Positions 1 to 64,000 of a DNA stretch of 64,000 bases are shown in pieces. Each line of letters begins with the position of its first letter. Positions within the stretch are counted from its first letter, which is position 1. The position numbers and the translations under genes were made by a program. The notes under the pieces were generated by a model. It was not told the DNA's origin, searched no databases, and saw only the letters and a program-made list of their open reading frames with translations. The stretch is from a virus (Duplodnaviria; Caudoviricetes), in the IMG/VR virus record IMGVR_UViG_3300025392_000002; one strand, written 5' to 3'.

Positions 1-2
1 TT

Positions 3-2807
3 ACAGATCAAGGATCAATTGGTAATGTAATAGTAGTTACAGATACAACTTTGTTAAGCTCTGGTGTACCATTAGCAAGTTATGGTAACTTGGGTGATTA
101 TGTTATTGTAGCAACTACCACATTAAACAAGTTATACTTGAAAAAATTCCAGACAGATACAGCCGCAGGTACTTGGGTTGAAGTTGGTACAGCAAGCTGG
201 GCTAAGAGTTGGCCAACAGTAACTGGTACAGTAACTGGTACAATTACAAGTAACACATTTACTGTTAACGGTTCGTCAATCACTAGCGGTACAAGTATTT
301 CAGCTGCCGCAACAGCAATTAACACAGCCGCAATTAGCGGAGTTACAGCGGCCGCAATCAACGGCTATTTACAGATTTATTCAACAGGTGTTAACGTTGT
401 TATTGCTGGTACAAGTCCAACAACAGTTGGTTTAACAGCTGGTACATATCTTGCTCCTAAAGTACGTATTGCTCCACACTATCAAATTCCACAATATGGA
501 ATTTATGAAGCCAATGACTTTGGTGCAAGTGCAGGCGGAGCTCCAACAGGTAGTTTGTGGATTAAGACTACTAATGTAAACTTAGGTGCAGACTGGGTTG
601 TTAAACAATACAATGCGGCTACTAGTACATTTATTCTACAACAAACCGGTTTATATGGAACTCCAGAAGCGGCTTTATATGGTTTAGATCCAGTTGGCGG
701 TGGTATTAATTTAGCATTAGGTCGTGTATATGTAAAATATAACGATGCTGAACTTTCTTACACAACATCTAGCAGTCCAAGTGCTAACTTTAAATTGTAC
801 ATACGTACCGGAGTAGGTGCAACAACTATTGTATCAAATGCTATTTCAGACAGCACATTTACTGCTGGTGCAAATACATTTACATTCCAACAAAGCGTTC
901 CAGGCAGTGCTACATCAGCAACTGCAACCACAGTTACATTTACTGCTACAACTGGTGCTGGAAGCGGTGCTTCTAATGCACAAGCATTATTAACCGCATT
1001 TAGTTCTGCAAATACTGATGCTAACGTTCTTATCACTTTGAACACAAGTACAAGTGTAATTACAATTACACATCTAACAGGTGGTGATATTCGTCTTTCA
1101 GACGGTGCTAATCTTCCATTAAGCAAGTTGTTTGGTGTAGGTACAACAAGTAATTTCTATGCAAGCCCAACAGGTACTGCTAACACTTATGTTGCTACAC
1201 TATGGAGCTCGACTGTAAACGGTAGTTCTTTCTATACAGGAAGCATAACGCCTCCAACTACAACGCCAGCAGACGGTACATTATGGTATGACACATCAGT
1301 AACTGATGTAGATATCATGGTTCACAATGGTACAACATGGGTTGGCTACTTGAATTATACACAAAATGCAGTAGGTGGCACAACAACTAATGCTAGCGGT
1401 CCATATATTTCAGCAACACAGCCAACAGGCACATTTGCCAATGGCGACTTATGGATCAACACAAGCGATTTAGAAAACTTCCCAAGAATTTACAAGTACA
1501 ACTACTTGACTAAGAAATGGGTATTGTTAGACAATTCAGATCAAACTAGTGGCAACGGCGTGTTATTTGCTGATGCACGTTGGTCAACAGCAGGTGCTAA
1601 CTCGACTCCAGCAAGTATTACAACATTATTAAGTAGTAACTACTTGGACCCAGATGCTCCAGATCCTGCTCTATATCCAAAAGGTATGTTGCTATGGAAT
1701 TTACGTCGTAGCGGATTCAATGTTAAGAAGTATCATGTAGGTTATATTGATGTAACAGCTAAGAACTTACGTGCAAGTAGTGAATCGATGACTGCTTATT
1801 ATGCTAATCGTTGGGTTACAGAAAGTCCAAATAACTTAGACGGTTCTGGTTCATTTGGACGTAAGAGTCAACGTGCTGTGGTTCTAAAAGCAATCAACGC
1901 ATTGATTCAAAGCAATCAACAAATCCGTCAACCAGACACAGTTATCTATAACTTGTTAAGTTGCCCAGGTTATTTAGAAACAGCTAGCGAGTTAGTTGGC
2001 TTGAACGTTGACAACGGTGAAACAGCATTTATTATTGCCGATGCTCCAGCACGTTTAGCACCAGATGCTACAACATTAAGCAACTGGGGTAACAACACCG
2101 CAGGCGCCGCAGTCGATGGCGAGCAAGGATTAATTGCTACTAGTTCAGATCTAGCAGTTTATTATCCTTGGGGTTACACAACTGATTTAACAGGTAATAA
2201 TATTGTTGTTCCTCCAAGTCACATTATGCTACGCACAATCGCTCTAAGCGATAACGTTTCTTATCCATGGTTTGCACCAGCTGGTGTACGTCGTGGCGGT
2301 GTAACAAATGCTAGTTCAGTTGGCTATGTTAATGCCGCAACAGGTGAATTTGAAACTGTAGCATTGAATGTAGGCCAACGTGATACACTTGCCGCAATCC
2401 ATGTAAATCCAATTACATACATTGCTGGAACAGGTCTAGTATGTTATGGACAGAAGACACGTCAGTTAATTGCAAGTAGTTTAGATCGTATCAACGTAGC
2501 ACGTCTAGTAATTTACTTGCGCTATCAGTTGAATCAATTGGCTAAACCATTTGTGTTTGAACCAAACGATACAATCACACGTAATGAAATGAAACAACAA
2601 GTTGAAAAACTATTGTTAGAATTAACAGCAGAACGTGCATTGTATGACTACCTAGTAGTTTGTGATACAAGTAACAACACACCGGCTCGTATCGATAGAA
2701 ACGAATTACACGTTGACATCGCAATTGAACCAGTTAAAGCGGTTGAATTCATTTACATTCCACTACGCTTAGAAAACACTGGGGCAATTAAAGGCCTTGG
2801 AAAATAA
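3..2807 (+). CDS. gp18: Contractile tail sheath protein (T4 gp18-like), 5' end outside the window
   Basis: C-terminal sheath motifs PPSHIMLRTIA, PWFAPAGVRRG, LDRINVARL, FVFEPND, PVKAVEFIYI; frame is open back to the window start; precedes the tube gene. Confidence 0.93.
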   Translation, partial: TDQGSIGNVIVVTDTTLLSSGVPLASYGNLGDYVIVATTTLNKLYLKKFQTDTAAGTWVEVGTASWAKSWPTVTGTVTGTITSNTFTVNGSSITSGTSISAAATAINTAAISGVTAAAINGYLQIYSTGVNVVIAGTSPTTVGLTAGTYLAPKVRIAPHYQIPQYGIYEANDFGASAGGAPTGSLWIKTTNVNLGADWVVKQYNAATSTFILQQTGLYGTPEAALYGLDPVGGGINLALGRVYVKYNDAELSYTTSSSPSANFKLYIRTGVGATTIVSNAISDSTFTAGANTFTFQQSVPGSATSATATTVTFTATTGAGSGASNAQALLTAFSSANTDANVLITLNTSTSVITITHLTGGDIRLSDGANLPLSKLFGVGTTSNFYASPTGTANTYVATLWSSTVNGSSFYTGSITPPTTTPADGTLWYDTSVTDVDIMVHNGTTWVGYLNYTQNAVGGTTTNASGPYISATQPTGTFANGDLWINTSDLENFPRIYKYNYLTKKWVLLDNSDQTSGNGVLFADARWSTAGANSTPASITTLLSSNYLDPDAPDPALYPKGMLLWNLRRSGFNVKKYHVGYIDVTAKNLRASSESMTAYYANRWVTESPNNLDGSGSFGRKSQRAVVLKAINALIQSNQQIRQPDTVIYNLLSCPGYLETASELVGLNVDNGETAFIIADAPARLAPDATTLSNWGNNTAGAAVDGEQGLIATSSDLAVYYPWGYTTDLTGNNIVVPPSHIMLRTIALSDNVSYPWFAPAGVRRGGVTNASSVGYVNAATGEFETVALNVGQRDTLAAIHVNPITYIAGTGLVCYGQKTRQLIASSLDRINVARLVIYLRYQLNQLAKPFVFEPNDTITRNEMKQQVEKLLLELTAERALYDYLVVCDTSNNTPARIDRNELHVDIAIEPVKAVEFIYIPLRLENTGAIKGLGK

Positions 2808-2820
2808 TTAGGAGAATACA

Positions 2821-3444
2821 ATGGCAATCGCAGCCTTATCAAACTTTACAGTACCGTTAGCATCCGACCAAAGCGCAACAACGCAGGGTATGCTAATGCC
2901 CAAGTTGCAATACAGATTCCGTATCAACTTTGAAAACTTTGGTGTAAGTACTCCAACAACAGAAATGACCAAGCAAGTAGCCGAAGCATTTCGTCCTACT
3001 GTTGAATTAGAAGAACAATCTATTGATATCTATAACAGCAGAATCTACATGGCCGGTAAAGCCAAGTGGAGTACAGGAACTATCAAGTTACGTGATGATG
3101 TAACTGGCCAAGTTAGCAAGTTAGTTGGCGAGCAAATGCAACGTCAATTCGACTTCTTTGAGCAAAGCACAGCGGCAGCCGCTGGCGACTACAAGTTCAC
3201 AATGCGTATCGAAATGCTAGACGGTGGTAATGGTACAAACACACCTACAGTATTAGAAACATGGGAACTATATGGTTGCTTTGTTCAGAAAGCTGAATAT
3301 GGTACATTGGCATACAAAACATCAGAACCAGTACAAATTACATTGACAATACGTTACGATAATGCTGTACAGACAACTGGTGGCTCATTAGGTAGCCCAA
3401 CTAGTGTACAAAAAGTACGCGGTACAAGCACATTAGGTAGTTAA
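2821..3444 (+). CDS. gp19: Tail tube protein (gp19-like)
   Basis: Follows sheath; PKLQYRFR, WELYGCF, ITLTIRYD tube-type pattern; SD GGAGAA. Confidence 0.85.
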   Translation: MAIAALSNFTVPLASDQSATTQGMLMPKLQYRFRINFENFGVSTPTTEMTKQVAEAFRPTVELEEQSIDIYNSRIYMAGKAKWSTGTIKLRDDVTGQVSKLVGEQMQRQFDFFEQSTAAAAGDYKFTMRIEMLDGGNGTNTPTVLETWELYGCFVQKAEYGTLAYKTSEPVQITLTIRYDNAVQTTGGSLGSPTSVQKVRGTSTLGS

Positions 3445-3450
3445 TAATAG

Positions 3451-3471
3451 AACCCACTTAGGTGGGTTTTA
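3451..3471 (+). terminator. Rho-independent terminator
   Basis: AACCCAC-TTAG-GTGGGTT followed by a T-tract. Confidence 0.8.
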
Positions 3472-3520
3472 TTACGGGTTTTCATAAACTGCGCACTTAA
3501 TAAATGCGATAAATAATTAT

Positions 3521-4510
3521 ATGTCATTTACAGCTACCAATCACTTAAAAGCAGATCCTTACTTAAATCTTAAAGGCTATAACCATGCCGGTAAGATGTT
3601 TACGACCCAGCAACACAGACTGGCTCCTAAGTTTGATTTTCAATTCCATGTAGCATTTGGTATCAATCAAGCGGCATTAAAAAATGCAAATATTGTTACT
3701 AGGTACGGTAATGAAATTAATATGTTGGTTAAGAGTGTATCACTACCGTCGTTTGAAGTACAAATGGACGATGTGAATCAGTACAATAGACATAAACGAA
3801 TTCAATATAGACATAATTACGGCGAAGTATCAATTAAATTCCACGATGACAATATGGGTTTAATTAATCAAATGTGGCAAAACTACTATAGCTATTACTA
3901 TGCAGATAGTACCAGTGCTAAACAAACAGGTGCGTATGCTCGCAATGCTACACGCAGTAGTGACTATATAAAAACTCCGTACGGCTTGGATAATTCTAGT
4001 ACAGAGCCATTTTTAAAATATATTAAAATATATCAAATGGCCCGCCATGAATATGTCATGGTACAACTACACAACCCACTGATTAAAAAATGGGACGGTA
4101 ATGGATTAGATTATAGTAAAAATACCACACATGAATTTACTATGGGCATAGCATACGAAGCCGCAAGTTATGAAGTAGGCGAAGTGTCGGCAGGTAATCC
4201 AGAAGGGTTTGCAATGGAACACTATGACACAACTCCAAGTCCATTACAAGGTATTAATCCAGATCCAACTGTTAAAGATCCAAGTTTTGTACAAGCATTA
4301 GATATCGAAGCAGCCGCACCAGGTATACTTAATAATACAATTAATACACTCAACGGATATCAAAATACTAAACGATCACAAGCACCAATTGTTAGTAACG
4401 GTGTTGCCACGCTAACTACTACTCAGACTGTTGGCGGATTACAAGGAATTACTTTCCCGCAGGCATCTACATCTAATTCAACTCCTGCAAATAAAATAAA
4501 TTTAGGATAA
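3521..4510 (+). CDS. Tube-fold baseplate/tail protein (gp54/gp48-like, tentative)
   Basis: LVKSVSLPSF...YGEVSIKFHDDN resembles tube-family proteins; TAAATA late-promoter motif at 3510. Confidence 0.55.
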   Translation: MSFTATNHLKADPYLNLKGYNHAGKMFTTQQHRLAPKFDFQFHVAFGINQAALKNANIVTRYGNEINMLVKSVSLPSFEVQMDDVNQYNRHKRIQYRHNYGEVSIKFHDDNMGLINQMWQNYYSYYYADSTSAKQTGAYARNATRSSDYIKTPYGLDNSSTEPFLKYIKIYQMARHEYVMVQLHNPLIKKWDGNGLDYSKNTTHEFTMGIAYEAASYEVGEVSAGNPEGFAMEHYDTTPSPLQGINPDPTVKDPSFVQALDIEAAAPGILNNTINTLNGYQNTKRSQAPIVSNGVATLTTTQTVGGLQGITFPQASTSNSTPANKINLG

Positions 4511-4514
4511 CATT

Positions 4515-4877
4515 ATGAGTACAAATATTCCTGTACAAGCAACCGCTAATACAGATGTTAGAAGTTTCTTTGACAATTACTTTAAAAGTGTTGTAAGTTT
4601 TCCAGCCGCAGAAATAGATGCAACTGTTGGCTTTTTTTTAAAAAGAGGCTTTGATCAAGTTGGCGCTGGTAGTATATCTATCACTCTATTGAATCAGGCT
4701 AGAGCAGAAAGTGTTAGTGTATTCACGCTACTCGATACTCTTAAAAGTTTAACTGATGTACAGTTAAGTCAGATTGTTGCACAGGTGTTAAACAGTAGCC
4801 GTGAAAAGACCAGTTTGTTAGGTTATAGAATACAGCCTGTAACTGATACTTACGAAAGTCGCAACATATTAGTATAA
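4515..4877 (+). CDS. Hypothetical virion-associated protein
   Basis: 120-aa ORF tightly packed in the structural operon. Confidence 0.6.
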   Translation: MSTNIPVQATANTDVRSFFDNYFKSVVSFPAAEIDATVGFFLKRGFDQVGAGSISITLLNQARAESVSVFTLLDTLKSLTDVQLSQIVAQVLNSSREKTSLLGYRIQPVTDTYESRNILV

Positions 4878-4878
4878 C

Positions 4879-5310
4879 ATGTCTAGCAAGTTTGCCCGTG
4901 GTAAATTCACAATGCGTCATCCAGAAAAGTATGTAGGTACTAAGACACCTACATATCGTTCTAGCTGGGAATTTACATTTATGAATTTTTGCGATACTAA
5001 TCCAAGTGTGCAAAAATGGGCAAGCGAGGCAATACAGATTCCCTACAGAGATCCGCTTACTAATAAAAACACAGTATATGTCCCAGATTTTTTTATTCAG
5101 TATGTGGATAAACGAGGAACAGTATTAACTGAGTTAATTGAAATCAAACCCAGTACTCAAACTATTTTAGAACGTGTTGGCAAAAACAAATACAATCAAG
5201 CACAGTACATAAAAAATCAAGCCAAATGGGCGGCGGCTACTATATGGTGTAAACAGCAGGGTATCAAGTTTAGAATCTTAAATGAAAATGATATCTTCAG
5301 CAACACATAA
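4879..5310 (+). CDS. gp4: Head completion nuclease (T4 gp4 / TnsA-N-like PD-(D/E)XK)
   Basis: YRSSWE, WASE, YVPDFFI, IEIKP, KWAAA motifs. Confidence 0.85.
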   Translation: MSSKFARGKFTMRHPEKYVGTKTPTYRSSWEFTFMNFCDTNPSVQKWASEAIQIPYRDPLTNKNTVYVPDFFIQYVDKRGTVLTELIEIKPSTQTILERVGKNKYNQAQYIKNQAKWAAATIWCKQQGIKFRILNENDIFSNT

Positions 5311-5324
5311 GCATAAGTATAGTT

Positions 5325-5807
5325 ATGACTAAAAAACTTGAAGAAATACTAAATTTGCCCGAAAGCAAGAAAATAGTTAAAGCTGAAGAAAAGGAACAGC
5401 GCAAATCTGAAATGGCTCAACCGTTCCTGAGAAGCATTGACGAATTCGATAAAATTTCAGCGGCACTTCCACAAGTTAAAGGCCTGGGAGATGCAGGCGA
5501 TGCTGAGTTAGATGAACTAGCAAAAAAAGCTACGGAAGCCTATGACGATATTATGGACTTGGGCATGAATGTAGAAGCACGTTATAGTGCCCGTATGTTT
5601 GAAGTAGCCGCTAGTATGTTAAAAAATGCTATTGATGCTAAAACAGCCAAATTAGATAAAAAGCTAAAGATGATTGATCTCCAGCTGAAAAAACAAAAAA
5701 TAGATCAAGATGCTAACGGTGCCGACGATAGTGTAACACTACAAGGCGATGGCGTTATTATTACAGATCGTAATAGTTTGCTGGAAAAACTCAAGCAAAT
5801 GAAATAA
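5325..5807 (+). CDS. Putative terminase small subunit
   Basis: Helical 160-aa protein upstream of TerL; ARMFEVAASMLKNA and C-terminal ITDRNSLLEKL resemble gp16-type proteins. Confidence 0.5.
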   Translation: MTKKLEEILNLPESKKIVKAEEKEQRKSEMAQPFLRSIDEFDKISAALPQVKGLGDAGDAELDELAKKATEAYDDIMDLGMNVEARYSARMFEVAASMLKNAIDAKTAKLDKKLKMIDLQLKKQKIDQDANGADDSVTLQGDGVIITDRNSLLEKLKQMK

Positions 5808-5828
5808 ATACAGTACTGGGATCACACT

Positions 5829-6452
5829 ATGAAATCATTTAAAGAATACTTAACAGAAAGCAAGAGAGTCTACGAATTTAAAGTTAAAGTCGCTGGCGAT
5901 CACGCTAAAGATGCTGTAGAACAGCTCAAAGCCTCACTATCGGAATTTCATGTGGCTAGTGTAAGCGCTGGACGTTCTACTCCAATTCAAGAGCGCCAAA
6001 CAGATTTTCCCGAGCACAAAAATACACAAATGACAGTGTATGAAGTTACAACAGATTATCCTGCAACTAGTTTACAAATTCGCGATCGTGTTGCCGTTGG
6101 ATTAGGAACAACACATAACTGTATTAAAGTACATAGTGCCTTGGAAGAAGCAGAATACGAAATTAATCATCAGCATGACGAGCTTACCGGAGAGGCACTA
6201 ATTGGCAAAATGCAAGATCCTAGTGACAACAGTGACTTGGCCAGTGAAAATCAAAAGATGAATTTCTTAAAAGATCTAAATAAACAACCAAGAAAAACTG
6301 GCGAACAAATTACAGGCTATAATGATGCTATCCTAGCATCAGCACCACCAAAGTTTGTTAAAGAAACTCCTGGAAAGCAAGTTAAAGTTAAGGCAAAGGA
6401 ATTTGCAAATCTTTATACTAAACAGGTTAAATTGCCGAAAGGAGCACTATAA
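5829..6452 (+). CDS. Hypothetical head protein with T4 CTS-like N-terminus
   Basis: Starts MKSFKEYLTE; TAAATA upstream at 5805. Confidence 0.55.
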   Translation: MKSFKEYLTESKRVYEFKVKVAGDHAKDAVEQLKASLSEFHVASVSAGRSTPIQERQTDFPEHKNTQMTVYEVTTDYPATSLQIRDRVAVGLGTTHNCIKVHSALEEAEYEINHQHDELTGEALIGKMQDPSDNSDLASENQKMNFLKDLNKQPRKTGEQITGYNDAILASAPPKFVKETPGKQVKVKAKEFANLYTKQVKLPKGAL

Positions 6453-7663
6453 TGAATTTACAAGATTTGATGACAAAATTAAAGAGCATTGATGAAAATG
6501 CTCCACCTGTAGCGCCAGTACACACTGACGAAACTCCAACTGAAGAGTGTGGTATGCCTATTGCAATCGGCGGTGCACCTAAACAACAAGACAATGTTAC
6601 TATGAATGTCAGCATGAATGGTAGCGGCGCAGGCGGTATTAGTGACTTAATGAAGATACTACGCAATATTGAACAAAGTGATAACTTAGATCCACATAAT
6701 CACGATGTTAGCAAAATGTTTGCTCAACCAGGTCATGCTGAACCATTAATGGGTCAAGAAGAAGAAATTGGAGAGACTATTGGCGACGATGAAGAAGACT
6801 GGGGCAATAGTGTTTCAGGCGCTAGTGGACATCACACACACGGCGTAGATGCTGTAACATTCAGCGGCGACGATATGAATAGTAAAGGCAAATCTAGCCC
6901 ATTACAACGTGCTCCAGGTACAAATACCCTACGTGAGCCAACTAATGTTAGCGAAGAATTAGTTACTCGGTTGACTGGTATGTACGAAACAATCAAAGGT
7001 GCACCTATTGCAGAAGCAGGCGATAAAAAGACTATGAGTCGCGCCGCCAAGGGTCATGAGAAATTTGGTCCCGAAGGTATGAAAAAATTAGCACAAGCTG
7101 GAAAAGACGGTGCTAGTGAAAAAGAAATGGATGCTATTCGTAACAAGTATAACAAGTACGATGAAAGTATCAACGAATGGAGTATAGGAACCGACACTCC
7201 TAGTAATACTGATGATTTGACGTGGGCATCCGCCAGTCAAAAACCAGAACTTCAAGCAATTATCAAACAAATGAAACCTTCCGATTACATCGAATACAAT
7301 GCCTTTAATGCTCACTATCCAGATGATAAATCGTTTGACGATAACAACCCTCCCTATCAAAAAGGACGTCGTGTAAACTTGGCTGTTCATTATAAGTTTA
7401 ATGATGAATTTAATTTTATCAATCGTTGGAATCGTGATCACAATAATCTAACCGTTGGACAATGGTTGGACAAGGCTAAGAATAAAATTATTAGCAAGTT
7501 CACCGGTAAACCTGAAGAAAAAGTGCCATATGATGCATATAGATATGATCAAAAAACTGGCCAAGGTTCTAATATACATTCAACCCAGGAAAAAGATTTT
7601 CCAACAATGACCAACGAAAATGCAGACTTAACAGCTATGTTAAAAATTGCAGGACTAAGATAA
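6452..7663 (+). CDS. Hypothetical acidic (probable head/core) protein
   Basis: 403-aa ORF coupled to the previous gene, ends LKIAGLR. Confidence 0.6.
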   Translation: MNLQDLMTKLKSIDENAPPVAPVHTDETPTEECGMPIAIGGAPKQQDNVTMNVSMNGSGAGGISDLMKILRNIEQSDNLDPHNHDVSKMFAQPGHAEPLMGQEEEIGETIGDDEEDWGNSVSGASGHHTHGVDAVTFSGDDMNSKGKSSPLQRAPGTNTLREPTNVSEELVTRLTGMYETIKGAPIAEAGDKKTMSRAAKGHEKFGPEGMKKLAQAGKDGASEKEMDAIRNKYNKYDESINEWSIGTDTPSNTDDLTWASASQKPELQAIIKQMKPSDYIEYNAFNAHYPDDKSFDDNNPPYQKGRRVNLAVHYKFNDEFNFINRWNRDHNNLTVGQWLDKAKNKIISKFTGKPEEKVPYDAYRYDQKTGQGSNIHSTQEKDFPTMTNENADLTAMLKIAGLR

Positions 7664-7695
7664 TTCGTCGCAGTTAGCACTCTGTTTCCAGTGCC

Positions 7696-7723
7696 AAATA
7701 GCTCCTTCGGGAGCTATTTTTTT
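7696..7723 (+). terminator. Rho-independent terminator with UUCG loop
   Basis: AAATAGCTCC-TTCG-GGAGCTATTT plus T-tract. Confidence 0.9.
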
Positions 7724-7737
7724 CGGTAAATAGTTTT

Positions 7738-9342
7738 ATGGCAAAATCACTAGACGGCGTCTTAACCAAAAAGTCGCACACAAAGGAAAAGTTCACAGAA
7801 GAACAAGTACAAAACTTGTTACTGTGTTCTGACCCTACGAATGGATATTTGCATTTTGCAAAACATTTCTTTCATATACAGCATCCTGTTAAAGGTAAAG
7901 TAAAATTTGAACCTTTTGAATATCAGGAAAGACTACTACAAGCATATCACGATTATCGTTTTAATATTAATATGCTTCCACGTCAAAGCGGTAAGACTAC
8001 TTGTGCATCCAGTTACTTGTTATGGTATGCTATGTTTCACCCAGATCAAACCATTCTAGTTGCCGCACACAAATACACAGGCTCACAGGAAATTATGCAA
8101 CGTATCCGTTATGGATACGAACTATGCCCTGATTATATCAGAGCAGGAGTTGTAAGTTATAACAAAGGGAGTATAGATTTTGATAACGGATCAAGAATTG
8201 TATCAGCTACTACTACCGGTAATACTGGTCGTGGTATGTCAATATCCTTATTATACTGTGACGAGTTTGCCTTCGTTCAGCCTAATATTGCAACAGAGTT
8301 TTGGACATCAATCAGCCCAACACTAGCAACTGGTGGTCGTGCGATTATTACTAGCACACCTAACAGTGACGAAGATGAATTTGCTATTATCTGGAAAGAT
8401 AGTCAAGACAAGTTCGACGAATACGGTAATACGAAAGAAGACGGCACTGGTCGCAACGGGTTCCACGGATTCCGTGCTGAATGGCATGAACATCCAGATC
8501 GTGATGAAAACTGGAAGAAAACTGAGATGGGTCGTATTGGGGAAGAACGATTCCGTCGTGAATACGGATGTGAGTTCTTAGTATTTGACGAAACACTAAT
8601 CAACAGTATAAAACTGGCAGAACTCAACGGCCGTGAACCTATACTTAAAATGGGGCAGGTTCGCTGGTATAAAAAACCTGAGCCTGGTAATGTATATTTG
8701 TGTGCATTAGATCCTAGTTTAGGAACAGGTGGTGACTATGGTGCTATTGAAGTATTTGAAATGCCCAGCATGATACAGGTAGCAGAGTGGCAACATAATA
8801 TTACACCTATACAGCAACAAGTTAAGATATTTAGAGATGTGCTGAAATATATCGCAGATGAAATAGGTGGAGAAAGTTTCAATCAGTTGTACTGGAGTGT
8901 GGAGAATAACACAGTGGGCGAAAGTGCCCTTGTAGTTATTGACAATCTAGGCGAAGAAACATTCCCAGGATTGTTCATGAGCGAGCCTATGCGTAAAGGT
9001 CATGTTAAAAAGTTCCGCAAGGGGTTTAATACCACATTTGGTACTAAAATAGCTACCTGTGCCAAGGTTAAATTCCTAATCGAAGAAGACAAAATGAAGC
9101 TGAATAGCAGGGCATTGATCAGCGAACTTAAAACATTTATTGCCGCTGGCACCAGTTTTAAAGCCAAAGAAGGACAGCATGATGACTTAGTTTCTGCCCT
9201 ACTGCTAATCATACGTATGAGTATTTTACTGTCAGAATGGGATCCGCAGGTATTTGAACAGCTAAAAGTCACTAGCGACTGGGTCACAGAAGAAAATATA
9301 GAAATGCCCTTGCCTATATTCATATCCTCGGGCTTCGGATAA
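7738..9342 (+). CDS. terL: Terminase large subunit (gp17-like)
   Basis: Walker A PRQSGKT, Walker B LYCDEFAF, ITSTPN coupling motif, RNase H-like LDPSLG...GDY and HDDLV. Confidence 0.96.
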   Translation: MAKSLDGVLTKKSHTKEKFTEEQVQNLLLCSDPTNGYLHFAKHFFHIQHPVKGKVKFEPFEYQERLLQAYHDYRFNINMLPRQSGKTTCASSYLLWYAMFHPDQTILVAAHKYTGSQEIMQRIRYGYELCPDYIRAGVVSYNKGSIDFDNGSRIVSATTTGNTGRGMSISLLYCDEFAFVQPNIATEFWTSISPTLATGGRAIITSTPNSDEDEFAIIWKDSQDKFDEYGNTKEDGTGRNGFHGFRAEWHEHPDRDENWKKTEMGRIGEERFRREYGCEFLVFDETLINSIKLAELNGREPILKMGQVRWYKKPEPGNVYLCALDPSLGTGGDYGAIEVFEMPSMIQVAEWQHNITPIQQQVKIFRDVLKYIADEIGGESFNQLYWSVENNTVGESALVVIDNLGEETFPGLFMSEPMRKGHVKKFRKGFNTTFGTKIATCAKVKFLIEEDKMKLNSRALISELKTFIAAGTSFKAKEGQHDDLVSALLLIIRMSILLSEWDPQVFEQLKVTSDWVTEENIEMPLPIFISSGFG

Positions 9343-9349
9343 ATATAAC

Positions 9350-11878
9350 ATGAACACGAATTTAGATAAAATTGCTTTAGATCTCTACGGAAAGATTGAA
9401 ACCCGCTTTAAAAACATTAAAATGGGCGACGAACACGGCGAAGTTTTAAGCAAAAAAACAGATATTCCAAAAGCTCGTTTCTTTGAATTTGAATACAAAG
9501 AAGAAGGTGAGCGTTTAGGAACTATAGCAATTACTCTAGATGAGGACGACGGGATTATAGTAGAAATCAGCGGAGACTTAGCTGACAGTCGTCATCGTGG
9601 TGCGTTTAAATTTATCCGTAGTTTTAGACAATTTGCAAAAAATCGTTTATTAAACTTTGATGTACAAAACATTGGTAAAGATAATTTAGACAAACGAGAT
9701 TACGAATTTAAAGCAAAACCCAAGGAAGAAACGATGTCCCCAATAATGGAAAATAAATTGTATGGTAACGCTCGCATGAGTTACCAGGATTTAGGCGAAG
9801 CTAGATTAATTGTTAAACATAGTCAGCCTATCAACACTGAACTAGCTGCCGGACGTAGTATGCATATTGAAAGCATTTATGTTGAAAATGCAGACGGTGA
9901 ACGTTTCAAATATCCTTACAAGCATTTGAATGGTGCTCGCGCTCTTGCTGAACACATCAAGGCCGGTGGTAATCCTTATGATAGTATTGGACAATATATC
10001 AGTAGTCTAAGCGAAGAGCTAGTACAGTTACGTAAATTTAAAAGCTATGTTGGCCGCAATGACACATTGTCAGAAGCAATGGACGATATTAACACACAGG
10101 TAGCAGAACGCATCGAGGCAGTTAAAAAAGAAGTCAGTAGTTTACAGCGTCCAGCATACTATCAATCATTTGCAGAGTCATTCGAAGCAAATGAATCTCA
10201 AGATATTCCAGAAGAAATACTAAATGACTGGATTGATCGTTTGACAATCCGCACATTCAACGAAGATTTAAAAACAGCGTTTCCATATATCTATCGCCTA
10301 GTAGGCGAAGCTGGTGTTCCAGTTGTAGGACTAAGCCCAGACGACTTGTTAGATGAAGAACGTACTGAAACTAAAAATGAAAAAGGCGAAGTTGTTAGTT
10401 GGAAGGATGAAAGTGATTGGCGCCCAGTGTCAGGTAAAAATGGCCGTGGTAAGGTTACTAATCTAAGTGACAAGGCTCGTCGTGAAACAGAAAAATTATC
10501 TAAAAAAGTAAAAGAAGAAATTGCTTTAGAAAATTTCTTTGATAGCTTAATGGAATCCGATGACGAATACGGCAATGGCGTTTTTGATGAAAATCCAAAG
10601 GTTAAGAAAGATGCTATACAAGCTCTAAACGATACTTTCAAAGGTGAATTTACAGCTGGCATGGGCGGGATTAATTTAGACAAACTAACTAAACTAGTAC
10701 CAGATCCAATGTTTATACAAAAGATTGAAGAATTAAAACAAACAACTAAAGACAGTTCAGATAAAGATGTTACTGCGGCTATTGAATACATTATGGGCGA
10801 AGTTGCATTAGATAATGACGAACTTGCTGAAATTTTAGAAAACGGTATGATTGATTTTAATGGTAGTGGAGATGATGTAGGTGGCGAAGAACCAATAGAA
10901 CCACCAGCAGATATTGCACCTCCTGCTCCTGCGGCACCTCCTGCTCCAGCACCAGATGCATCAGCGGCTCCTGCTCCCGAAGCTGTACCTCCAACACCTG
11001 CACCAGTTGCAGAAGATACAGGAAGTGCAAGCCCATTAAGCAGAAGTCCACTTAGCAAAATTAAGGCTAAATTAATTCAGGCTAAAGAGTGTGGAGCAAC
11101 ATTAGAAACAGTAATGGACTTTGGACACAAAGCAATGACATTGCATGATGCAATGCGTGAATGTGGTATTGATCCAAGAGAGTGTGGCTTTGAAGATGAC
11201 GATGTTTTCCAACAAATGAAAGATCTTGCCAGCGGTTTCTATAATAGAGGCGAGCATAATACTACTATTGGACCAACACGTATTTTAATTAAAGCAGCCA
11301 AGGAATTTCCAGGCCATTTCGACGAGGAAACTGGAGAACCAATATCACAAGAAGCAGTTGATTTTGCAGAGTTTGTCAATAAACTTGATCCTATGACTCC
11401 TGCTCCAAATTCTCCTGCTCCAAAACACGGTGATTTAGATCGTATTAAACATCTAGCAGGTGTTGGACATAATATAGATGAAACTCCAGAAGAAGATGAT
11501 TTTTCTGGGATGATGAAACAATTCATGGACAAGCATCAAGGCACCGACATTAATCAGATGTTAGCTAGTTTTGCCAAAGCAAATCCAGATGCTAAAATCA
11601 CACAATCGAATACAAGTTCAGGCACTATCAATGGTAAGCCAGCTAGTTACGATGATGCTATGAATCAATTTAAAAATATGAAACTTAAATTTGGAGATCA
11701 AGAAATTGATCCTAGCAATCCGCAGGCAATGCAAGGGCAAATTGGGAATATGATGAAAGGTATGATGAGCAAGGTGCAAGGGCAAGCGCCTAATCAATCT
11801 GTTCAGTTTCCCGGCGGACAAATGAATCCAGCTGACATGATGAAGGATATCATGGGTAAAATTAACTTTGGAAATTAA
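9350..11878 (+). CDS. Large hypothetical late protein with Pro/Ala-rich linker
   Basis: 842-aa ORF; TAAATA at 9340; PAPAAPP low-complexity region. Confidence 0.65.
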   Translation: MNTNLDKIALDLYGKIETRFKNIKMGDEHGEVLSKKTDIPKARFFEFEYKEEGERLGTIAITLDEDDGIIVEISGDLADSRHRGAFKFIRSFRQFAKNRLLNFDVQNIGKDNLDKRDYEFKAKPKEETMSPIMENKLYGNARMSYQDLGEARLIVKHSQPINTELAAGRSMHIESIYVENADGERFKYPYKHLNGARALAEHIKAGGNPYDSIGQYISSLSEELVQLRKFKSYVGRNDTLSEAMDDINTQVAERIEAVKKEVSSLQRPAYYQSFAESFEANESQDIPEEILNDWIDRLTIRTFNEDLKTAFPYIYRLVGEAGVPVVGLSPDDLLDEERTETKNEKGEVVSWKDESDWRPVSGKNGRGKVTNLSDKARRETEKLSKKVKEEIALENFFDSLMESDDEYGNGVFDENPKVKKDAIQALNDTFKGEFTAGMGGINLDKLTKLVPDPMFIQKIEELKQTTKDSSDKDVTAAIEYIMGEVALDNDELAEILENGMIDFNGSGDDVGGEEPIEPPADIAPPAPAAPPAPAPDASAAPAPEAVPPTPAPVAEDTGSASPLSRSPLSKIKAKLIQAKECGATLETVMDFGHKAMTLHDAMRECGIDPRECGFEDDDVFQQMKDLASGFYNRGEHNTTIGPTRILIKAAKEFPGHFDEETGEPISQEAVDFAEFVNKLDPMTPAPNSPAPKHGDLDRIKHLAGVGHNIDETPEEDDFSGMMKQFMDKHQGTDINQMLASFAKANPDAKITQSNTSSGTINGKPASYDDAMNQFKNMKLKFGDQEIDPSNPQAMQGQIGNMMKGMMSKVQGQAPNQSVQFPGGQMNPADMMKDIMGKINFGN

Positions 11879-11879
11879 T

Positions 11880-13274
11880 ATGAAAAAAATTAATGAATCA
11901 CAACTTATCGAACAAGCTCGCAGTTTAAGGGCATATTTGTCAGATGCCGCAGTAACTAGTACTGACGGCACACCGGTTACTTCTGGAGACGGTACTTTAC
12001 AAGCCGGTAAAGGTACTCCAGCAACTGCGCCAGCACCCGCGGCAACAACAGGTGAAGATCCAGCTTCTGTTATTGCAAAGTATACAGATCATCCTGAACT
12101 ACCTGCATATATTGATAGTAAAGATGGCCAAGTTAAATGGATCGATAATGACACTAAACAACCTAGAGTTATGCCGACTAGTTGGATTCAAAAATATGCT
12201 CCAGATTTAGCCAAGGCAATATCTGCTCAAGGTCAAGGCGGCCAGAACTATGGTGCCGCACAACAAGGCAACTTCCTTGGCTTTAAATATGACAACGGTA
12301 CTAAAGTTAATACAGCACAGGCTACAGGTGACGTTGCCGCTAACAAAGATATCGCTCAAGCTAAAGCAGATACTGAGCAGTTAAAACAATTGGTGGCAAA
12401 ATTACAAGCTATGAATGGTGGGCCTGCACCTGCTCAAGGTGCAAAGACACCGGCAGCTCCTCAAGCGGCAGTTCCAGGTGTAACAGCTGATGGAAAAGTC
12501 ATAGACACTCGTGGCGGCATTGCTGGAAAAGACGAAATGGAAGAAAGTACAACTTATTTTTTAAACAAATTAAGAATGATGGAAGCAGATGCGGCTCATC
12601 CTGGAAATCCAACTGATTGGGCAAACGGAATTAACCCTCCAGTTGATTGGGTGAAAGATCCAGCAACTGGAAAATATAGCGCACCGGCGGCAGCACCTGG
12701 AACAAATACATCATTTTCTGACAGAGAAGCACTGGTAAAACAAATTACTGATCTTCAAGGTAAAATTACTCAAGCCTACGGCGGCGAAACTGTTCCTCCT
12801 GAAGTTAGTGCAGTATACGATGATGCGGCTAAAGCATTACAACAAGCACAAACAGTATCAAATCAAGCAACTGCGGCTCCTCCAAGTGAAGTAAGTACGG
12901 CGCAAGGTGCAAAAACTCCCGAGGCGCCTAAGGCCTGGGCAAAAGGTGTACTAGGTGCAGGTAGCAAAGGTCCTGAAGTTAATGCGTTACAAAAACAATT
13001 AGGTGTTCCAGAAACTGGAGTATTTGATGCCGCAACTAAGGCCGCAGTTATTAAGAAACAAACTGAATTAAAGGTTAAACCAGACGGTGCATGGGGTCCT
13101 GCAAGCCAAGCCGCTATGTCTGCTGCCGCAAAAGCATCAGCACCGGCCGCAAATCAAGGTGGAAAGCCAGTAGTAAAACAAGAGGCTGAACCTGAATTTA
13201 GTATGCCATTAGAATCTGTAACCTACGGTGAAGACCAGAGTTTGGCAAGAATTATTCAACTAGCTAGAAAATAA
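11880..13274 (+). CDS. Ala/Pro-rich protein with C-terminal peptidoglycan-binding (PG_binding_1-like) domain
   Basis: LGAGSKGPEVNALQKQLG...TGVFDAATKAAV...DGAWGPAS. Confidence 0.7.
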   Translation: MKKINESQLIEQARSLRAYLSDAAVTSTDGTPVTSGDGTLQAGKGTPATAPAPAATTGEDPASVIAKYTDHPELPAYIDSKDGQVKWIDNDTKQPRVMPTSWIQKYAPDLAKAISAQGQGGQNYGAAQQGNFLGFKYDNGTKVNTAQATGDVAANKDIAQAKADTEQLKQLVAKLQAMNGGPAPAQGAKTPAAPQAAVPGVTADGKVIDTRGGIAGKDEMEESTTYFLNKLRMMEADAAHPGNPTDWANGINPPVDWVKDPATGKYSAPAAAPGTNTSFSDREALVKQITDLQGKITQAYGGETVPPEVSAVYDDAAKALQQAQTVSNQATAAPPSEVSTAQGAKTPEAPKAWAKGVLGAGSKGPEVNALQKQLGVPETGVFDAATKAAVIKKQTELKVKPDGAWGPASQAAMSAAAKASAPAANQGGKPVVKQEAEPEFSMPLESVTYGEDQSLARIIQLARK

Positions 13275-13310
13275 TCGAGTAAAATACTCAGATTTAGAGC
13301 AAGATTTCTC

Positions 13311-13356
13311 TTGCAAACATAAATAAAAGTGCGTATACTTAGGTATATGCACTTTT
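13311..13356 (+). promoter_or_regulatory. Composite promoter for gp32: sigma70 (TTGCAA-17-TATACT) with nested TAAATA and a hairpin over the -10
   Basis: -35 at 13311-16, -10 at 13334-39, TAAATA at 13320, inverted repeat 13325-38/13343-56. Confidence 0.6.
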
Positions 13357-13416
13357 TGTTTTACAGGGTGTAAAACATACAGGCAAAAAACAAAGGCATA
13401 TTTAAGGAGAACAATT

Positions 13417-14400
13417 ATGGCAACTTTGGCTGAAATTAGAGCAAAATTAAAGGCATCCGAATCAAAAGGATCAGATAGTAACAGAACAGGCGGTGATAAA
13501 TCGATTTATCCGTTCTGGAATCTTAAAGAAGGTGGCGAATCCGTTCTGCGATTCTTACCAGATGGTAACACCGACAACACTTTTTTCTGGGTAGAACGTG
13601 CAATGATCAAATTGCCATTTGCTGGAATCAAAGGTGAATCAGAAAGCAAACCAATCACAGTACAAGTACCATGCGTAGAAATGTATGGCGACACTTGCCC
13701 AATCTTGGCAGAAGTACGTGGATGGTTTAAAGACCCAGCGTTAGAAGACATGGGTCGTAAATACTGGAAAAAGCGTTCTTACATTTTCCAAGGTTTCGTT
13801 GCAGAAGACGGACTTGGAGAAAAAGCTGAAGAACAACCAGAAAATCCAATTCGTCGTTTCATCATTGGGCCTCAAATCTTTACATCAATTCGTGCGGCCT
13901 TGGTCGATCCAGAATTGGAAGATTTGCCAACTGACTACGTACATGGCTTAGACTATCGTATGAAGAAAGGTAGCAAAGGCGGATATGCTGACTACTCAAC
14001 ATCTAGTTGGGCACGTCGTGAGCGTCCACTAAGCGATGCTGAACAAGCGGCAATCAAGACACATGGCTTGTATAACTTATCAGACTTCTTGCCTAAGAAG
14101 CCAACTGAAGTCGAGTTGAAAGTTATGAAGGAAATGTTTGAAGCATCAGTCGACGGTGAACCATATGATATGGATCGTTGGGGACAATATTTCAAACCAG
14201 CCGGTATGTCACAAAATACAGGCGATCCTAACAAGGCAACTCCTAAAGTAAGTGCTCCAGTAGCACAAGATGACGGCGATGACGAGCCAGCACCTGTAGC
14301 AAAAGCTACACCTGCTCCAGCACCAAAAGCTGAAGCAACCGCAGGTGGTGATTCACGTGCCCAAGACATCTTGGCAATGATTCGTAATCGTCAGAAGTAA
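13417..14400 (+). CDS. gp32: Single-stranded DNA-binding protein (gp32-like)
   Basis: LRFLPDG, CPIL, YWKKRSY, GYADYSTS pattern and acidic/Ala-rich tail. Confidence 0.85.
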   Translation: MATLAEIRAKLKASESKGSDSNRTGGDKSIYPFWNLKEGGESVLRFLPDGNTDNTFFWVERAMIKLPFAGIKGESESKPITVQVPCVEMYGDTCPILAEVRGWFKDPALEDMGRKYWKKRSYIFQGFVAEDGLGEKAEEQPENPIRRFIIGPQIFTSIRAALVDPELEDLPTDYVHGLDYRMKKGSKGGYADYSTSSWARRERPLSDAEQAAIKTHGLYNLSDFLPKKPTEVELKVMKEMFEASVDGEPYDMDRWGQYFKPAGMSQNTGDPNKATPKVSAPVAQDDGDDEPAPVAKATPAPAPKAEATAGGDSRAQDILAMIRNRQK

Positions 14401-14407
14401 TAAGCAA

Positions 14408-14423
14408 GGGGACTTCGGTCCCC
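14408..14423 (+). terminator. UUCG hairpin between gp32 and uvsX (stabiliser or weak terminator)
   Basis: GGGGAC-TTCG-GTCCCC; no long T-tract. Confidence 0.55.
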
Positions 14424-14447
14424 TACATCATTTAGGAGAATTAACTT

Positions 14448-15503
14448 ATGGCAACTAAGGCTTTTGATCTAAGTAAATTTAGAAAAACTTTGACCAAGTC
14501 TATTGATGGACTTGGCGTAGGATTTAACGATCCTACAGATTGGGTTAGTACAGGCAATTATACGCTTAACTATCTAATCAGTGGCGATTTCCACAAAGGA
14601 ATCCCGCTAGGTAAAGTTACTGTGTTTGCAGGCGAATCTGGTGCAGGAAAAAGTTTTATCTGCTCAGGTAACCTAGTACGCAATGCGCAGGCACAAGGCA
14701 TTTATGTTATCTTAATTGATAGCGAAAATGCACTTGATGAAAGTTGGTTACACGCATTAGGTGTGGACACTAGCGAAGAAAAACTTCTTAAACTCAACAT
14801 GGCTATGATTGATGATGTGGCTAAAACTATCCACGAATTCATGAAAGAGTACAAAGAAATGGCAGAACGCCCTAAGGTCTTATTTGTCATAGACTCATTG
14901 GGTATGTTGCTTACCCCTACCGATATCAACCAGTTTGAAGCGGGAGATCTAAAGGGCGACATGGGTCGTAAACCTAAGGCACTTACAGCTCTAGTGCGTA
15001 ATTGTGTTAATATGTTTGGATCTTATAATGTCGGAATGGTATGTACTAACCATACATACGCTAGTCAAGATATGTTTGATCCTGATGACAAGATTTCAGG
15101 CGGACAAGGATTTGTCTACGCAAGTAGTATTGTTGTTGCTATGAAAAAACTCAAACTCAAAGAGGACGAGGATGGCAATAAGGTGTCGGACGTAATGGGT
15201 ATTCGTGCTAGTTGCAAAATTATGAAGACTCGTTATAGCAAGCCTTTTGAAACTGTGCAGATTAAGATCCCATATGAAACAGGTATGAATCCTTATAGCG
15301 GTATGGTCGATATGCTAGAGAAACAAGGCATATTAAAACAAGAAGGCAACAGATTAAAGTATGTTGATCCGACTACTGGCGAGGAATTCAAATTCTACCG
15401 AAAAGAATGGAAAGATGATAAATTAGATATGATAATGAACAATTATCACATTAAACCTTTAACAACTACTATTCCCGAGGAGACTGAAGAGAATGTTGAA
15501 TGA
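14448..15503 (+). CDS. uvsX: RecA-like recombinase UvsX
   Basis: Walker A GESGAGKS, IDSENALD, VIDSLGML, SGGQGFVY. Confidence 0.93.
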   Translation: MATKAFDLSKFRKTLTKSIDGLGVGFNDPTDWVSTGNYTLNYLISGDFHKGIPLGKVTVFAGESGAGKSFICSGNLVRNAQAQGIYVILIDSENALDESWLHALGVDTSEEKLLKLNMAMIDDVAKTIHEFMKEYKEMAERPKVLFVIDSLGMLLTPTDINQFEAGDLKGDMGRKPKALTALVRNCVNMFGSYNVGMVCTNHTYASQDMFDPDDKISGGQGFVYASSIVVAMKKLKLKEDEDGNKVSDVMGIRASCKIMKTRYSKPFETVQIKIPYETGMNPYSGMVDMLEKQGILKQEGNRLKYVDPTTGEEFKFYRKEWKDDKLDMIMNNYHIKPLTTTIPEETEENVE

Positions 15504-15741
15504 AACTCAAATAGGCGACGTCTGGTTGCTGTTCGCAGATTATATTGACAAAAAAGTTATCGATAGTGTAGCAGAACGCTATGTAGAACTATTAGCAGAC
15601 TTTGGAGTTACTGATCGTATACTGAACGGTGCTACCGGAATTGATGGTGCATTAGACAGTGCAATCGAGTACTACCTCGACGAGGAAAGTGACGAAGACG
15701 AAATCGACGACGACTATAACGAAGAAGAAGAGGATTATTAA
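15493..15741 (+). CDS. Small acidic hypothetical protein
   Basis: 82-aa ORF overlapping both neighbours, D/E-rich tail. Confidence 0.65.
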   Translation: MLNETQIGDVWLLFADYIDKKVIDSVAERYVELLADFGVTDRILNGATGIDGALDSAIEYYLDEESDEDEIDDDYNEEEEDY

Positions 15742-16196
15742 TGGGTTGGTATTCTAATATTGCCAAAGACATTAGCAACATTCCAGATGCTGTGCTATAT
15801 TTTGAAGCAGAACTAGTAGAGGCTCGTAAAGAGGTTAAACTCTACGGTAATGTAGAAAAAGCCAGTGCGGCATTACCTGGAGTTGTTGAACATCGATTTG
15901 GGCAACTTCAAGAAATTGAAGCAATATTGGAATATCTTAATATTGAATTGCGTCGACTAAAAAGTAGTCACTTTCGAAAATACTTAGAAAGTTATCAACG
16001 TGCTCTGAGCAGTAGAGATTGTGAAAAGTTTGTTGAAGGAGAAGCAGATGTTATTGACTTTGAAAAAATCATCAATGAATTTGCTTTACTTAGAAACAAA
16101 TGGTTAGGAATTACTAAAGGACTAGACCAGAAACAATGGCAAATTACTAATATTGTAAAATTGCGTATTGCTGGTATGGAAGACGCTAGTATTTGA
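15741..16196 (+). CDS. uvsY: Recombination mediator UvsY-like
   Basis: Coiled-coil 151-aa protein after uvsX with C-terminal KGLDQKQWQITNIVKLRIAG. Confidence 0.7.
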   Translation: MGWYSNIAKDISNIPDAVLYFEAELVEARKEVKLYGNVEKASAALPGVVEHRFGQLQEIEAILEYLNIELRRLKSSHFRKYLESYQRALSSRDCEKFVEGEADVIDFEKIINEFALLRNKWLGITKGLDQKQWQITNIVKLRIAGMEDASI

Positions 16197-16220
16197 TCAA
16201 TTCGCCCAATCTCGAGACCG

Positions 16221-16253
16221 TAGGCCTTAAATAATATTGAGGCCTATTTTTTT
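16221..16253 (+). terminator. Rho-independent terminator
   Basis: TAGGCCTTAA...TTGAGGCCTA followed by a T-tract. Confidence 0.75.
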
Positions 16254-16261
16254 CTAAGAGG

Positions 16262-16290
16262 TTGACCTTTGAAACAAGTTAGTTTATACT
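16262..16290 (+). promoter_or_regulatory. Sigma70 promoter giving a probably leaderless mRNA
   Basis: TTGACC-17-TATACT, ATG 6 nt downstream, no SD. Confidence 0.7.
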
Positions 16291-16296
16291 TACTAT

Positions 16297-17499
16297 ATGA
16301 TAACAGTTGATGACCTACTAATAAAAATTGTAAACAATTCTTCGCCCACAATTGAAGAATTAATCAGTGCCAAAGATGCTAGGGTACTACGCAGTCTAGC
16401 ATCTTCTATTGGCAGTAATTTTTTTATAACAGAAAATCAATCAAGACTACTGATTAAAATTCTACGTGAAAATACTAAAAAAATAACAATTTTTTCTGAA
16501 GAACTTGTAGATAGTTTATCTAGTCCAATCTGGTCTAAAAAGTTTAGACAAATAGAACAAGTAAAAAAATTGTTTATTGACAACGACACTGATGGTGATT
16601 TAGTCTTAGTAATTGAATTTACATACAGTTCACAGTTCCGTAAAATTTTACAAGAAATAACAAAAAAATGTGAAAATTTAGTCAACGTAATCCCTGGAAA
16701 AAAGTATACTGCTGACCTCACTGAAGCTAATTTAGTAACACTTGTGGACGCACTCGAACCATTAGAGTTTGAAATTAGTGAAACAATTAAGAAACATTAC
16801 GAGACTATCAAGACTTGGTCCGAACAAGAAATTAAAGATCAGTTTTTACTTACACGTATCGAACATAAGAATTTTATCAAGGCCATTACTGCTGATCTTG
16901 GTATTGAGACAACAATCGATCAAAATATTATCAATGATCGAAGTATGCGTTATCAGTATTTTACAGAAAATGCAAAAAATCACGGAGAAACACTTGTTGA
17001 AGTGATTGCTAACAGATCAAAAAATCGTGTATGGATTGATAAGAACCAACACTCGCTAACGGATGTAATATCAAGTGTATTATCTTTACGTAGAGCACCT
17101 ATTCTGGTTGTGTTCAATGATTTGGCAAATAGTAAACATTGTGAATATTTAGAATTATTGTCAACTGCGCTCGATAATAATAATGTAACTGATGGAGTAG
17201 GAATTTATTTTAGACTACCCAATGACGATGCTGGACGTAAGTTTAATACACTGGTAGCAGACAAGCAGTACAACCAAAAAATGGACGAAAACTTACAAGT
17301 TGCTGGAGTGTTAAGTGGGAAAATTCCTAAGTTTTTCTTAACTAATCCTTGGAAGCCTATGAGTGTAATAACTTTAGATAACCGAATGGGTATGCGTCAT
17401 GGTAAGACTGCGGTATACAGTAATTGCTGTGATTGTATAATTGAATGGGCAGAAGAATCTGCAATGCAAGATCAAAGGATAGGTAATCCATGGCGGTAA
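16297..17499 (+). CDS. Hypothetical protein
   Basis: 400-aa ORF overlapping the start of the helicase gene. Confidence 0.7.
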   Translation: MITVDDLLIKIVNNSSPTIEELISAKDARVLRSLASSIGSNFFITENQSRLLIKILRENTKKITIFSEELVDSLSSPIWSKKFRQIEQVKKLFIDNDTDGDLVLVIEFTYSSQFRKILQEITKKCENLVNVIPGKKYTADLTEANLVTLVDALEPLEFEISETIKKHYETIKTWSEQEIKDQFLLTRIEHKNFIKAITADLGIETTIDQNIINDRSMRYQYFTENAKNHGETLVEVIANRSKNRVWIDKNQHSLTDVISSVLSLRRAPILVVFNDLANSKHCEYLELLSTALDNNNVTDGVGIYFRLPNDDAGRKFNTLVADKQYNQKMDENLQVAGVLSGKIPKFFLTNPWKPMSVITLDNRMGMRHGKTAVYSNCCDCIIEWAEESAMQDQRIGNPWR

Positions 17500-18959
17500 A
17501 ATTAGTAATTCGTGACGAAGTTAATATCAAGTTTGAAAACTTGAGTTTAGACGCACGAAAGAAATTAGCCAACACCTTTAAGTACGAGGATCCAACTGCA
17601 CGGTATCGTCCAGCATATAAACTTGGTCGATGGGATGGAAAAGTGAGTATGTTTGGTCTGGGCGGAAATGGCTATCTAAGCCAGCTAGAAAAGTGTCTTG
17701 GCATACTTTCTGATATGGATATTGACATTGCCGAACTTGAAGATCTACGCACTACTAGTAAGATTGAATTTATAGAAGTTACAAATAATTACTGGGCAGA
17801 CATGGGCAAAGTGTGGCCCGCTGGACATAGATTTGCTGGACAGCCTATTGTACTACGTGATGATCAAGTTGAGGTTGTAAACAGATTTTTCACCAATACG
17901 CAAGCCTTGCAAGAAGTTGCCACTGGTGCTGGCAAAACTATTATGACAGCAACATTGGCTCATTGTGCTGAAAAATATGGACGTACAATTACTATTGTTC
18001 CTAATAAAGATCTTGTTACACAAACTGAAGAAGATTTTAAAAACGTTGGGTTAGATGTCGGTGTTTACTATGGAGATCGCAAGGATCTCAACAAGACACA
18101 TACCATTTGTACATGGCAGAGTCTTAACATTCTCGATAAGAAAAGTAAGAACTGGAGCGAAGATCTTGCGTATACACTAGCAGAATTCCTTGACGGTGTT
18201 AAGACTGTTATTGTTGACGAAGTACATATGGCCAAAGCAGAAGTTCTTAAAAATTTGCTTACACAGAATTTATGTAATGCTCCAATTCGCTGGGGACTAA
18301 CTGGTACAGTTCCTAAAGATGCATTTGAAGCAGAACCTATTTTTGCCAGCATTGGCCCGGTTGTTGGGGGTATCAAAGCACATGAACTACAAGAAATGGG
18401 TGTGCTTAGTAACTTACATGTCAATGTACTACAACTCATAGACTTACCAGAATTTAAAACATATCAAGAAGAATTAAAGTATCTTGTTACTAATAAAGAC
18501 AGGATGACATATTTTAGCAAATTAATTAAAGGCTTATCAGAGACAGGCAATACATTGATCCTAGTCAATAGGATCGATACAGGCAAACTACTAACAGAAA
18601 TGATTGAAGGCGCTGTGTTTATTTCAGGCGAAGTAAAAGGAACCAAACGTGCAGAAGAATATAAAGAACACGCTACAAACGATAATAAGGTTACTATCGC
18701 GACTTTCGGAGTTGCGGCTGTTGGAATTAATATTCCTCGTATCTTTAACTTGGTATTGCTGGAGCCTGGCAAGTCGTTTGTCAGAGTTATTCAGTCAATA
18801 GGACGAGGAATTCGTAAAGCAGAAGACAAAGACTTTGTACAAATTTGGGACATAACTTCAACTTGTAAATTTGCAAAACGCCACCTCACAACGAGGAAAA
18901 AATATTACAAGGATGCCAAATATCCATTTACATTACAAAAAGTGGACTGGCAAAAATAA
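17490..18959 (+). CDS. uvsW: SF2 DNA helicase UvsW-like
   Basis: ATGAGKT, VDEVH, GLTGT, QSIGRGIR helicase motifs. Confidence 0.92.
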   Translation: MAVKLVIRDEVNIKFENLSLDARKKLANTFKYEDPTARYRPAYKLGRWDGKVSMFGLGGNGYLSQLEKCLGILSDMDIDIAELEDLRTTSKIEFIEVTNNYWADMGKVWPAGHRFAGQPIVLRDDQVEVVNRFFTNTQALQEVATGAGKTIMTATLAHCAEKYGRTITIVPNKDLVTQTEEDFKNVGLDVGVYYGDRKDLNKTHTICTWQSLNILDKKSKNWSEDLAYTLAEFLDGVKTVIVDEVHMAKAEVLKNLLTQNLCNAPIRWGLTGTVPKDAFEAEPIFASIGPVVGGIKAHELQEMGVLSNLHVNVLQLIDLPEFKTYQEELKYLVTNKDRMTYFSKLIKGLSETGNTLILVNRIDTGKLLTEMIEGAVFISGEVKGTKRAEEYKEHATNDNKVTIATFGVAAVGINIPRIFNLVLLEPGKSFVRVIQSIGRGIRKAEDKDFVQIWDITSTCKFAKRHLTTRKKYYKDAKYPFTLQKVDWQK

Positions 18960-18965
18960 GGAATC

Positions 18966-19472
18966 ATGCAGATATTAACATTAGATAACAAGACATTTTC
19001 ATTAAACAATTTACCGGACGAAGTCGACGAAAATACGCGATTTGCAGTACTAGATAATAGTACACCTGCCGATCCAGACTTTTTCTTTATGCCACTTATA
19101 TTCCTGGAAAGTTTCAATGCTCCAGCAATGGTATTAAGGATTGGGGAGGATGAAATTGCTATGCCTATAGATTGGTGTATTGCCGTAGGAGATAGTACTA
19201 GTGCTTGCGATATAGAAATTTTACCGCTTACTAGTTTAAATGACCGTGGATTCGAAGCATTGTGTTTTAATCCGTTAAGTAGTTTTAGGGTTGAGTTTAA
19301 AAAGATCGAAATCGTTAATTTTTACAATGATGTTAAATGGTATTTTCCTAAAATGAAAAATGGCCAATTACTAGCAACGCCAACACATGGCGGAGACAAA
19401 CCTAATTGTGCATATTTTGTTAAAGAAATATCAAAACAAAACGAAATAATTCAGTTGGATAAAATATTATGA
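18966..19472 (+). CDS. Hypothetical protein
   Basis: 168-aa ORF with SD AAGGA. Confidence 0.7.
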   Translation: MQILTLDNKTFSLNNLPDEVDENTRFAVLDNSTPADPDFFFMPLIFLESFNAPAMVLRIGEDEIAMPIDWCIAVGDSTSACDIEILPLTSLNDRGFEALCFNPLSSFRVEFKKIEIVNFYNDVKWYFPKMKNGQLLATPTHGGDKPNCAYFVKEISKQNEIIQLDKIL

Positions 19473-20095
19473 GTTTAAAAGTTGCATATTTTCAACCTGT
19501 AGTGTTGGCCATCGATACAGTATCTCCTGTAGAATTTAGTAAAATTTATAGCCTTGCTGAAAACCTGCATAGTCATCCAGAATTGAATGATGCCGACAAT
19601 CCACTGATTAGCATACGTGGTGGGCAACAAATTCAAGTATATCCTAACACCCCGGGGATAAATGTCGACTGGTTAATAAATTATTTTGAAACAGTTTGCC
19701 AGGGATATTTAGAACTTGTAATAGCACAAAGCGGTACAGAGGATTTAAAATTTTGTAAACCAAAAGTTACAAGCATTTGGACCATACGTCAATACGAAGG
19801 CGACTATCAAGAGATGCATAGTCATCCTGGCGGGCATATAAGCGGAAATGTATATATTAGTGCTCCAGAGTTACTGGACAATCGAAAGCCATCCGATAGT
19901 CAAATTTTATTTAGATTACCACAAACTAAAGATGTTAGTAAATTTATAATGAATGATACGTGGAAATACGATCCTACGCCTGGCAGTATTATAATATTTC
20001 CAAGTCATCTACCTCATACTGTTTATCCTTGGAAAGGACAAGGCCATAGGACTGTTATGGCATTTGATGCAGTACTAGTACCAAAGGAAGAATAA
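19469..20095 (+). CDS. 2OG-Fe(II) oxygenase
   Basis: YQEMHSHP..ISGNVYI, PGSIIIFPSHLPHTVYP, RTVMAFD. Confidence 0.8.
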   Translation: MSLKVAYFQPVVLAIDTVSPVEFSKIYSLAENLHSHPELNDADNPLISIRGGQQIQVYPNTPGINVDWLINYFETVCQGYLELVIAQSGTEDLKFCKPKVTSIWTIRQYEGDYQEMHSHPGGHISGNVYISAPELLDNRKPSDSQILFRLPQTKDVSKFIMNDTWKYDPTPGSIIIFPSHLPHTVYPWKGQGHRTVMAFDAVLVPKEE

Positions 20096-20427
20096 TGGGA
20101 ACTCTTAAACCTGGAGCAACTTATATACACGAACGAGTAGACAATGTAGTCTATTCTAGAGAATTTGGGTCCGATCCTAGCACTAGACAAGTAGTGGGTT
20201 GGGATTATAATCCTAATACACCTAGCTTCGATCCACGAAGTGATGGCCGAGGCTGGCCTGCTAATGATAATCGAACCAGCGACGGTCGTCCACTACACGA
20301 TCATATAATGGAAGATAAACTTTGGGGTGAAATTCGAAGAGAAGCAAAAACCAATGTGACTTTACAAAAAGCCTTAGATCGTGCTATAATGATATACAAA
20401 CTAAGCAAGGATAAACTTCGTGAGTGA
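20095..20427 (+). CDS. Hypothetical protein
   Basis: Translationally coupled 110-aa ORF. Confidence 0.65.
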   Translation: MGTLKPGATYIHERVDNVVYSREFGSDPSTRQVVGWDYNPNTPSFDPRSDGRGWPANDNRTSDGRPLHDHIMEDKLWGEIRREAKTNVTLQKALDRAIMIYKLSKDKLRE

Positions 20428-20899
20428 AAAGATTGAGCTGAAAGAAAAGCTAGCGGCAGTAGATCAAAACGTTCGAGAATTATGGGATGCAATGGATACC
20501 GATCAGCAAAAAGCTCTCAAGAATGAATTTTTTATACTTAACAGATATGTTAGTAGTGGCGGCACAACTGACAGAGAAATCCAAGAACATTTTGTATTGA
20601 CTGTTAACGAATACTTTAATAAAAACTGGAATTTATTACAAAAACATCCTAAACTTATGTGGATGTTATTGTGTATGTGTAGTTATAATGGCGAACGTGT
20701 ATTTTGGCATGAATGGATCGGACATAAAAAGAAAACTGGATCTAACAGTAAAAAGATTAAATTTTTAGAAGAATTATATCCAAACAAAAAACGTGATGAA
20801 GTTGAAATGCTTAGTCAGTTGATGACTGATAAAGAAATAAAAGATCTAGCACGTAAGTATGGAATGGATGAAGCTACGATTGCTAAGAAATTAAAATGA
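20420..20899 (+). CDS. Possible clamp-loader small subunit (gp62-like)
   Basis: FFILNRYVS...VNEYFN...HPKL...EWI pattern reminiscent of gp62; replication context. Confidence 0.4.
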   Translation: MSEKIELKEKLAAVDQNVRELWDAMDTDQQKALKNEFFILNRYVSSGGTTDREIQEHFVLTVNEYFNKNWNLLQKHPKLMWMLLCMCSYNGERVFWHEWIGHKKKTGSNSKKIKFLEELYPNKKRDEVEMLSQLMTDKEIKDLARKYGMDEATIAKKLK

Positions 20900-21588
20900 T
20901 GGCCTTGGTAAATCAACCTTATACTTGTGGGCATTGCGGCAAAGGGTTTATGCAAGAAAAAACCTTGTTTGTTCATGTATGTGAACAAAAACGCAGGCAC
21001 ATGGCACGTACAGAAAAACATGTTGTGCTAGGGTATGATACATATCAGAAATTTTATAAACAAGCACAACCCAACGGTAAAGATAAAACATATGAAGATT
21101 TTTGTAAAAGTCCTTATTATAACGCCTTTGTTAAGTTTGGCAGTTTTGTCAGCAATGTTAATCCTCTCTACCCGGACCAATTTATCGAGTGGATTGTTCG
21201 AAGCGGTGTTAAACTCGATCACTGGTGTAGAGACGAGCTCTACGAACAATATGTCCTCGAACTTATTAAAAGAGAACCAGTTGAAGTCGCACTAGAACGT
21301 AGCATTAGTCATATGTTAAGTTGGGGTAATGATAATACCGCAAGTTGGAATCATTACTTCCTTTATGTTAGTTTGAGTCGTGCTTGCTATGATATTAAAG
21401 ATGGTAAGATAAGTCCGTGGCTTGTTTTAAATAGTGCTAGTGGAAAAGCTATGTTACAAAAATTTAGTGACGAGCAATTAGCCCATGTACAAAATGTTAT
21501 AGATCCGCCGTTCTGGGTCAGCAAATTTAAAAAACTTCCTAATGATGTAGACTTGGTTAAACAAGTTGTAAAAGAGAGTAATATATAA
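20896..21588 (+). CDS. Hypothetical protein with N-terminal C2H-C zinc finger
   Basis: CGHCGKGF...LFVHVC. Confidence 0.65.
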   Translation: MMALVNQPYTCGHCGKGFMQEKTLFVHVCEQKRRHMARTEKHVVLGYDTYQKFYKQAQPNGKDKTYEDFCKSPYYNAFVKFGSFVSNVNPLYPDQFIEWIVRSGVKLDHWCRDELYEQYVLELIKREPVEVALERSISHMLSWGNDNTASWNHYFLYVSLSRACYDIKDGKISPWLVLNSASGKAMLQKFSDEQLAHVQNVIDPPFWVSKFKKLPNDVDLVKQVVKESNI

Positions 21589-22157
21589 TGCCAGATATTG
21601 ATATCGACTTTGCTGATAGAACTCATGCGCTAAGTATTTTAAAGCATGTTGATGCTACTATTGATACTTTTAAAAAACATAATACTGGAATATATTGTAC
21701 GTCTATCCCGTACAATCCAGTGACAGGTATGAGTACACTAGCTTATAAAGAAGCAGAGGATAGAGGATATTTTAAAATAGATTTTTTGAATGTAAGTGTT
21801 TATGAAGGCGTTAAAAATAGAGAACACTTGACTATACTAATGGAGACTGAACCTTTATGGGAGCTTTTACTGGAAGACGATTTCGTCAACAAACTCTTTC
21901 ACGTGAACGGGCACGGTTCTATATTGAGACAAATGAAACCTACGACGATAGAACAACTAGCTTCAGTATTGGCTATGATAAGGCCCGCGAAACGTCACTT
22001 GATTGGAAAGGATTGGAATACTGTAATGTCAGAGATTTGGGTCAGACCCGAAAACGATGAGTATTTCTTTAAGAAGGCACATGCCATTGCCTATGCACAC
22101 GTAATTGTAGTACAGATGAATTTAATTTGCGAACAACTAGCGAACTTTACGGACTAA
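21588..22157 (+). CDS. Minimal DNA polymerase III alpha (DnaE, C-family)-like protein
   Basis: PDIDIDF, KHNTGIY, FKIDFL, LAMIRP, FKKAHAIAYA DnaE motifs within 189 aa. Confidence 0.8.
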   Translation: MPDIDIDFADRTHALSILKHVDATIDTFKKHNTGIYCTSIPYNPVTGMSTLAYKEAEDRGYFKIDFLNVSVYEGVKNREHLTILMETEPLWELLLEDDFVNKLFHVNGHGSILRQMKPTTIEQLASVLAMIRPAKRHLIGKDWNTVMSEIWVRPENDEYFFKKAHAIAYAHVIVVQMNLICEQLANFTD

Positions 22158-22511
22158 CTGCACACTTTTTCTTTTGACCCGTTTCAGTGTAAGATTCATT
22201 AAATTAACTACTGGCCCAAGTATTACACGAGTATCTTTGCTATTAAATGTCTTAATAGCATAGGCAAATGGTCCTATAGAATCCCTACAAAAAATATTAA
22301 TAGGATATTGTCTGTTTGATTCCCACCACCAAATTTCGCCTATTTCCAAAAACTGGGTCTTTTCTTCAGGTGTTTTCAAGGCATTGAGATCGTAAAAGCT
22401 AGTTACAAACTGGTCTTGATTTATTATGATTCCTACATATTCATCAGTGCCGTAGTTTATGACGCTGATAAAGGGTAAGTTTTGTTCTATATTGTCTCTT
22501 AATTTTGCCAT
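22137..22511 (-). CDS. Hypothetical protein
   Basis: 124-aa ORF fills the gap; IWWWESNRQYPINIF. Confidence 0.7.
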   Translation of the reverse strand: MAKLRDNIEQNLPFISVINYGTDEYVGIIINQDQFVTSFYDLNALKTPEEKTQFLEIGEIWWWESNRQYPINIFCRDSIGPFAYAIKTFNSKDTRVILGPVVNLMNLTLKRVKRKSVQLVRKVR

Positions 22512-22536
22512 AAATACTATTAAAGGTCCTTGCCAA

Positions 22537-23403
22537 ATGCAAAAAATTCAAAGTTATTTATACCCCAATAGAATAATTCTACTAGCCGATTTGGCAGGCT
22601 TTACAACGGAGAACAAGATTGTGTATGCACGAACAGTAAAAATTTATCAAGGTGTCGATAATGTCATAGAGTTTGACATACAGAACGCCGACCAGAAGCG
22701 TCTCAACCTAATCACTTCTCCAAGTATCACTAACATTAAAATGAATGTCATGGATGCTAGCGGGAAAGCATTACCTAACAGCCCATATACAGTTACACCA
22801 AGCGCAACAGTTGGCGGTATAGGTACGGTAACCATACAAGCCGCTGACTTAACAGGCCTAAATAGCCAGTTCTTGAAGTATAGTGTAACTGCAACTAATA
22901 GTACTAACAATTCAATTCCTCTATATACTGATAGTAGATTCGGCGCAGTGGGCACTATGGAAGTTGTTGGAAGCGCAACACCAGTCACTAGAAAAAGTGT
23001 TGTCTATGACAGGTTTAGTGGAGAAATCAACTTCATGGGTAACGTGCTAAATCACTCTAGTGCTATCCCTGCAAAATTTTACGAAGCAGTTCCAACTACG
23101 GCAATGAATATAACTATTGCGGCTACCGGTTTAATTGCTACAATCAAAATTGAAGGTACTAGAGATAGTACACTTAGCGTAGAATCTTGGAAGAATCCAG
23201 TTGTCATGTACCCAGATTTAACTTCTACGGCACAAGCACCGTTAACCAATTCAGCATTAGTAATTGCACTTACCAATATAGATCCAATGGTCAATTATAT
23301 TAGAGTCACATGGGTTTATCCAGATGTTTGGCAATATGGAAGTCAGCAAAACCCAACTTTGGTATATGGAAGCCTTGACAAAATCACGGTAAGTTATGTA
23401 TAA
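22537..23403 (+). CDS. Hypothetical beta-rich late (virion) protein
   Basis: Start MQKIQ after TAAATA (22511) and AAAGG; Thr/Ser-rich. Confidence 0.6.
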   Translation: MQKIQSYLYPNRIILLADLAGFTTENKIVYARTVKIYQGVDNVIEFDIQNADQKRLNLITSPSITNIKMNVMDASGKALPNSPYTVTPSATVGGIGTVTIQAADLTGLNSQFLKYSVTATNSTNNSIPLYTDSRFGAVGTMEVVGSATPVTRKSVVYDRFSGEINFMGNVLNHSSAIPAKFYEAVPTTAMNITIAATGLIATIKIEGTRDSTLSVESWKNPVVMYPDLTSTAQAPLTNSALVIALTNIDPMVNYIRVTWVYPDVWQYGSQQNPTLVYGSLDKITVSYV

Positions 23404-23409
23404 TTAGGC

Positions 23410-24393
23410 ATGAGCCTAATCTCGGATACACTACTACAATATCTACCCGGAAAGCGTAAACAAACCCCAAGTGGTTGGATTAGCTTCAATGCGGTTTGTT
23501 GTGATGACAAGAGGCAACGTGGCGGATTTATTGTCAATGCTGGCGATGCAGTAAGTTATCATTGTTTTAACTGCGGGTTCAAATGTAGTTGGCAACCGGG
23601 TAGACATATCAGTAAAAATATGAATAAATTCATGCGGGATCTAAATATTCCGGATGATGCTATTGGACAGTTACGGTTAGAAGCCTTACGACTTGATGAT
23701 AACAATACAACAGAAGTTCGTAATATAATTCCAAAATTTGATGTTCGTGCTTTGCCATTAGAAAGCGAACTATTATCTAGTTTATTAGACAACCCTCCAG
23801 AAAAACTTATACCTGTATTAGAATACATGGTGAATAGAAAACTTTTTCCTGAAGATTTTCCTTTCTACTGGACGCCTAAAGTTGGATTTAGTAACAGACT
23901 TATTATTCCATTCATTTATAAAGATGAGATTGTTGGCTGGACTGCCCGTGCTATAAATGATGCCAAACCTAAATATCTATCCGAGCAACAACCAGGCTAT
24001 GTTTTTAATTTAGACCGTCAACAGGACGACAGAGAGTTCGTTATTGTCAGTGAAGGCCCGTTTGATGCGCTAAGTATTGATGGATGTGCATTACTAGGTG
24101 CAGAAATTAAAGATAGTCAAAATTGGCTACTCAAGCAACTAGGTAAAGAGATTGTACTCGTTCCAGATAGGGATCACGAAGGCCCACGCACTGTTGAACA
24201 AGCAATAGAATATGGATGGTCTGTAAGTATGCCAGACTGGCCAGAAGGTGTTAAGGACATTAATGACGCCGTAATTAAATTAGGAAGATTGGCAACGTTG
24301 TACTTAATTGTATCATCAAAAGAATCTAACAGTCTAAAGATACAACTACGAGCCAAGAAATGGTTTAAGGAAGAATATGAAAAAATTGATTGA
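23410..24393 (+). CDS. DNA primase (gp61/DnaG-like)
   Basis: Zn ribbon CC...HCFNC, RLIIPF, GWTAR, TOPRIM EGPFDA and PDRD, KDIND; TTGACA..TATAAT directly upstream. Confidence 0.9.
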   Translation: MSLISDTLLQYLPGKRKQTPSGWISFNAVCCDDKRQRGGFIVNAGDAVSYHCFNCGFKCSWQPGRHISKNMNKFMRDLNIPDDAIGQLRLEALRLDDNNTTEVRNIIPKFDVRALPLESELLSSLLDNPPEKLIPVLEYMVNRKLFPEDFPFYWTPKVGFSNRLIIPFIYKDEIVGWTARAINDAKPKYLSEQQPGYVFNLDRQQDDREFVIVSEGPFDALSIDGCALLGAEIKDSQNWLLKQLGKEIVLVPDRDHEGPRTVEQAIEYGWSVSMPDWPEGVKDINDAVIKLGRLATLYLIVSSKESNSLKIQLRAKKWFKEEYEKID

Positions 24394-24490
24394 TTTTATT
24401 TTGAAACCATGGCACTGGTACAAAAGCCGCCAAGAATTTAAACGTCGAATGGAAGAATTACGGAAACGTGATCCTTTTATCTACAAATGA
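24377..24490 (+). CDS. 37-aa hypothetical protein (MKKLIDF...LRKRDPFIYK)
   Basis: Bridges primase and carbamoyltransferase with overlapping start and stop; SD AAGGA. Confidence 0.55.
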   Translation: MKKLIDFILKPWHWYKSRQEFKRRMEELRKRDPFIYK

Positions 24491-25974
24491 TTAGTTGGGG
24501 GATATCGGCAAACAGTCATGATGCGGCAATAGCTGTATTTGCTGATGAAAAACTAGTATTTGCCAGCCATAGTGAAAGATACAGCGGTATTAAAAACGAT
24601 AGAGATCTGTGTAGAGAATTAGTTGCAGATGCCAAAAAGTTTGGATACCCTGACAAAATCTATTGGTATGAAAAGCCTTTTAAAAAAACTCTTCGACAGT
24701 TATTTGCAGGGCAAGGTTGGAAACGTCGTGATAACGATATTGAAATCTATATGGCTAGATACGAAATTGACGCACCTATTACCTATGTTGATCACCATCG
24801 TAGTCATGCCGCGGCAGGATTTTATACAAGTCCTTTTGAAACTGCTTGTATAGTTGTAATAGATGCTATCGGTGAATTTACCACATATAGTTTGTGGTCA
24901 GGAGTGGGTAAAGAATTACATTTGATTGATAGCATAGGATTTCCTGACAGTTTAGGACTATTCTATTCGGCCATGACTCAGCGTGTAGGACTAACACCCA
25001 ACGAGGATGAATATATTCTTATGGGAATGGCCGCATACGGTGACCCATCTCGATTAACTAAGAGTTTACTGGATGATTTTGTAAAATTACCAAATAATGA
25101 TTGGAACAGGCCCTATCAAATAAAACAAAATTTACACAGGGGATGCCGAGACTGGAGACCAGATCTAACAGTGTCCGATAGCTTTGATATTGCAGCCGCA
25201 ACCCAGCAAGTGTATGAAATGGCATTTGAAAGAATATTGTATCAAGCCTCTCAAGAAGTGGATCTAACCAATAATTTAGTTTTGATGGGCGGGTGTGCTC
25301 TTAATTGTAGTGCTAACAGATTGACCGGAAAGTATTTTAAAAATACTTGGATATATCCTAATCCTGGAGATGCTGGCAGTGCCATAGGTGCTGTATTAGC
25401 AAAAAATCCAGATTGGAAAGATTATACAGACTGGTCCAATATATTTCTAGGCTATGACATGGGATATCGTTCTTCAAATGAAGATATTGTATCCTACTTG
25501 GAAGAAAATAAAATCTGCGGAGTTGCCCGTGGAAGAGCAGAGTTTGGACCACGTGCCTTAGGTAATAGAAGTTTATTAGCAGATCCACGTGGTAAAGATA
25601 TAAAGGATAGAGTAAATGCAATTAAACAACGACAAGAATTTAGACCTTTTGCACCAGCAATACTCGAAGAACATGTTGACACGTACTTTGATATGCCTCA
25701 CGGTTGGGATAATAGTAGGTTTATGCAAGTGGTCGCTCGTTGCAGGACTCCTGAGTTATTTCCTGCTATCATACATCGTGACGGAACATCTCGTGTTCAA
25801 ACTGTACCGAACGATGGTAGGCCATTTAGAAAACTCTTAGAACTTTGGTATAAAGAAACTGGATGTCCAATATTGCTCAATACCAGTCTAAATATCAAAG
25901 GCAAACCTATGGTAAACAATCATGCAGATGCAAGAAACTTTGAACGCCATTACGGTGTTAAAGTGTTTAATTAA
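24487..25974 (+). CDS. Carbamoyltransferase (NodU/CmcH/TobZ family)
   Basis: HDAA, ERYS, HHRSHAA, DAIGE, MGMAAYG, GGCALN, EFGPRALGNRS, FRPFAP, NTSLN. Confidence 0.93.
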   Translation: MISWGISANSHDAAIAVFADEKLVFASHSERYSGIKNDRDLCRELVADAKKFGYPDKIYWYEKPFKKTLRQLFAGQGWKRRDNDIEIYMARYEIDAPITYVDHHRSHAAAGFYTSPFETACIVVIDAIGEFTTYSLWSGVGKELHLIDSIGFPDSLGLFYSAMTQRVGLTPNEDEYILMGMAAYGDPSRLTKSLLDDFVKLPNNDWNRPYQIKQNLHRGCRDWRPDLTVSDSFDIAAATQQVYEMAFERILYQASQEVDLTNNLVLMGGCALNCSANRLTGKYFKNTWIYPNPGDAGSAIGAVLAKNPDWKDYTDWSNIFLGYDMGYRSSNEDIVSYLEENKICGVARGRAEFGPRALGNRSLLADPRGKDIKDRVNAIKQRQEFRPFAPAILEEHVDTYFDMPHGWDNSRFMQVVARCRTPELFPAIIHRDGTSRVQTVPNDGRPFRKLLELWYKETGCPILLNTSLNIKGKPMVNNHADARNFERHYGVKVFN

Positions 25975-25989
25975 AGTGTATAATACAGT

Positions 25990-27438
25990 ATGAGTGAATA
26001 TAATAAAGATAAAGATAACAAAGCAAGACAGAACGTAGACTATGGCTACGATATCCAGCGTGTATATTTAGAAATGATGTTGGCAGATGCTGGCACATTT
26101 GTACGATGTCAAAGCATTTTTGATAGTACATTATTTGATAGAAAACTGCAAGATGCGGCGGCATATTTGACTAATTTTGTCACAGAGAACAATGCATTGC
26201 CTACTCCTGAAATCTTAAATGCGGCAACTGGTGCAAACTTAAAGCCAGCAGAGAATCTACGTGATGAACATTTTGAATGGCTAATGAATGACTTTGAAAC
26301 ATTTACTAGACACAAAGGACTAGAGCGAGCAATCCTTGAAAGTGCCGACTTATTGGAAAAAGGCGAGTATGGTCCGGTAGAAGAAAAGATTAAAAAAGCA
26401 GTTCAAGTAGGCTTGCAACGTGACATGGGTACAGATTATTTTGAAGACCCGAGGGCACGTCTCATGCGTATTAAAGATAAGAACGGGCAAATTTCAACAG
26501 GATGGAAAAGCATCGACGATAAACTTTACGGTGGTTTCAATCGTGGCGAGCTTAACATATGGGCTGGTGGGTCTGGTGCTGGAAAATCTTTGTTTCTTGC
26601 TAATCTTGGGGTCAATTATGCTACTGCTGGACTCAATGTACTATATCTAACATTAGAACTTAGTGAAGAACTAGTGAGTATGCGTGTGGATAGTATGCTC
26701 ACAGGAATCCCTGCAAGAGAGATTTTTAAGAGCATCGATGATGTGGAAATGAAAGTTAAAATGATTGGTAAGAAATCTGGTCAATTCCAGGTCAAGTACA
26801 TGCCAAGTGGTAAGACAGCAAATGATGTTCGTGCTTACATGAAAGAGTATGAAATCAAAATGGGTCGTAAGATTGATGTATTGCTACTGGATTATATGGA
26901 CTTGATTATGCCAGTGAGCAAGCGTATTAGTGCTGAAAACTTGTTTGTTAAGGACAAGTATGTATCGGAAGAATTGCGTAATTTGGCGGTAGAAAAGAAC
27001 TGTGTGTTTGTTACTGCGGCACAGTTGAATCGTGGAGCAGTTGAAGAAGTTGAGTTTGACCACAGTCATATTTCAGGCGGATTAAGTAAGATTCAGACAG
27101 CTGATAATGTGTTTGGTATCTTCACTAGTCGTGCTATGCGTGAGCGTGGACGCTATCAAATCCAGCTAATGAAGACACGTTCTAGCAGTGGTGTTGGTAT
27201 GAAGATTGATTTGGAATTTAATATTGATACACTACGCATCAGCGACTTGGATGAACAAGATGGTTACGGAAGCGGAAGTCCAAGTGCAGGGTCTACATTG
27301 TTGAATAGTATCAAACAACGACAAACTGTAGCAGAAAATCCTGCCGATGGAGCATCGTTACCTAAGGTCAGGGCTCAAGTTGAAAGTACAAAACTTAGAG
27401 AATTATTAAACAATTTACCTGGAGATGACCTGGTGTAA
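25990..27438 (+). CDS. gp41: Replicative DnaB-family helicase (gp41-like)
   Basis: GGSGAGKS, YLTLELSE, LDYMDL, TAAQLNR, MKTRSS. Confidence 0.92.
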   Translation: MSEYNKDKDNKARQNVDYGYDIQRVYLEMMLADAGTFVRCQSIFDSTLFDRKLQDAAAYLTNFVTENNALPTPEILNAATGANLKPAENLRDEHFEWLMNDFETFTRHKGLERAILESADLLEKGEYGPVEEKIKKAVQVGLQRDMGTDYFEDPRARLMRIKDKNGQISTGWKSIDDKLYGGFNRGELNIWAGGSGAGKSLFLANLGVNYATAGLNVLYLTLELSEELVSMRVDSMLTGIPAREIFKSIDDVEMKVKMIGKKSGQFQVKYMPSGKTANDVRAYMKEYEIKMGRKIDVLLLDYMDLIMPVSKRISAENLFVKDKYVSEELRNLAVEKNCVFVTAAQLNRGAVEEVEFDHSHISGGLSKIQTADNVFGIFTSRAMRERGRYQIQLMKTRSSSGVGMKIDLEFNIDTLRISDLDEQDGYGSGSPSAGSTLLNSIKQRQTVAENPADGASLPKVRAQVESTKLRELLNNLPGDDLV

Positions 27439-27502
27439 TCTAGTTGCAATATGATTTATAAGGTATTATAATAAATACGTATATAACACCGGATAGCGAA
27501 TC

Positions 27503-27946
27503 ATGGAACTACACCACATCAGAGATATTACCGATCCATTAGTAAGGATCATAAAAGACGATCCTGTACGACCACACATTCCACTTGAACAACGCATCAA
27601 TGATGCCGCTGAAATACTAATCCTAAAAGCAGGAGAGGAAGTTTTAGCGGCAACTTGTATGCAATGGTCGAGCTCTGTTCCAGAAAACGAAACAGACCTA
27701 ATTGAAATGGGTAAAGACAAACGAGTAGCAGTTTTTTATACTATCTGGAGTTACAAGCCAGGCGCCGGTGCAAGTTTGTTAAAACAAGCGGCGGAGTGGC
27801 TAAAACAAGAATACACAGATATTACAGGTATAGTTACATTGAGCCCACAAACAGAAATGGCCCGTAGATTTCATCTAAAAAACGGCGCTAAAGTACGCAA
27901 AGAGAACGCTACTAGCGTAAATTACGAGTACTACTTCAAAGAGTAA
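27503..27946 (+). CDS. GNAT-like hypothetical protein
   Basis: VFYTIWSYKPGAGASLL...TLSPQTEMARRFHLKNGA. Confidence 0.5.
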   Translation: MELHHIRDITDPLVRIIKDDPVRPHIPLEQRINDAAEILILKAGEEVLAATCMQWSSSVPENETDLIEMGKDKRVAVFYTIWSYKPGAGASLLKQAAEWLKQEYTDITGIVTLSPQTEMARRFHLKNGAKVRKENATSVNYEYYFKE

Positions 27947-27983
27947 AAACGGTTAAATACTAGTTATAAAGGACTGGTATTCC

Positions 27984-28481
27984 ATGAGTAAATCCGTACA
28001 TAGCGTAAAATTACAAGCATACGATAGCGTTGACTTAGATAGGTTAAGTTATAGCAATGGCGATCTAGTATATGATTTAACCAATAGTACAATTAGGTTA
28101 ATGGACGGAACTAGCCAAGGCGGTAAGAAACTAGCCACGCAACTATGGACTACTTCTCAACTAGCTAGTTATGTTACAAACTCTAGCCTAACAACTACAT
28201 TAAATTCCTATGTAACTACTACTAGTTTGACAACAGCATTAAATGGGTACGCAACTAGCGCCAGTTTGACAACGGCATTAGCTTCGACTGTAACTACCGA
28301 TAGTCTAACAACAACTCTAGCAAATTATGCGACTACAGCATCAGATGCATTGAAGGCGCCGCTAGCAAGTCCAACATTTACTGGAACTGTTACGGCTGCT
28401 ACTATCTCTGCAACAAAAATACTAGTAGGCGGTACAGATATAAAAGCTCTGGCGTTAGCCATGGGCGTGGCCTTGGGCTAA
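27984..28481 (+). CDS. Short fibre-like virion protein with 13-aa repeats
   Basis: LxxYxTxxSLTTx repeats, KAPLASPTFTGT fibre motif. Confidence 0.7.
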   Translation: MSKSVHSVKLQAYDSVDLDRLSYSNGDLVYDLTNSTIRLMDGTSQGGKKLATQLWTTSQLASYVTNSSLTTTLNSYVTTTSLTTALNGYATSASLTTALASTVTTDSLTTTLANYATTASDALKAPLASPTFTGTVTAATISATKILVGGTDIKALALAMGVALG

Positions 28482-28510
28482 CACGATAAATATGTAATCA
28501 AGGGGCGAAC

Positions 28511-28729
28511 ATGTCAGTAACAATCAAACTACGTAGAGACACAGCGGCAAAATGGGCTAGCGTTAATCCTATTTTATCTGCCGGTGAGCCGGGATTTGAA
28601 ACTGATACACTTAAAGTGAAATACGGCGATGGAGTTAATACATGGAATAGTTTATCATATGCCAGTTCTCCTAGTGTTACAAACAATATCAAAGCTCTTG
28701 CTATTGCAATGAGTGTAGCAGTAAGTTAA
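28511..28729 (+). CDS. 72-aa protein consisting of an Mtd-N/hyaluronidase-N-like domain
   Basis: IKLRRDTAAKWASVNPILSAGEPGFETDTLKVKYGDG. Confidence 0.75.
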   Translation: MSVTIKLRRDTAAKWASVNPILSAGEPGFETDTLKVKYGDGVNTWNSLSYASSPSVTNNIKALAIAMSVAVS

Positions 28730-28747
28730 GGGTACTAAGAATATAAT

Positions 28748-29503
28748 ATGTCAGCACAAATTAAATTAAGACGAGATACAGCCGCTAATTGGACAAGTGT
28801 AAATCCAATATTAGCTACAGGCGAACCTGGTTTAGAAACTGACACGCTTAAATTAAAATACGGAGACGGTGTAAATCGTTGGAACGCTCTCAGCTATCCT
28901 ACTGTACTACTTCCTACAACAATACCAAATGCTACAACAGCTACAAACGTAGCTAGCGGAACTAGTAATCAATTATTAGTACAAATTGCGCCGGGAACCA
29001 CTGGATTTATAACAGCGCCAACTATTCCAGGTTTCTTACAATGGACTGGTAGTAGCTTTACGTGGTCTAGTACTAGTACAGTTGCCGCGGCGCAAACTCT
29101 AACTGGATCTATTTTAGCACCCAATGTTACAACAGCCGCGGGATTAATTACAATAGGAACTACTAGTGTATTAACTACAATGCCTGGTAATTTAGCTGTT
29201 ACCGGCACTACTGGGTTAACTGGAAATGTTACTATCACTGGAACCAGCACACTTAACAATTCTTTAACAGTATCCACTGGTGGTATCGGAGTAACTGCTG
29301 GCGGATTAACTGTAACTGCTGGCGGTGCAACTATAACTGCTGGTGGAATTACTGTAACTGCTGGTGGAATTACCGTTACTGGAACTTCATCGATTACAGG
29401 AAATACTACAATCACTGGTACAGCAAACGTGGTAGGATCTTTAAAGATTAAAGGTGTTGATTTTAAAGGTTTTGCCATAGCACTAGCAACGGCTATGGCC
29501 TAA
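28748..29503 (+). CDS. Fibre protein with Mtd-N-like domain and TAGGxTV repeats
   Basis: IKLRRDTAANWTSVNPILATGEPGLETDT; 21-bp tandem repeats near 29275-29380. Confidence 0.75.
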   Translation: MSAQIKLRRDTAANWTSVNPILATGEPGLETDTLKLKYGDGVNRWNALSYPTVLLPTTIPNATTATNVASGTSNQLLVQIAPGTTGFITAPTIPGFLQWTGSSFTWSSTSTVAAAQTLTGSILAPNVTTAAGLITIGTTSVLTTMPGNLAVTGTTGLTGNVTITGTSTLNNSLTVSTGGIGVTAGGLTVTAGGATITAGGITVTAGGITVTGTSSITGNTTITGTANVVGSLKIKGVDFKGFAIALATAMA

Positions 29504-29532
29504 CAGATAAATAAAAGATAATGGAGATTTAA

Positions 29533-32500
29533 ATGGCAAAGAGTCAAATTAGACAGTACGTCTTTACACCAGGAACAGCTGGTAATGGTACAATTAAAAT
29601 ACAAGGCAAGTACGATCTTAGCCAAATTTTGCTGATTACCAACTCAACAAAAAACGTAATTCTTTACAATTTTGCAGACACAACTTATACTGGAACTACA
29701 GTGTCTTTTAGTCGTGCAAACGATTTAGTAAACTATTTTAGCTCATTAGATGCATCGGATGGTATTACAACTATTAACCTAGCTGTTGATACATCGACAG
29801 GTGGCACAGGTATGCAGTCTACTGATAGCATACAGATTCTATATGAGCGTCCAGAACAAATGGTTCGTATGCCAGAAGCTGGAACAGATGCTTGGGAACG
29901 TACAAGAACATCAAATCCACAGTCAATGTTAGACGCTGACTTTGAATACGGACTACAACCAACTAAGTGGTTAACATACGATTTAGTGCGCGGATATCCT
30001 AGCGTTTATGAAGTTCCGGGAACAGATCAAGCTGTATTAACTGTTACAACCGATGCTTCAATGGGTACCGGTGGAACAGGTGAAAGTTTAATTACAGTAG
30101 TTAACTCAACAGTATTTCCAACAAGTTGGGCCGCTGGAACTCCAATTACAGTTAAAGGTTATTTGAACACTATCACAGGATTTGCTCGTGCTGAAGGTTC
30201 ATTTTTAATCAACACCATTAGTGGTAATACACTAACATACTATGCAAAAGCTAAAGTTGGTGTGAATAACGGTGATGTACTATCAACAGTTTATACACAG
30301 TTACGTCAAGCCGCATTTTATACAGGTGCAAGTGTAGGCACTCCAACTTACACTTATGCTAATCCTAGCGTTGTTGGAACTACAACATCAGGAAGTATTT
30401 CTAGTGCTTCAACAACTGTAACTGGTTATATCAGTGGAACATCGTTGACAACTAGCGCAGGTAGTCCAGCAATTGGACAAGTATTATCTGGTAACGGTAT
30501 TTTAGCTGGAACATACATTGTTTCTGGAAGTGGAACAGCATGGACACTTAGTTCTACACAGACTTTAGGGTCTAGTGGTAATCAACTAGTGTTTACAGCT
30601 ACAACAAATACATTTACAGCTACAGGCACAAGTAGTGGTTTTGCAGTGGGTCAAGTACTTAGCGGAACAAACGTAACAACTGGTACAACAATTATTGTTA
30701 GCGGATCGAGTGCCGCTCCAGGTGTATTTTCAGGCACAGGTGGTAATGGTACATACGCTGTTACTCTTGCTAGTACAGTTAGCGGTATTACAATTAACGG
30801 AACAACTAGTAATGCAGTTATTACTGTAACATTTGCAACTAATCATGGATTTATTCCTGGCGATACAATTATCAGCCAGGTTACATCTGACGTTTCTAAC
30901 ATAGCCAATCACAGCGTTGCACAGGGCCCGTTCTTTATTGAAACTGTTGCTAGCTTGACAACAGTAACTTTTACAGCTCGTGCTAGCGGTATTATTACAG
31001 GAACTATAACAGGTGCAATTTATGCTCGCCCAGATGCGTTCTATCAACATAGACCATTCGACGGCGGAGTTATGTTAGGTACTGGCGGTCCAGCACATGG
31101 TTCAATGGCAGTACGTATGAGTAAGAAATACATTCGTTACCAGTCTGGTAAGAGTATTAACTATAACACAGGTGCGCTATTTGCTCCTAACTATGATATT
31201 CGTGCGATTAGTGCCAGCGGCACTACTGTTGGTTCTACTATTACTATTACTACAGATGATACAGACCATGGATTACAACCAGGTGCTCAGATCAATATTA
31301 TCGGCGTTACAACTAGCGGTTATAACAGTGCATACACTGTTGCTACTATTGTAGATGAACGCTCATTTACTGTACTAGCAGTTAACGTATTAGGTTCTAC
31401 TACAGGCCTTATTAATAGTCCTTGTACAGTACAGGTAACTGGCTGGTGGGGATCAACAGTACGTGCAGGAACATTTGACGAGCAGAACGGTATGTTCTGG
31501 CAATGGGATGGTCAGCAAATGGCAATTGGACGTCGTAGTTCAACATTCCAAGTTGCTGGAAGTGTTTCAGTAACACCAGACTCAAATAGTGTTACAGGTT
31601 TAAATAGTCGCTTTACAGCACAGCTAGCCGCTGGAGATCGTGTAGTTATCAAGGGTATGACACACATTGTAACAAACGTAGCTAGCGATACACAAATTTA
31701 TGTAACACCAGACTATCGTGGTTCAGTGGCCGCATCGGGTGTTAAAATGGTTAAAACTATTGACCGCTTGATGCCACAGAGTCAATGGAACATGGATCGT
31801 CTAGATGGTTCATCAAGCCCATTTAACCCAAGTGGTTATAACATTTTACCTTACAAGATGCAGATGATTGGCCTACAATGGACATGGTACGGTGCTGGTT
31901 TTATTGACTGGATGATCCGCGGTCCAGAAGGCAAGTATATTACTGTACACCGTCTACGTAACAACAACATAAACACCGAAGCTTATATGCGTTCTGGTAA
32001 CCAACCAGTTCGTTATGAAGTAGTAAACGAAGGTGCCCGCTCAACATTAACAGCAGATCCAGGTGTATCGGGTACAACACTAGCATTAACTGATGTATCT
32101 TACTTCCCAACAGCCAGTGTTACTTACCCAGCGTATGTTTATATTGATGGCGAGATTATCAGCTATACTAGTAAAACTACTGGTACAGTTTCAACTAGTC
32201 CTATCAACGGCCAAGTTCTTGTTGCAGGTACACTAAATGGTTGTACTCGTGCTACGCCACTGTCTGTTTATGTTGCAGGTTTAACTCGTACATTCTCAGG
32301 TATGACAGCGGCTGCTCATGCAGTAGGTTCAGGTGTTATTCTAATTGGACAAACAGCAACTCCAAGTATTAGTCACTGGGGTAGTGCGTTCCTACAAGAC
32401 GGCGGATTTGATTCTGATCGTGGTTACATCTTTAACTATCAATCAACTAACACACAAATTTCAACACGTAAGACAACAGCATTTGCTATTCGTCTAGCTC

Positions 32501-33705
32501 CTAGTGTGTCAAACGCTATTGTAGGTGACTTGGGTGTACGTGATTTGATCAATCGTGCGCAGTTGTTGTTACAGACAATTGAGATTACAGCTGGTGGTAC
32601 AACTAATACTAACTCAGCATTGGTAATTGAAGGTATTCTAAACCCAAGCAACTATCCAACTAACCCGGCAACTGGTATTACTTGGAACAGTTTAAATTCA
32701 GTAGCACTACAAACTGGACAGCCTAGCTTTAGTCAGATTGCCACTGGCTCTAGCGTAACATTTGCAAACTCTGCAACTAACAACCCAATAACAGGACAAG
32801 GTGGTTTAGCCATTGGTTCTACTACAGTTACAGTAAGTTCAGCAACAGGTATCTTAGTAGGTGATGACGTATTTTATCCACAAAGTACTTCAGCAGTGTA
32901 TGGCGGTACAAAAGTATCTTCAGTGGCAACTACTGCTGTTTCAATTACAACAGGTAGCGTAACAGCAGGTACAGCTTGTACATTTACTGCTAGTATTACA
33001 GGTAACGTATTAACAGTTACTACGGCTCCAAGTGGTGGTACTGGTATTGGTATCGGTTATGTAATTACTGGTGGAGCAACACAAACAGCTGGCGGTGGTA
33101 CATTTATTGTAGGTAACATTTCAGGTACAGCTACAAGTGCTACAAGTTCTTGGTATATTAACGTTAGCCAAACAGTAGTTAGTGGTACACTAACTGCTAC
33201 TCCTTGGGTTTTAACAGATACTACACACGCAAGTGGTACAGTAGTATTAGGACAAGCATTGTCAGGTGGTACGTTGGCAGCCAACACTTATGTTACTGCT
33301 ACTAACAGAGAAAATAATACCTATACCGGTAACGGTATAAATGCTGGCGGTACATACTTGGTAAGTTATCAAACAGGTAACGTGTCTAGCACAGCAATTA
33401 CTGGTACTGTGGTACAAGTAGGTTTAACTACTCCTTTACTAGTATCACAGACTGTGGGTAGCAATATTCAGTTCTCACGTAACACTTATGCGGTGCCCGG
33501 TGAAACTGTATTCTCGTTTATCTCAAGCCCAAGCAACAAGGACTCATTAGACTTGACACCATTTAAGGAATTGACCAACACACCAATCGGTGGACGCGGC
33601 ACATTCCCTAACGGTCCAGACGTATTGTTTATCAACGTATACTTAACACAGGGTGCGCCAGTATTGGCCAACTTGGTTCTACGTTGGGGCGAAGCACAAG
33701 CGTAA
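29533..33705 (+). CDS. Large Thr/Gly/Ser-rich virion (tail fibre/baseplate-associated) protein
   Basis: 1390 aa, beta-rich repeats, DADFEYGLQPTKW, YIRYQSGK; TAAATA upstream. Confidence 0.75.
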   Translation: MAKSQIRQYVFTPGTAGNGTIKIQGKYDLSQILLITNSTKNVILYNFADTTYTGTTVSFSRANDLVNYFSSLDASDGITTINLAVDTSTGGTGMQSTDSIQILYERPEQMVRMPEAGTDAWERTRTSNPQSMLDADFEYGLQPTKWLTYDLVRGYPSVYEVPGTDQAVLTVTTDASMGTGGTGESLITVVNSTVFPTSWAAGTPITVKGYLNTITGFARAEGSFLINTISGNTLTYYAKAKVGVNNGDVLSTVYTQLRQAAFYTGASVGTPTYTYANPSVVGTTTSGSISSASTTVTGYISGTSLTTSAGSPAIGQVLSGNGILAGTYIVSGSGTAWTLSSTQTLGSSGNQLVFTATTNTFTATGTSSGFAVGQVLSGTNVTTGTTIIVSGSSAAPGVFSGTGGNGTYAVTLASTVSGITINGTTSNAVITVTFATNHGFIPGDTIISQVTSDVSNIANHSVAQGPFFIETVASLTTVTFTARASGIITGTITGAIYARPDAFYQHRPFDGGVMLGTGGPAHGSMAVRMSKKYIRYQSGKSINYNTGALFAPNYDIRAISASGTTVGSTITITTDDTDHGLQPGAQINIIGVTTSGYNSAYTVATIVDERSFTVLAVNVLGSTTGLINSPCTVQVTGWWGSTVRAGTFDEQNGMFWQWDGQQMAIGRRSSTFQVAGSVSVTPDSNSVTGLNSRFTAQLAAGDRVVIKGMTHIVTNVASDTQIYVTPDYRGSVAASGVKMVKTIDRLMPQSQWNMDRLDGSSSPFNPSGYNILPYKMQMIGLQWTWYGAGFIDWMIRGPEGKYITVHRLRNNNINTEAYMRSGNQPVRYEVVNEGARSTLTADPGVSGTTLALTDVSYFPTASVTYPAYVYIDGEIISYTSKTTGTVSTSPINGQVLVAGTLNGCTRATPLSVYVAGLTRTFSGMTAAAHAVGSGVILIGQTATPSISHWGSAFLQDGGFDSDRGYIFNYQSTNTQISTRKTTAFAIRLAPSVSNAIVGDLGVRDLINRAQLLLQTIEITAGGTTNTNSALVIEGILNPSNYPTNPATGITWNSLNSVALQTGQPSFSQIATGSSVTFANSATNNPITGQGGLAIGSTTVTVSSATGILVGDDVFYPQSTSAVYGGTKVSSVATTAVSITTGSVTAGTACTFTASITGNVLTVTTAPSGGTGIGIGYVITGGATQTAGGGTFIVGNISGTATSATSSWYINVSQTVVSGTLTATPWVLTDTTHASGTVVLGQALSGGTLAANTYVTATNRENNTYTGNGINAGGTYLVSYQTGNVSSTAITGTVVQVGLTTPLLVSQTVGSNIQFSRNTYAVPGETVFSFISSPSNKDSLDLTPFKELTNTPIGGRGTFPNGPDVLFINVYLTQGAPVLANLVLRWGEAQA

Positions 33706-33722
33706 TTGCAACTGGTTCAAAC

Positions 33723-33750
33723 AAAAAAGCACCCTGAGGGTGCTTTTTTT
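33723..33750. terminator. Bidirectional terminator
   Basis: AAAAAAGCACCC-TGA-GGGTGCTTTTTTT. Confidence 0.88.
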
Positions 33751-33772
33751 GTTTTTGGGATTAAATACTAGT

Positions 33773-34030
33773 ATGCCCACATACAATATCTGGGATTATT
33801 TTCCCGATAAGCATGATTTTGCCTTTACGGCAACGATACGGTGGCCTGGCCAAGTAAATGAACAACTAGACTGGATTATTGGCATACATGATGTAGAACA
33901 ATGGCTGTTAACTTATACTGGACCCAAATATCAGCGTTGGGCTTGGAATATGGCGGTAGAATGCTATGACATTAGTGTAGCCTTTAAGTATGATAAGCAT
34001 AGAACTCTTTTTTTATTAAACTATAGTTAG
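33773..34030 (+). CDS. Small protein of the F-x7-9-F-x-L-x-W/Y paralog family
   Basis: Start MPTYN 5 nt after TAAATA; ends VAFKYDKHRTLFLLNYS. Confidence 0.6.
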   Translation: MPTYNIWDYFPDKHDFAFTATIRWPGQVNEQLDWIIGIHDVEQWLLTYTGPKYQRWAWNMAVECYDISVAFKYDKHRTLFLLNYS

Positions 34031-34042
34031 AATAAATATTCA

Positions 34043-34663
34043 ATGAGAAGTAGAGAATTCATTCAGGAAGCAGACATTAAAAAGTTCTTTGGGTTAGGCT
34101 CCAAGGCTATCAAACGGGCAGAGCAACCTAGACCCAGAGAAGACGACGTCAACCGACTAGTATCTCCCCAGGAAGCTATGAAAGCCAAACTGGGCATGAA
34201 ACTAATGAACGGTCCCAAGCGAGTGCCTTTACCTGGCAGTCGTGGTATGAACATAGTAAAAACACCTGGCGGATCTCCACGCATAGTTATAGTAGTGGAT
34301 GTGGACGGAATTCCCATGCCGTTTTATATTAGTACAGGCGGTGGCGGTAAAGAAAACGTGCCCACAGGCCGTTGGTATGAATTTTGGGGCATAGGGCCCA
34401 GCGGATGGTTTAATAAAACGTCCGAAACAGACATACTCAATCATTACGGCAGTGCTAAACTAAAGGCCATATCAGATCAATTAGACTCCACAGTGGGCGA
34501 TATTAGAAACATGGCGGACATAATACCCGTTATGACAGCCGCAGACAAGCAGGTTATCAATACCGCTAAGAATCCTATTGATCATCCTGAAGATATGGGC
34601 TGGACTCAAGAACAATTGGACCAGTGGCTACAGAGGATCCGTAACATGGGTCGTAGTCTATGA
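34043..34663 (+). CDS. Late hypothetical protein with CTS-like N-terminus
   Basis: MRSREFIQE; TAAATA at 34033. Confidence 0.65.
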   Translation: MRSREFIQEADIKKFFGLGSKAIKRAEQPRPREDDVNRLVSPQEAMKAKLGMKLMNGPKRVPLPGSRGMNIVKTPGGSPRIVIVVDVDGIPMPFYISTGGGGKENVPTGRWYEFWGIGPSGWFNKTSETDILNHYGSAKLKAISDQLDSTVGDIRNMADIIPVMTAADKQVINTAKNPIDHPEDMGWTQEQLDQWLQRIRNMGRSL

Positions 34664-35238
34664 GACTGTATGAATTAGAAGGCCCAGGTACTACAGTATG
34701 CTTGTTTAAAGGCATGCATACCGAAGAGGGTAATCAAGGCAATAGTTCACTAGAACAAATAGCACAACTAGTGGGCGGACAAGTATTTGAAGGTAAGCAA
34801 TCAGCCGAAGCCGCTAGATATTACCACTCACGTCCTGGTACACTACTAGTAGTAGTGGGCTATAGTTTAGGTGCAGAAGGTGTACTAGGTATGCAGGCCC
34901 TACGTCCAGCATTGTCGATTACCATAGCAGGTTGGCCCACTACATTAGAACAGTTGGCCAGTGTTAGTCAAGGTACTTGGCATAATTTCTTCCAACAACA
35001 AGAACTAGATGGTATACTACAACGAAACTACAATCGTGGCCCATATAAGCCTGGCGGTATAGCACACCCAGTTGACGCTAGACATGGTGCTATTGTAGGC
35101 ACTGTTAGTAGTCAAGTTGTCAGTTTAATCAAGCAAGTGGGTACTAGTACACCCACACCACACCCTAATGCTAGTACAAGCCGTGCAGATAGACTGGCCA
35201 AGTTTAATGAAAGCCAACGGCGCGGAAAAAATTTCTAA
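34660..35238 (+). CDS. Possible alpha/beta-hydrolase-fold protein
   Basis: LVVVGYSLGA nucleophile-elbow GxSxG, late His. Confidence 0.5.
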   Translation: MRLYELEGPGTTVCLFKGMHTEEGNQGNSSLEQIAQLVGGQVFEGKQSAEAARYYHSRPGTLLVVVGYSLGAEGVLGMQALRPALSITIAGWPTTLEQLASVSQGTWHNFFQQQELDGILQRNYNRGPYKPGGIAHPVDARHGAIVGTVSSQVVSLIKQVGTSTPTPHPNASTSRADRLAKFNESQRRGKNF

Positions 35239-35330
35239 TAGCGAAGCTCAAGCGCAAAAAATTTACGCGAAGCGCGAAAGCGGTAAAAACGCGAACTAGC
35301 GTTACTGCTTAGGCCAACCATAAATATACT

Positions 35331-35705
35331 ATGCGTCTAAAAGAATTTGCACCCTCCAGCCATGATGATCCAGCGTTCGGCGACCCTGCCTTAATGCAGA
35401 TAGTGGGCCATTATCTAGACGCTAGGACTATTAACAGTCTTTGGGCACTAAGTCCCTATAATCCACGTAGCGGTAATCAACGCTGGAAGGACAAGTATGA
35501 TACTGTAGTGGCCAGTGTTAAGCCATTACTAAAAGACGGTAATCCAGACATTCCTTTAGTAATTAAAACCATAGACCGACAAATACCTATAGTAGGCATG
35601 CCCAATTGGATCAAGCAACCGTTACTACAAGCAGACGCCAAGTACAAGCAAGAATGGCATGATATGGGTATTCAAGGTAATCCTGAGTTCGATATCGTTA
35701 AGTAG
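35331..35705 (+). CDS. Late hypothetical protein
   Basis: MRLKEF; TAAATA at 35321. Confidence 0.6.
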   Translation: MRLKEFAPSSHDDPAFGDPALMQIVGHYLDARTINSLWALSPYNPRSGNQRWKDKYDTVVASVKPLLKDGNPDIPLVIKTIDRQIPIVGMPNWIKQPLLQADAKYKQEWHDMGIQGNPEFDIVK

Positions 35706-35707
35706 TA

Positions 35708-35935
35708 CTACTGTATGGGTAACCCAGTAGCTAAGTCTAGCGTGGGATCTACAGTCCCACAGTACTCACGTAGCCATAGCTGAAAGTATGTATTAAGACT
35801 ACTATCATTAGGCACCCAAAAGCGTGTACGATTCAAGTGTACGTCTATCTTTAAGTCATTGTCAAATATCCAAGTGAAGACTTCCTTAGCATTGGGGTGA
35901 AGTGTGAGTATATAGTATTCAGTAGCGTGAGTCAT
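35708..35935 (-). CDS. Hypothetical protein
   Basis: 75 aa, SD AGGA. Confidence 0.55.
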   Translation of the reverse strand: MTHATEYYILTLHPNAKEVFTWIFDNDLKIDVHLNRTRFWVPNDSSLNTYFQLWLREYCGTVDPTLDLATGLPIQ

Positions 35936-36131
35936 TTAAGTTCCTACATATATTACTAATAAGATGATTGGGATTGGCTGAATTAGCATTGATACGCTCA
36001 ATGTCTTCTATGGCTGTTTCTACGAGTTCTAGTCTGTTGGTAGCAGTATAGTAGCGATCACGTAAGGTTGACGCTTGAAAGATGCTGACTAAGCCTGCTA
36101 GTAGTTTAACTAACCATATGTGTGTGTTCAT
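35919..36131 (-). CDS. Hypothetical protein
   Basis: Start MNTHIW just after TATACT. Confidence 0.5.
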   Translation of the reverse strand: MNTHIWLVKLLAGLVSIFQASTLRDRYYTATNRLELVETAIEDIERINANSANPNHLISNICRNLNDSRY

Positions 36132-36170
36132 ATAGTATATAGCAGAATAAATACACAATAGGAGACAGGT

Positions 36171-36644
36171 ATGACCGCACAAGAATATAGACAACTAGTT
36201 ACACGTTTGGATCAGATTGCAGAATCTGATCCAACGAAAGCATTAGGTGCAGTTAGTAAACTGGCACAGTGGTTAGAACGTCACAGTAGTAAAGATTCGG
36301 TGAAAAAACAGGCTCAATACTATGCTGATAAGTATCCTAGAGTACCCATAGGCCAGTTCAAAGGAACAATCAGCTGGCCCTTTGCCAATATGCTAGAGCG
36401 TTCAGGCATTATGGGTACTACACCGTTAGATAGTATGACTTTGAGTAGGGGCGGTTGGGCACCTAACGAAATTTTCTACAGGATGAGCAATGGGCAAATG
36501 CGGCTAACAGATGAACAGGCTTGGAAACTAATGCAAAGTATGGATGAAAGATATCAAGTGGATCCAGTCAAAGTAGAAAATGAGTTTAGGGCATTAGCTG
36601 CCAAATATGGTGTACCTACACAAGCTGTGGGTCCACAGCCCTAA
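36171..36644 (+). CDS. Late hypothetical protein
   Basis: TAAATA and SD AGGAG upstream; terminator at 36669-36695. Confidence 0.65.
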   Translation: MTAQEYRQLVTRLDQIAESDPTKALGAVSKLAQWLERHSSKDSVKKQAQYYADKYPRVPIGQFKGTISWPFANMLERSGIMGTTPLDSMTLSRGGWAPNEIFYRMSNGQMRLTDEQAWKLMQSMDERYQVDPVKVENEFRALAAKYGVPTQAVGPQP

Positions 36645-36668
36645 TACACAACAAATACGATACACTAC

Positions 36669-36695
36669 AAATGGGTCTTTAGGGCCCATTTTTTT
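36669..36695 (+). terminator. Rho-independent terminator
   Basis: AAATGGGTCT-TT-AGGGCCCATTT plus T-tract. Confidence 0.75.
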
Positions 36696-36729
36696 CTGCG
36701 CAAAAAAATTTGGGAAGTACTTACACTTT

Positions 36730-36912
36730 TTAGCGAAAATATTCTACATATACTGCTAGAGCGCATAGTAGAGCAAATATAATGGCGGGACTCCAAGCTT
36801 CTAATGGAGTCATGTCCTTATAACGATCAGCAGGATACCAACAGTCAAAATCTGGATCGTAGCGGTATGTGCGGCCACGTATTACTTCGGTTTGAGTGTA
36901 GAGTTCATTCAT
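36730..36912 (-). CDS. Small membrane protein
   Basis: MNELY..., C-terminal hydrophobic helix. Confidence 0.5.
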   Translation of the reverse strand: MNELYTQTEVIRGRTYRYDPDFDCWYPADRYKDMTPLEAWSPAIIFALLCALAVYVEYFR

Positions 36913-37108
36913 AATGACTATAGATCCATATAGAGACACGAGGTGCGACCCAATACACATAGTTAAAGACAATAAACCACGATACTAGCCAATTGGGAAG
37001 CCAGTGAGCTAGCGTAAGCGTACTATTAAGAGTAGTCATAGCTAGACTAGTTAATATGGTAACGAGACCAGAATTTGCTAGACTAGTCGATAAATGGGTG
37101 CGATTCAT
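36905..37108 (-). CDS. Small membrane protein (DUF2798-like, tentative)
   Basis: Hydrophobic, WLPNWLVSWFIVF. Confidence 0.45.
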   Translation of the reverse strand: MNRTHLSTSLANSGLVTILTSLAMTTLNSTLTLAHWLPNWLVSWFIVFNYVYWVAPRVSIWIYSHYE

Positions 37109-37313
37109 ACTAGTATATATGCTAGAACGAGGTACCTGCAGGATCTTTTAGGAACCGCGCGAAAATTTATAAAGAAGTACTTATACTTTTAGAGGGGTGT
37201 TTTTACTTCGGTACCCATGCGCTAGTTAGTAGTTACTAACTTGTTGCATGTATATGCCGGTCGGTGGTCAAAAAATTCTTTTATTATTGCCCTGGTCGGA
37301 GGAATATTTCTTC

Positions 37314-37506
37314 AAAAAAAAATCCCCTAACTGCCGGGAGCGAATCGGGCTTACGGTTAGGGGATCAAGAACCCATTGCCTTGTTGGCGTTGAGTTCTTA
37401 ACTACAGACTGGTTGCCGGGAGCGAATCGTTGGCCAGTCCTACTGCTGTACAGCTACAACTCTAGCGGCTGTATGCTGTACTATATACGCATTAGCTGTT
37501 AGAGTT
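37314..37506 (-). ncRNA. Four-hairpin 3' RNA/terminator with two loops complementary to the GGAGCGA leader motif
   Basis: 16-bp direct repeat TGCCGGGAGCGAATCG at 37332-47 and 37414-29, each inside a stem; terminal stem 37322-31/37356-65 followed by a U-tract on the minus strand. Confidence 0.6.
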
Positions 37507-38398
37507 AACGGCTAGTACGCATACATGTCATGTCAGCTACTGCCCGCCACTTGTCCGGGAAGCTGGCACGTAAGTCTGCAATCTTAAGTACTGTACGCAA
37601 GCTGAGCTCACGTACACGATCACTGTTAGACTTGACATAGTCTACTACCTCTAGCTTCTGGTAGTCCTCTAGCTCATACTCATCCAACATACCACACTCA
37701 GTTACCACTTGCTCAATGCGCAATAGCTTCTCACGTGTAGTGTCAATGGTAAGGTCCAAGTAGTGGCAACGGCTTTCTAATGCTTCCAAGTGATCACGCA
37801 ACTTCTTGCTCTTAACATGATCGAACTTGATGTTGGTAATAAAGATAGCACCGCCCTTGAACTCAAAGCTGTCGGGCACACCTTCACGGCGTAGCAATGA
37901 ACTATCTGTATTCCAACTAATGGTACGCTTCTTTGAACTGTCTAGTGCTGCCTTCAAGATGTTAAGGCTCAAGTCGTCCAACAAGATGCTGTCACAGTCG
38001 TCAAACACTAGGACATTCTTCTTGTCAGCAAAGTGATAGAGCTTACTGTACAAGCCAATCGCTGACATAGCGCCTTTGACTACTTCATACTTCTTCAGCT
38101 TCTGATCGTCAGCTACAGTAGCGAAGACATCATGCTTGCTGAGTACTTTCTCTACACCAAAGCTCTTGCCAACACCTGGAGGGCCTGTGACAATCATAGC
38201 CTTGACCTTGCCGCCTTTTACGGCACGTGTCATGTCATCCAAAATCTCAAACCTGTCACGCAAACGATCCATGATCTGTTCGTCTGTTTCGGCCGCCAAA
38301 GCCTTCTCTTTTGCCTTGATAGCTGTTTGATCTACTTCCAATGATTTAACTTCGCTCTGCAATGCCATAAGCATCTTTGATGTAACTACCTTACCCAT
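37505..38398 (-). CDS. AAA+ family P-loop ATPase
   Basis: GPPGVGKS, LVFDDCD, FITN, ALESRC. Confidence 0.85.
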   Translation of the reverse strand: MGKVVTSKMLMALQSEVKSLEVDQTAIKAKEKALAAETDEQIMDRLRDRFEILDDMTRAVKGGKVKAMIVTGPPGVGKSFGVEKVLSKHDVFATVADDQKLKKYEVVKGAMSAIGLYSKLYHFADKKNVLVFDDCDSILLDDLSLNILKAALDSSKKRTISWNTDSSLLRREGVPDSFEFKGGAIFITNIKFDHVKSKKLRDHLEALESRCHYLDLTIDTTREKLLRIEQVVTECGMLDEYELEDYQKLEVVDYVKSNSDRVRELSLRTVLKIADLRASFPDKWRAVADMTCMRTSR

Positions 38399-38470
38399 TT
38401 ATCGCTCCTTTACGCTGTGGATTAATATATTAATTATAACACGGAGTCGCCTCCGTGTCTATGTTTTTGG

Positions 38471-38794
38471 TTAATCTAGTCTGCTACCTGCATAGGCCTT
38501 GAGTCCCAGGGCCTGCAAGTAGTTGGCATAGGCATAGGCGCCTGCTTCTTTGATGTCGATGTTCTGTACGGGAAGTCCTGCTGGATCCCACATGCTGAGA
38601 CATTTTGGTTTGTAGTCCTTGCGGAAGCCTGCGGCCAATAGCTCTTTGGCCTGCTTTGAATTGGTACGGTCCACGTAGACCTCAACCCAAGCAAAGCCAC
38701 AAGCTCCACGGTCGCCGCCCCACTTGGCGTACTCTGCGCGGCCTGCTTGTTCTGCCAATACCTTACCTGCACGGATCTGTTCTGCTGTAATCAT
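38471..38794 (-). CDS. Early hypothetical protein
   Basis: Own promoter and AGGAGCGA SD; GACGFAWV...AYAGSRLD. Confidence 0.8.
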   Translation of the reverse strand: MITAEQIRAGKVLAEQAGRAEYAKWGGDRGACGFAWVEVYVDRTNSKQAKELLAAGFRKDYKPKCLSMWDPAGLPVQNIDIKEAGAYAYANYLQALGLKAYAGSRLD

Positions 38795-38836
38795 AAGTAT
38801 CGCTCCTTATTTGCTGTTGAAGTAGTAATTATACAG

Positions 38837-39127
38837 TTAAGCCAGCTCTTTGTCAACCAGGGTCAGCATGTTGGCAGGCACTCTCCACAGGCCCATGCCC
38901 GTGTTGACTGTGACGTATTTGATGGCCACTTTGGTTACGAACCCACGTGTCGCTCTGCCTGTCTTGCTGGATGTGAACTCTACGTTGTCGCCTACACGGA
39001 TCGAACGTTTGATCTGCTTGGCTAGGTTAGTACGGTTCCATTTGACTGCATCTATCATTGACGTCAACTCAGTGTTGGTCCAAGACTGTAGCATGATTGC
39101 TGAGTTTACTTCTTGAATGGTTAGCAT
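38837..39127 (-). CDS. Early SH3/KOW-like small protein
   Basis: Own promoter and SD; IRVGDNVEF...WRVPANML. Confidence 0.75.
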   Translation of the reverse strand: MLTIQEVNSAIMLQSWTNTELTSMIDAVKWNRTNLAKQIKRSIRVGDNVEFTSSKTGRATRGFVTKVAIKYVTVNTGMGLWRVPANMLTLVDKELA

Positions 39128-39170
39128 AGTATCGCTCCTATTTTCTGTTTAAGTGTTTATTATACTAGAT

Positions 39171-39257
39171 TTATTGCCATCCGTCAACCACTAGGATTGC
39201 TAGGAACATGACAATGACGGGGCTCATTAGGATGAGCAAGTTGATGTAAGCCTGCAT
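39171..39257 (-). CDS. 28-aa hydrophobic peptide
   Basis: MQAYINLLILMSPVIVMFLAILVVDGWQ, TAATG-coupled to the upstream gene. Confidence 0.5.
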   Translation of the reverse strand: MQAYINLLILMSPVIVMFLAILVVDGWQ

Positions 39258-39955
39258 TATGCTACCTCTTTCAAACGAATTACGAAACCGGAATAGTCCT
39301 TCTTAGCACGACCCTTGGCCTTGAGTCCAAGCATCACGCCCTTAGGGTCTAAGAAGCGCAAGTCTGTCTCATCAGCTGACGGAGTGCCTGCTGGGATCTC
39401 ATCATATACGGCTACGACTGACATACCTTGCATTAATGCTTCCGCTACATCCGAATCATTTCCGTCTGCCTTGCTGAATGTAAGGTGATAGTTCTTGTAC
39501 TTAGACACCTTACGACCGAGCACCTTAGTGTAGTCATAGAACTGTACATTAGGGAACAATTCAAAGATGTTCTTGTCGTTGATAGTGTACTTCTCCCAGC
39601 TCAAGTCGCTAGTACCATTCAAACGGAATACAGGGATCAAGCCACGCTTCTCAGCGAACTTGATAGCCTTAGTGATGTCTTCGTACAGATCCTGCATGAA
39701 GTAGTCACGGGCTTCAAAGAAGTACTTGGTCTTGCGGATGCGAGCCTTTTGGATCATATTGGTGTTCTCGCCCCGTTTGAACATACCGCCACGTCCGGCA
39801 GTGTTAAGGCAAGCGGCAGTACAGCCTGCGGTGCGCTTAGGGCAAGTCTCACGCCCTGACAAGTCTGCTGGTGCCAAATGTAGGATGAAAGACAGATAAC
39901 CCATCTTAGTACCTTTTTGGATCTTAGGGTTTGCTGTGGACAATAATTTAAACAT
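39257..39955 (-). CDS. GP88-like protein (Cys cluster, radical-SAM-related)
   Basis: CPKRTAGCTAACL, RLNGTSDL, FYDYTK, DETDLRFLD. Confidence 0.7.
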   Translation of the reverse strand: MFKLLSTANPKIQKGTKMGYLSFILHLAPADLSGRETCPKRTAGCTAACLNTAGRGGMFKRGENTNMIQKARIRKTKYFFEARDYFMQDLYEDITKAIKFAEKRGLIPVFRLNGTSDLSWEKYTINDKNIFELFPNVQFYDYTKVLGRKVSKYKNYHLTFSKADGNDSDVAEALMQGMSVVAVYDEIPAGTPSADETDLRFLDPKGVMLGLKAKGRAKKDYSGFVIRLKEVA

Positions 39956-40022
39956 AGTTTTCGCTCCTATTGTTTGCTGTTGATATGACTATTATACTGC
40001 CTTTTGGGTTGGGCGTCAACCA

Positions 40023-40253
40023 TTAATCCCAATCTTTCTTGCCGCCAAACTGTTCATTCCACTGGTAGCCTGCTAGGTAGGCTTGGATCTCACTGGGCGT
40101 CATTTGGCTTTGATCAATGCGCTCTGAAGTGCCAGTGCCTTCTGTATAGAAGTGAGGGTTGCGTGGACGATGATACCATGAATCTGCTGAGCCCCTATCA
40201 AAGGCTCCACCATGGCGGGTATCGTACTGCTCGCGGGTTAGTTCTTTAATCAT
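40023..40253 (-). CDS. Early hypothetical protein
   Basis: HGGAFDRGSADSWYHR...PH; coupled start with SD. Confidence 0.75.
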   Translation of the reverse strand: MIKELTREQYDTRHGGAFDRGSADSWYHRPRNPHFYTEGTGTSERIDQSQMTPSEIQAYLAGYQWNEQFGGKKDWD

Positions 40254-40582
40254 ACTGTCTCCTTAAGTGTCAATGTCTTAGCAGGATAAGTGATGGAACC
40301 TTCATACTCCAACTGTGACCGCTCAAATGGAGTCATGAAGCTATCCTCTACGATACCGTAGCCTACGATATACTGACGGCTACCAATGTCGTCCCACTCG
40401 ATCTGCTCACGGAGCACAAAGATCAACTCTTCGATGTGCTCTGCGCTAGGCTCCACTGAACCCAACTGATAGAAGAAGTCCTCACCACCTTTGAACTTCC
40501 AGTACTGTGGGCACTCACCTTGGCCGTCCCAATCATGGGCACCGTAGTTTTCCATGTATTGGGTAGTGATGTGTAGCTTCAT
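40250..40582 (-). CDS. Early hypothetical protein
   Basis: Own promoter and SD; TQYMENYGAHDW...YWKFKGG. Confidence 0.8.
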   Translation of the reverse strand: MKLHITTQYMENYGAHDWDGQGECPQYWKFKGGEDFFYQLGSVEPSAEHIEELIFVLREQIEWDDIGSRQYIVGYGIVEDSFMTPFERSQLEYEGSITYPAKTLTLKETV

Positions 40583-40649
40583 TAGGTTCGCTCCTTATTT
40601 GCTGTTGATGTTAGTATTATAGCAAGATTGGGCAGAGTTGTCAACACCT

Positions 40650-40723
40650 ATTTGCAAAATAGATCGGCCGAGTGGGCACCTAGATTACACGCCCAGCGAT
40701 GCCGTCCATCCCGTCGCCTTCGA
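40650..40723 (-). ncRNA. Candidate short hairpin RNA with GGGAUGGACG loop
   Basis: Consensus promoter 40730-58 with no SD-led ORF downstream; GC-rich stems. Confidence 0.4.
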
Positions 40724-40770
40724 ATCATAATTATACTGGATTGGGCGGGGATTGTCAAGTCGCCGAAACC

Positions 40771-40803
40771 AAAAAAAAACGACACATCTTTGGGACGTGT
40801 CGT
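40771..40803 (-). terminator. Rho-independent terminator
   Basis: ACGACACGTC-CCAAA-GATGTGTCGT plus U-tract on the minus strand. Confidence 0.8.
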
Positions 40804-40840
40804 CGTAGTCAACGTGTTGTATTTCTACAACACCTTTGTA

Positions 40841-41353
40841 TCAGTTTGCGCGGGCTAGTTCTTCAAATGAACTACACTCGTAGCCGTGAAACTTAACAAT
40901 ATGATCATAGGGTTTGTGATAACTGTATACTACTTTGCCCACGCCTGAACTAGGGTGAATGGTGATGTTGCGACTCCACATGCTCTTAGGCAAGAAATAG
41001 AATTTGAGTCCGTCTTTGTGGGGATTGTACACAGTACAGCGAAGGGCTCCTTCTTTACGACCACCGCCCGCTGTTTCAACTCCTGTAATTTCACCGCCAT
41101 AACTATTGCCACCGAGTTTAAGTGGATTAGCTCGTATGCTAGCAGTCTTAGAATCTGTGCCGTCGCTAAAGTCAGCATGATCGCCGTCGATGAAACGGTA
41201 TGGGCCCACTGCGGCAAGGCTTTCTTCAATTAGACGCTCTACATTAAAGATATCAGGGTGCTTGACACCGTACGCACGAAGATCCTTACTGGCCCGGAAT
41301 TCAGGATGATAAACACAGATTACATCTCTCATCAGTACTAGACTCTTTGACAT
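40841..41353 (-). CDS. Early hypothetical protein, possible PD-(D/E)XK nuclease
   Basis: VERLIEE...HADFSDGTDSKTAS; own promoter and SD. Confidence 0.6.
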   Translation of the reverse strand: MSKSLVLMRDVICVYHPEFRASKDLRAYGVKHPDIFNVERLIEESLAAVGPYRFIDGDHADFSDGTDSKTASIRANPLKLGGNSYGGEITGVETAGGGRKEGALRCTVYNPHKDGLKFYFLPKSMWSRNITIHPSSGVGKVVYSYHKPYDHIVKFHGYECSSFEELARAN

Positions 41354-41394
41354 GGTTCGCTCCTATGTGTTGTTTAAGTCTTAATTGTATAGCC

Positions 41395-41425
41395 AAAAAA
41401 TAACCCAGTCAACCGCTGGGTTATT
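41395..41425 (-). terminator. Terminator after the tRNA, overlapping the next -35 box
   Basis: AATAACCCAG-CGGTTGA-CTGGGTTATT-TTTT. Confidence 0.8.
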
Positions 41426-41428
41426 GAA

Positions 41429-41505
41429 TGGTGGGCCCACCTGGACTCGAACCAGGGACCAAAGGATTATGAGTCCTCTGCTCTAACCAACTGAGCTATA
41501 GGCCC
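41429..41505 (-). tRNA. tRNA with CAT anticodon, most likely tRNA-Ile2 (lysidine type)
   Basis: GGGCCTATAGCTCAGTTGGTTAGAGCAGAGGACTCATAATCCTTTGGTCCCTGGTTCGAGTCCAGGTGGGCCCACCA: full cloverleaf, encoded CCA, no initiator features. Confidence 0.92.
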
Positions 41506-41678
41506 TGATATCGTTTAACTTCTCTCAAGTCATCATCCTTGTCTTCCAGGATGTAGACTTCATCACAGAACTCTCGTTCGTTTTCTGCGATCTCTTCGGC
41601 TTCTCTAAGGGTGGGCACACACTCAATCAGCTCTTCATGCTGATCTCGTATGCCCCAGATCTCATACTGTAGAAACAT
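41496..41678 (-). CDS. Small acidic hypothetical protein
   Basis: 60 aa; stop codon lies inside the tRNA 5' end. Confidence 0.55.
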   Translation of the reverse strand: MFLQYEIWGIRDQHEELIECVPTLREAEEIAENEREFCDEVYILEDKDDDLREVKRYQGL

Positions 41679-41679
41679 C

Positions 41680-42027
41680 TTAGAAAGGAGCGTCTTCGTC
41701 CTCAGTTACCTTAGCAGTAGCTTTGACTGCTGGAGTCTTTGTTGCCTTGGTAGCAACAGGCTTGGAGACCTTAGCCTTAGGTGAGTTGTCTTCAATGTAT
41801 TCAGTGATGGTAGACTGCGCTACTGCATCAGCAAAATCTTCAAGACCTAGGATGATCTTAGCGGCATCCATCTTAGAGAAAGAACCTTCAAGATCTGCCA
41901 AACGGATGTCTTCATGGCCGCTCTTAGCGAGAACCTTGATACGCATCATATCGTTAGCAAAGCGAACTTTGTAGTCGCCATTGAGCTTGCTAATACCTGC
42001 AACTGTGAATAATTTATCTGTAGCCAT
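41680..42027 (-). CDS. Early hypothetical protein with Lys/Ala-rich tail
   Basis: Own promoter, SD GAGG; KVRFAND. Confidence 0.75.
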   Translation of the reverse strand: MATDKLFTVAGISKLNGDYKVRFANDMMRIKVLAKSGHEDIRLADLEGSFSKMDAAKIILGLEDFADAVAQSTITEYIEDNSPKAKVSKPVATKATKTPAVKATAKVTEDEDAPF

Positions 42028-42114
42028 TTGTTACCTCTATGTGTGTGTTAAAAAATATGTTATTGAGCCAATCTCTCTAACATGTTCAAATTATACAACT
42101 CTTTTGGTTAGTTG

Positions 42115-42378
42115 TCAACCATTTCTCTTCTGTTTTGGGCGAATTTTTGGTTGTTGCGTTTTCACAACATTCTTAAACTCCTTTTGAATATAGTATTCAA
42201 TCAAAGCTCTTTGAATCATAGTTACCAAATCAACTCCATGGTCCTCAGGACAGATAAAACGATACGGACTAGACTTCCAACTGCGTTCAGTAACGAACTT
42301 ATAATAGATCTGACGATGCTCTCGTAGACTAGGGTCAAACGCAACCAATGGCCTACTTAGGAATTCTAGTCTACTCAT
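42115..42378 (-). CDS. Early hypothetical protein
   Basis: ATGA-coupled start MSRLEF; RPLVAFDP...HRQ. Confidence 0.65.
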   Translation of the reverse strand: MSRLEFLSRPLVAFDPSLREHRQIYYKFVTERSWKSSPYRFICPEDHGVDLVTMIQRALIEYYIQKEFKNVVKTQQPKIRPKQKRNG

Positions 42379-42503
42379 TTGGCAAGAACCCACGCCCTCA
42401 CTACTTCTTCAAGGGCTGTAAATTTGTAGTCAACTGGCTTAGGGCGTACCTTAGCAGTCATCCTAGCATTATGCTCTAGGTTCTTTTCTTTATTGGTTTT
42501 CAT
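42375..42503 (-). CDS. 42-aa hypothetical protein
   Basis: Downstream of promoter 42533; MKTNKEK...AWVLAK. Confidence 0.55.
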   Translation of the reverse strand: MKTNKEKNLEHNARMTAKVRPKPVDYKFTALEEVVRAWVLAK

Positions 42504-42564
42504 TGCTGTTCCATTTGTTGTTGTTAAACCTAATTATACTGCCTTTTGGGTAGGCAGTCAACCA

Positions 42565-43137
42565 TTACTCTTCGGACTCTTCTTCGTATTCAGCAATGGA
42601 TTCGGAGATGCCCATGATCTCATCAAGATCTCTAGGCAGTTCTGTTTCTACCTGCTCCGATGTCATACCGCCCACTTCATAGTAGTCGTCACCATTCTCA
42701 TCATAGATACCAGCAAAGGCCATGCCACACTCATAGTAGAACGCCCTAAGGGTATAACCCTGCTCCATCAATGCTTCGTAGACTCCACAAGGAGGTGCCC
42801 AGGCTGAATCAAAGCCAAAGGTGATACCATTCTTGTCATGCTGGTCGTCATACTCTACCTTGTCGTAAGGATCCACATCCCACTTAGTTCCCCATTCGTT
42901 TACGCAGAAGTCATACCAGTTCTTGTAGCCATACTTCTCTTCGTTGATGACCTCTTGGGCCTCTAACTTCTTCTGATCGTCTGGATCACCAAGTTTGCCT
43001 GCTGTGATACCTAAATCTTCTGGAACAGGAATAGCAAAGTTACAGAACTTGCCTTCGTTAATGGCCTCAACCAAGGCATACATCTTGGCAGGGTCTTCGT
43101 GATTAATTTGAACTGTGTTATTGCACCAATTAGGCAT
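42565..43137 (-). CDS. DUF1281/YubB ferredoxin-like domain protein
   Basis: MPNWCNN, WYDFCVNEWGTKWD, FDSAWAPP, YYECGMAFAG. Confidence 0.75.
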   Translation of the reverse strand: MPNWCNNTVQINHEDPAKMYALVEAINEGKFCNFAIPVPEDLGITAGKLGDPDDQKKLEAQEVINEEKYGYKNWYDFCVNEWGTKWDVDPYDKVEYDDQHDKNGITFGFDSAWAPPCGVYEALMEQGYTLRAFYYECGMAFAGIYDENGDDYYEVGGMTSEQVETELPRDLDEIMGISESIAEYEEESEE

Positions 43138-43309
43138 TGTCGGCTCCTAGGTTAATTACTTGGGTTGTCTGATATTCGAAACTCTTAGTCTGGGGTCTAA
43201 CATCTCCCAAAGACAGGGCAAAGATGTCCTCTGCCTCGTCTTGATCCTCTGCTTCTACCACGCCTTCGTAGTAGACTTCTTCATAGGCTGTCACTTGGAA
43301 CTTGGGCAT
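43130..43309 (-). CDS. 59-aa acidic hypothetical protein
   Basis: MPKFQV...VEAEDQDEAED; SD GGGAG. Confidence 0.55.
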   Translation of the reverse strand: MPKFQVTAYEEVYYEGVVEAEDQDEAEDIFALSLGDVRPQTKSFEYQTTQVINLGADNA

Positions 43310-43310
43310 C

Positions 43311-43577
43311 TTAGACTCCCATTTCGTAAAAGGTTACTGAAGGATCAATGCTGAGCAATTCCTCAGCACAACGAGTAAGATTACGCATCTTGGAACGAAC
43401 CACTGACTGAGGCAGTTCGCCATCGCAGGTAAGGTTCTCTGGGCTCATCTCGCTGTCAATGTAGTTGGCAATAGCCTGGCGATCTGCACCGTTCAACAAG
43501 CTCAAAGGCTTTTGGTTGAATACGGCACGCCATTTGTTCTTGTTCTCTACATACTGCTCTAGTGTGCTAATGTTCAT
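43311..43577 (-). CDS. Early hypothetical protein
   Basis: MSPENLTCDGEL motif; own promoter and SD. Confidence 0.75.
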   Translation of the reverse strand: MNISTLEQYVENKNKWRAVFNQKPLSLLNGADRQAIANYIDSEMSPENLTCDGELPQSVVRSKMRNLTRCAEELLSIDPSVTFYEMGV

Positions 43578-43616
43578 AAAGTTCGCTCCTTATGTGTTGT
43601 TGAAGTAGTTATTATA

Positions 43617-43865
43617 CTAGATTTTACGGATCTTGTCAATAACCATGTTCGCTTCCTGGTTATTGCTTAGGGCTAGGTTAGCCTCTAGATCTAGCTCTTG
43701 GGAGCGTAAGAGTAGCTCACGACTGTAAGCGTCCATGAGCTCTTGGGCATAGATCTTGTCATCTTCGTCGGCCTGTGCAAACCAAGCCTTAAAGTCATCG
43801 CCCTTAGTGTTGAGCAAGAACTCTAGGTTGTCCCTGTCCCATTCGTTGGTGATTAGGCCTTTCAT
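43617..43865 (-). CDS. Early hypothetical protein
   Basis: DRDNLEFLL...W...DDKIYAQEL. Confidence 0.7.
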   Translation of the reverse strand: MKGLITNEWDRDNLEFLLNTKGDDFKAWFAQADEDDKIYAQELMDAYSRELLLRSQELDLEANLALSNNQEANMVIDKIRKI

Positions 43866-44005
43866 TCGTCGCGTCCTTTGTGTTTAGGGTTGCGTTTAAA
43901 TGCTTTCTTGTTTTCCACCCGCTTAGGTTTGAAGGGTGTATTCTCACAGAAGAGCACGAAATGTGCTCGGGTCTTCTGTGGTATTTTTACAACGATCTTC
44001 ATCAT
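43862..44005 (-). CDS. 47-aa basic hypothetical protein
   Basis: Own promoter and SD; PFKPKRVENKKAFKRNPKHK. Confidence 0.6.
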   Translation of the reverse strand: MMKIVVKIPQKTRAHFVLFCENTPFKPKRVENKKAFKRNPKHKGRDE

Positions 44006-44052
44006 GTGCTCCTGTCTGTATAAATGTATTATACAACCAAAAGCTCAAAATG

Positions 44053-44226
44053 TCAAGCGCCGTAATACGTTGTTTCGTCCTGCTCAATGCCGTTGAGTTG
44101 CATCCATGCGTAGACATACTCTACAGGCACATCTAGGGTCTTGGCAATGTTCTTTTCAGTCAAGCCCTCGATGTACAGTTGTTCAATATCATAGGCATAC
44201 ATATCTAGTTCAGCCATCTTACTCAT
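44053..44226 (-). CDS. Small HTH-like protein
   Basis: LYIEGLTEKNIAKTLDVPVEYV. Confidence 0.6.
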   Translation of the reverse strand: MSKMAELDMYAYDIEQLYIEGLTEKNIAKTLDVPVEYVYAWMQLNGIEQDETTYYGA

Positions 44227-44434
44227 CAAAGCTCTCCTCACCCATCTCTGTTACTTTCTCTTCCACAACGCCAAGGTCGACGATGCGGGCTGTTTGATCT
44301 GTATTGCTTACACCTTGGAAGGCTGTGCGGAATGACTGATTCTCTGCGAGGAAATCAAACACATCCTCACGAGCCCAGCTATCGGGTACCTCAAGCTCTT
44401 GTATCAATAGCGTTTCAACTCTAACTGTTTTCAT
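44219..44434 (-). CDS. Hypothetical protein
   Basis: SD AAGGAG before MKTVRV. Confidence 0.6.
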   Translation of the reverse strand: MKTVRVETLLIQELEVPDSWAREDVFDFLAENQSFRTAFQGVSNTDQTARIVDLGVVEEKVTEMGEESFDE

Positions 44435-44487
44435 ACCAGCTCCTTTAAGTTTAGCAAGGGCCTGAGCCCTCTTTGATTGAAACCCTG

Positions 44488-44979
44488 TCATTCTGCACAC
44501 TCTTTTGGATCGAGCTTGGCAATAGCTGGGGCAAGTTTCTTCCAACGCTCGCCGTTGCGCTTGTAGTGCCACTCGCCTACTGTGTAGTCGCTTGCCTTAG
44601 TATACTTGAAGACATAGTAGTAGTCGCTCCAAGTATAGTGATCGCAAGCCTTAGCAAGTGTATCAAACACTTTAAAGCCAACGTCTGCTTCGCCTCTGTC
44701 GCGTCCGTAAAATGTACAGGAGTCGCCGTGCTCTGCTTCGTAAGCCTCTTGCTCTTCCTTAGTCAAATCAAATGTGCTGAATGCGTGTTGTACACCAATC
44801 TCTTTGCGCAAGCTACTCAAGTCGCCCAGGGCAATCAAGTTGTTGACTTTAGGGCTTGCTGAATAGTGTTTCTGCAAGATAGCGCCGTTGTGTTCCAAGT
44901 ACCCATCCCAGTGGCAGTAGACTGCGCGAACTGTTTTGTTGTAAGGGTTTTGAATAGCAATCATTGAACGTGTACCCAT
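44488..44979 (-). CDS. Conserved phage early hypothetical protein
   Basis: MGTRS...VYCHWDGY...FYGRDRGE; own promoter and SD. Confidence 0.8.
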   Translation of the reverse strand: MGTRSMIAIQNPYNKTVRAVYCHWDGYLEHNGAILQKHYSASPKVNNLIALGDLSSLRKEIGVQHAFSTFDLTKEEQEAYEAEHGDSCTFYGRDRGEADVGFKVFDTLAKACDHYTWSDYYYVFKYTKASDYTVGEWHYKRNGERWKKLAPAIAKLDPKECAE

Positions 44980-45038
44980 TTGCTCAGCTCCTTGTGTGTT
45001 TGTGTATGTGTTTATTATAGCGCCTTTTGGGCACCCAG

Positions 45039-45257
45039 TCAACCTTCAAGCCAACAATCCCTGGCCAGCTCTGTGGTTATTGTTTCGCCGCCGATGTAGT
45101 CCCCATGGAACCCGCTTGGGCTAATACTTTCCAGGACTAGGGCCTTGCCTGTGTAGCTCTGCTTGATCTCTACAATCTTGCCCGATTGCTCAATGTCGCA
45201 TTTGAAATTGACAACATCTCCTACAGTGACCTCTTGTCCGTCTACCAGTGCTTTCAT
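45039..45257 (-). CDS. Hypothetical protein
   Basis: VGDVVNFKCDIEQSG. Confidence 0.65.
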   Translation of the reverse strand: MKALVDGQEVTVGDVVNFKCDIEQSGKIVEIKQSYTGKALVLESISPSGFHGDYIGGETITTELARDCWLEG

Positions 45258-45424
45258 TCTGCCTCCGCTGGTTCAAACATACGAGCACCCATGTCCATAA
45301 AGACGTCAAATGTCTTAAGGAAGTCCTCATCGTACTTGTGACGGTTAACTTTGATGGCAAACAGGCCTACTAGAAGGTCTCCATTGCCTACTTCTTTCGC
45401 TACTTTTACCAGATGATCAAACAT
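45254..45424 (-). CDS. 56-aa hypothetical protein
   Basis: Own promoter and AGGAGCGA SD. Confidence 0.65.
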   Translation of the reverse strand: MFDHLVKVAKEVGNGDLLVGLFAIKVNRHKYDEDFLKTFDVFMDMGARMFEPAEAE

Positions 45425-45489
45425 AAGTTTCGCTCCTTATTGTTACTGTTAAAAATATATTATACAACCAAAATCAGTTACTGTCAACC

Positions 45490-45815
45490 AGGGATGCTAC
45501 AAGGTAGCTTATCATCGTTTGACCCCAGCGACAGTAATTAGATTGGGCGGGCAGAGCGTGCTCCTCGTTTAATGTTCAGCCCACTGGCCAACACCCTGTA
45601 ACCGTACAGTTAGGGAAGAACTAAAGGGGCTCCGGACTAGGCGCTAGTACCGTCTACTAGATCGTCTGCCTTCGCTATTACTGCCTACTTACTATCGCCG
45701 CTTCTCCGAGCCTAAGCCCTGTTTCATGCCCCAGTTCAAGCGTATCCGTCGATACTGTCCTCTACCTGGGCGCCTAGCGATGTAGGTAACCTTTAATGCT
45801 TTCCTAACTGTCTAT
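45490..45815 (-). ncRNA. Unassigned structured RNA of about 325 nt
   Basis: Consensus promoter 45822-50, no SD-led ORF, at least six nested helices. Confidence 0.7.
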
Positions 45816-45854
45816 GTGCTTATTATAGCACATAGACCCTAACCTGTCAATAAC

Positions 45855-45926
45855 CTATTGTTTTGGACGGTCTTTACAAACTTCAAATCCCTTCCAGTGC
45901 CACTTTCTGCAATAGGTACATTCCAT
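45855..45926 (-). CDS. 23-aa Cys/His peptide
   Basis: MECTYCRKWHWKGFEVCKDRPKQ with own promoter and AAGGAG. Confidence 0.55.
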   Translation of the reverse strand: MECTYCRKWHWKGFEVCKDRPKQ

Positions 45927-45994
45927 TGTCTGCTCCTTTGTTGCTAAGTCTTTATTATAGCGCCAAACGAGCAGACTGTCAATAACCTTTCAAT

Positions 45995-46333
45995 TTACTC
46001 AACTTCTTCTTCATCCACTTCGTTCAAGTAGTCAAAGCATTCTTGTACACGACTTGACTCTGTGTTGAAGAATGTATAGTCTCCACAGACCATGCGTCCT
46101 TCACCCTCTTTGATGTACTCAAAGCCACCATAGTAGTCAATAGCACTGGGAGAGTTTTGGACAGCAATCACTTCCTCATCCCTATCAATGTACACAGGAC
46201 CACAGCGTACATCCAGACCCAACTCTGTAGGACTGCATCGTTCCATCTTGCGTACATGACGCTCCACAACCTCGTTGACTGCGTCAATCATGTCCAATGT
46301 GCTGTCAAAGTCTGTATCAGTAAAGTAACCCAT
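45995..46333 (-). CDS. Early hypothetical protein
   Basis: LGLDVRCG, DYYGGFEY; own promoter and SD. Confidence 0.75.
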   Translation of the reverse strand: MGYFTDTDFDSTLDMIDAVNEVVERHVRKMERCSPTELGLDVRCGPVYIDRDEEVIAVQNSPSAIDYYGGFEYIKEGEGRMVCGDYTFFNTESSRVQECFDYLNEVDEEEVE

Positions 46334-46389
46334 TTGGTTCGCTCCTTAATGTGTTTAAGTGTTAATTATAGCACCATCTAGCCAAACTG

Positions 46390-46599
46390 TCAACCGCAAA
46401 ACACTTCTTTAGACAAGATCCGGTCCTCAACCAGCTCGTGTGCCAAGTTAAGGGCCATAGTGGCTACGGTGATAGCAATAATGCGCTCTTGCCCATTAAA
46501 GCGTTGACAGTACTCCATCAGCTGGTCCAAGCTCTCTGGGGTTGCAAACAATCCGGTCTTTGGGATTGGGTTTTGAACAACGTCGTAAATGCCTGACAT
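46390..46599 (-). CDS. Early hypothetical protein
   Basis: Own promoter and SD; NPIPKTGLFATP. Confidence 0.7.
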   Translation of the reverse strand: MSGIYDVVQNPIPKTGLFATPESLDQLMEYCQRFNGQERIIAITVATMALNLAHELVEDRILSKEVFCG

Positions 46600-46656
46600 A
46601 AGTATCGCTCCTTTTGTTAGTTGATGTTAGTATTATAGCTGAATCTGGGTTACCTG

Positions 46657-46875
46657 TCAACCAAATGCCTTGAATAACCCTACTAGGCATATGGCTATTG
46701 AAACTGCATTTGTTACTAGTTGTGGAGTGTTGCGCACACGTATGCTCCACACCAAGTAACATGCCCCTCCAAGTACTCCAGCCACAATGTTCCAGGGGTA
46801 CTGGTTCATTGACATTAATGCGTACATGGCAAGGAAGCAGGCAGTGCCCGCCCACTGTATTATGCTATTAAACAT
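46657..46875 (-). CDS. Small 3-TM membrane protein
   Basis: IQWAGT...YPWNI...LVTN. Confidence 0.65.
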   Translation of the reverse strand: MFNSIIQWAGTACFLAMYALMSMNQYPWNIVAGVLGGACYLVWSIRVRNTPQLVTNAVSIAICLVGLFKAFG

Positions 46876-47254
46876 CAATGCACTCTCTCCAAACGGTGTA
46901 CAAGTGTGCTTCGTCCAAACGCTCAAGTCCTGCTAAAAACTTGGCACCCACGTCCAAGCTAACGTACTCGTCATCCTGCATACCCTGCTCGCTGTACTCC
47001 ACGTCCATAGCTTCTGCTTCTGTAAAGCCAATTGTCTGCAAGTACACACGTAATTGAGCTTTGAATAGCGGGTCTGTGTAAATTAATCCGTCTACTGTAC
47101 AGTCCCAGCTAGCAGGGCTAAAGTGTACGCACAGCTCGCCAAAGTCCTTCTCAACGTTGCAGTACTGCAAGCGCAGTCCAGTAATGTCTACACGGGCCTG
47201 CTTGCGTGACCAGTAGCCGGTACCGCTTGTTTGTAGTGTTGTAAAAACATTCAT
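46868..47254 (-). CDS. Early hypothetical protein
   Basis: GTGYWS, DGLIYTD, YSEQGMQ; own promoter and SD. Confidence 0.75.
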   Translation of the reverse strand: MNVFTTLQTSGTGYWSRKQARVDITGLRLQYCNVEKDFGELCVHFSPASWDCTVDGLIYTDPLFKAQLRVYLQTIGFTEAEAMDVEYSEQGMQDDEYVSLDVGAKFLAGLERLDEAHLYTVWRECIDV

Positions 47255-47285
47255 AAGTTTCGCTCCTTAAAAAACAATTATAACA

Positions 47286-47441
47286 TTAATCCACGTAGTA
47301 GTCAACCGTTTGCAATAGTGTGCTCATTGCGTTCTCTACCTCGTTAAAGCACTCCAGTTCCGCCAGTTGTGCCCCATCGCATGTTGCTTCTAACAGCATA
47401 GCTTCCACTTCCGCTAGTTTAACAAGTATTGCATCTTTCAT
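47286..47441 (-). CDS. 51-aa hypothetical protein
   Basis: Own promoter 47461 and AAGGAG. Confidence 0.6.
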   Translation of the reverse strand: MKDAILVKLAEVEAMLLEATCDGAQLAELECFNEVENAMSTLLQTVDYYVD

Positions 47442-47515
47442 TTGTGCTCCTTAAAAACTAATTATAGCACACTTTGAGAACTTTGTCAAAATGCGCTATG
47501 TATTAACCCTACAGC

Positions 47516-47740
47516 TTACTCTACTATTTGAATGTTGTTAGTGCGCAGAGTTTGCTGTGCTGTTAGCAACACACGGGGCAAGTCTGTTGCAATAGTTTCT
47601 GCGGGCAAATCTCCGCTGACAAAGGCACTATTACGCTGAGTAATGCTTTCGTTTGCGTTGCAGAATGCTACAAGAAGTTTATAGCATTTGAGTTTTTTGT
47701 TGTACTGTACTTTAGCACGAGCTACGCAATTTGTAAACAT
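47516..47740 (-). CDS. Early hypothetical protein
   Basis: Own promoter 47769 and AAGGA before MFTNC. Confidence 0.65.
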   Translation of the reverse strand: MFTNCVARAKVQYNKKLKCYKLLVAFCNANESITQRNSAFVSGDLPAETIATDLPRVLLTAQQTLRTNNIQIVE

Positions 47741-47830
47741 ATGAGTCCTTTTGTGTGTGTATGTAGTTATTATACTGGATTTTGGCAAGAGTGTCAATAA
47801 CATATCTTTTGAAGGGTCTCTCTGACCCGG

Positions 47831-47859
47831 TTGACTGAACTACCAAAATCCAGTATAAT
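47831..47859 (+). promoter_or_regulatory. Sigma70 promoter divergent from the array
   Basis: TTGACT-17-TATAAT. Confidence 0.8.
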
Positions 47860-48052
47860 TATGGTATGGTTCGAACAGCATACACTGGGGATGGACGTGG
47901 ACTGTGCCTGGCAGTTCTTAAGTTAGTTGGTGCCAACTAACTTGCCAAGTTAGTAAGTGCTTACTTGTTGTTTTTGAACGACGAAATTGAAAAAACCCGC
48001 TTGACAAAGTGGGTTTTGGTTTGGACTGGTCCGGGCCCGAATGTTTCCGAAA

Positions 48053-48268
48053 TTATTGAGAATCCCCGGGTATTATTACTCGATATCCTAATGACTCTGG
48101 TGGAGTTAATATATATTCACTAGCACTCGTCTGATCATCCTTGAATACATCGAAATCACTAGTATGTTGACTGTACTTGAACACTTGTATAGTGCCATCA
48201 TCACTGACTGTTATATGTGCCTGATGAGTAGTAAAACGTATAATACACTTAGTAGTGAACATGGCCAT
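48053..48268 (-). CDS. Hypothetical protein
   Basis: 71 aa, GGGAG upstream. Confidence 0.5.
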   Translation of the reverse strand: MAMFTTKCIIRFTTHQAHITVSDDGTIQVFKYSQHTSDFDVFKDDQTSASEYILTPPESLGYRVIIPGDSQ

Positions 48269-48400
48269 CTCCCGGTTGTATATAGTACTTAGTGGTTAGG
48301 CCTATTATTCACCGTGAAATACTCTGATCTATGTGTAGTATTGTGTGAAATAGATCTCCCCACCGTGCTTATAGTAGTCTATACAGGGGTAAGAATGACT

Positions 48401-48874
48401 GAAAAGTGCAGAAAAGTGTGACAAAGTGTGATATTGTGTGACAGAATCGGGATTATGATGTGGAATCAGGCCTGGGGACCATCAGGTTACGGTAGAAACA
48501 ATTTGGAATGGTCTGGCTGAGACAGGCATAGCGCAAATACATACTCGCGTACAGCGGGGTCTTATGCATTCGAGTGCATACCCTCATATACCATCATGCT
48601 ACAGCGGGGTCTATTATACTATATGTCAGCTATATACTAATACACACTAGGAGCGAACCATGCGTGTATACTGTTATCAAACTTGGGCAGACAAGCCTAC
48701 ACAAGAACAGCTTTGGCTATGTAGTCTACATGTATGTGCGTTGCCCGCAGGCTCTGCACGTTTCTATATACGTGAAGACCGTTTATCCTTTGCTCACATA
48801 TTGGATCCCCACATGCGTCATATAAGAAGTTTGGACTACTATGAATAACTGTGCGTATGCTAACAGCGGGGTCT
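48401..48874. repeat. 10-bp phased tandem repeats and three ACAGCGGGGTCT direct repeats
   Basis: GAAAAGTGCA/GAAAAGTGTG/ACAAAGTGTG/ATATTGTGTG at 48401-40; 12-mer at 48551, 48601, 48863. Confidence 0.75.
48660..48848 (+). CDS. Hypothetical protein
   Basis: AGGAGCGAACC leader directly before ATG. Confidence 0.6.
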   Translation: MRVYCYQTWADKPTQEQLWLCSLHVCALPAGSARFYIREDRLSFAHILDPHMRHIRSLDYYE

Positions 48875-48955
48875 GTTCGATATACGCAAAAAAAACGCTA
48901 GCGACTTGAGCTAGCGTTTGGCGAATGCCTTTTACTTACCGGCATAGCGAAGCGT

Positions 48956-49195
48956 TCACTGTTTATGTTGGTATCCAGGTATAGTATCTTCACCATGACT
49001 CTCATACTCTATGTGTGCTTGCCAATCACTCACGTGCATATATTGATTAGTGTTTTGTAATGCCGCAAAGTTTTCAGCGTGTTCTCGAGCTTCTTGTTCT
49101 GTCATAATGTGTTGCATGTTAGCTAGATCAAAGCGTCTTACACGTTGTTCAATTGTACGACTAACTGCGTATACTACCCATGTGTTTACAGCCAT
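48956..49195 (-). CDS. Late hypothetical protein
   Basis: TATAAATA and GGAG upstream. Confidence 0.6.
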   Translation of the reverse strand: MAVNTWVVYAVSRTIEQRVRRFDLANMQHIMTEQEAREHAENFAALQNTNQYMHVSDWQAHIEYESHGEDTIPGYQHKQ

Positions 49196-49321
49196 AATAA
49201 TTACTCCAATTTGTTTATATAGTAGTATTTATAAGGTATATCAGAGTAGCTTCCATAACAGCTAGTATAGCGAGCATTATCCACATACGATATATGAATG
49301 GTAGTTTAAAACGCATAACGA

Positions 49322-49555
49322 CTAAAAGGAGTTACGGTTATATGTAGTGCCAGGTTCACGTGCTCGTTCACAGTAGTATGAGTGAGTATCGTTTGATATA
49401 ACAACGGCAGTTAAACTACAGTCATAGCCAGTTATTTGGCTTACTGTATGATCACCAATTGATTTACCCGTGGTTAAGGTACTAGCTGTTGTTGCTACTG
49501 TATACACAGCACAGCCAGGAGTTACCAGTACAGTGAGAATGATGAGCCATTTCAT
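49322..49555 (-). CDS. Putative lipoprotein
   Basis: MKWLIILTVLVTPGC lipobox-like; TTGACA-17-TATAGT 6 nt upstream. Confidence 0.6.
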   Translation of the reverse strand: MKWLIILTVLVTPGCAVYTVATTASTLTTGKSIGDHTVSQITGYDCSLTAVVISNDTHSYYCERAREPGTTYNRNSF

Positions 49556-49748
49556 ATAGTTACTATACGGGACTTTGCTTATATTGTCAACTACCCAGAG
49601 CAAGCCGAGGCCTGTGCCGTGGCTTGTGAATGGCTAGCTGAAGGCGGGACGAGACTACACAGTGCTCAAAATTTTTCGCTACCGCTTCGCGTTGAGTTAA
49701 CTTGGATCCAAAATTTTGGCGCCGTGCTCACGCACTTGTAAATATATC

Positions 49749-50474
49749 ATGCTCGAACTATTAACTACATACAGACGGCCCGATGGACTTTGGATGTATC
49801 CTTTGGATTCGCCCAACGCTTATAGGCAAAATCTACGTCTGCGTCCAGCTGACTGGCCCTGGCGCACTCTAAGTGTTCGCTATACTACTAATAGTCAGGG
49901 CTATCGTTGCAGGGAGTTTGACTCAATTGACTGGTCCACGAGCATCTTATTCTTTGGCTGTAGTAATCAGTTTGGAGAAGGTGTCAGTGATGAGCATGTG
50001 GCCAGTAGTCTAGTACCCGGGGGTGTTAATTTGGGCATGGGTAGCAGTGATGCACACTTTATGTGGATCAATACACTTAGACTGCTTGACTCAAGTATCA
50101 AGCCTAGAGCTTGTGTTTACATGTGGCCGCATTGGTCGCGTGTCATGCAGATCACACAGCCCAATCAGTGTAGACTTTGGGGGCCTTGGAACACTAACCA
50201 ACCCACAGATTGGGCTTGGCCCTATATTAGTACTGACGTTCATGCTCAGAAAATGACTCAAGCTATACATGCCACAGTCAGCAGGTTATGGACTTGTCCA
50301 GTCATACACTCCAGCTATAGACAGGAAGTAGTTGATCTGTTGGGCTCCGGTTGTCTAAAGATTCAACTGGTGGATTTGGCTAGGGATTGTCTACACATGG
50401 GTATCCAAAGTCATTTGCTGTATGCTCAACAGATACAGGCCCAGCTGGACTTAATCGAACTCGCGGGGAACTAG
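49749..50474 (+). CDS. SGNH-hydrolase-like protein
   Basis: NSQGYR, FFGCS..FGEGV, NLGMG, DCLHMG..SH; TAAATA at 49739. Confidence 0.6.
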   Translation: MLELLTTYRRPDGLWMYPLDSPNAYRQNLRLRPADWPWRTLSVRYTTNSQGYRCREFDSIDWSTSILFFGCSNQFGEGVSDEHVASSLVPGGVNLGMGSSDAHFMWINTLRLLDSSIKPRACVYMWPHWSRVMQITQPNQCRLWGPWNTNQPTDWAWPYISTDVHAQKMTQAIHATVSRLWTCPVIHSSYRQEVVDLLGSGCLKIQLVDLARDCLHMGIQSHLLYAQQIQAQLDLIELAGN

Positions 50475-50705
50475 GATGCCTTCAGCTCTTACACTCTTTC
50501 TCAATTCTACCAGTTCGGGCTCTGTGTACAAGGGCTTGTTGGATATGTCCATGAACATTTGGTAAGCTTCTTCAAATACTGACTCTTCAAGATAGCTCAA
50601 ATTCTTATGGTCCTCCACGTAAAACTCAACCCACGTGCCACGTGTAGCTGTGACTAGGGCTCGGGTGGGCAGGACCCTGTGTTGGTAAACGGCTATTGTA
50701 ATCAT
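50451..50705 (-). CDS. Hypothetical protein
   Basis: ORF with GAGGA upstream of MITIAV. Confidence 0.45.
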   Translation of the reverse strand: MITIAVYQHRVLPTRALVTATRGTWVEFYVEDHKNLSYLEESVFEEAYQMFMDISNKPLYTEPELVELRKSVRAEGILVPREFD

Positions 50706-50776
50706 TATTTCCTCTTGACTTAGGATCATACTTATGCTATACTAAGCCATATTCACTCGTAATTAAGGCTAGCAAT

Positions 50777-51139
50777 ATGGCACAGGCATACAAAGAAACT
50801 ACTGTTTGGGAAGATGGATCCACCAGCATCAATCACACTTACTTGCTCGAAGGAGACAAGATGATTGCTTATATGCGGAGTCAAACGTCAGTACCATTTT
50901 ACTTTAAAAAGCCCATAATGATATCGCGTAGTAAGCGTACATTTGAGCTGGTTGAACCTAATCCTTTTGAGCTAGCGGCTGTTCCGCAAGTTGTGGTAGC
51001 TCAGGAGTCAAATATCAGAGAAATTGAGGGTAGCAAGGGTGCAGTCTACTATCTTAACACAGATAGCCTAACATGTACTTGCCCGGGCTATACCTATCGC
51101 GGAGTTTGTAAACACGTTAAGGAATTGGAGACCGAATGA
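50777..51139 (+). CDS. SWIM zinc-finger protein
   Basis: CTCPGYTYRGVCKH; TTGACT-17-TATACT upstream. Confidence 0.75.
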   Translation: MAQAYKETTVWEDGSTSINHTYLLEGDKMIAYMRSQTSVPFYFKKPIMISRSKRTFELVEPNPFELAAVPQVVVAQESNIREIEGSKGAVYYLNTDSLTCTCPGYTYRGVCKHVKELETE

Positions 51140-51333
51140 GTAATTGGACCTATAGAATCTTAATGACCCTTATGGCCTCCAACTTGGCCATCTGCTTGTA
51201 TGCGGCCTTTACATATGAAGCTCCTGCTACTATGTGTTTGAATGGCTTGGTCATGGTTGAACACCGGTCAGGAGACATGTGGGTTCAAAAGGGCTTATTG
51301 CCCGAGCATTGCGTAGAGGTAGACAAAGATTGA
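51136..51333 (+). CDS. Small membrane-anchored protein
   Basis: N-terminal hydrophobic helix, coupled. Confidence 0.55.
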   Translation: MSNWTYRILMTLMASNLAICLYAAFTYEAPATMCLNGLVMVEHRSGDMWVQKGLLPEHCVEVDKD

Positions 51334-51629
51334 AACGCTTTACCATTACCAAGCTGGATCGCAGGCATAAGGGCTATCAACAGTTTAGCCATTATATAGT
51401 GCCTGTTTGGTCCAGTACCCTAGCTGACAAGGTGCAGTTCTTTGAATGGCGTAATTGGTGTTGGAGCACTTGGGGTCCTGGTATGGAACGTGAGCAGGCC
51501 ATAGAGTTTGGCTCTGATCATTATACAATAGGACGTTGGGCTTGGCACACAGATGAACGTATGAAGCGTCTGTACTTTGCTACAGAAAAAGAATTGAATT
51601 GGTTTGTATTAACTTGGAGTGATCAATAA
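51330..51629 (+). CDS. Paralog-family protein (ends LYFATEKELNWFVLTWS)
   Basis: TTG start overlapping the previous stop. Confidence 0.6.
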   Translation: MKRFTITKLDRRHKGYQQFSHYIVPVWSSTLADKVQFFEWRNWCWSTWGPGMEREQAIEFGSDHYTIGRWAWHTDERMKRLYFATEKELNWFVLTWSDQ

Positions 51630-51853
51630 TGTATCGTACAGTATATAAAGAAGTAGAGATTGACGTTGAATTGGATGACTTTGAAGACGATGATCTCATT
51701 GAAGAATTGGAACGTAGGGGTAAGGGCTTTGAAGTACCAGGAGTTACCCCAACCGAACTGTTACAGACCATTTGGCTTAAACGTAGGCAGGGGCAGGACT
51801 ACCAACAGGAATTGGACGAACTGATCTACGTGGGCTTGGGTAAGATTATATAA
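51629..51853 (+). CDS. Hypothetical protein
   Basis: VDVELDDFEDDDLIEELERRG-type acidic motif. Confidence 0.65.
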   Translation: MYRTVYKEVEIDVELDDFEDDDLIEELERRGKGFEVPGVTPTELLQTIWLKRRQGQDYQQELDELIYVGLGKII

Positions 51854-51874
51854 CAAAATTAAAGGACTAAGACA

Positions 51875-52084
51875 ATGGTTGAATTGACTCAATGGGTAGC
51901 TGTGTTTATTGCATGTGGCCCATATAATATTTGTGCAGTACAGAATGAACCCCAACCCTATTGGAGTCAAAGCGAATGTCAGCTGTCTATTGAAACAGTG
52001 GTGGATGCTAACAAGGATACCATACCCCCAGAGTTTAAACTAGATGGCATGTGCCTACAGATCCATGCAGGGAAACCTATATGA
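51875..52084 (+). CDS. Small Cys-containing protein
   Basis: SD AAGGA. Confidence 0.55.
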   Translation: MVELTQWVAVFIACGPYNICAVQNEPQPYWSQSECQLSIETVVDANKDTIPPEFKLDGMCLQIHAGKPI

Positions 52085-52263
52085 ACGAACGCATAATTAA
52101 AATAATGAAACAAGCGGACTACCCAGCCGCTGAACTAGCAGGCCGTGCCCAACGTCTAAGCCAATTGGTAGTAGAGGACTGCATCCAAATACTCATCAAC
52201 TATGGATACGATGATGCGGCCCAGTGCCTAACAGATGAGTATCAAGGAGTTAATAATGATTAA
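52081..52263 (+). CDS. Hypothetical protein
   Basis: MNERII...LVVEDC; resembles the 52973 ORF. Confidence 0.55.
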   Translation: MNERIIKIMKQADYPAAELAGRAQRLSQLVVEDCIQILINYGYDDAAQCLTDEYQGVNND

Positions 52264-52615
52264 AGGATTAATGGGCGGCTCTGGCCTAAATGTTAATGGT
52301 GGCAACACCAGCGTACCCTATGTTAACCAAAACAGCACTAACCCCATGCAAGGTATGTTGCGTATTTGGGGTAGTGACATGCAGGTATATGATGGCAACA
52401 ACTGGATGAACTTCAGCAGTAGCTATGCCACAGTAGAGCTTAACGGTGATAGCCAGGCATTATTGCAATGGGCACGTGGTGAACGTGACCGGCAGTTCAA
52501 GCGTGAGGCTTTGGTTAAAGATAACCCAGCACTCAAAAAAGCCCTGGAGAGTATTGAACGTGCAGAAGCTAACTTTGATATCCTTGCCAAATTTGTGGAG
52601 AATGATCATGCTTGA
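52256..52615 (+). CDS. Hypothetical protein
   Basis: SD AAGGAG; MQVYDGNNW...NPALKKA. Confidence 0.65.
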   Translation: MIKGLMGGSGLNVNGGNTSVPYVNQNSTNPMQGMLRIWGSDMQVYDGNNWMNFSSSYATVELNGDSQALLQWARGERDRQFKREALVKDNPALKKALESIERAEANFDILAKFVENDHA

Positions 52616-52976
52616 TAGCATATTTGTATTACTTGGCGCTTTGTTCGTCAAGCACTGGTACATTGACTTTGTTAATCAAACCAATGAAGAAGTAGCAGGC
52701 AAAGGTACATATGGCAATGCCCATGGAGTTATGCACTCAATCAAACATGGTGTTGCCACATTCATTATCTTTATGTTGTTTACAGGCGGGTTTGAGTACA
52801 GTATTATACTAGGCTTTATTGATTTTGTTCTACACTATCATATTGACTGGGCCAAGATGAACATTAACCGCCGTTGGAACTATACTATTGATATGCCCCA
52901 GTTTTGGGCATGGTTGGGTGCTGATCAATTGGCACACAGTTTGACTTACTTGTTTCTAGTTTGGTTTGCCATATGA
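52608..52976 (+). CDS. DUF3307-like membrane protein
   Basis: KHWYIDF..Q, HSIKH, HYHIDWAK, DQLAH. Confidence 0.7.
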   Translation: MLDSIFVLLGALFVKHWYIDFVNQTNEEVAGKGTYGNAHGVMHSIKHGVATFIIFMLFTGGFEYSIILGFIDFVLHYHIDWAKMNINRRWNYTIDMPQFWAWLGADQLAHSLTYLFLVWFAI

Positions 52977-53167
52977 ATAATGAACTATTGAAAAAGCTTC
53001 AAGAGCAAGCTCTGTTTGTGGACAATCGTTATGCTTTGCCCGACGAGTTTGCTGACGAGTTTGCCCGTTTAATTATAGAAGAGTGTGCCAAGGTAGCTGA
53101 CCGTGCATGGAACGATGCAGGTACTTATCCTGGCAACTTGGTTAGAAAACACTTTGGAATTGACTGA
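52973..53167 (+). CDS. Hypothetical protein
   Basis: FARLIIEEC...KHFGI. Confidence 0.6.
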   Translation: MNNELLKKLQEQALFVDNRYALPDEFADEFARLIIEECAKVADRAWNDAGTYPGNLVRKHFGID

Positions 53168-53481
53168 TGAACATTTTAAACATACGTATCGAAATAGCTA
53201 GCCCGTTTGATCGCTGGGAGTTCTTTAAAGATCTCGGATGTCTATGGGGTAAGTTAGGCCGTCACTCGGCTTGGGAACTACAGCATAGTTTTTATACAGG
53301 ACTCATTGCTGACTTTGAACTACGTTGGAGCCGTGCAGTAGATCATGCTGGCTTTGAGTTTGGCATAGGCCTGCTGGGCTACGGCATCCATTTCCGTACA
53401 TATGACACACGCCATTGGAACTATGATTTGAATCGTTGGGAAGAATGGGATTACAGTGAGTACACTCAAACTAACAGTTAA
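53167..53481 (+). CDS. Hypothetical protein
   Basis: DHAG...YDTRHWN. Confidence 0.6.
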   Translation: MNILNIRIEIASPFDRWEFFKDLGCLWGKLGRHSAWELQHSFYTGLIADFELRWSRAVDHAGFEFGIGLLGYGIHFRTYDTRHWNYDLNRWEEWDYSEYTQTNS

Positions 53482-53758
53482 ACAATGGCAACGTATACGT
53501 GCCGACTTGCATACAGAGCACCCAAAGAGTGTGTTCATGCTCAAACACAAGATGAAGGAAGTCTTGGGCTTTACTGTACGTGAACACCAGGAATGGATCA
53601 AAGTTGATCCCCAACCAGATGGGCCTGATTGGTTAGACACTAGTCAGGAAGGTTGGTACAAGGACAAAAAGCACGAACACTCAATCAGGCTAGACTTCTA
53701 CAACGAAAGAAAGTATACTATGTTTCTACTCAAATACTCGGAGTACTTAAATGGATGA
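53456..53758 (+). CDS. Paralog-family protein (ends DFYNERKYTMFLLKYS)
   Basis: Coupled ORF. Confidence 0.6.
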   Translation: MSTLKLTVKQWQRIRADLHTEHPKSVFMLKHKMKEVLGFTVREHQEWIKVDPQPDGPDWLDTSQEGWYKDKKHEHSIRLDFYNERKYTMFLLKYSEYLNG

Positions 53759-53963
53759 ACTAGAAAAACTTAAAAAAGAAAATGCTAGGCTTGTAGAAGA
53801 GCTCAAACGTCTTTACGGAGTTGAACGTCCATTCATTTGTGGAACTGCGGGTAAGTTGCAAGACGATGGTATGTACGAGTACATATTGGTTTGCCCAGCG
53901 TATGGAGCAGACGGTATGGCCATGTACAAGAAGTATAAAGATTATTCAGCACCAGGATATTAA
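53751..53963 (+). CDS. Hypothetical protein
   Basis: SD GGAG; ILVCPAYGAD. Confidence 0.6.
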   Translation: MDELEKLKKENARLVEELKRLYGVERPFICGTAGKLQDDGMYEYILVCPAYGADGMAMYKKYKDYSAPGY

Positions 53964-53964
53964 A

Positions 53965-54219
53965 ATGAGCAAAGAGAAACACAAACCCTATCAATGGATT
54001 GATGGAGAAACTGCTGATCGTATTACTAGCCTTAACTTAAAAGACTATCGTGCCTATCTCAAGAAAGAGTTGAAGCAGTGGAAGAAGAATCCCAAGACAG
54101 ATGCAAACCCTGATGGATACTGGATGCATGATGGCGATGTAGCACTTAACATGCGCACAATAGAAGCACTAGATTTAATTATAAGCCACTTTGTGGTAAC
54201 AGAGGACACAATCAAATGA
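53965..54219 (+). CDS. Hypothetical protein
   Basis: SD AGGA before MSKEK. Confidence 0.6.
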   Translation: MSKEKHKPYQWIDGETADRITSLNLKDYRAYLKKELKQWKKNPKTDANPDGYWMHDGDVALNMRTIEALDLIISHFVVTEDTIK

Positions 54220-54449
54220 CATTAGAAGACTTACAACATATTTTTAGGCACCAAACTACAGCAACAGACGACTATATTCCTAAGGATACCTTAGACTATA
54301 TGATATTCGAAGGACAAAATAGAGTATCAGCCAGTTGCCCTGTAAAAGAAATGGAAACACTAGTTGTACTACTAGATAATTTTCAATTTGAAGGCTACAG
54401 AGATAGAACACCATTGTTTATTAAACCAGAGGTTATCGTTACTCTATGA
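54216..54449 (+). CDS. Hypothetical protein
   Basis: ATGA-coupled. Confidence 0.55.
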   Translation: MTLEDLQHIFRHQTTATDDYIPKDTLDYMIFEGQNRVSASCPVKEMETLVVLLDNFQFEGYRDRTPLFIKPEVIVTL

Positions 54450-54670
54450 AGCATGTAGAAGTAGGCATGTTTAAATTGCCCGGCATTGTATTTGAGAAAG
54501 GCGAACTATCCGCCGAACTCAATGAAGAAATGATAGTCTGGGCTAAAGAGGAAGGTGTGGGTATGAGTATGACTGAGAACTTGTGGAGTTTCAAAAAGGA
54601 AGCACACAGGGAATGGTTCATACTCAAATGGATTGATCGTATTCCTAAAATAGAAAAAGAAGCAAAATGA
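54446..54670 (+). CDS. Paralog-family protein (WSFKKEAHREWFILKW)
   Basis: ATGA-coupled. Confidence 0.6.
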   Translation: MKHVEVGMFKLPGIVFEKGELSAELNEEMIVWAKEEGVGMSMTENLWSFKKEAHREWFILKWIDRIPKIEKEAK

Positions 54671-55170
54671 TTATATACTTAGACATGGATGATGTAGTAG
54701 CCGACTGGATGCCAGCGGCTCGTGCCATTGTTAATCGTAACTGGGAATATGGAGAACGTATTCCAGAAGCAGATTGGGCTAAGGTCAAAGCCAAAACTCG
54801 TTTCTATCGCGACTTGCCTATCAAACCAGGCGCACACGAACTTGTGGAATACTGTAAGGATGCGTTAGTTAAAGGCTTGGCAGATGAACTACGTTTCTTA
54901 ACAGCATTACCACACGGTAACGATGTACCATTTGCTGTGTATGATAAAGTACATTGGTGCGATTTAAACTTTCCAGGTATACCTATGTTTATAGGACCGT
55001 ATAGTCATGACAAGTGGCAACATTGTCAGCCCGGAGATATATTGATTGACGATCGTACTAGTAACTGTGAAGAATGGATTCGTCAAGGTGGACATGCCCA
55101 CATATACCGCACATGGGAGGCCTGCAAGCCATGGCTGGAACAGATTCTAAATTCAAAGGCCGCGGCCTAG
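54667..55170 (+). CDS. HAD-family 5'(3')-deoxyribonucleotidase
   Basis: IYLDMDDVVAD, FLTA, K..W, ILIDDR..NCEEW...GG. Confidence 0.85.
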   Translation: MIIYLDMDDVVADWMPAARAIVNRNWEYGERIPEADWAKVKAKTRFYRDLPIKPGAHELVEYCKDALVKGLADELRFLTALPHGNDVPFAVYDKVHWCDLNFPGIPMFIGPYSHDKWQHCQPGDILIDDRTSNCEEWIRQGGHAHIYRTWEACKPWLEQILNSKAAA

Positions 55171-55475
55171 TACAACTTACAGGTCGACAAATGGGCAAAA
55201 GTCATGTCGCTGATTTACTTAAGAACTGGCATCGACATATGAGTGCAAACTTTGTTCCAAAGATCAAATGGCAACACTTGCCAGGACTCCGACTACAAGC
55301 CTACACGGATGATGTAGGACCACGTGGCTTTGAACGTGGACTTAACGAGTCAGACATGGATCCAATACAGGCTTGGAGTGTTGAGTGTAACTGTGGAACT
55401 CGCACAAGTTTTAATGTTTGGAAATTCAAAGACGAAAAACACATGACAATGTTTTTAATGAAGTGGTCATCATGA
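55131..55475 (+). CDS. Paralog-family protein (WKFKDEKHMTMFLMKW); start uncertain
   Basis: GGAGG upstream of 55131. Confidence 0.55.
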   Translation: MAGTDSKFKGRGLVQLTGRQMGKSHVADLLKNWHRHMSANFVPKIKWQHLPGLRLQAYTDDVGPRGFERGLNESDMDPIQAWSVECNCGTRTSFNVWKFKDEKHMTMFLMKWSS

Positions 55476-55666
55476 GACGATTGAATAAAAAGTATTGGCC
55501 GCATATGGTTAAAACAAAATATACAGATGACACGAACCACGAAATATTTGCTTGGTGTCAGACTAATTTAGTAGGCAAAGACCGTTTTAAGCTAGCAGGC
55601 CCAAATGTTTGGTACTTTACCAAAGAGAAAGATGTTACAATGTTTTTACTAGCGTGGCCACAATGA
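55472..55666 (+). CDS. Paralog-family protein (WYFTKEKDVTMFLLAW)
   Basis: ATGA-coupled. Confidence 0.6.
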   Translation: MRRLNKKYWPHMVKTKYTDDTNHEIFAWCQTNLVGKDRFKLAGPNVWYFTKEKDVTMFLLAWPQ

Positions 55667-56040
55667 TTAGAAACGAACAAGAATTCTTTAACACATTTGA
55701 TATGCAGGTACAATTGAGTCGGCGCCGACTACGCAGGATAGATCGTGCTAGCCTTAAGATGAACGTATGGGCTCAGGAGATTAGTGATGAAGCTATGTAT
55801 CAATCTACAGCCATGCACTCTATTGAAGAAGTAGAATGTGTTGATGTCTTAATGCCTAAAGATAGACTAGCACACCTGATAGCCTATGTACAAGAAACTG
55901 AAGCTCGTAATGTTCAGCAAGAGTCAGATAGGCAATTGATAGCACGATTCGAACGAGACAGAGCAGTTAGGCTCAAGTATCCTGCGGTAGAGAAAGCATA
56001 CCAAAAGTATGTGACTATGTTAGAGTTGTGCCGTAAATGA
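55663..56040 (+). CDS. Hypothetical protein
   Basis: YPAVEKAYQKY. Confidence 0.6.
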   Translation: MIRNEQEFFNTFDMQVQLSRRRLRRIDRASLKMNVWAQEISDEAMYQSTAMHSIEEVECVDVLMPKDRLAHLIAYVQETEARNVQQESDRQLIARFERDRAVRLKYPAVEKAYQKYVTMLELCRK

Positions 56041-56300
56041 CTTTAGAAGATGAAATTATGCAAAAGATGGCAGAACAGATGTCTACTGAGGTAGACAGAG
56101 AAATACTTTGGGGTATGCTCGAAGGCATTGGCTGGACTCGGGTTATGCTTCCACGATTAATTGATAACCATCATGCAGTCGATATTGGTTACTGGTTAGT
56201 GGACAACTGTAAACATTCATATGAGCGCAATGGCCGTGACTTTATGTTTGAAAGTCTACAGGATGCTAATTGGTTTAAGTTACGTTGGGGAAGTGTATGA
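56037..56300 (+). CDS. Paralog-family protein (FMFESLQDANWFKLRW)
   Basis: ATGA-coupled. Confidence 0.6.
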   Translation: MTLEDEIMQKMAEQMSTEVDREILWGMLEGIGWTRVMLPRLIDNHHAVDIGYWLVDNCKHSYERNGRDFMFESLQDANWFKLRWGSV

Positions 56301-56488
56301 TACCGTTACACAACGACTTGTTAATTGAACATACTTACGATGTAGTTGAGGTAGATCAGATTACCACAGAGCTAATTGATTTTTTGAACAAGAGTTTTGG
56401 ACCTCCTGGACAGCGTTGGTGGATTAGTAGTTATAAGATATACTTTAGAGATCCTAGAGACTACACATGGTTTGAATTGGCAACATAA
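56297..56488 (+). CDS. Paralog-family protein (IYFRDPRDYTWFEL)
   Basis: ATGA-coupled. Confidence 0.6.
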   Translation: MIPLHNDLLIEHTYDVVEVDQITTELIDFLNKSFGPPGQRWWISSYKIYFRDPRDYTWFELAT

Positions 56489-56489
56489 T

Positions 56490-56774
56490 ATGGCAATAAC
56501 ACACAACCGAGAAGAGATGTATACTGCTCAACAACTCAAAAGAGATGGATGGGTACACGATATGACTGAATTATCAATTACAGAATGTCGGGAACGTGCT
56601 GAGTGGTGCAAGGCAACATTTGGTGGCGTATACAATCCTATAACCTGGGACGGTAAATGGTTTGGTGCTGAACTACCATTCCAAGCAGGAGGAGTTACTC
56701 CCAAAAGACAATTTGTCTTTATGTTTAGAGATGATAAAATTTACACAATGTACAGGATGATGTTCCCCAATTGA
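56490..56774 (+). CDS. Paralog-family protein (FMFRDDKIYTMYRMMF)
   Basis: WCKATFG motif. Confidence 0.6.
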   Translation: MAITHNREEMYTAQQLKRDGWVHDMTELSITECRERAEWCKATFGGVYNPITWDGKWFGAELPFQAGGVTPKRQFVFMFRDDKIYTMYRMMFPN

Positions 56775-57106
56775 ACGATACAATATTACCCTTGCCCAAC
56801 GGAGACTTTACTACAGTAGAGCATATTGAGAAACATGGACCATTGACTGTAGTGGTACATAGCTTTAGAATGGGCGATGTAGAAGATCCAGACTTATATG
56901 CCGCTGAACCTTTATATCAGTGGCAACAAAGTGAAATGGGCGAGTGGGTAATGGCTAACGCTGTCCAAACCCCCAGCTGGCATAGAGATATTAGTCTATA
57001 CACATTTGGATATGCCTACTCAATTCGTGCAGAACTCGCACCCAAAGACTATACCTATTGGTGGATCAAATGGGGACACGAGCTTGACGCAAAGTCAAAC
57101 AGATAG
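56771..57106 (+). CDS. Paralog-family-related protein (KDYTYWWIKWG)
   Basis: GDVEDPDLYAAEPL.W. Confidence 0.6.
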   Translation: MNDTILPLPNGDFTTVEHIEKHGPLTVVVHSFRMGDVEDPDLYAAEPLYQWQQSEMGEWVMANAVQTPSWHRDISLYTFGYAYSIRAELAPKDYTYWWIKWGHELDAKSNR

Positions 57107-57143
57107 TATAATAAACACATAGAAACTCAATAGAAAGACTATA

Positions 57144-57422
57144 ATGAGCGACATTGTTTTATGCAAAGACTGTAAACATTCTCAAGCCAATTGGTTCAAT
57201 AAAATGATAGACAACCAACATGCTTTCAAGTGTGTACATCCTGATAGTTGGCAAATACCTAGAGAAAACAGGGTGACTGGTAAAAACCCTCCGGGATACT
57301 TTCAATCTTGTAGTGCCATGCGTTTAGACTTTGGAGATACATGTGGTCAAGAAGGAAAACTTTGGGCACCTCGTCACAAACGAGATCTATTTAAACATAT
57401 TAAACATGTAGGTACACTATGA
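57144..57422 (+). CDS. Cys-rich hypothetical protein
   Basis: CKDCKH...C...C...CGQEGKLW; sigma70 promoter at 57084. Confidence 0.65.
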   Translation: MSDIVLCKDCKHSQANWFNKMIDNQHAFKCVHPDSWQIPRENRVTGKNPPGYFQSCSAMRLDFGDTCGQEGKLWAPRHKRDLFKHIKHVGTL

Positions 57423-57775
57423 GTGGATGGAACACAATTCAACGAGTTCGTCATCTTGAAGAACAAATCGACAAGCTAGGCTTTAAGTTTGCCAAGAGCA
57501 AGCACTCTGATTGGAGTGACGATCACGGAGCCCTAAGTCTTAAACCAAAAGATCCAGATGCTTTGCCAATTTACAGTCGCGATGCTGAACTGTATGTAGG
57601 TAGCATAGAAGGATTGGAAACTTGGCTACACGGTGTACGCTGGGCTCGCGAGTATGATATGATGATCAAACTCAGTGATGAAAAGAAACGCACAGCCGCA
57701 GAACAAAAGGAACGCAATCGGCAATTGATGCGTACACTTAAAGAAGGCAAGCGAGTAGAAGGAGTAATAGAATAA
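57419..57775 (+). CDS. Hypothetical protein
   Basis: LPIYSRDAE. Confidence 0.65.
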   Translation: MSGWNTIQRVRHLEEQIDKLGFKFAKSKHSDWSDDHGALSLKPKDPDALPIYSRDAELYVGSIEGLETWLHGVRWAREYDMMIKLSDEKKRTAAEQKERNRQLMRTLKEGKRVEGVIE

Positions 57776-58041
57776 TGGAACCTAGATATTTATATACTAT
57801 CAAATGGACACAACCTTATAGCACAGGCTACGAGCGTCCTTACTTGCGACAACTACACGAAGCAGTCGAGCGAGCCATCGAAGCACAAGTGGCTCGTAAT
57901 GAGTGCCCACAGGCTAAGGAAGTTATTGAAAGGATAATGAAACTATGACATGGATTGTAGAAGGATTATTGATAATGGCTATTGCTATCATGCTGATCAG
58001 TATTGTGATCAAGGCTGTAGCATTTTTTAATGGAGATTAAT

Positions 58042-58272
58042 ATGCAGATAAGAGTAAAAGAAAACCCAGAAGAATTTGGTAAATGTGGATGTGGCCGTAG
58101 CCCGACAGGCAAATGTATTGGTTGGCATGGACTTACAGAAGAATTGTACCAACATCAAAAGATGCTTTGGTTAGAAGAAGAATTGAAAAAAGATGCTGAT
58201 CTTGAAGAATACAAGAAGCAAGCACAGGAAATGTGGAGCGATAGTTGTACTACTCCTAGAAAGGCACAGTAA
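58042..58272 (+). CDS. CDGSH-like metal-binding small protein
   Basis: CGCGRSPTGKCIGWH. Confidence 0.55.
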   Translation: MQIRVKENPEEFGKCGCGRSPTGKCIGWHGLTEELYQHQKMLWLEEELKKDADLEEYKKQAQEMWSDSCTTPRKAQ

Positions 58273-58568
58273 TGAATTGGTTAAAACGTAAAATCCGTCG
58301 TTGGTTAGACAGTGAACAAGATATCTGTATTGATGATGGTCGATATGCTACTGCTATAGCAAAGAACTCGATCAATGGTCGCGATGTTAATAGTGAGCCT
58401 ACACTACAGTTCAAGATCTATAATGCTATTGGCGGCAAGGTAGTAGAGTTTAGCCGTTATGATCGTCAAAAGGATCGAGCCTTCCATGATATCTACATTA
58501 TTGGCAAAAACGAGGACTTTGGCGAAAAGATTGCCAAAATCGCTATGTTAGAGTCACTAAAAGATTAA
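58272..58568 (+). CDS. Hypothetical protein
   Basis: FKIYNAIGGKVVEF. Confidence 0.65.
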   Translation: MNWLKRKIRRWLDSEQDICIDDGRYATAIAKNSINGRDVNSEPTLQFKIYNAIGGKVVEFSRYDRQKDRAFHDIYIIGKNEDFGEKIAKIAMLESLKD

Positions 58569-58602
58569 TTTTATTAAATAAACTTACCCGGAGGAATATT
58601 CC

Positions 58603-58962
58603 ATGGATATTTTGTTAGACTGTTTACCATACGTGGTAGTTGCTATTGTGTTTTACAATGTAGGACTTGTCATTGCTAGAATGAGAATGATAGAGAATCT
58701 TGTAAAGAACCCAGATGGTATGATCCAAATGATTGGCAAACTAAAAGAGATTGTCGAATCAGAAGAGGATGGCATGCCTGAAGATGCAATTGAAGTTAAA
58801 ACCGAACAGGTAAATGATTTGGTGTATGCTTACAATAAAATGACTGGAGAGTTTCTAGCACAAGCTCAAAATTTGCATCAAGTTATGACTTTGGCCGCGG
58901 CACGTTATCCGGGCAAGAAGTTTTGGCATCCTGAATTGAAGGAAGACAGCCAAACAGCTTGA
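58603..58962 (+). CDS. Membrane-anchored hypothetical protein
   Basis: N-terminal TM, FLAQA; SD GGAGG. Confidence 0.65.
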   Translation: MDILLDCLPYVVVAIVFYNVGLVIARMRMIENLVKNPDGMIQMIGKLKEIVESEEDGMPEDAIEVKTEQVNDLVYAYNKMTGEFLAQAQNLHQVMTLAAARYPGKKFWHPELKEDSQTA

Positions 58963-59032
58963 GTTTAGCCTGTAACTTTGTTAAAATAGATACAGCTGAT
59001 AAGTTTCAGCATAATCTATAGAGGAAAACAAC

Positions 59033-59302
59033 ATGAAATTTTTTAACCCAGAAACAAAAACTTACAAACTATTCAACGCACTTTACAATGGCGAGACTGT
59101 TACGGCTAGCCAAGCAGAAAAGCGTTTTGGTATCAAGAACATCAGTGCTGAAGTAAGCCGTATCCGCCACAGTGGTTATGCAGTTTACGCAAACAAGCGT
59201 GTAGCTGGTAATGGTGTTCAGGTAACAGAATATGTTATCGGTAAGCCAAGCCGTGCAATCGTTGCCGCTGGTTACAAAGCAATGGCTTTAGGTCTAGTTT
59301 AA
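59033..59302 (+). CDS. Winged-helix DNA-binding protein (putative)
   Basis: VTASQAEKRFGIKNISAEVSRIRHSGYAVY; terminator at 59322-59347. Confidence 0.6.
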   Translation: MKFFNPETKTYKLFNALYNGETVTASQAEKRFGIKNISAEVSRIRHSGYAVYANKRVAGNGVQVTEYVIGKPSRAIVAAGYKAMALGLV

Positions 59303-59381
59303 TATTAAACTAGTTTAGTTCAAAGGCTACTTAGGTAGCCTTTTTTGTTGAGTATAATTTTAAATTATGCTAAAATACTAT

Positions 59382-59675
59382 ATGATTGATACAATTTTTA
59401 AACCTACACTTGAATGGATTCGTGATGACTACAGTTCAAACAAATTTCGTTTTGGCATTGAGTTGCTGGCTTGGGCTATTAGTATTGGCTGTAGCATTAC
59501 GATGGCGGTCACTGTACCCACACCTCCGCTACCTATTCTGTATCCCATTTGGATTACTGGTTGCAGTATGTACGCTTGGGCTAGTTGGACCAGACGAAGT
59601 TTCGGAATGTTGGCTAATTATCTATTGCTTGTGTCTATCGATAGTATTGGTCTTATAAGGATGATTAATGGATAA
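59382..59675 (+). CDS. Small membrane protein
   Basis: Three hydrophobic segments. Confidence 0.6.
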   Translation: MIDTIFKPTLEWIRDDYSSNKFRFGIELLAWAISIGCSITMAVTVPTPPLPILYPIWITGCSMYAWASWTRRSFGMLANYLLLVSIDSIGLIRMING

Positions 59676-59895
59676 GCACACAGATCAAGATATAGAAGAT
59701 TTTATTGATGAATTAGATGCAGTTATAATCAAATACGAAGGCACATTTGCCGCACACAACGTAGCAGGCATGTTGTTAAGTCGTGTTACATTGCTAATGA
59801 CCATGGACCCAGCTGTGGGCAAACAATTATTAAAATATGTCTGGGAACAGTTAGATGAAATAGAGCAAGCGAACCCAGGAAGCATGATACCATGA
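59668..59895 (+). CDS. Hypothetical protein
   Basis: Coupled ORF. Confidence 0.55.
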   Translation: MDKHTDQDIEDFIDELDAVIIKYEGTFAAHNVAGMLLSRVTLLMTMDPAVGKQLLKYVWEQLDEIEQANPGSMIP

Positions 59896-60107
59896 CAACG
59901 TTTACAACAGAAGATAGAGAACGTGCATTACCCCGAGTAGGCAGTAAGTGGGCAGGTGTAGATACTAGAGAAGAGTTTACCATATTGGCAGTTTGGAATC
60001 CCAACGAAGAATACGACCCTTGGGTCAAATACTGTAATTCAAATAATACAGAGTTTACCTGTAGACTAGAAGCATTTTTGAGCAGATTCATTAGTAAACC
60101 AGATTAA
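59892..60107 (+). CDS. Hypothetical protein
   Basis: GSKW...F.V...WVKY...CRLEAFLSRF. Confidence 0.6.
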   Translation: MTTFTTEDRERALPRVGSKWAGVDTREEFTILAVWNPNEEYDPWVKYCNSNNTEFTCRLEAFLSRFISKPD

Positions 60108-60224
60108 ATAGTATTGACATTCAAGTCAATGCATACTACAATATGTACATAGTTTGAGAGCAATCCTGCTAGAAACTATATTTTAAGTAACCTACTAGGT
60201 TAGAGAAAACATAAAGGAGTTAAA

Positions 60225-61343
60225 ATGGCTAAAGCCAAACGCCGTGCGGTTGCGCACAATTCACTCGGACAGTTCCTGTCTGGGTTCAAACATACATTTG
60301 ATGTAGAAGAAGCCTTCATCGATTGTAAAGAGATGAGTAAGAACTACAAGCATGGTCTGATTCCTATGACGGATTTGGCAAAAGCGGTAGATGCTGTAGA
60401 AGGTCCCTGGCAGGGACGAGTCAATCAATATAATTCAACAACACTTGCAGGTAAAACATTATCTTTGTTTAACCTTGTACCGCACTTTGAAATGGTGCCG
60501 GTAGGCAATGTGTTTAGCCATCCTAGCTTTAATAGAGACACAAGCCCAAACCATTGTATTAAATTAGAAATGGATTGGTTAGATCAATTTGCCATGACTG
60601 GTTTAGGTCTTAAGATGCCGGCCAAATATGGTGGTGCTGTTTATAATGCAGACACAACACACACCGGAGTTAATCGTATCCGCAAAGGAGACGAGCTGTT
60701 GCCATTCTGGGTAGCAGATGTTCCAGATCAAGGTAATTTTGACGACACACATGAGTTGGCATTGTTTATTGCCGGACACTTGTTCCTAGCAATTAATGTA
60801 CGCAACAAACGTGGTGTAGATATTTTTGACCAACACTTTATCAAAGTTGCTTGCGGCATTTATCCGGCGCCACAAATACAAGCAGTTGTAGATAATATTA
60901 AAGGTATTACGATTCGTCGTGCAGGCAATAAGATTGCAGGAGCAATTCATAACTTGAATGAAACCTACATGACCTTTGCCCTGGACAATACAGGAGCATA
61001 TTTAGAGCGTAGTCTTAAATGGCTCGACCGTAACTTTCCTCATCAAAGTATTGATGGTTGTTTGTTGACTAGCTTTGCTATTTTGTTAAAAGAAAATGAA
61101 GGCAACAATATTACATGGACTCAACAGCAAGAAGATACACTTGCGGCAGAATTAAATCGTCGTTATACAACTGCTAATAAAGCACAGTTAAGTATTAAGG
61201 ATGCTTGCCCACAATGGAACAATCCACAGTATGCTAAACTAGACAGCAACTATCTTGTCAGCAACGGACTCAAACATATTTGCTTTGGTTTGAGTATTCC
61301 TAGTGTACGTGATCAAGTGCGTAGCTGGAAGGTAGGGTTTTAA
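60225..61343 (+). CDS. Hypothetical protein (possibly ParB/Srx-like N-terminal region)
   Basis: 372 aa; TTGACA-17-TACAAT at 60114 and AAGGAG; FNRD...YNADTTHT. Confidence 0.6.
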   Translation: MAKAKRRAVAHNSLGQFLSGFKHTFDVEEAFIDCKEMSKNYKHGLIPMTDLAKAVDAVEGPWQGRVNQYNSTTLAGKTLSLFNLVPHFEMVPVGNVFSHPSFNRDTSPNHCIKLEMDWLDQFAMTGLGLKMPAKYGGAVYNADTTHTGVNRIRKGDELLPFWVADVPDQGNFDDTHELALFIAGHLFLAINVRNKRGVDIFDQHFIKVACGIYPAPQIQAVVDNIKGITIRRAGNKIAGAIHNLNETYMTFALDNTGAYLERSLKWLDRNFPHQSIDGCLLTSFAILLKENEGNNITWTQQQEDTLAAELNRRYTTANKAQLSIKDACPQWNNPQYAKLDSNYLVSNGLKHICFGLSIPSVRDQVRSWKVGF

Positions 61344-61344
61344 T

Positions 61345-61731
61345 ATGGCTTGGTACTATACATTTAATCCGCCAAAAGAAATTGGCGGAGAGTTTAATAC
61401 TAAGCCGGGCATCACCGATAGTAATCCTATTGGGCGTCTAGGTAAGTATCAATTGCCTTTTGGACCTTGCTGGGAAGCTCATTACACTTGGCTTTGCTAC
61501 CATCCTGACATTACAATTATTAAGTGGATAGAGCAAAGTGTCCTGGGACACTTTAGAAGTCGTGCATACGGCATTGGTGCAGGTATGACCGAGTGGGTAG
61601 TGGAAACTACTTGGCAAGAAATTAGAGACTATGTGTTGTTAATCTGCAAAGATACAAACATAGAAATTATAGACTGCGGACCAGGGCCTTGGAATCCTGT
61701 ACGCATAGAAAAGGAATTAAAACATGATTGA
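61345..61731 (+). CDS. Hypothetical protein (GIY-YIG/T5orf172-like, tentative)
   Basis: WYY...KPGIT...RLGKYQ...IE...TEW. Confidence 0.5.
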   Translation: MAWYYTFNPPKEIGGEFNTKPGITDSNPIGRLGKYQLPFGPCWEAHYTWLCYHPDITIIKWIEQSVLGHFRSRAYGIGAGMTEWVVETTWQEIRDYVLLICKDTNIEIIDCGPGPWNPVRIEKELKHD

Positions 61732-62227
61732 CACTACACAAGTTCCCCAATACGTTATCGATTGTAGCACACTACTTAATGCTCATGAGATTCGTGGAGA
61801 AATGCGAGATGCTAAAGTTAGAACATACTGTTATGCTTTTACTTACAAAAGCGAAATACTAAAGTATGGAGAACAGCACAAATGGGATCCAACTACCTAC
61901 GGCGAACGTATCTATCGTCAAGCATGGCATATTCCAGGTTGGCCAACTATACCTAAGTCTAGTTCAGGCAGTGACATGCTAGATATAATTAGGGATTTCC
62001 CAAGCATTAATAAAAATGATGTTTGTATTATGATTTGGGATATGACTAACTATCCTAGAGCATACTCAAAAGATCCTGCGTATGAAGTTCGTGCATTAGA
62101 GCGTCAGTTAATTAGAGAGCATATTGCACAATATGGAGAACGACCTAAGGGCAATATTAAGTCTGAGGAACATATGGATCGCAAGACTAACGTCAGTGAT
62201 ACATTATGGTCAGAGTTGTTTGAATGA
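61724..62227 (+). CDS. Hypothetical protein (GIY-YIG-like, tentative)
   Basis: YCYAF...LKYGE...GERIYRQ...LERQLI...P.GN. Confidence 0.5.
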   Translation: MIDTTQVPQYVIDCSTLLNAHEIRGEMRDAKVRTYCYAFTYKSEILKYGEQHKWDPTTYGERIYRQAWHIPGWPTIPKSSSGSDMLDIIRDFPSINKNDVCIMIWDMTNYPRAYSKDPAYEVRALERQLIREHIAQYGERPKGNIKSEEHMDRKTNVSDTLWSELFE

Positions 62228-62228
62228 C

Positions 62229-63047
62229 TTATTGATTTAAGTATTCAAATACATTAAGCCACTTGCGTTTACCGATAGTTTCTTTTAAGTGAGTTAGGTT
62301 AGCCTTAGTCGAATAGCGCATACGAGATAGTTCTACTTCTGGAACAGGAACAAATTCTATTTCGACGCCTTCGATTTCGGCAATCTCTTCTGCAATATCC
62401 AAAAAGCTGTGTGCTATACCAGCACCACAGTTCCAAATACCAGACCCTCTGACTTCCTTGATAAAGTCGATATGTAGTCTGCATACGTCTCCTACCCATG
62501 TCCAGTCTCGCTTGACGTGTTCAGCAGTTTCCCAAACAGTTATCTTGCCTTCTTTTACAGCCTGTGTGCGCCATTTAACGATCGCATTGGCTCGCCTACC
62601 ACGCAGGTGCATGTATTTTCCGTAAACATTAAAGTACCTGAATCCCTGCACGAAAATGGATTGGGGTTGTTGGAATACCCAACGATCAAATAGATACTTG
62701 CTCCAAGCATAAGGAGTTTGTGGATAACAAGGAGCGTACTCACTAAAGTCTTTTGTGTTGCCATATACTGAACTTGAACTTGCATATTGTAAATTTACTC
62801 CATTTTTATTGCACTCATTGAATAACCATTGACTGAACTCTAAGTTCTGTTTCATTATAGCTTCAACATCTGTGCAGGTCATATCGGCGATAGCACCCAA
62901 GTGTATTACCCAATCATATCCGCTGATTTCTGGACGTTCAGTAGGATGCCATTCATACCCGTCGATCTGCCAGCCTTCCTCTTGATTGAGCCAAGCCAGC
63001 ATGTTTTTACCTATAAAGCCTTCGTGGCCTGTTACTAAGATTCGCAT
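62229..63047 (-). CDS. NAD-dependent epimerase, ADP-L-glycero-D-manno-heptose 6-epimerase (HldD/RfaD)-like
   Basis: TGHEGFIG, HLGAI, YASSSSVYG, YAWSK, RYFNVYG, RDWTWVGDV. Confidence 0.85.
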   Translation of the reverse strand: MRILVTGHEGFIGKNMLAWLNQEEGWQIDGYEWHPTERPEISGYDWVIHLGAIADMTCTDVEAIMKQNLEFSQWLFNECNKNGVNLQYASSSSVYGNTKDFSEYAPCYPQTPYAWSKYLFDRWVFQQPQSIFVQGFRYFNVYGKYMHLRGRRANAIVKWRTQAVKEGKITVWETAEHVKRDWTWVGDVCRLHIDFIKEVRGSGIWNCGAGIAHSFLDIAEEIAEIEGVEIEFVPVPEVELSRMRYSTKANLTHLKETIGKRKWLNVFEYLNQ

Positions 63048-63076
63048 GTAGTTATTTACTGCATAAATATATGACT

Positions 63077-63376
63077 ATGAAAATATCTGAACTAATCAGC
63101 CCAACGTGCGAGTATTGTGGGCATGATCATCCATTAGTCGAACGTGGAAAAGCACCTCGTAGCTTGTGTGTAAGCAGTAAACCTGATGCAGAGTTGGGTG
63201 CTAGCCAATTAGCCAGTTGCAAAAGCCAGGGCTTACGTGCCCGCGATGGAGAAAAAAGTCATTTGATTGGGCATGGTGGTAGTAAGGTTCGTATTACTGT
63301 AGGTGGCAAAAAGATTAAAGGCAAGAAGTATGGTGGGCCACTTCCAGACTTTGGAACACGCAAAGGCCAGAAATGA
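63077..63376 (+). CDS. Late basic hypothetical protein
   Basis: MKISELI, CEYCGHDH; TAAATA at 63064. Confidence 0.6.
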   Translation: MKISELISPTCEYCGHDHPLVERGKAPRSLCVSSKPDAELGASQLASCKSQGLRARDGEKSHLIGHGGSKVRITVGGKKIKGKKYGGPLPDFGTRKGQK

Positions 63377-64000
63377 AAATACTTGATATAATTACCGAAG
63401 CAGAATTAGAAGGAAAAATCGTTGTAGTTGGCGATACTATTGCACAAGGTATTGGCAGTGCAATTCCCAAAGCTGTAGTTGTAGCAGGTGCAGGCCTTGA
63501 TAGTGCTAGTGTTGCTACACAAGTTATGGCTAACACTGAGAAACTAAAAAATGCTGACCTTGCTATTGTTTCAGCAGGTACTTATGATGTCAAGCCTGGC
63601 AATTACAGTTTGTATGATCCAGATGCAACAGGAGCCAACTTACGTGCTATTAAAAATGCATTGAAGGCCAAAAAGATTGTTTGGATCAGGGGTTACAATG
63701 CTGGAGTAAGTAAAGCTGTTAGTAAGATTGCCAACATTGACGGCGACAAACAAATTGATTTAAAAAATTATCCTACAGCAGATAAATTAATTCCTAGTAG
63801 TTACAGTGATGTAGCAGGCGCGGCAACTTACGGAATGAAAGCTATTGACAAACCAGTTAGTCCAGATGCCAAGCCTGAAGTTAATGATGACGAAAAGAAA
63901 GACGATAAGAAAGATACTACAAATACTCAGCCAGGTAAAGTTTATCCATACGATAAAGATATAGAAGATTTACAAAAAGATTTAATTGCATTAGGATATA
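63373..64000 (+). CDS. Protein with degenerate SGNH-like N-terminus and a PG-binding-like segment; runs off the window
   Basis: MKILDIITE, VVVGDTIAQG, SAGTYD, DIEDLQKDLIALGY. Confidence 0.6.
   Translation, partial: MKILDIITEAELEGKIVVVGDTIAQGIGSAIPKAVVVAGAGLDSASVATQVMANTEKLKNADLAIVSAGTYDVKPGNYSLYDPDATGANLRAIKNALKAKKIVWIRGYNAGVSKAVSKIANIDGDKQIDLKNYPTADKLIPSSYSDVAGAATYGMKAIDKPVSPDAKPEVNDDEKKDDKKDTTNTQPGKVYPYDKDIEDLQKDLIALGY

Follow-up and report, generated by a model that had tools for sequence, protein, structure and literature searches.

A conserved pair of hairpins behind a phage AAA-ATPase gene points to an RNA switch on phage protein synthesis

The 3' UTR of an AAA-ATPase gene from an uncultured freshwater giant phage of the class Caudoviricetes carries two hairpins that display the same loop, AUUCGCUCC, which is the complement of GGAGCGA(A), an extended Shine-Dalgarno (SD) motif found in front of early genes of the same phage. 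We analyzed 64,000 nucleotides of the virus record IMGVR_UViG_3300025392_000002 (hereafter the window, to which coordinates refer unless a locus is named). Judged by its relatives and by database searches, the element is real and widespread and is without a family in Rfam or in the literature searched, and it points to an RNA switch on phage protein synthesis. In the following, GGAGCGA at ribosome-binding sites (RBSs) is called the tag and hairpins with the complementary loop are called anti-tag hairpins.

Results

Two anti-tag hairpins follow the AAA-ATPase gene

The AAA-ATPase gene (37505-38398, minus strand, from the ORF list; 297 aa) is the last gene of an early array. Its product shows weak Pfam AAA_16/AAA matches, matches phrog_1250 (E 4e-84) and has relatives in more than 1300 phage records. 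The element is the 3' UTR of this gene, and all of its hairpins are on the minus strand. A hairpin without the anti-tag motif comes first (GUACAGC...GCUGUAC, 37448-37481, from the centroid fold); its pairs are kept in 8 relatives and it could be a processing or stabilizing stem. In the anti-tag hairpin H1 (37406-37440), the outer stem GGACUGG/CCAGUCU is separated by a conserved internal loop, CCAA/GCAA, from one inner C-G and one G-C pair, which carry the 9-nt loop AUUCGCUCC at 37419-37427. The middle hairpin (37367-37399) with the conserved tip GCC-AACAA-GGC is present in only some relatives, in which the tip reads GCC-AACAA-GGC-AAUGG (columns 126-165 of alignment A4). The anti-tag hairpin H2 (37314-37363) has an outer stem CCCCUAAC/GUUAGGGG and an inner stem CCG/CGG below the loop AUUCGCUCC at 37337-37345, so that in both anti-tag hairpins the loop sits atop an inner stem of 2-3 bp. 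H2 is also an intrinsic terminator, its G+C-rich stem standing directly before a U9 tract (37304-37312, minus strand); a simple terminator scanner overlooked it because of a loop limit of 8 nt. The initial annotation had described four minus-strand hairpins, two of them with the same 16-mer at their tips. The shared 16-mer was borne out, the second hairpin that carries it being the terminator, and H1, the middle hairpin and the terminator stand, whereas the first conserved hairpin lies at 37448-37481 and not at 37458-37506.

The 16-mer, TGCCGGGAGCGAATCG, occurs in exactly two copies (plus strand 37332-37347 and 37414-37429) where 0.05 were expected, and two copies were reached in none of 100 shuffles. 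Fold energy beat that of shuffled sequences on both strands (z -3.5 on minus, -4.7 on plus). With a covariance model H2 scored 61.6 bits, and H1 and H2 were the only two copies of the unit in the window. The predicted probability that the loop is unpaired is 0.94 for H1 and 0.70 for H2, in which an alternative AGC/GCU pairing partly closes the loop (0.15 at three positions); in H1 of the L006 type, UUCG/CGAA could close the loop to a tetraloop. As expected of a seed region, the loop is thus invariant, predicted to be accessible and complementary to the RBSs of its putative targets.

Searching the whole window against Rfam 15 at gathering score returned only tRNA-Met and no family for the element. 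A conserved promoter for the hairpin RNA itself was seen neither at the locus nor in relatives. A weak sigma70-like match, TTAACT-17-TATAGT (9/12; 37480-37508, minus strand), overlaps the AAA stop codon and could provide the hairpin RNA with a start of its own; it is not kept in relatives. Right after the terminator, relatives share a second conserved intergenic block (window 37150-37300, minus strand), which comprises a G-rich stretch, CATATACAT, a covarying hairpin (stem GTTAGTA..TACTAAC here, CTGTTG..CAACAG elsewhere) and then GCGCATGGGTACCGAAGTA and CTATAAGTACTTCTTTATAA(A/T)TTT. Downstream minus-strand genes may have their late or middle promoter here, together with a structured leader; on the plus strand of the block, UAC-UUCG-GUA would form a C(UUCG)G tetraloop.

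The tag marks ribosome-binding sites of an early promoter array

The window has 17 copies of GGAGCGA where 2.6 would be expected, and none of 100 shuffles reached 17. In 12 of 12 tagged genes, 11 on the minus and one on the plus strand, the tag lies 3-5 nt 5' of the ATG. The eleven minus-strand RBSs (38402-47266) each stand behind a consensus sigma70 promoter, and their complement TCGCTCC starts on the plus strand at 38402, 38800, 39132, 39961, 40588, 41357, 43583, 45430, 46339, 46605 and 47260. The plus-strand copy at 48650 is part of the RBS GGAGCGAACCATG (48650-48662) of a gene diverging from the array. All coordinates that the initial annotation had given for the minus-strand copies, and its tagged plus-strand gene, were thereby confirmed, and the 7-8 nt complement between loop and leader that it had proposed was found for 12 leaders in the window. 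The leader of the AAA-ATPase gene is itself tagged (AAGGAGCGAUAAAUG, 38402).

A longer, repeated early cassette ends in the tag; it consists of TTGACA-17-TATAAT, a short A/C-rich leader and (A/U)AGGAGCGA(A/U). Twenty cassette promoters lie on the minus strand between 38433 and 47797, 11 of them with the tag; the others have GGAGCAC, GGAGCAG or GGAGCTG leaders or drive no ORF. Terminators at 40778-40804 and 41399-41425 are internal to the array. The latter is a terminator-like hairpin behind a tRNA-Met (CAT) gene (41429-41505, minus strand) that lies within the array. One of the tagged early genes (39257-39955, minus strand) belongs to the GP88 family (PF17338, E 3e-38).

Stem covariation and strand signals identify a minus-strand RNA

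A search with the AAA protein returned 80 IMG/VR loci from freshwater metagenomes, some of them on contigs of 265-356 kb. Nearly all loci down to about 65% AAA identity have two TCGCTCC copies 30-160 nt past the stop codon and GGAGCGA leaders upstream, and in nearly all relatives a U-tract follows H2 or a further hairpin. Starting from 11 seeds, a covariance model collected 56 hairpins, of which 49 were distinct, and the H2 figures come from the resulting alignment, which is fitted to this model. Across these 49 relatives, 98.5% of the cells of H2 are paired, versus 59% after shuffling. All eight outer pairs (8/8) have changed on both sides while the inner CCG/CGG is invariant, and the covariation score is 0.909 versus 0.157 (0/500 shuffles), with slid controls at or below 0.30. 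The hairpin tip CCGAUUCGCUCCCGG is thus constant in about 50 distinct IMG/VR relatives, with compensatory changes at every outer stem pair. H1 was recounted in an ungapped MAFFT alignment of 23 sequences that was not fitted to any model. Here 98.6% of the cells are paired versus 70% in shuffled sequences, double changes are found at 7 of 7 outer pairs, and the covariation score is 0.764 versus 0.214 (slid controls at or below 0.16). The internal loop of H1 is conserved across relatives as CCAA/GYAA.

Fold energies of both strands, computed for 104 hairpins, gave no decision as to the coding strand (47 versus 55) and were replaced by counts of pairs and of G-U pairs with the loop held open. Counted in this way, G-U pairs of H2 number 55 on the strand of the gene and 17 on the other, and the outer helix of H1 has 11 G-U pairs versus at most 3 non-pairs. 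For the whole of H1 the G-U count is reversed (69 on the gene's strand, 99 on the other) because the conserved internal loop CCAA/GYAA would close by wobble pairs on the plus strand. Only the minus strand has a U-tract behind the hairpin, the plus strand showed no sigma70-like or TAAATA promoter pointing into the region, and a plus-strand terminator lies upstream of the region at 36669-36691. Together, these signals indicate that the RNA is a minus-strand 3' UTR. The better folding of the plus strand, noted at the outset, holds for this single sequence and not across the family. On this comparative evidence, the element is a conserved structured RNA encoded on the minus strand.

The hairpin occurs behind other genes in a fixed orientation

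Scanning IMG/VR with the 14-mer of the tip returned the AAA-linked pairs, two further classes, C and D, and chance matches in GC-rich contigs. Both classes have a single hairpin with a separate terminator after it, and the gene in front is a conserved 90-aa gene in class C and a conserved 100-aa gene in class D. Two large genomes of another lineage, G011 (280 kb) and G018 (353 kb, 98% complete), each contain a hairpin of class C and another of class D. Whether behind the AAA, the 90-aa or the 100-aa gene, the hairpin always lies between stop codon and intrinsic terminator with AUUCGCUCC on the transcribed strand. Judging from these placements, it is a module that moves among genes while its orientation stays fixed.

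Most single 14-mer matches lay in coding sequence of GC-rich contigs and were set aside as chance. A tandem (GGGAGCGAATC)x5 in L380 and L397, considered as a sponge, sits inside an ORF of an unrelated contig and was likewise dropped, and a marine AAA clade (L202-L277) was uninformative for covariation, its genes being followed by plain terminators or by the next gene, with no tag. A further hairpin class with the stem UGACCCGA/UCGGGUCA and the loop UUCGCUCCCGAG was seen in more GC-rich viral contigs (GC 0.48-0.50; L373, L378, L379, L382, L394, L401, L411 and others), which suggests that the anti-tag motif extends beyond the AAA-linked family. In L285, L287, L293, L297 and many other loci of the search with L074, a Cys-rich gene (C..W.GP...C.....GK.YC..HY), which we take to resemble the C-terminal part of GcrA-type regulators, directly follows the AAA gene; phages of this kind have hairpins behind other early genes. 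Megablast of 36000-40000 against GenBank phages gave no match. Among named phages, Pseudomonas phage PA5oct encodes the closest AAA protein (47% identity); its AAA gene is followed by other genes, with no such hairpins annotated.

Hairpin and tag occur together

We compared hairpin and tag across deduplicated loci of at least 9 kb. At least two tagged leaders were found in 52 of 52 loci with a hairpin, where 55% of the SD-bearing leaders are tagged, and fewer than two in 61 of 63 loci without one, where 3% are tagged, all counts being uncorrected for kinship. On the AAA tree the two traits change only 4-5 times, which leaves 2-5 independent pairs, all in the same direction and too few for a sign test. 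G001-G003, which are near-complete genomes, have their tags concentrated in the array adjoining the hairpins.

The initial annotation had also proposed to compare related phages for covariation between loop and leader motif. In L074 and L279 a second tag, AGCGAGG, is present and the loops AUCCUCGCUCC complement both tags. Their close relative L280 has AGCGAGG as 7 of 10 tags, one GGAGCGA and no UCGCUCC hairpin, while L281 and L282 have GGAGCGA tags and AAUUCGCUCCUC loops. Directly behind the AAA stop codon of L074 (6790-6830) and of L279-L282, outside any hairpin, there is also a conserved motif, UACCCUCGCUC, that is complementary to the second tag AGCGAGG and to GAGGGUA. In clades with GGAGCA(N) leaders, no matching hairpin was found within the fetched loci. 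The core of tag and loop is invariant, so that classical covariation is confined to two small cases, the L074 group and a late leader of G001.

Late leaders of relatives are complementary to the whole tip

In G001, G002 and G003 the 10-mer ATTCGCTCCC occurs only in the hairpins and in one late leader, where it has the opposite sense. Such leaders consist of a T4-type late promoter TAAATA, 8-16 nt, (C/U)CGGGAGCGAAUCG(G), 0-4 nt and AUG. The arrangement is common to five large relatives with one copy each (G001-G003, G011 and G018), the last two sharing the three-part layout despite a different gene order, and about 20 more late leaders of this layout came from two 14-mer scans. The late leader CCGGGAGCGAAUCG(G) is perfectly complementary to the hairpin of the same genome over 13-17 nt. 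One compensatory change was found: the leader of G001 reads UCGGGAG and its H1 CUCCCGA, while the other four genomes have CCGGGAG and CUCCCGG. Same-genome matches in the bases flanking the 11-nt core were seen in G001, G003 and G011. The window contains no such leader, which in this phage would have to lie elsewhere in the genome, and a search for late leaders matching the variant loops of the L074 group returned only the loops themselves, the records being fragments of 6-32%.

Behind the late leaders lie genes for envelope proteins, namely a CsgF-like secreted protein (PF10614, phrog_35372), a DUF4337 membrane protein and a 93-aa membrane protein (phrog_18771); genes with fully complementary leaders are L199:2065-2649, L200:2075-2662, L201:1729-2007 (minus strand), L082:705-1151 (minus strand) and L093:12457-12936. 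The gene headed by this late promoter-leader cassette differs from phage to phage. In H2 the inner stem never varies while the outer stems change freely, which would fit a stretch whose letters are read by pairing with the late leader. The 3' C of the loop stands opposite A in most early tags (AGGAG, not GGGAG), and the tip therefore appears to suit the late leader better than the early ones.

Duplex energies were predicted for the 15-nt tip, as the whole 202-nt 3' end gave uninterpretable long duplexes. They amount to -13 to -14 kcal/mol with tagged early leaders, -9.6 to -9.9 kcal/mol with untagged leaders and -30 to -33 kcal/mol with late leaders. A standard 16S tail is predicted to pair less strongly with the tagged leaders (-6.5 to -9 kcal/mol) than the tip does.

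Discussion

We consider a 3'-UTR anti-RBS RNA that pairs with tagged leaders to be the best reading of these data, and we hold it to be somewhat more probable than its opposite. The 3' end of the AAA-ATPase transcript would be a regulatory RNA module of two hairpins, the second one also serving as terminator, and the loop AUUCGCUCC that each displays would base-pair with RBSs bearing the phage-private SD extension GGAGCGA(A). Its target in cis would be the tagged leader of the AAA mRNA itself, and its targets in trans the other tagged early mRNAs, over 7-8 bp. In related genomes the mRNA transcribed from the late promoter for an envelope protein would be a further target, over 13-17 bp of its leader. 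Pairing would cover the SD sequence and the spacer up to the start codon and thereby keep ribosomes off, and the loop-leader duplex may in addition be a substrate of RNase III. We infer that the RNA accumulates and pairs in the cell, as well as the repressive sign and the timing of its effect.

Counting against this reading, the anti-tag RNA shares promoters and timing with the mRNAs that it would repress, and pairing with the early leaders extends over only 7-8 bp. The idea that the RNA accumulates from read-through of the array needs a qualification too. With terminators inside the array (40778-40804 and 41399-41425), transcripts reaching the 3' end probably start at no more than the final five or six promoters, which makes an input from the whole array doubtful.

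Other explanations have to be weighed against the anti-RBS reading. The hairpins might be sites for a phage or host RNA-binding protein that reads the loop, such as a factor in processing, stability or termination, with the tag serving, for example, a RegB-like nuclease that requires bases 3' of GGAG and the complementarity being a by-product. An invariant loop and inner stem and the internal loop CCAA/GYAA of H1 are typical of protein sites, and RegB of phage T4 cuts at GGAG in early initiation regions, where the bases 3' of GGAG matter (PMC3014915). A by-product would, however, be unlikely to show exact complementarity of 7-8 nt to some twelve leaders and of 13-17 nt to the late leader across five genomes that have two gene orders, and in the L074 group and G001 the variants of loop and tag shift together. 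Neither RegB (PF10715) nor RegA (PF01818) was matched in G001-G003, in a search whose control genomes likewise gave no match and which thus had no positive control. We regard this protein-based explanation as unlikely, and the remaining three as much less likely again. One of them takes the motif to act as double-stranded DNA, CCGGGAGCGAATCGG being an operator or stoperator for a DNA-binding protein of the phage, placed just past the late promoter and where the early operon ends. It would account for the same 14-15 bp site occurring in both orientations, promoter-proximal in the late case and at the operon end in the other, since a duplex DNA site reads alike on either strand. Such a site needs no inverted repeat, yet every copy outside the leaders sits in the loop of a varying but complementary stem; the G-U pairs of the stem make sense on one strand only, the orientation to transcription is fixed in all hairpin contexts, and the 7-nt early tags would be only half sites. 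This makes a DNA site improbable.

Slightly more improbable still is an ordinary terminator or mRNA-stabilizing 3' structure whose loop is kept by descent or gene conversion and matches the tag by chance. H2 is a textbook intrinsic terminator, and structured 3' ends shield mRNAs from exonucleases. The loops, however, are invariant down to about 65% AAA identity while the stems turn over completely, and neither H1 nor the class C and class D hairpins are terminators. By chance, a conserved 11-nt loop would contain the complement of a given 7-mer in about 3 cases out of 10,000, and the hairpin co-occurs with the tag. Hardly credible, finally, is the decoy that the initial annotation had offered as an alternative, in which plus-strand RNA hairpins would display GGAGCGAAU to a leader-binding protein or to 30S subunits. 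It draws on the better plus-strand folding of the window (-82 versus -68 kcal/mol), on the H1 internal loop that would close with G-U pairs on that strand (the 69 versus 99 above) and on a tip identical to the late leader. The outer-stem G-U counts nevertheless favor the minus strand (H2 55 versus 17; H1 11 versus at most 3), the U-tract is on the minus strand only, and the region has the plus-strand terminator at 36669-36691 and no sigma70-like or TAAATA promoter leading into it, so that the decoy is disfavored. Stem covariation, fixed orientation and co-varying variants, as read from the sequences, argue against all four explanations.

Among known RNAs, the cuckoo/CcsR sRNAs of Alphaproteobacteria (RSs0680, alpha-r14) are closest in architecture; they consist of 2-4 hairpins with variable stems and an identical anti-SD-like loop, CCUCCUCCC (PMC4615179). 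The phage element shares adjacent hairpins, here the two anti-tag hairpins and one or two others with covarying stems, and one identical C-rich anti-SD-like loop in each anti-tag hairpin. It differs in that the loop is AUUCGCUCC in all relatives and not CCUCCUCCC, that this loop complements the private extension GGAGCGA rather than a generic SD, and that the element is phage-encoded with one hairpin being the terminator. The whole window gave no match to the cuckoo family at Rfam 15 gathering score, and nothing points to common descent. By this comparison the element is an analogue of the cuckoo RNAs and not a member of their family. In placement, the nearest parallel is icaR mRNA from Staphylococcus aureus, in which UCCCCUG in the 3' UTR pairs with the mRNA's own SD, blocks initiation and creates an RNase III substrate (PMC3868564). 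The AAA mRNA likewise has the tag in its leader and two UCGCUCC loops in its 3' UTR. In contrast to icaR, the phage motif is duplicated and held in hairpin loops, and some twelve other mRNAs besides a late one share the tag, which would lead one to expect action in trans on a regulon.

The c4 antisense RNA of phages P1 and P7 is a processed RNA whose short exposed sequences pair with the RBS region on an mRNA from the same promoter and block translation; c4 is released from the 5' portion of its transcript and controls one operon (icd/ant) in the immunity of these temperate phages. It resembles the RNA proposed here as a phage-encoded RNA with short sequences directed against an RBS, but is not known to use a tag common to many genes. 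RsaE/RoxS and the hairpins of RNAIII in Firmicutes use a UCCC-type loop motif to pair with the SD of several mRNAs; unlike the phage element, they are host-encoded, have their own promoters and address generic G-rich SD sequences rather than a private tag. The T4 endoribonuclease RegB and the repressor RegA switch off many early mRNAs via their RBS regions, which is an analogy of function only, as both are proteins and not RNA.

The known means by which lytic phages time gene expression are proteins, namely sigma factors, RegA and RegB. Our literature search found no phage RNA of the present kind, and a trans-acting phage RNA that addresses a set of its own mRNAs via a private RBS tag is apparently undescribed in the literature searched. 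It is possible, though on balance doubtful, that a freshwater giant phage group runs a private tag/anti-tag RNA network in which an early RNA damps early translation and holds back a late protein by loop-loop pairing. Such a network would be an RNA-only temporal switch doing the job of RegA and RegB in T4. The element is short, sharply defined and present in hundreds of environmental contigs, with predicted targets, and is therefore directly testable. If the proposed mechanism is true, the phages would provide a natural orthogonal tag/anti-tag pair for translational control and a marker of early genes for uncultured giant phages, and would also hint at what the late envelope proteins do, the synthesis of which seems to be under special control.

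What the first reader, a model, noticed from the sequence alone, without database searches (positions are those of the whole stretch)
45490..45850. ORF-free ~325-nt highly structured RNA with its own consensus promoter
Seen: TTGACA-17-TATAAT (45850-45822) drives a unit with no SD-led ORF. Nested helices: 45799-811 with 45606-18 (12/13 bp), 45790-95 with 45622-27, 45770-77 with 45637-44, 45766-70 with 45730-34, hairpins 45742-55 and 45644-60, and a possible pseudoknot 45763-67 with 45784-88. A purine-rich, weakly paired segment spans 45661-45728. A second domain (45490-45600) has further stems (GCTAC-CTT-GTAGC; GTGGGC/GCCCGC; TTGGCC/GGTCAA). It has no tmRNA, RNase P or group I intron hallmarks that I can recognise. 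Inference: a large phage ncRNA expressed early, such as a ribozyme, protein decoy or scaffold.
Basis: partly seen in the sequence, partly recalled or inferred. Interest (0 to 1): 0.78.

Follow-up and report, generated by a model that had tools for sequence, protein, structure and literature searches.

The report
New folded RNA of lake phages
This stretch is a real gene for a roughly 205-base, tightly folded non-coding RNA that uncultured giant freshwater phages make from a strong early promoter, often as the first gene of their tRNA operons; it matches no catalogued RNA family and its job is still unknown.

Summary
The promoter and the lack of an ORF are confirmed. The first 205-210 nt behind the promoter (45815-45607, minus strand) are a genuine structured RNA.

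It has over 160 homologues in IMG/VR and freshwater metagenome contigs, 122 of them unique. On 60 sequences, 62 consensus pairs are 88.8% paired, against 39-47% in slid controls, and 52 pairs show compensatory changes.

The fold is a three-way junction. A 21-bp 5'/3' helix (P1) closes it, and the junction core is nearly invariant (GGUUACCUA, UAGG, AUGAA, GUAAUGA, GUUCC). One hairpin carries an invariant AGACGKU loop.

Its "second domain" (45490-45600) is two separate small modules, not part of this RNA.

No Rfam 15 family matches three divergent members. None of 66 loose pattern hits in cellular genomes passed the family HMM. Blastn and CM searches of cultured phages, including the nearest relatives (PA5oct, Phosso, Atu_ph07), found nothing.

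The RNA is single copy in five near-complete 320-356 kb genomes. It is almost always promoter-proximal. In 35 of 115 members it is followed by tRNA-Asp, which often abuts P1.

Best reading: a trans-acting stable RNA of a new family, matured like tRNA/rRNA precursors. Its function is unproven.

This scan has already reported the same family on other phage DNA (four earlier follow-up reports).

The parts
45845..45850 (-). -35 hexamer TTGACA of the RNA's own promoter
   Evidence: The same promoter position is conserved in 38 or more family members.
45822..45827 (-). -10 hexamer TATAAT (with TG extension). Predicted start is near 45815, 4-5 nt before helix P1.
   Evidence: The start site is inferred from spacing and is not measured.
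45810..45837 (-). 28-nt palindrome GTCTATGTGC-TATAATAA-GCACATAGAC centred on the -10 box
   Evidence: Relatives carry GTTCATGTGC...GCACATGAAC, a change on both arms. Its function is unknown: an operator, or a hairpin in read-through RNA from the upstream cassette.
45607..45815 (-). Core structured RNA (new family), about 205-210 nt
   Evidence: The covariance model matches 45602-45818 at 167.7 bits, E = 2e-43. Covariation is shown.
45790..45810 (-). P1, 5' strand (CAGUUAGGAAAGCAUUAAAGG)
   Evidence: Helix 1: 23 pairs, 19 with compensatory change. Another clade has CUAUAUUAAAAUG/…UUUUAAUAUAG in its place.
45607..45627 (-). P1, 3' strand (CCUUUAGUUCUUCCCUAACUG)
45776..45786 (-). P2/P2a 5' strand (CCUAC-A-UCGCU), preceded by the invariant junction UUA (45787-45789)
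   Evidence: Helices 2 and 3 (96-100% paired).
45684..45699 (-). P2a/P2 3' strand (GGCGA...GUAGG)
45728..45773 (-). P3 arm (GC.CCCAG / CUGGG.GC), including hairpin P3a at 45742-45755 (GUAUC-GACG-GAUAC)
   Evidence: Helices 4-6, with many compensatory changes
45721..45727 (-). Invariant single strand AUGAAAC between P3 and P4
   Evidence: Consensus cAuGAA, conserved in 97% or more of 122 sequences
45708..45719 (-). P4 hairpin (GGGC-UUAG-GCUC here). Most relatives have a GNRA loop, and some have 20-30 nt insertions.
   Evidence: helix 7
45677..45683 (-). Junction strand CAGUAAU (family consensus aGUAAUGA, nearly invariant)
45628..45676 (-). P5 arm ('type A' variant). The base helix is AGC/GCC here, where the consensus is GAC/GUU, a compensatory A-U to G-C change. 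The hairpin is at 45644-45660 and its invariant 7-nt loop AGACGGU is at 45649-45655.
   Evidence: Helices 8-10.
45536..45599 (-). Module 2: an optional small conserved element (GGGUG...hairpin UUGGCC-AGUG-GGCUGA...GCCCGCCCAAUCUAAUU). It is not part of the core.
   Evidence: Seven unique relatives have it, and the hairpin covaries. In L033, L068 and L246 it lies between the core and tRNA-Asp.
45489..45528 (-). Module 3: a conserved hairpin (CUGGGGUCAAACGAUGAUAAGCUACCUUGUAGCAUCCCUGG) in front of the next promoter. It is not part of the core.
   Evidence: The same element occurs in unrelated contexts in L091 and L017.
45459..45487 (-). Next consensus promoter. It drives the 56-aa ORF at 45254-45424.

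Best explanation
The stretch holds the gene for a stand-alone, trans-acting, metabolically stable structured RNA. It belongs to a previously uncatalogued family confined to uncultured large (about 100-356 kb) freshwater myoviruses.

Shown:
- The RNA is about 205 nt and folds into a three-way junction closed by a 21-bp helix between its 5' and 3' ends.
- One arm (P2) carries a second junction with arms P3/P3a and P4. The other arm (P5) ends in an invariant 7-nt loop, AGACGKU.
- Sequence invariance is concentrated in the junction cores, while the peripheral helices vary freely and covary.
- The gene is single copy per genome and sits directly behind a sigma-70-type promoter.
- In tRNA-rich relatives it is the first gene of a stable-RNA operon: promoter, boxB/boxA-like leader, this RNA, then tRNA-Asp, tRNA-Glu and tRNA-Tyr.

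Inferred:
- Host RNA polymerase makes it immediately after infection.
- It is cut out of longer transcripts by the host's stable-RNA processing enzymes. That would be RNase P where tRNA-Asp abuts P1, and probably RNase III or RNase E on or next to the long P1 duplex elsewhere, as in this window, which has no terminator behind it.
- It then acts in trans through its invariant junction core as a binding platform for a host or phage factor.
- The most likely target is in the translation or tRNA apparatus, because it travels with the phage's tRNA/tmRNA island. The target itself is unknown.
For: Homologues and structure:
- nhmmer found 20 or more homologous loci at 72-91% identity. The pattern scan gave 78 IMG/VR loci, and 82 of 120 metagenome loci were confirmed.
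- Covariance model searches gave 163 matches, 122 of them unique, with a median identity of 60% to the window.
- On 60 sequences, 62 pairs are 88.8% paired against 39-47% when slid. 52 pairs have compensatory changes. The covariation score is 0.471 against about 0.10 in controls, and 0 of 500 shuffles reach it.
- The junction nucleotides are invariant.

Genome context:
- There is one copy in the window and one in each of five 92-100% complete genomes.
- A promoter matching 10 or more of 12 consensus positions lies within 160 nt upstream in 105 of 116 members, and 60 of these are perfect. Random windows of the same loci give 17% and 10%.
- A same-strand tRNA lies within 300 nt downstream in 45 of 115 members. 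In 35 it is tRNA-Asp, and in 18 of those it starts -6 to +4 nt from the model end. Only 2 of 117 have a tRNA upstream.
- What follows the RNA otherwise varies: module 2, promoters, unrelated ORFs. That argues against a cis-regulator of one particular gene.
- 23 tRNA-array members have a covarying hairpin plus GUUCUUUAAAAA 34-42 nt upstream. This resembles rrn boxB-boxA, whose boxA is UGCUCUUUAACAA from my own knowledge.
- No terminator lies behind the core in the window.
Against: - No transcript data could be obtained. Expression, the RNA ends and its stability are therefore inferred.
- No partner is known. Neighbouring proteins are uninformative. Ro60, RtcB and reverse transcriptase are absent from five complete genomes.
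- The constant promoter-proximal position would also fit an element that acts in cis on the transcribing polymerase or on the precursor.
- The link with tRNA-Asp may be inherited gene order rather than function. It is absent in this window and in 70 of 115 members.
- The single-sequence fold is only modestly better than shuffles (z = -2.37).
Confidence: 0.55

Rival explanations
1. Cis-acting leader. The folded RNA acts on the polymerase that makes it, or on its own precursor. It could give processive antitermination in the manner of HK022 put, EAR or the rrn leader, or act as a processing or insulating module for the stable-RNA or early operon it heads.
For: - It is promoter-proximal in 91% of members, at three discrete distances.
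- tRNAs lie downstream but almost never upstream.
- There is no terminator behind it in the window.
Against: - Where a leader exists, a separate boxB/boxA-like signal is already present upstream of the RNA, so that job seems to be taken.
- In the window and in L064, L004 and L002 the next gene has its own consensus promoter right behind the RNA.
- 205 nt with two invariant junctions is far more than known put or boxA elements need.
- The downstream genes are not constant.
Confidence: 0.17
2. tRNA-Asp-directed RNA. The invariant P5 loop A-GAC-GKU presents the Asp codon GAC to the GUC anticodon of phage or host tRNA-Asp, as a T-box specifier does. The RNA would capture, sense or shield that tRNA.
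For: - 35 of the 45 members with a downstream tRNA are followed by tRNA-Asp, and the pairing persists across very divergent tRNA-Asp sequences.
- It also persists in phages that keep only 2-4 tRNAs.
- The loop is invariant and contains GAC.
- Several adjacent tRNA-Asp genes have U37, which extends the complementarity to AGAC/GUCU.
Against: - A 3-4 nt complementarity is weak evidence.
- The loop does not change where the neighbour is tRNA-Ser or tRNA-Glu.
- There is no covariation between loop position 1 and tRNA position 37.
- No UGGN element conserved in both P5 types could pair with the NCCA end.
- There is no Rfam T-box match.
- This window has no tRNA-Asp.
- The linkage can be explained by inherited gene order.
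Confidence: 0.1
3. RNA-only assembly or ribosome-associated particle, like a small counterpart of ROOL and GOLLD. Those are phage RNAs encoded near tRNA islands that form homo-oligomeric cages.
For: - It has the same ecological and genomic niche: phage-encoded, at tRNA islands, and with no protein partner encoded nearby (PMC12286853 read).
- It has rigid closed ends and conserved junctions.
Against: - It is three to four times smaller.
- There is no Rfam match to ROOL or GOLLD even at E = 10 or less.
- No conserved self-complementary loop was found. ACGU in the P5 loop occurs only in part of the family.
Confidence: 0.1
4. Catalytic RNA or metabolite-binding aptamer. The invariant junction nucleotides would form an active site or a ligand pocket.
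For: The conservation pattern is typical of ribozymes and riboswitch aptamers: an invariant junction core with variable, covarying peripheral helices that tolerate indels.
Against: - It matches no known ribozyme or riboswitch class.
- There is no conserved expression platform or constant downstream gene.
- The junction strands do not fit the hammerhead core (own comparison).
- No cleavage-site signature could be tested.
Confidence: 0.08

Closest known systems
GOLLD and ROOL RNAs (Rfam RF01998, RF03087)
   Same: Both are phage or prophage-encoded, ornate, covariation-supported non-coding RNAs. They are often at tRNA islands, are abundant stable RNAs, have unknown function and have no dedicated protein partner (PMC12286853).
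   Different: They are about 580-800+ nt, against about 205 nt here. There is no sequence or structure match at E = 10 or less on three divergent members. No evidence of oligomerisation was found here. This family was found only in uncultured freshwater phage contigs: searches of cellular genomes and of cultured phages gave no confirmed member.
Phage T4 rnaC and rnaD (species 1 and 2 stable RNAs in the T4 tRNA cluster)
   Same: They are small stable RNAs of unknown function, co-transcribed with phage tRNAs and released by tRNA-processing enzymes.
   Different: There is no homology: nhmmer --max with the family profile against the T4 region gave only a chance hit at E = 12. T4 rnaC carries a tRNA-like T arm, whereas this RNA has none. 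The T4 RNAs lie at the downstream (3') end of the T4 tRNA cluster, after tRNA-Arg, whereas this RNA heads its operon.
Bacterial rRNA operon organisation (boxB-boxA leader; long 5'/3' stems cut by RNase III)
   Same: In 23 members the unit reads promoter, hairpin, GUUCUUUAAAAA (close to rrn boxA UGCUCUUUAACAA), then a structured RNA closed by a duplex of more than 20 bp, then tRNAs. This mirrors the rrn layout P-boxBA-16S-tRNA.
   Different: The RNA is not rRNA-like in sequence (no Rfam match). The window copy has no such leader, because its start site is 5 nt before P1. Nus-factor binding and RNase III cleavage are untested.
phi29 pRNA (Rfam RF00044)
   Same: It is a phage RNA made from a strong early promoter and built on a three-way junction closed by a 5'/3' helix.
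   Different: There is no Rfam match. pRNA belongs to small podoviruses that package protein-primed DNA, whereas this phage is a myovirus with a T4-type terminase.

Membership tests
Any Rfam 15 family (4227 models, including tmRNA, RNase P, group I/II introns, 6S, SRP, Y RNA, T-box, GOLLD, ROOL, OLE, raiA, HEARO, pRNA and riboswitches) | A score at or above the family's gathering threshold, or at least a consistent sub-threshold match | tested here: not met
   The whole window at gathering threshold gave only tRNA-Met. Searches at E = 10 or less on the window copy and on two divergent members gave only unrelated chance hits of 10-17 bits.
tmRNA | A tRNA-like domain (acceptor stem, T arm, CCA end) together with a tag reading frame | tested here: not met
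   ARAGORN finds no tmRNA in the window. It does find a separate, bona fide permuted tmRNA in relative L105, which also carries this RNA. No T-arm motif appears in the consensus.
RNase P RNA | Conserved regions CR-I and CR-V forming helix P4 | tested here: not met
   There is no Rfam RNase P match at E = 10 or less. AGUCCGG occurs only in P5 type A, at the wrong position, and is absent from type B.
Group I intron | It interrupts a gene, has a P3-P8/P7 core with a G-binding site, and has P1 formed with the 5' exon | tested here: not met
   A promoter lies directly upstream and no gene is split. There is no Intron_gpI match. The ends pair with each other.
T4 rnaC/rnaD | Sequence homology to the T4 species 1 and 2 RNAs | tested here: not met
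   nhmmer --max against T4 68-76 kb gave only one chance hit at E = 12, outside rnaC/rnaD.
Bacterial Y RNA (Ro60/Rsr partner) | A Ro60 (TROVE) gene in the same genome or operon, and a tRNA-like module | tested here: not met
   TROVE and RtcB are absent from five 92-100% complete carrier genomes, and the positive controls responded. There is no T-arm-like module. A host-encoded Ro60 cannot be excluded.
Retron or DGR template RNA | An associated reverse transcriptase | tested here: not met
   RVT_1 is absent from five complete carrier genomes.
T-box leader | A specifier codon in Stem I, a T-box sequence with a UGGN bulge, and a downstream aaRS or amino-acid gene with a terminator/antiterminator | tested here: not met
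   There is no Rfam T-box match. No conserved UGGN is shared by both P5 types, and there is no terminator/antiterminator or aaRS gene downstream. Only the GAC in the P5 loop is reminiscent.
The new family itself (as defined here by model R1) | P1-P5 architecture with an invariant GGUUACCUA / UAGG / AUGAA / GUAAUGA / GUUCC core | tested here: met
   The window copy scores 167.7 bits, E = 2e-43, over the full model length, and carries every invariant block except one compensated change at the P5 base.
Protein-coding gene (either strand) | A conserved open frame with a codon-like substitution pattern | tested here: not met
   The window has no start-to-stop frame longer than 19 codons inside the core. 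The longest frames in relatives differ in strand and phase. Substitutions are compensatory in helices.

The most novel reading that the evidence does not exclude
The RNA is a new functional class of translation-hijacking phage RNA. It would be a stable RNA expressed like a miniature rRNA, as the first gene of an rrn-style boxB/boxA stable-RNA operon. It would work directly on the translation apparatus. It could dock on tRNA-Asp through the invariant GAC of its 7-nt P5 loop, or bind the ribosome, or self-assemble as ROOL and GOLLD do.
Probability: 0.12. Interest if true: 0.85.

Novelty: categorically new. Interest (0 to 1): 0.62.

Why it matters
Large phages carry islands of tRNAs, tmRNA and enigmatic stable RNAs. 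T4 rnaC and rnaD have been known since the 1970s, and GOLLD and ROOL since 2010-2017. Their purpose is a long-standing open question.

This family adds a compact (about 205 nt), very well-supported member of that niche. It has hundreds of natural variants, an invariant junction core, a single copy per genome and a defined promoter.

Its size makes it suitable for in vitro work such as chemical probing, cryo-EM or crystallography, pull-downs and RNase P or RNase III processing assays. If its target lies in the translation or tRNA machinery, it would reveal a new way for phages to take over the host.

The main limits are that every carrier is uncultured and that no expression data could be checked here.

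Tried and rejected
- **Rfam.** Searches at gathering threshold and at E = 10 or less on three members found nothing relevant.
- **Cultured phages.** Blastn with three family members found no match. The covariance model run on the nearest cultured relatives (PA5oct, Phosso, Atu_ph07) gave only a 13.5-bit hit antisense inside a prohead gene, which is chance.
- **Cellular genomes.** The strict pattern gave 0 hits. The loose pattern gave 66 hits, about the number expected by chance, and none passed the family HMM.
- **T4 rnaC/rnaD.** Homology was rejected.
- **Partner proteins.** Ro60, RtcB and reverse transcriptase are absent from five complete carrier genomes.
- **Neighbouring proteins.** Pfam and PHROGs annotate none of them usefully.
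Both were rejected.
- **Coding potential.** Rejected.
- **Literature.** Full-text searches for the invariant motifs and for phage tRNA-array RNAs found only primer coincidences and the GOLLD/ROOL work.
- **Hammerhead.** The junction strand lengths and order do not fit the hammerhead core.
- **RNase P.** AGUCCGG occurs in only one P5 type and at the wrong place.
- **6S RNA.** This RNA is branched, not a rod with a central bubble.
- **Possible bulged-G motif.** CAU-GAA in J3/4 could pair with AGUA-AUG in J2/5 to form a sarcin-ricin-like motif. It is attractive because both strands are invariant. It is sterically doubtful, because it would have to span the 11-bp P2, and it cannot be tested by covariation.
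- **16S rRNA complementarity.** GGUUACCU is complementary over 8 nt to 16S AGGUAACC. I judged this to be chance, and the bases are paired within the RNA.

Full report
**What is in the window.** The minus strand between about 40.6 and 47.8 kb is an early-gene region of an uncultured large myovirus. The phage encodes a tail sheath, a T4-type terminase, a UvsX/RecA-like protein, a DnaB helicase and a primase. Its terminase is 51-53% identical to those of the jumbo phages PA5oct and Phosso. This region carries 12 perfect TTGACA-17-TATAAT promoters, against 0.13 expected by chance for the whole window.

One of these promoters, at 45850-45822, is followed by about 330 nt without any ORF of 25 aa or more on that strand. 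The next consensus promoter is at 45487-45459, and it drives a 56-aa ORF.

**Is it structured beyond chance?** On the single sequence the evidence is weak. The whole 326 nt fold no better than dinucleotide shuffles (z = -0.12). The first 211 nt alone give z = -2.37.

The decisive evidence is comparative. Fetching loci around two flanking proteins and running nhmmer showed that the first 205-210 nt behind the promoter are conserved at 72-91% identity in more than 20 IMG/VR contigs. The flanks are not conserved.

A pattern taken from an invariant block found 78 IMG/VR loci. A covariance model (R1) then gave 163 matches in the fetched loci. Of these, 122 are unique full-length sequences with a median identity of 60% to the window copy and a minimum of 45%.

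**The structure.** I tested the RNAalifold consensus with explicit controls on 60 distinct sequences.
- 62 pairs are 88.8% paired, against 39-47% when the 3' partners are slid by 1-3 columns.
- 52 pairs show changes on both sides.
- The covariation score is 0.471, against 0.09-0.11 for slid structures and 0.19 for shuffles.
- 0 of 500 shuffles reach the observed value on any measure.

The architecture, in window coordinates, is as follows.
- P1 pairs 45810-45790 with 45627-45607. It is a duplex of about 21 bp joining the two ends.
- The junction strand UUA follows P1.
- P2/P2a pairs 45786-45776 with 45699-45684.
- P2/P2a leads to an inner junction. It carries P3 (45773-45766 with 45734-45728) with its hairpin P3a (45755-45742), the invariant strand AUGAAAC, the hairpin P4 (45719-45708) and the strand GGAGAAGC.
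- The junction strand CAGUAAU connects P2 to P5.
- P5 (45676-45628) has a hairpin at 45660-45644 with the invariant loop AGACGGU.
- P5 runs without any linker into the 3' strand of P1.

Over 122 sequences the positions conserved at 97% or more are GGUUACCUA, UAGG, AUGAA, GUAAUGA and GUUCC. These are the two junction cores. The peripheral helices vary, covary and tolerate insertions. P4 takes up to about 30 extra nt. P5 exists in two architectures, and the window has 'type A'.

The window copy shows a neat internal check. At the base of P5 the consensus GAC/GUU is AGC/GCC, an A-U to G-C double change that it shares with L015.

The proposed helix 45770-77/45637-44 and the pseudoknot 45763-67/45784-88 are perfect in this one sequence. 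Across the family they pair in only 50% of cells, which is no better than the controls.

The 'second domain' is not part of the RNA. Positions 45599-45536 form a small optional module. It occurs in seven unique relatives, has a covarying hairpin, and in L033, L068 and L246 sits between the core and a tRNA-Asp gene. Positions 45528-45489 form another small hairpin element that also occurs in unrelated contexts in L091 and L017.

**What it is not.**
- No Rfam 15 family matches, either at gathering threshold or at E = 10 or less, on the window copy and two divergent members. This excludes tmRNA, RNase P, group I/II introns, 6S, SRP, Y RNA, T-box, pRNA, GOLLD, ROOL, OLE, raiA, HEARO and the riboswitch classes as currently modelled.
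- ARAGORN finds only a tRNA-Met in the window. In relative L105 it finds a genuine permuted tmRNA next to this RNA, so the two are different genes.
- There is no homology to T4 rnaC or rnaD.
- There is no conserved ORF on either strand.
- Neither the literature search nor motif strings retrieved a description of it.

**Distribution.** The family was found only in uncultured freshwater phage contigs. The strict pattern gives no hit in one genome per 185,579 prokaryotic species. The loose pattern gives 66 hits, about the chance expectation, and none passes the HMM. No cultured phage matches by blastn. The model does not match PA5oct, Phosso or Atu_ph07. Five carrier genomes of 320-356 kb, 92-100% complete, each have exactly one copy and 26-33 tRNAs.

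**Context.** Three regularities stand out.

1. *The RNA is promoter-proximal.* 105 of 116 members have a sigma-70-type promoter matching 10 or more of 12 positions within 160 nt upstream, and 60 of these are perfect. Random same-strand windows of the same loci give 17% and 10%.

   The promoter sits at three discrete distances, which correspond to three upstream contexts.
   - Directly in front of the RNA, as in the window, with the predicted start 4-5 nt before P1.
   - Behind an 87-nt conserved, covarying 'U module'.
   - Behind a 70-nt leader.

2. *The 70-nt leader resembles an rRNA operon leader.* It occurs in 23 members that lie inside large tRNA arrays. It consists of a covarying hairpin followed by GUUCUUUAAAAA, and L122 and L112 have UGCUCUUUAAAAA and UGUUCUUUAACAA. 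To my knowledge this closely resembles the boxB-boxA antitermination leader of bacterial rRNA operons, whose boxA is UGCUCUUUAACAA.

3. *tRNAs lie downstream, almost never upstream.* 45 of 115 members have a same-strand tRNA within 300 nt downstream, against 2 of 117 upstream. In 35 of the 45 the tRNA is tRNA-Asp(GUC), and in 18 of those it starts within -6 to +4 nt of the model end. The pairing holds across very different tRNA-Asp sequences, and also in phages that keep only two to four tRNAs.

The window copy has lost the tRNA or never had one. Other things can follow the RNA as well, including module 2, a new promoter or unrelated small ORFs. It is therefore not the regulator of one constant downstream gene.

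**How it most likely works.**

*Shown:*
- It is a conserved, single-copy, promoter-proximal, strongly structured RNA gene.
- Selection is concentrated on two junction cores and one hairpin loop.

*Inferred:*
- Host sigma-70 polymerase transcribes it at once after infection.
- No terminator follows it, and tRNA-Asp often abuts P1. Its ends are therefore probably made by the host's stable-RNA processing enzymes: RNase P at the tRNA border, and RNase III or E at or near the long P1 duplex, as for rRNA precursors.
- The closed ends should make it long-lived.
- It then acts in trans through its junction core as a binding platform.

It is organised like a miniature rRNA operon and travels with tRNAs and tmRNA. 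I therefore think its target lies in the translation or tRNA machinery, but this is inference only.

I put about 0.95 on 'a real structured RNA of a new family', and about 0.55 on the stand-alone, processed, trans-acting reading as a whole.

**Rivals.**
- A cis-acting leader that acts on the polymerase or on the precursor: 0.17.
- A tRNA-Asp-directed RNA that uses the GAC in the P5 loop: 0.10.
- A small ROOL/GOLLD-like self-assembling or ribosome-binding RNA: 0.10.
- A ribozyme or aptamer: 0.08.

Candidate partners Ro60, RtcB and reverse transcriptase are not encoded by five complete carriers, and the neighbouring proteins are uninformative.

**Relation to earlier work of this scan.** The look-up showed that the same family had already been followed up on other phage DNA (e1-5667909, e1-5407049, e1-5407062, e1-5375691) with the same core verdict. 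I reached that verdict independently before the look-up. This report adds:
- the control-tested consensus structure;
- the two P5 types;
- the promoter-proximity and tRNA-asymmetry statistics;
- the boxB/boxA-like leader;
- the negative tests for cellular genomes, cultured relatives and candidate partner proteins;

**Verdict.** This is a genuine structured RNA of an uncatalogued family with unknown function. It is worth experimental work because it is compact and richly sampled. It is limited by the lack of a cultured host and of expression data.

Noticed in passing
L064:3785-3875, also L004, L154, L168, L101, L003, L009, L109, L052, L022, L086 (alignment A4 columns 385-475): An 87-nt conserved 'U module' (AAGGCGAUCCUC...GAGUUUGGAGACUCGGCCU) lies between a consensus promoter and the core RNA in 12 or more relatives. 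It folds into a small branched structure with 4-5 compensatory pairs and has no Rfam match. It is absent from this window.
   Followed up: partly
L132:5100-5180, L116:8330-8405, L122, L112, L095, L106, L164 and others (23 family members): The leader in front of the RNA inside tRNA arrays is a covarying hairpin followed by GUUCUUUAAAAA, or UGCUCUUUAAAAA, or UGUUCUUUAACAA. It looks like the boxB-boxA antitermination signal of bacterial rRNA operons. This would be a phage stable-RNA operon that borrows Nus-factor antitermination.
   Followed up: partly
window 45810-45837 (-): A 28-nt perfect palindrome is centred on the -10 box of the RNA's promoter. Relatives change both arms together (GTCTATG.../...CATAGAC versus GTTCATG.../...CATGAAC). 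It could be an operator for a dimeric regulator, or a hairpin in read-through RNA from the upstream cassette.
   Followed up: partly
window 45855-45926 (-): A 23-codon ORF (MECTYCRKWHWKGFEVCKDRPKQ) with a good AAGGAG ribosome-binding site has its own consensus promoter at 45982-45954. It is a cysteine-rich micro-protein cassette directly upstream of the RNA promoter, and L015 and L005 conserve its 3' end.
   Followed up: no
window 45536-45599 (-) and L033, L068, L246, L279, L001, L015: Module 2 can form two mutually exclusive foldings: the hairpin UUGGCC/GGCUGA, or GGGCUGA/UCAGCCC followed by GCCCAAUCUAAUU. The motif GCCCAATCT recurs in the window (6 exact copies), including inside the spacers of two consensus promoters at 40616-40644 and 40730-40758.
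   Followed up: partly
L033:4179-4253, L013:7371-7445, L166:9010-9084, L154:7609-7684, L105:1499-1573: The tRNA-Asp genes that follow the RNA encode their CCA end. Several have an unusual anticodon loop, UUGUCUA (U37, A38), instead of the usual YUGUCAC. They may not be ordinary decoding tRNAs.
   Followed up: partly
L157:75-535 (-) and L279:2546-3546 (-): Two contigs carry two diverged copies of the RNA. The copies are adjacent in L157 and lie about 580 nt apart on the same strand in L279. Every other genome examined has a single copy.
   Followed up: no
L105:3059-3624 (-): A permuted (two-piece type) tmRNA gene with tag ANDEQFALAA lies in the tRNA island of a 320-kb carrier phage, 1.3 kb from the structured RNA.
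   Followed up: no
window 28748-29503 (+): A 251-aa protein has an N-terminal Mtd_N domain (major tropism determinant). It sits in front of a 1390-aa ORF with no Pfam match. No reverse transcriptase was seen in five related complete genomes.
   Followed up: no
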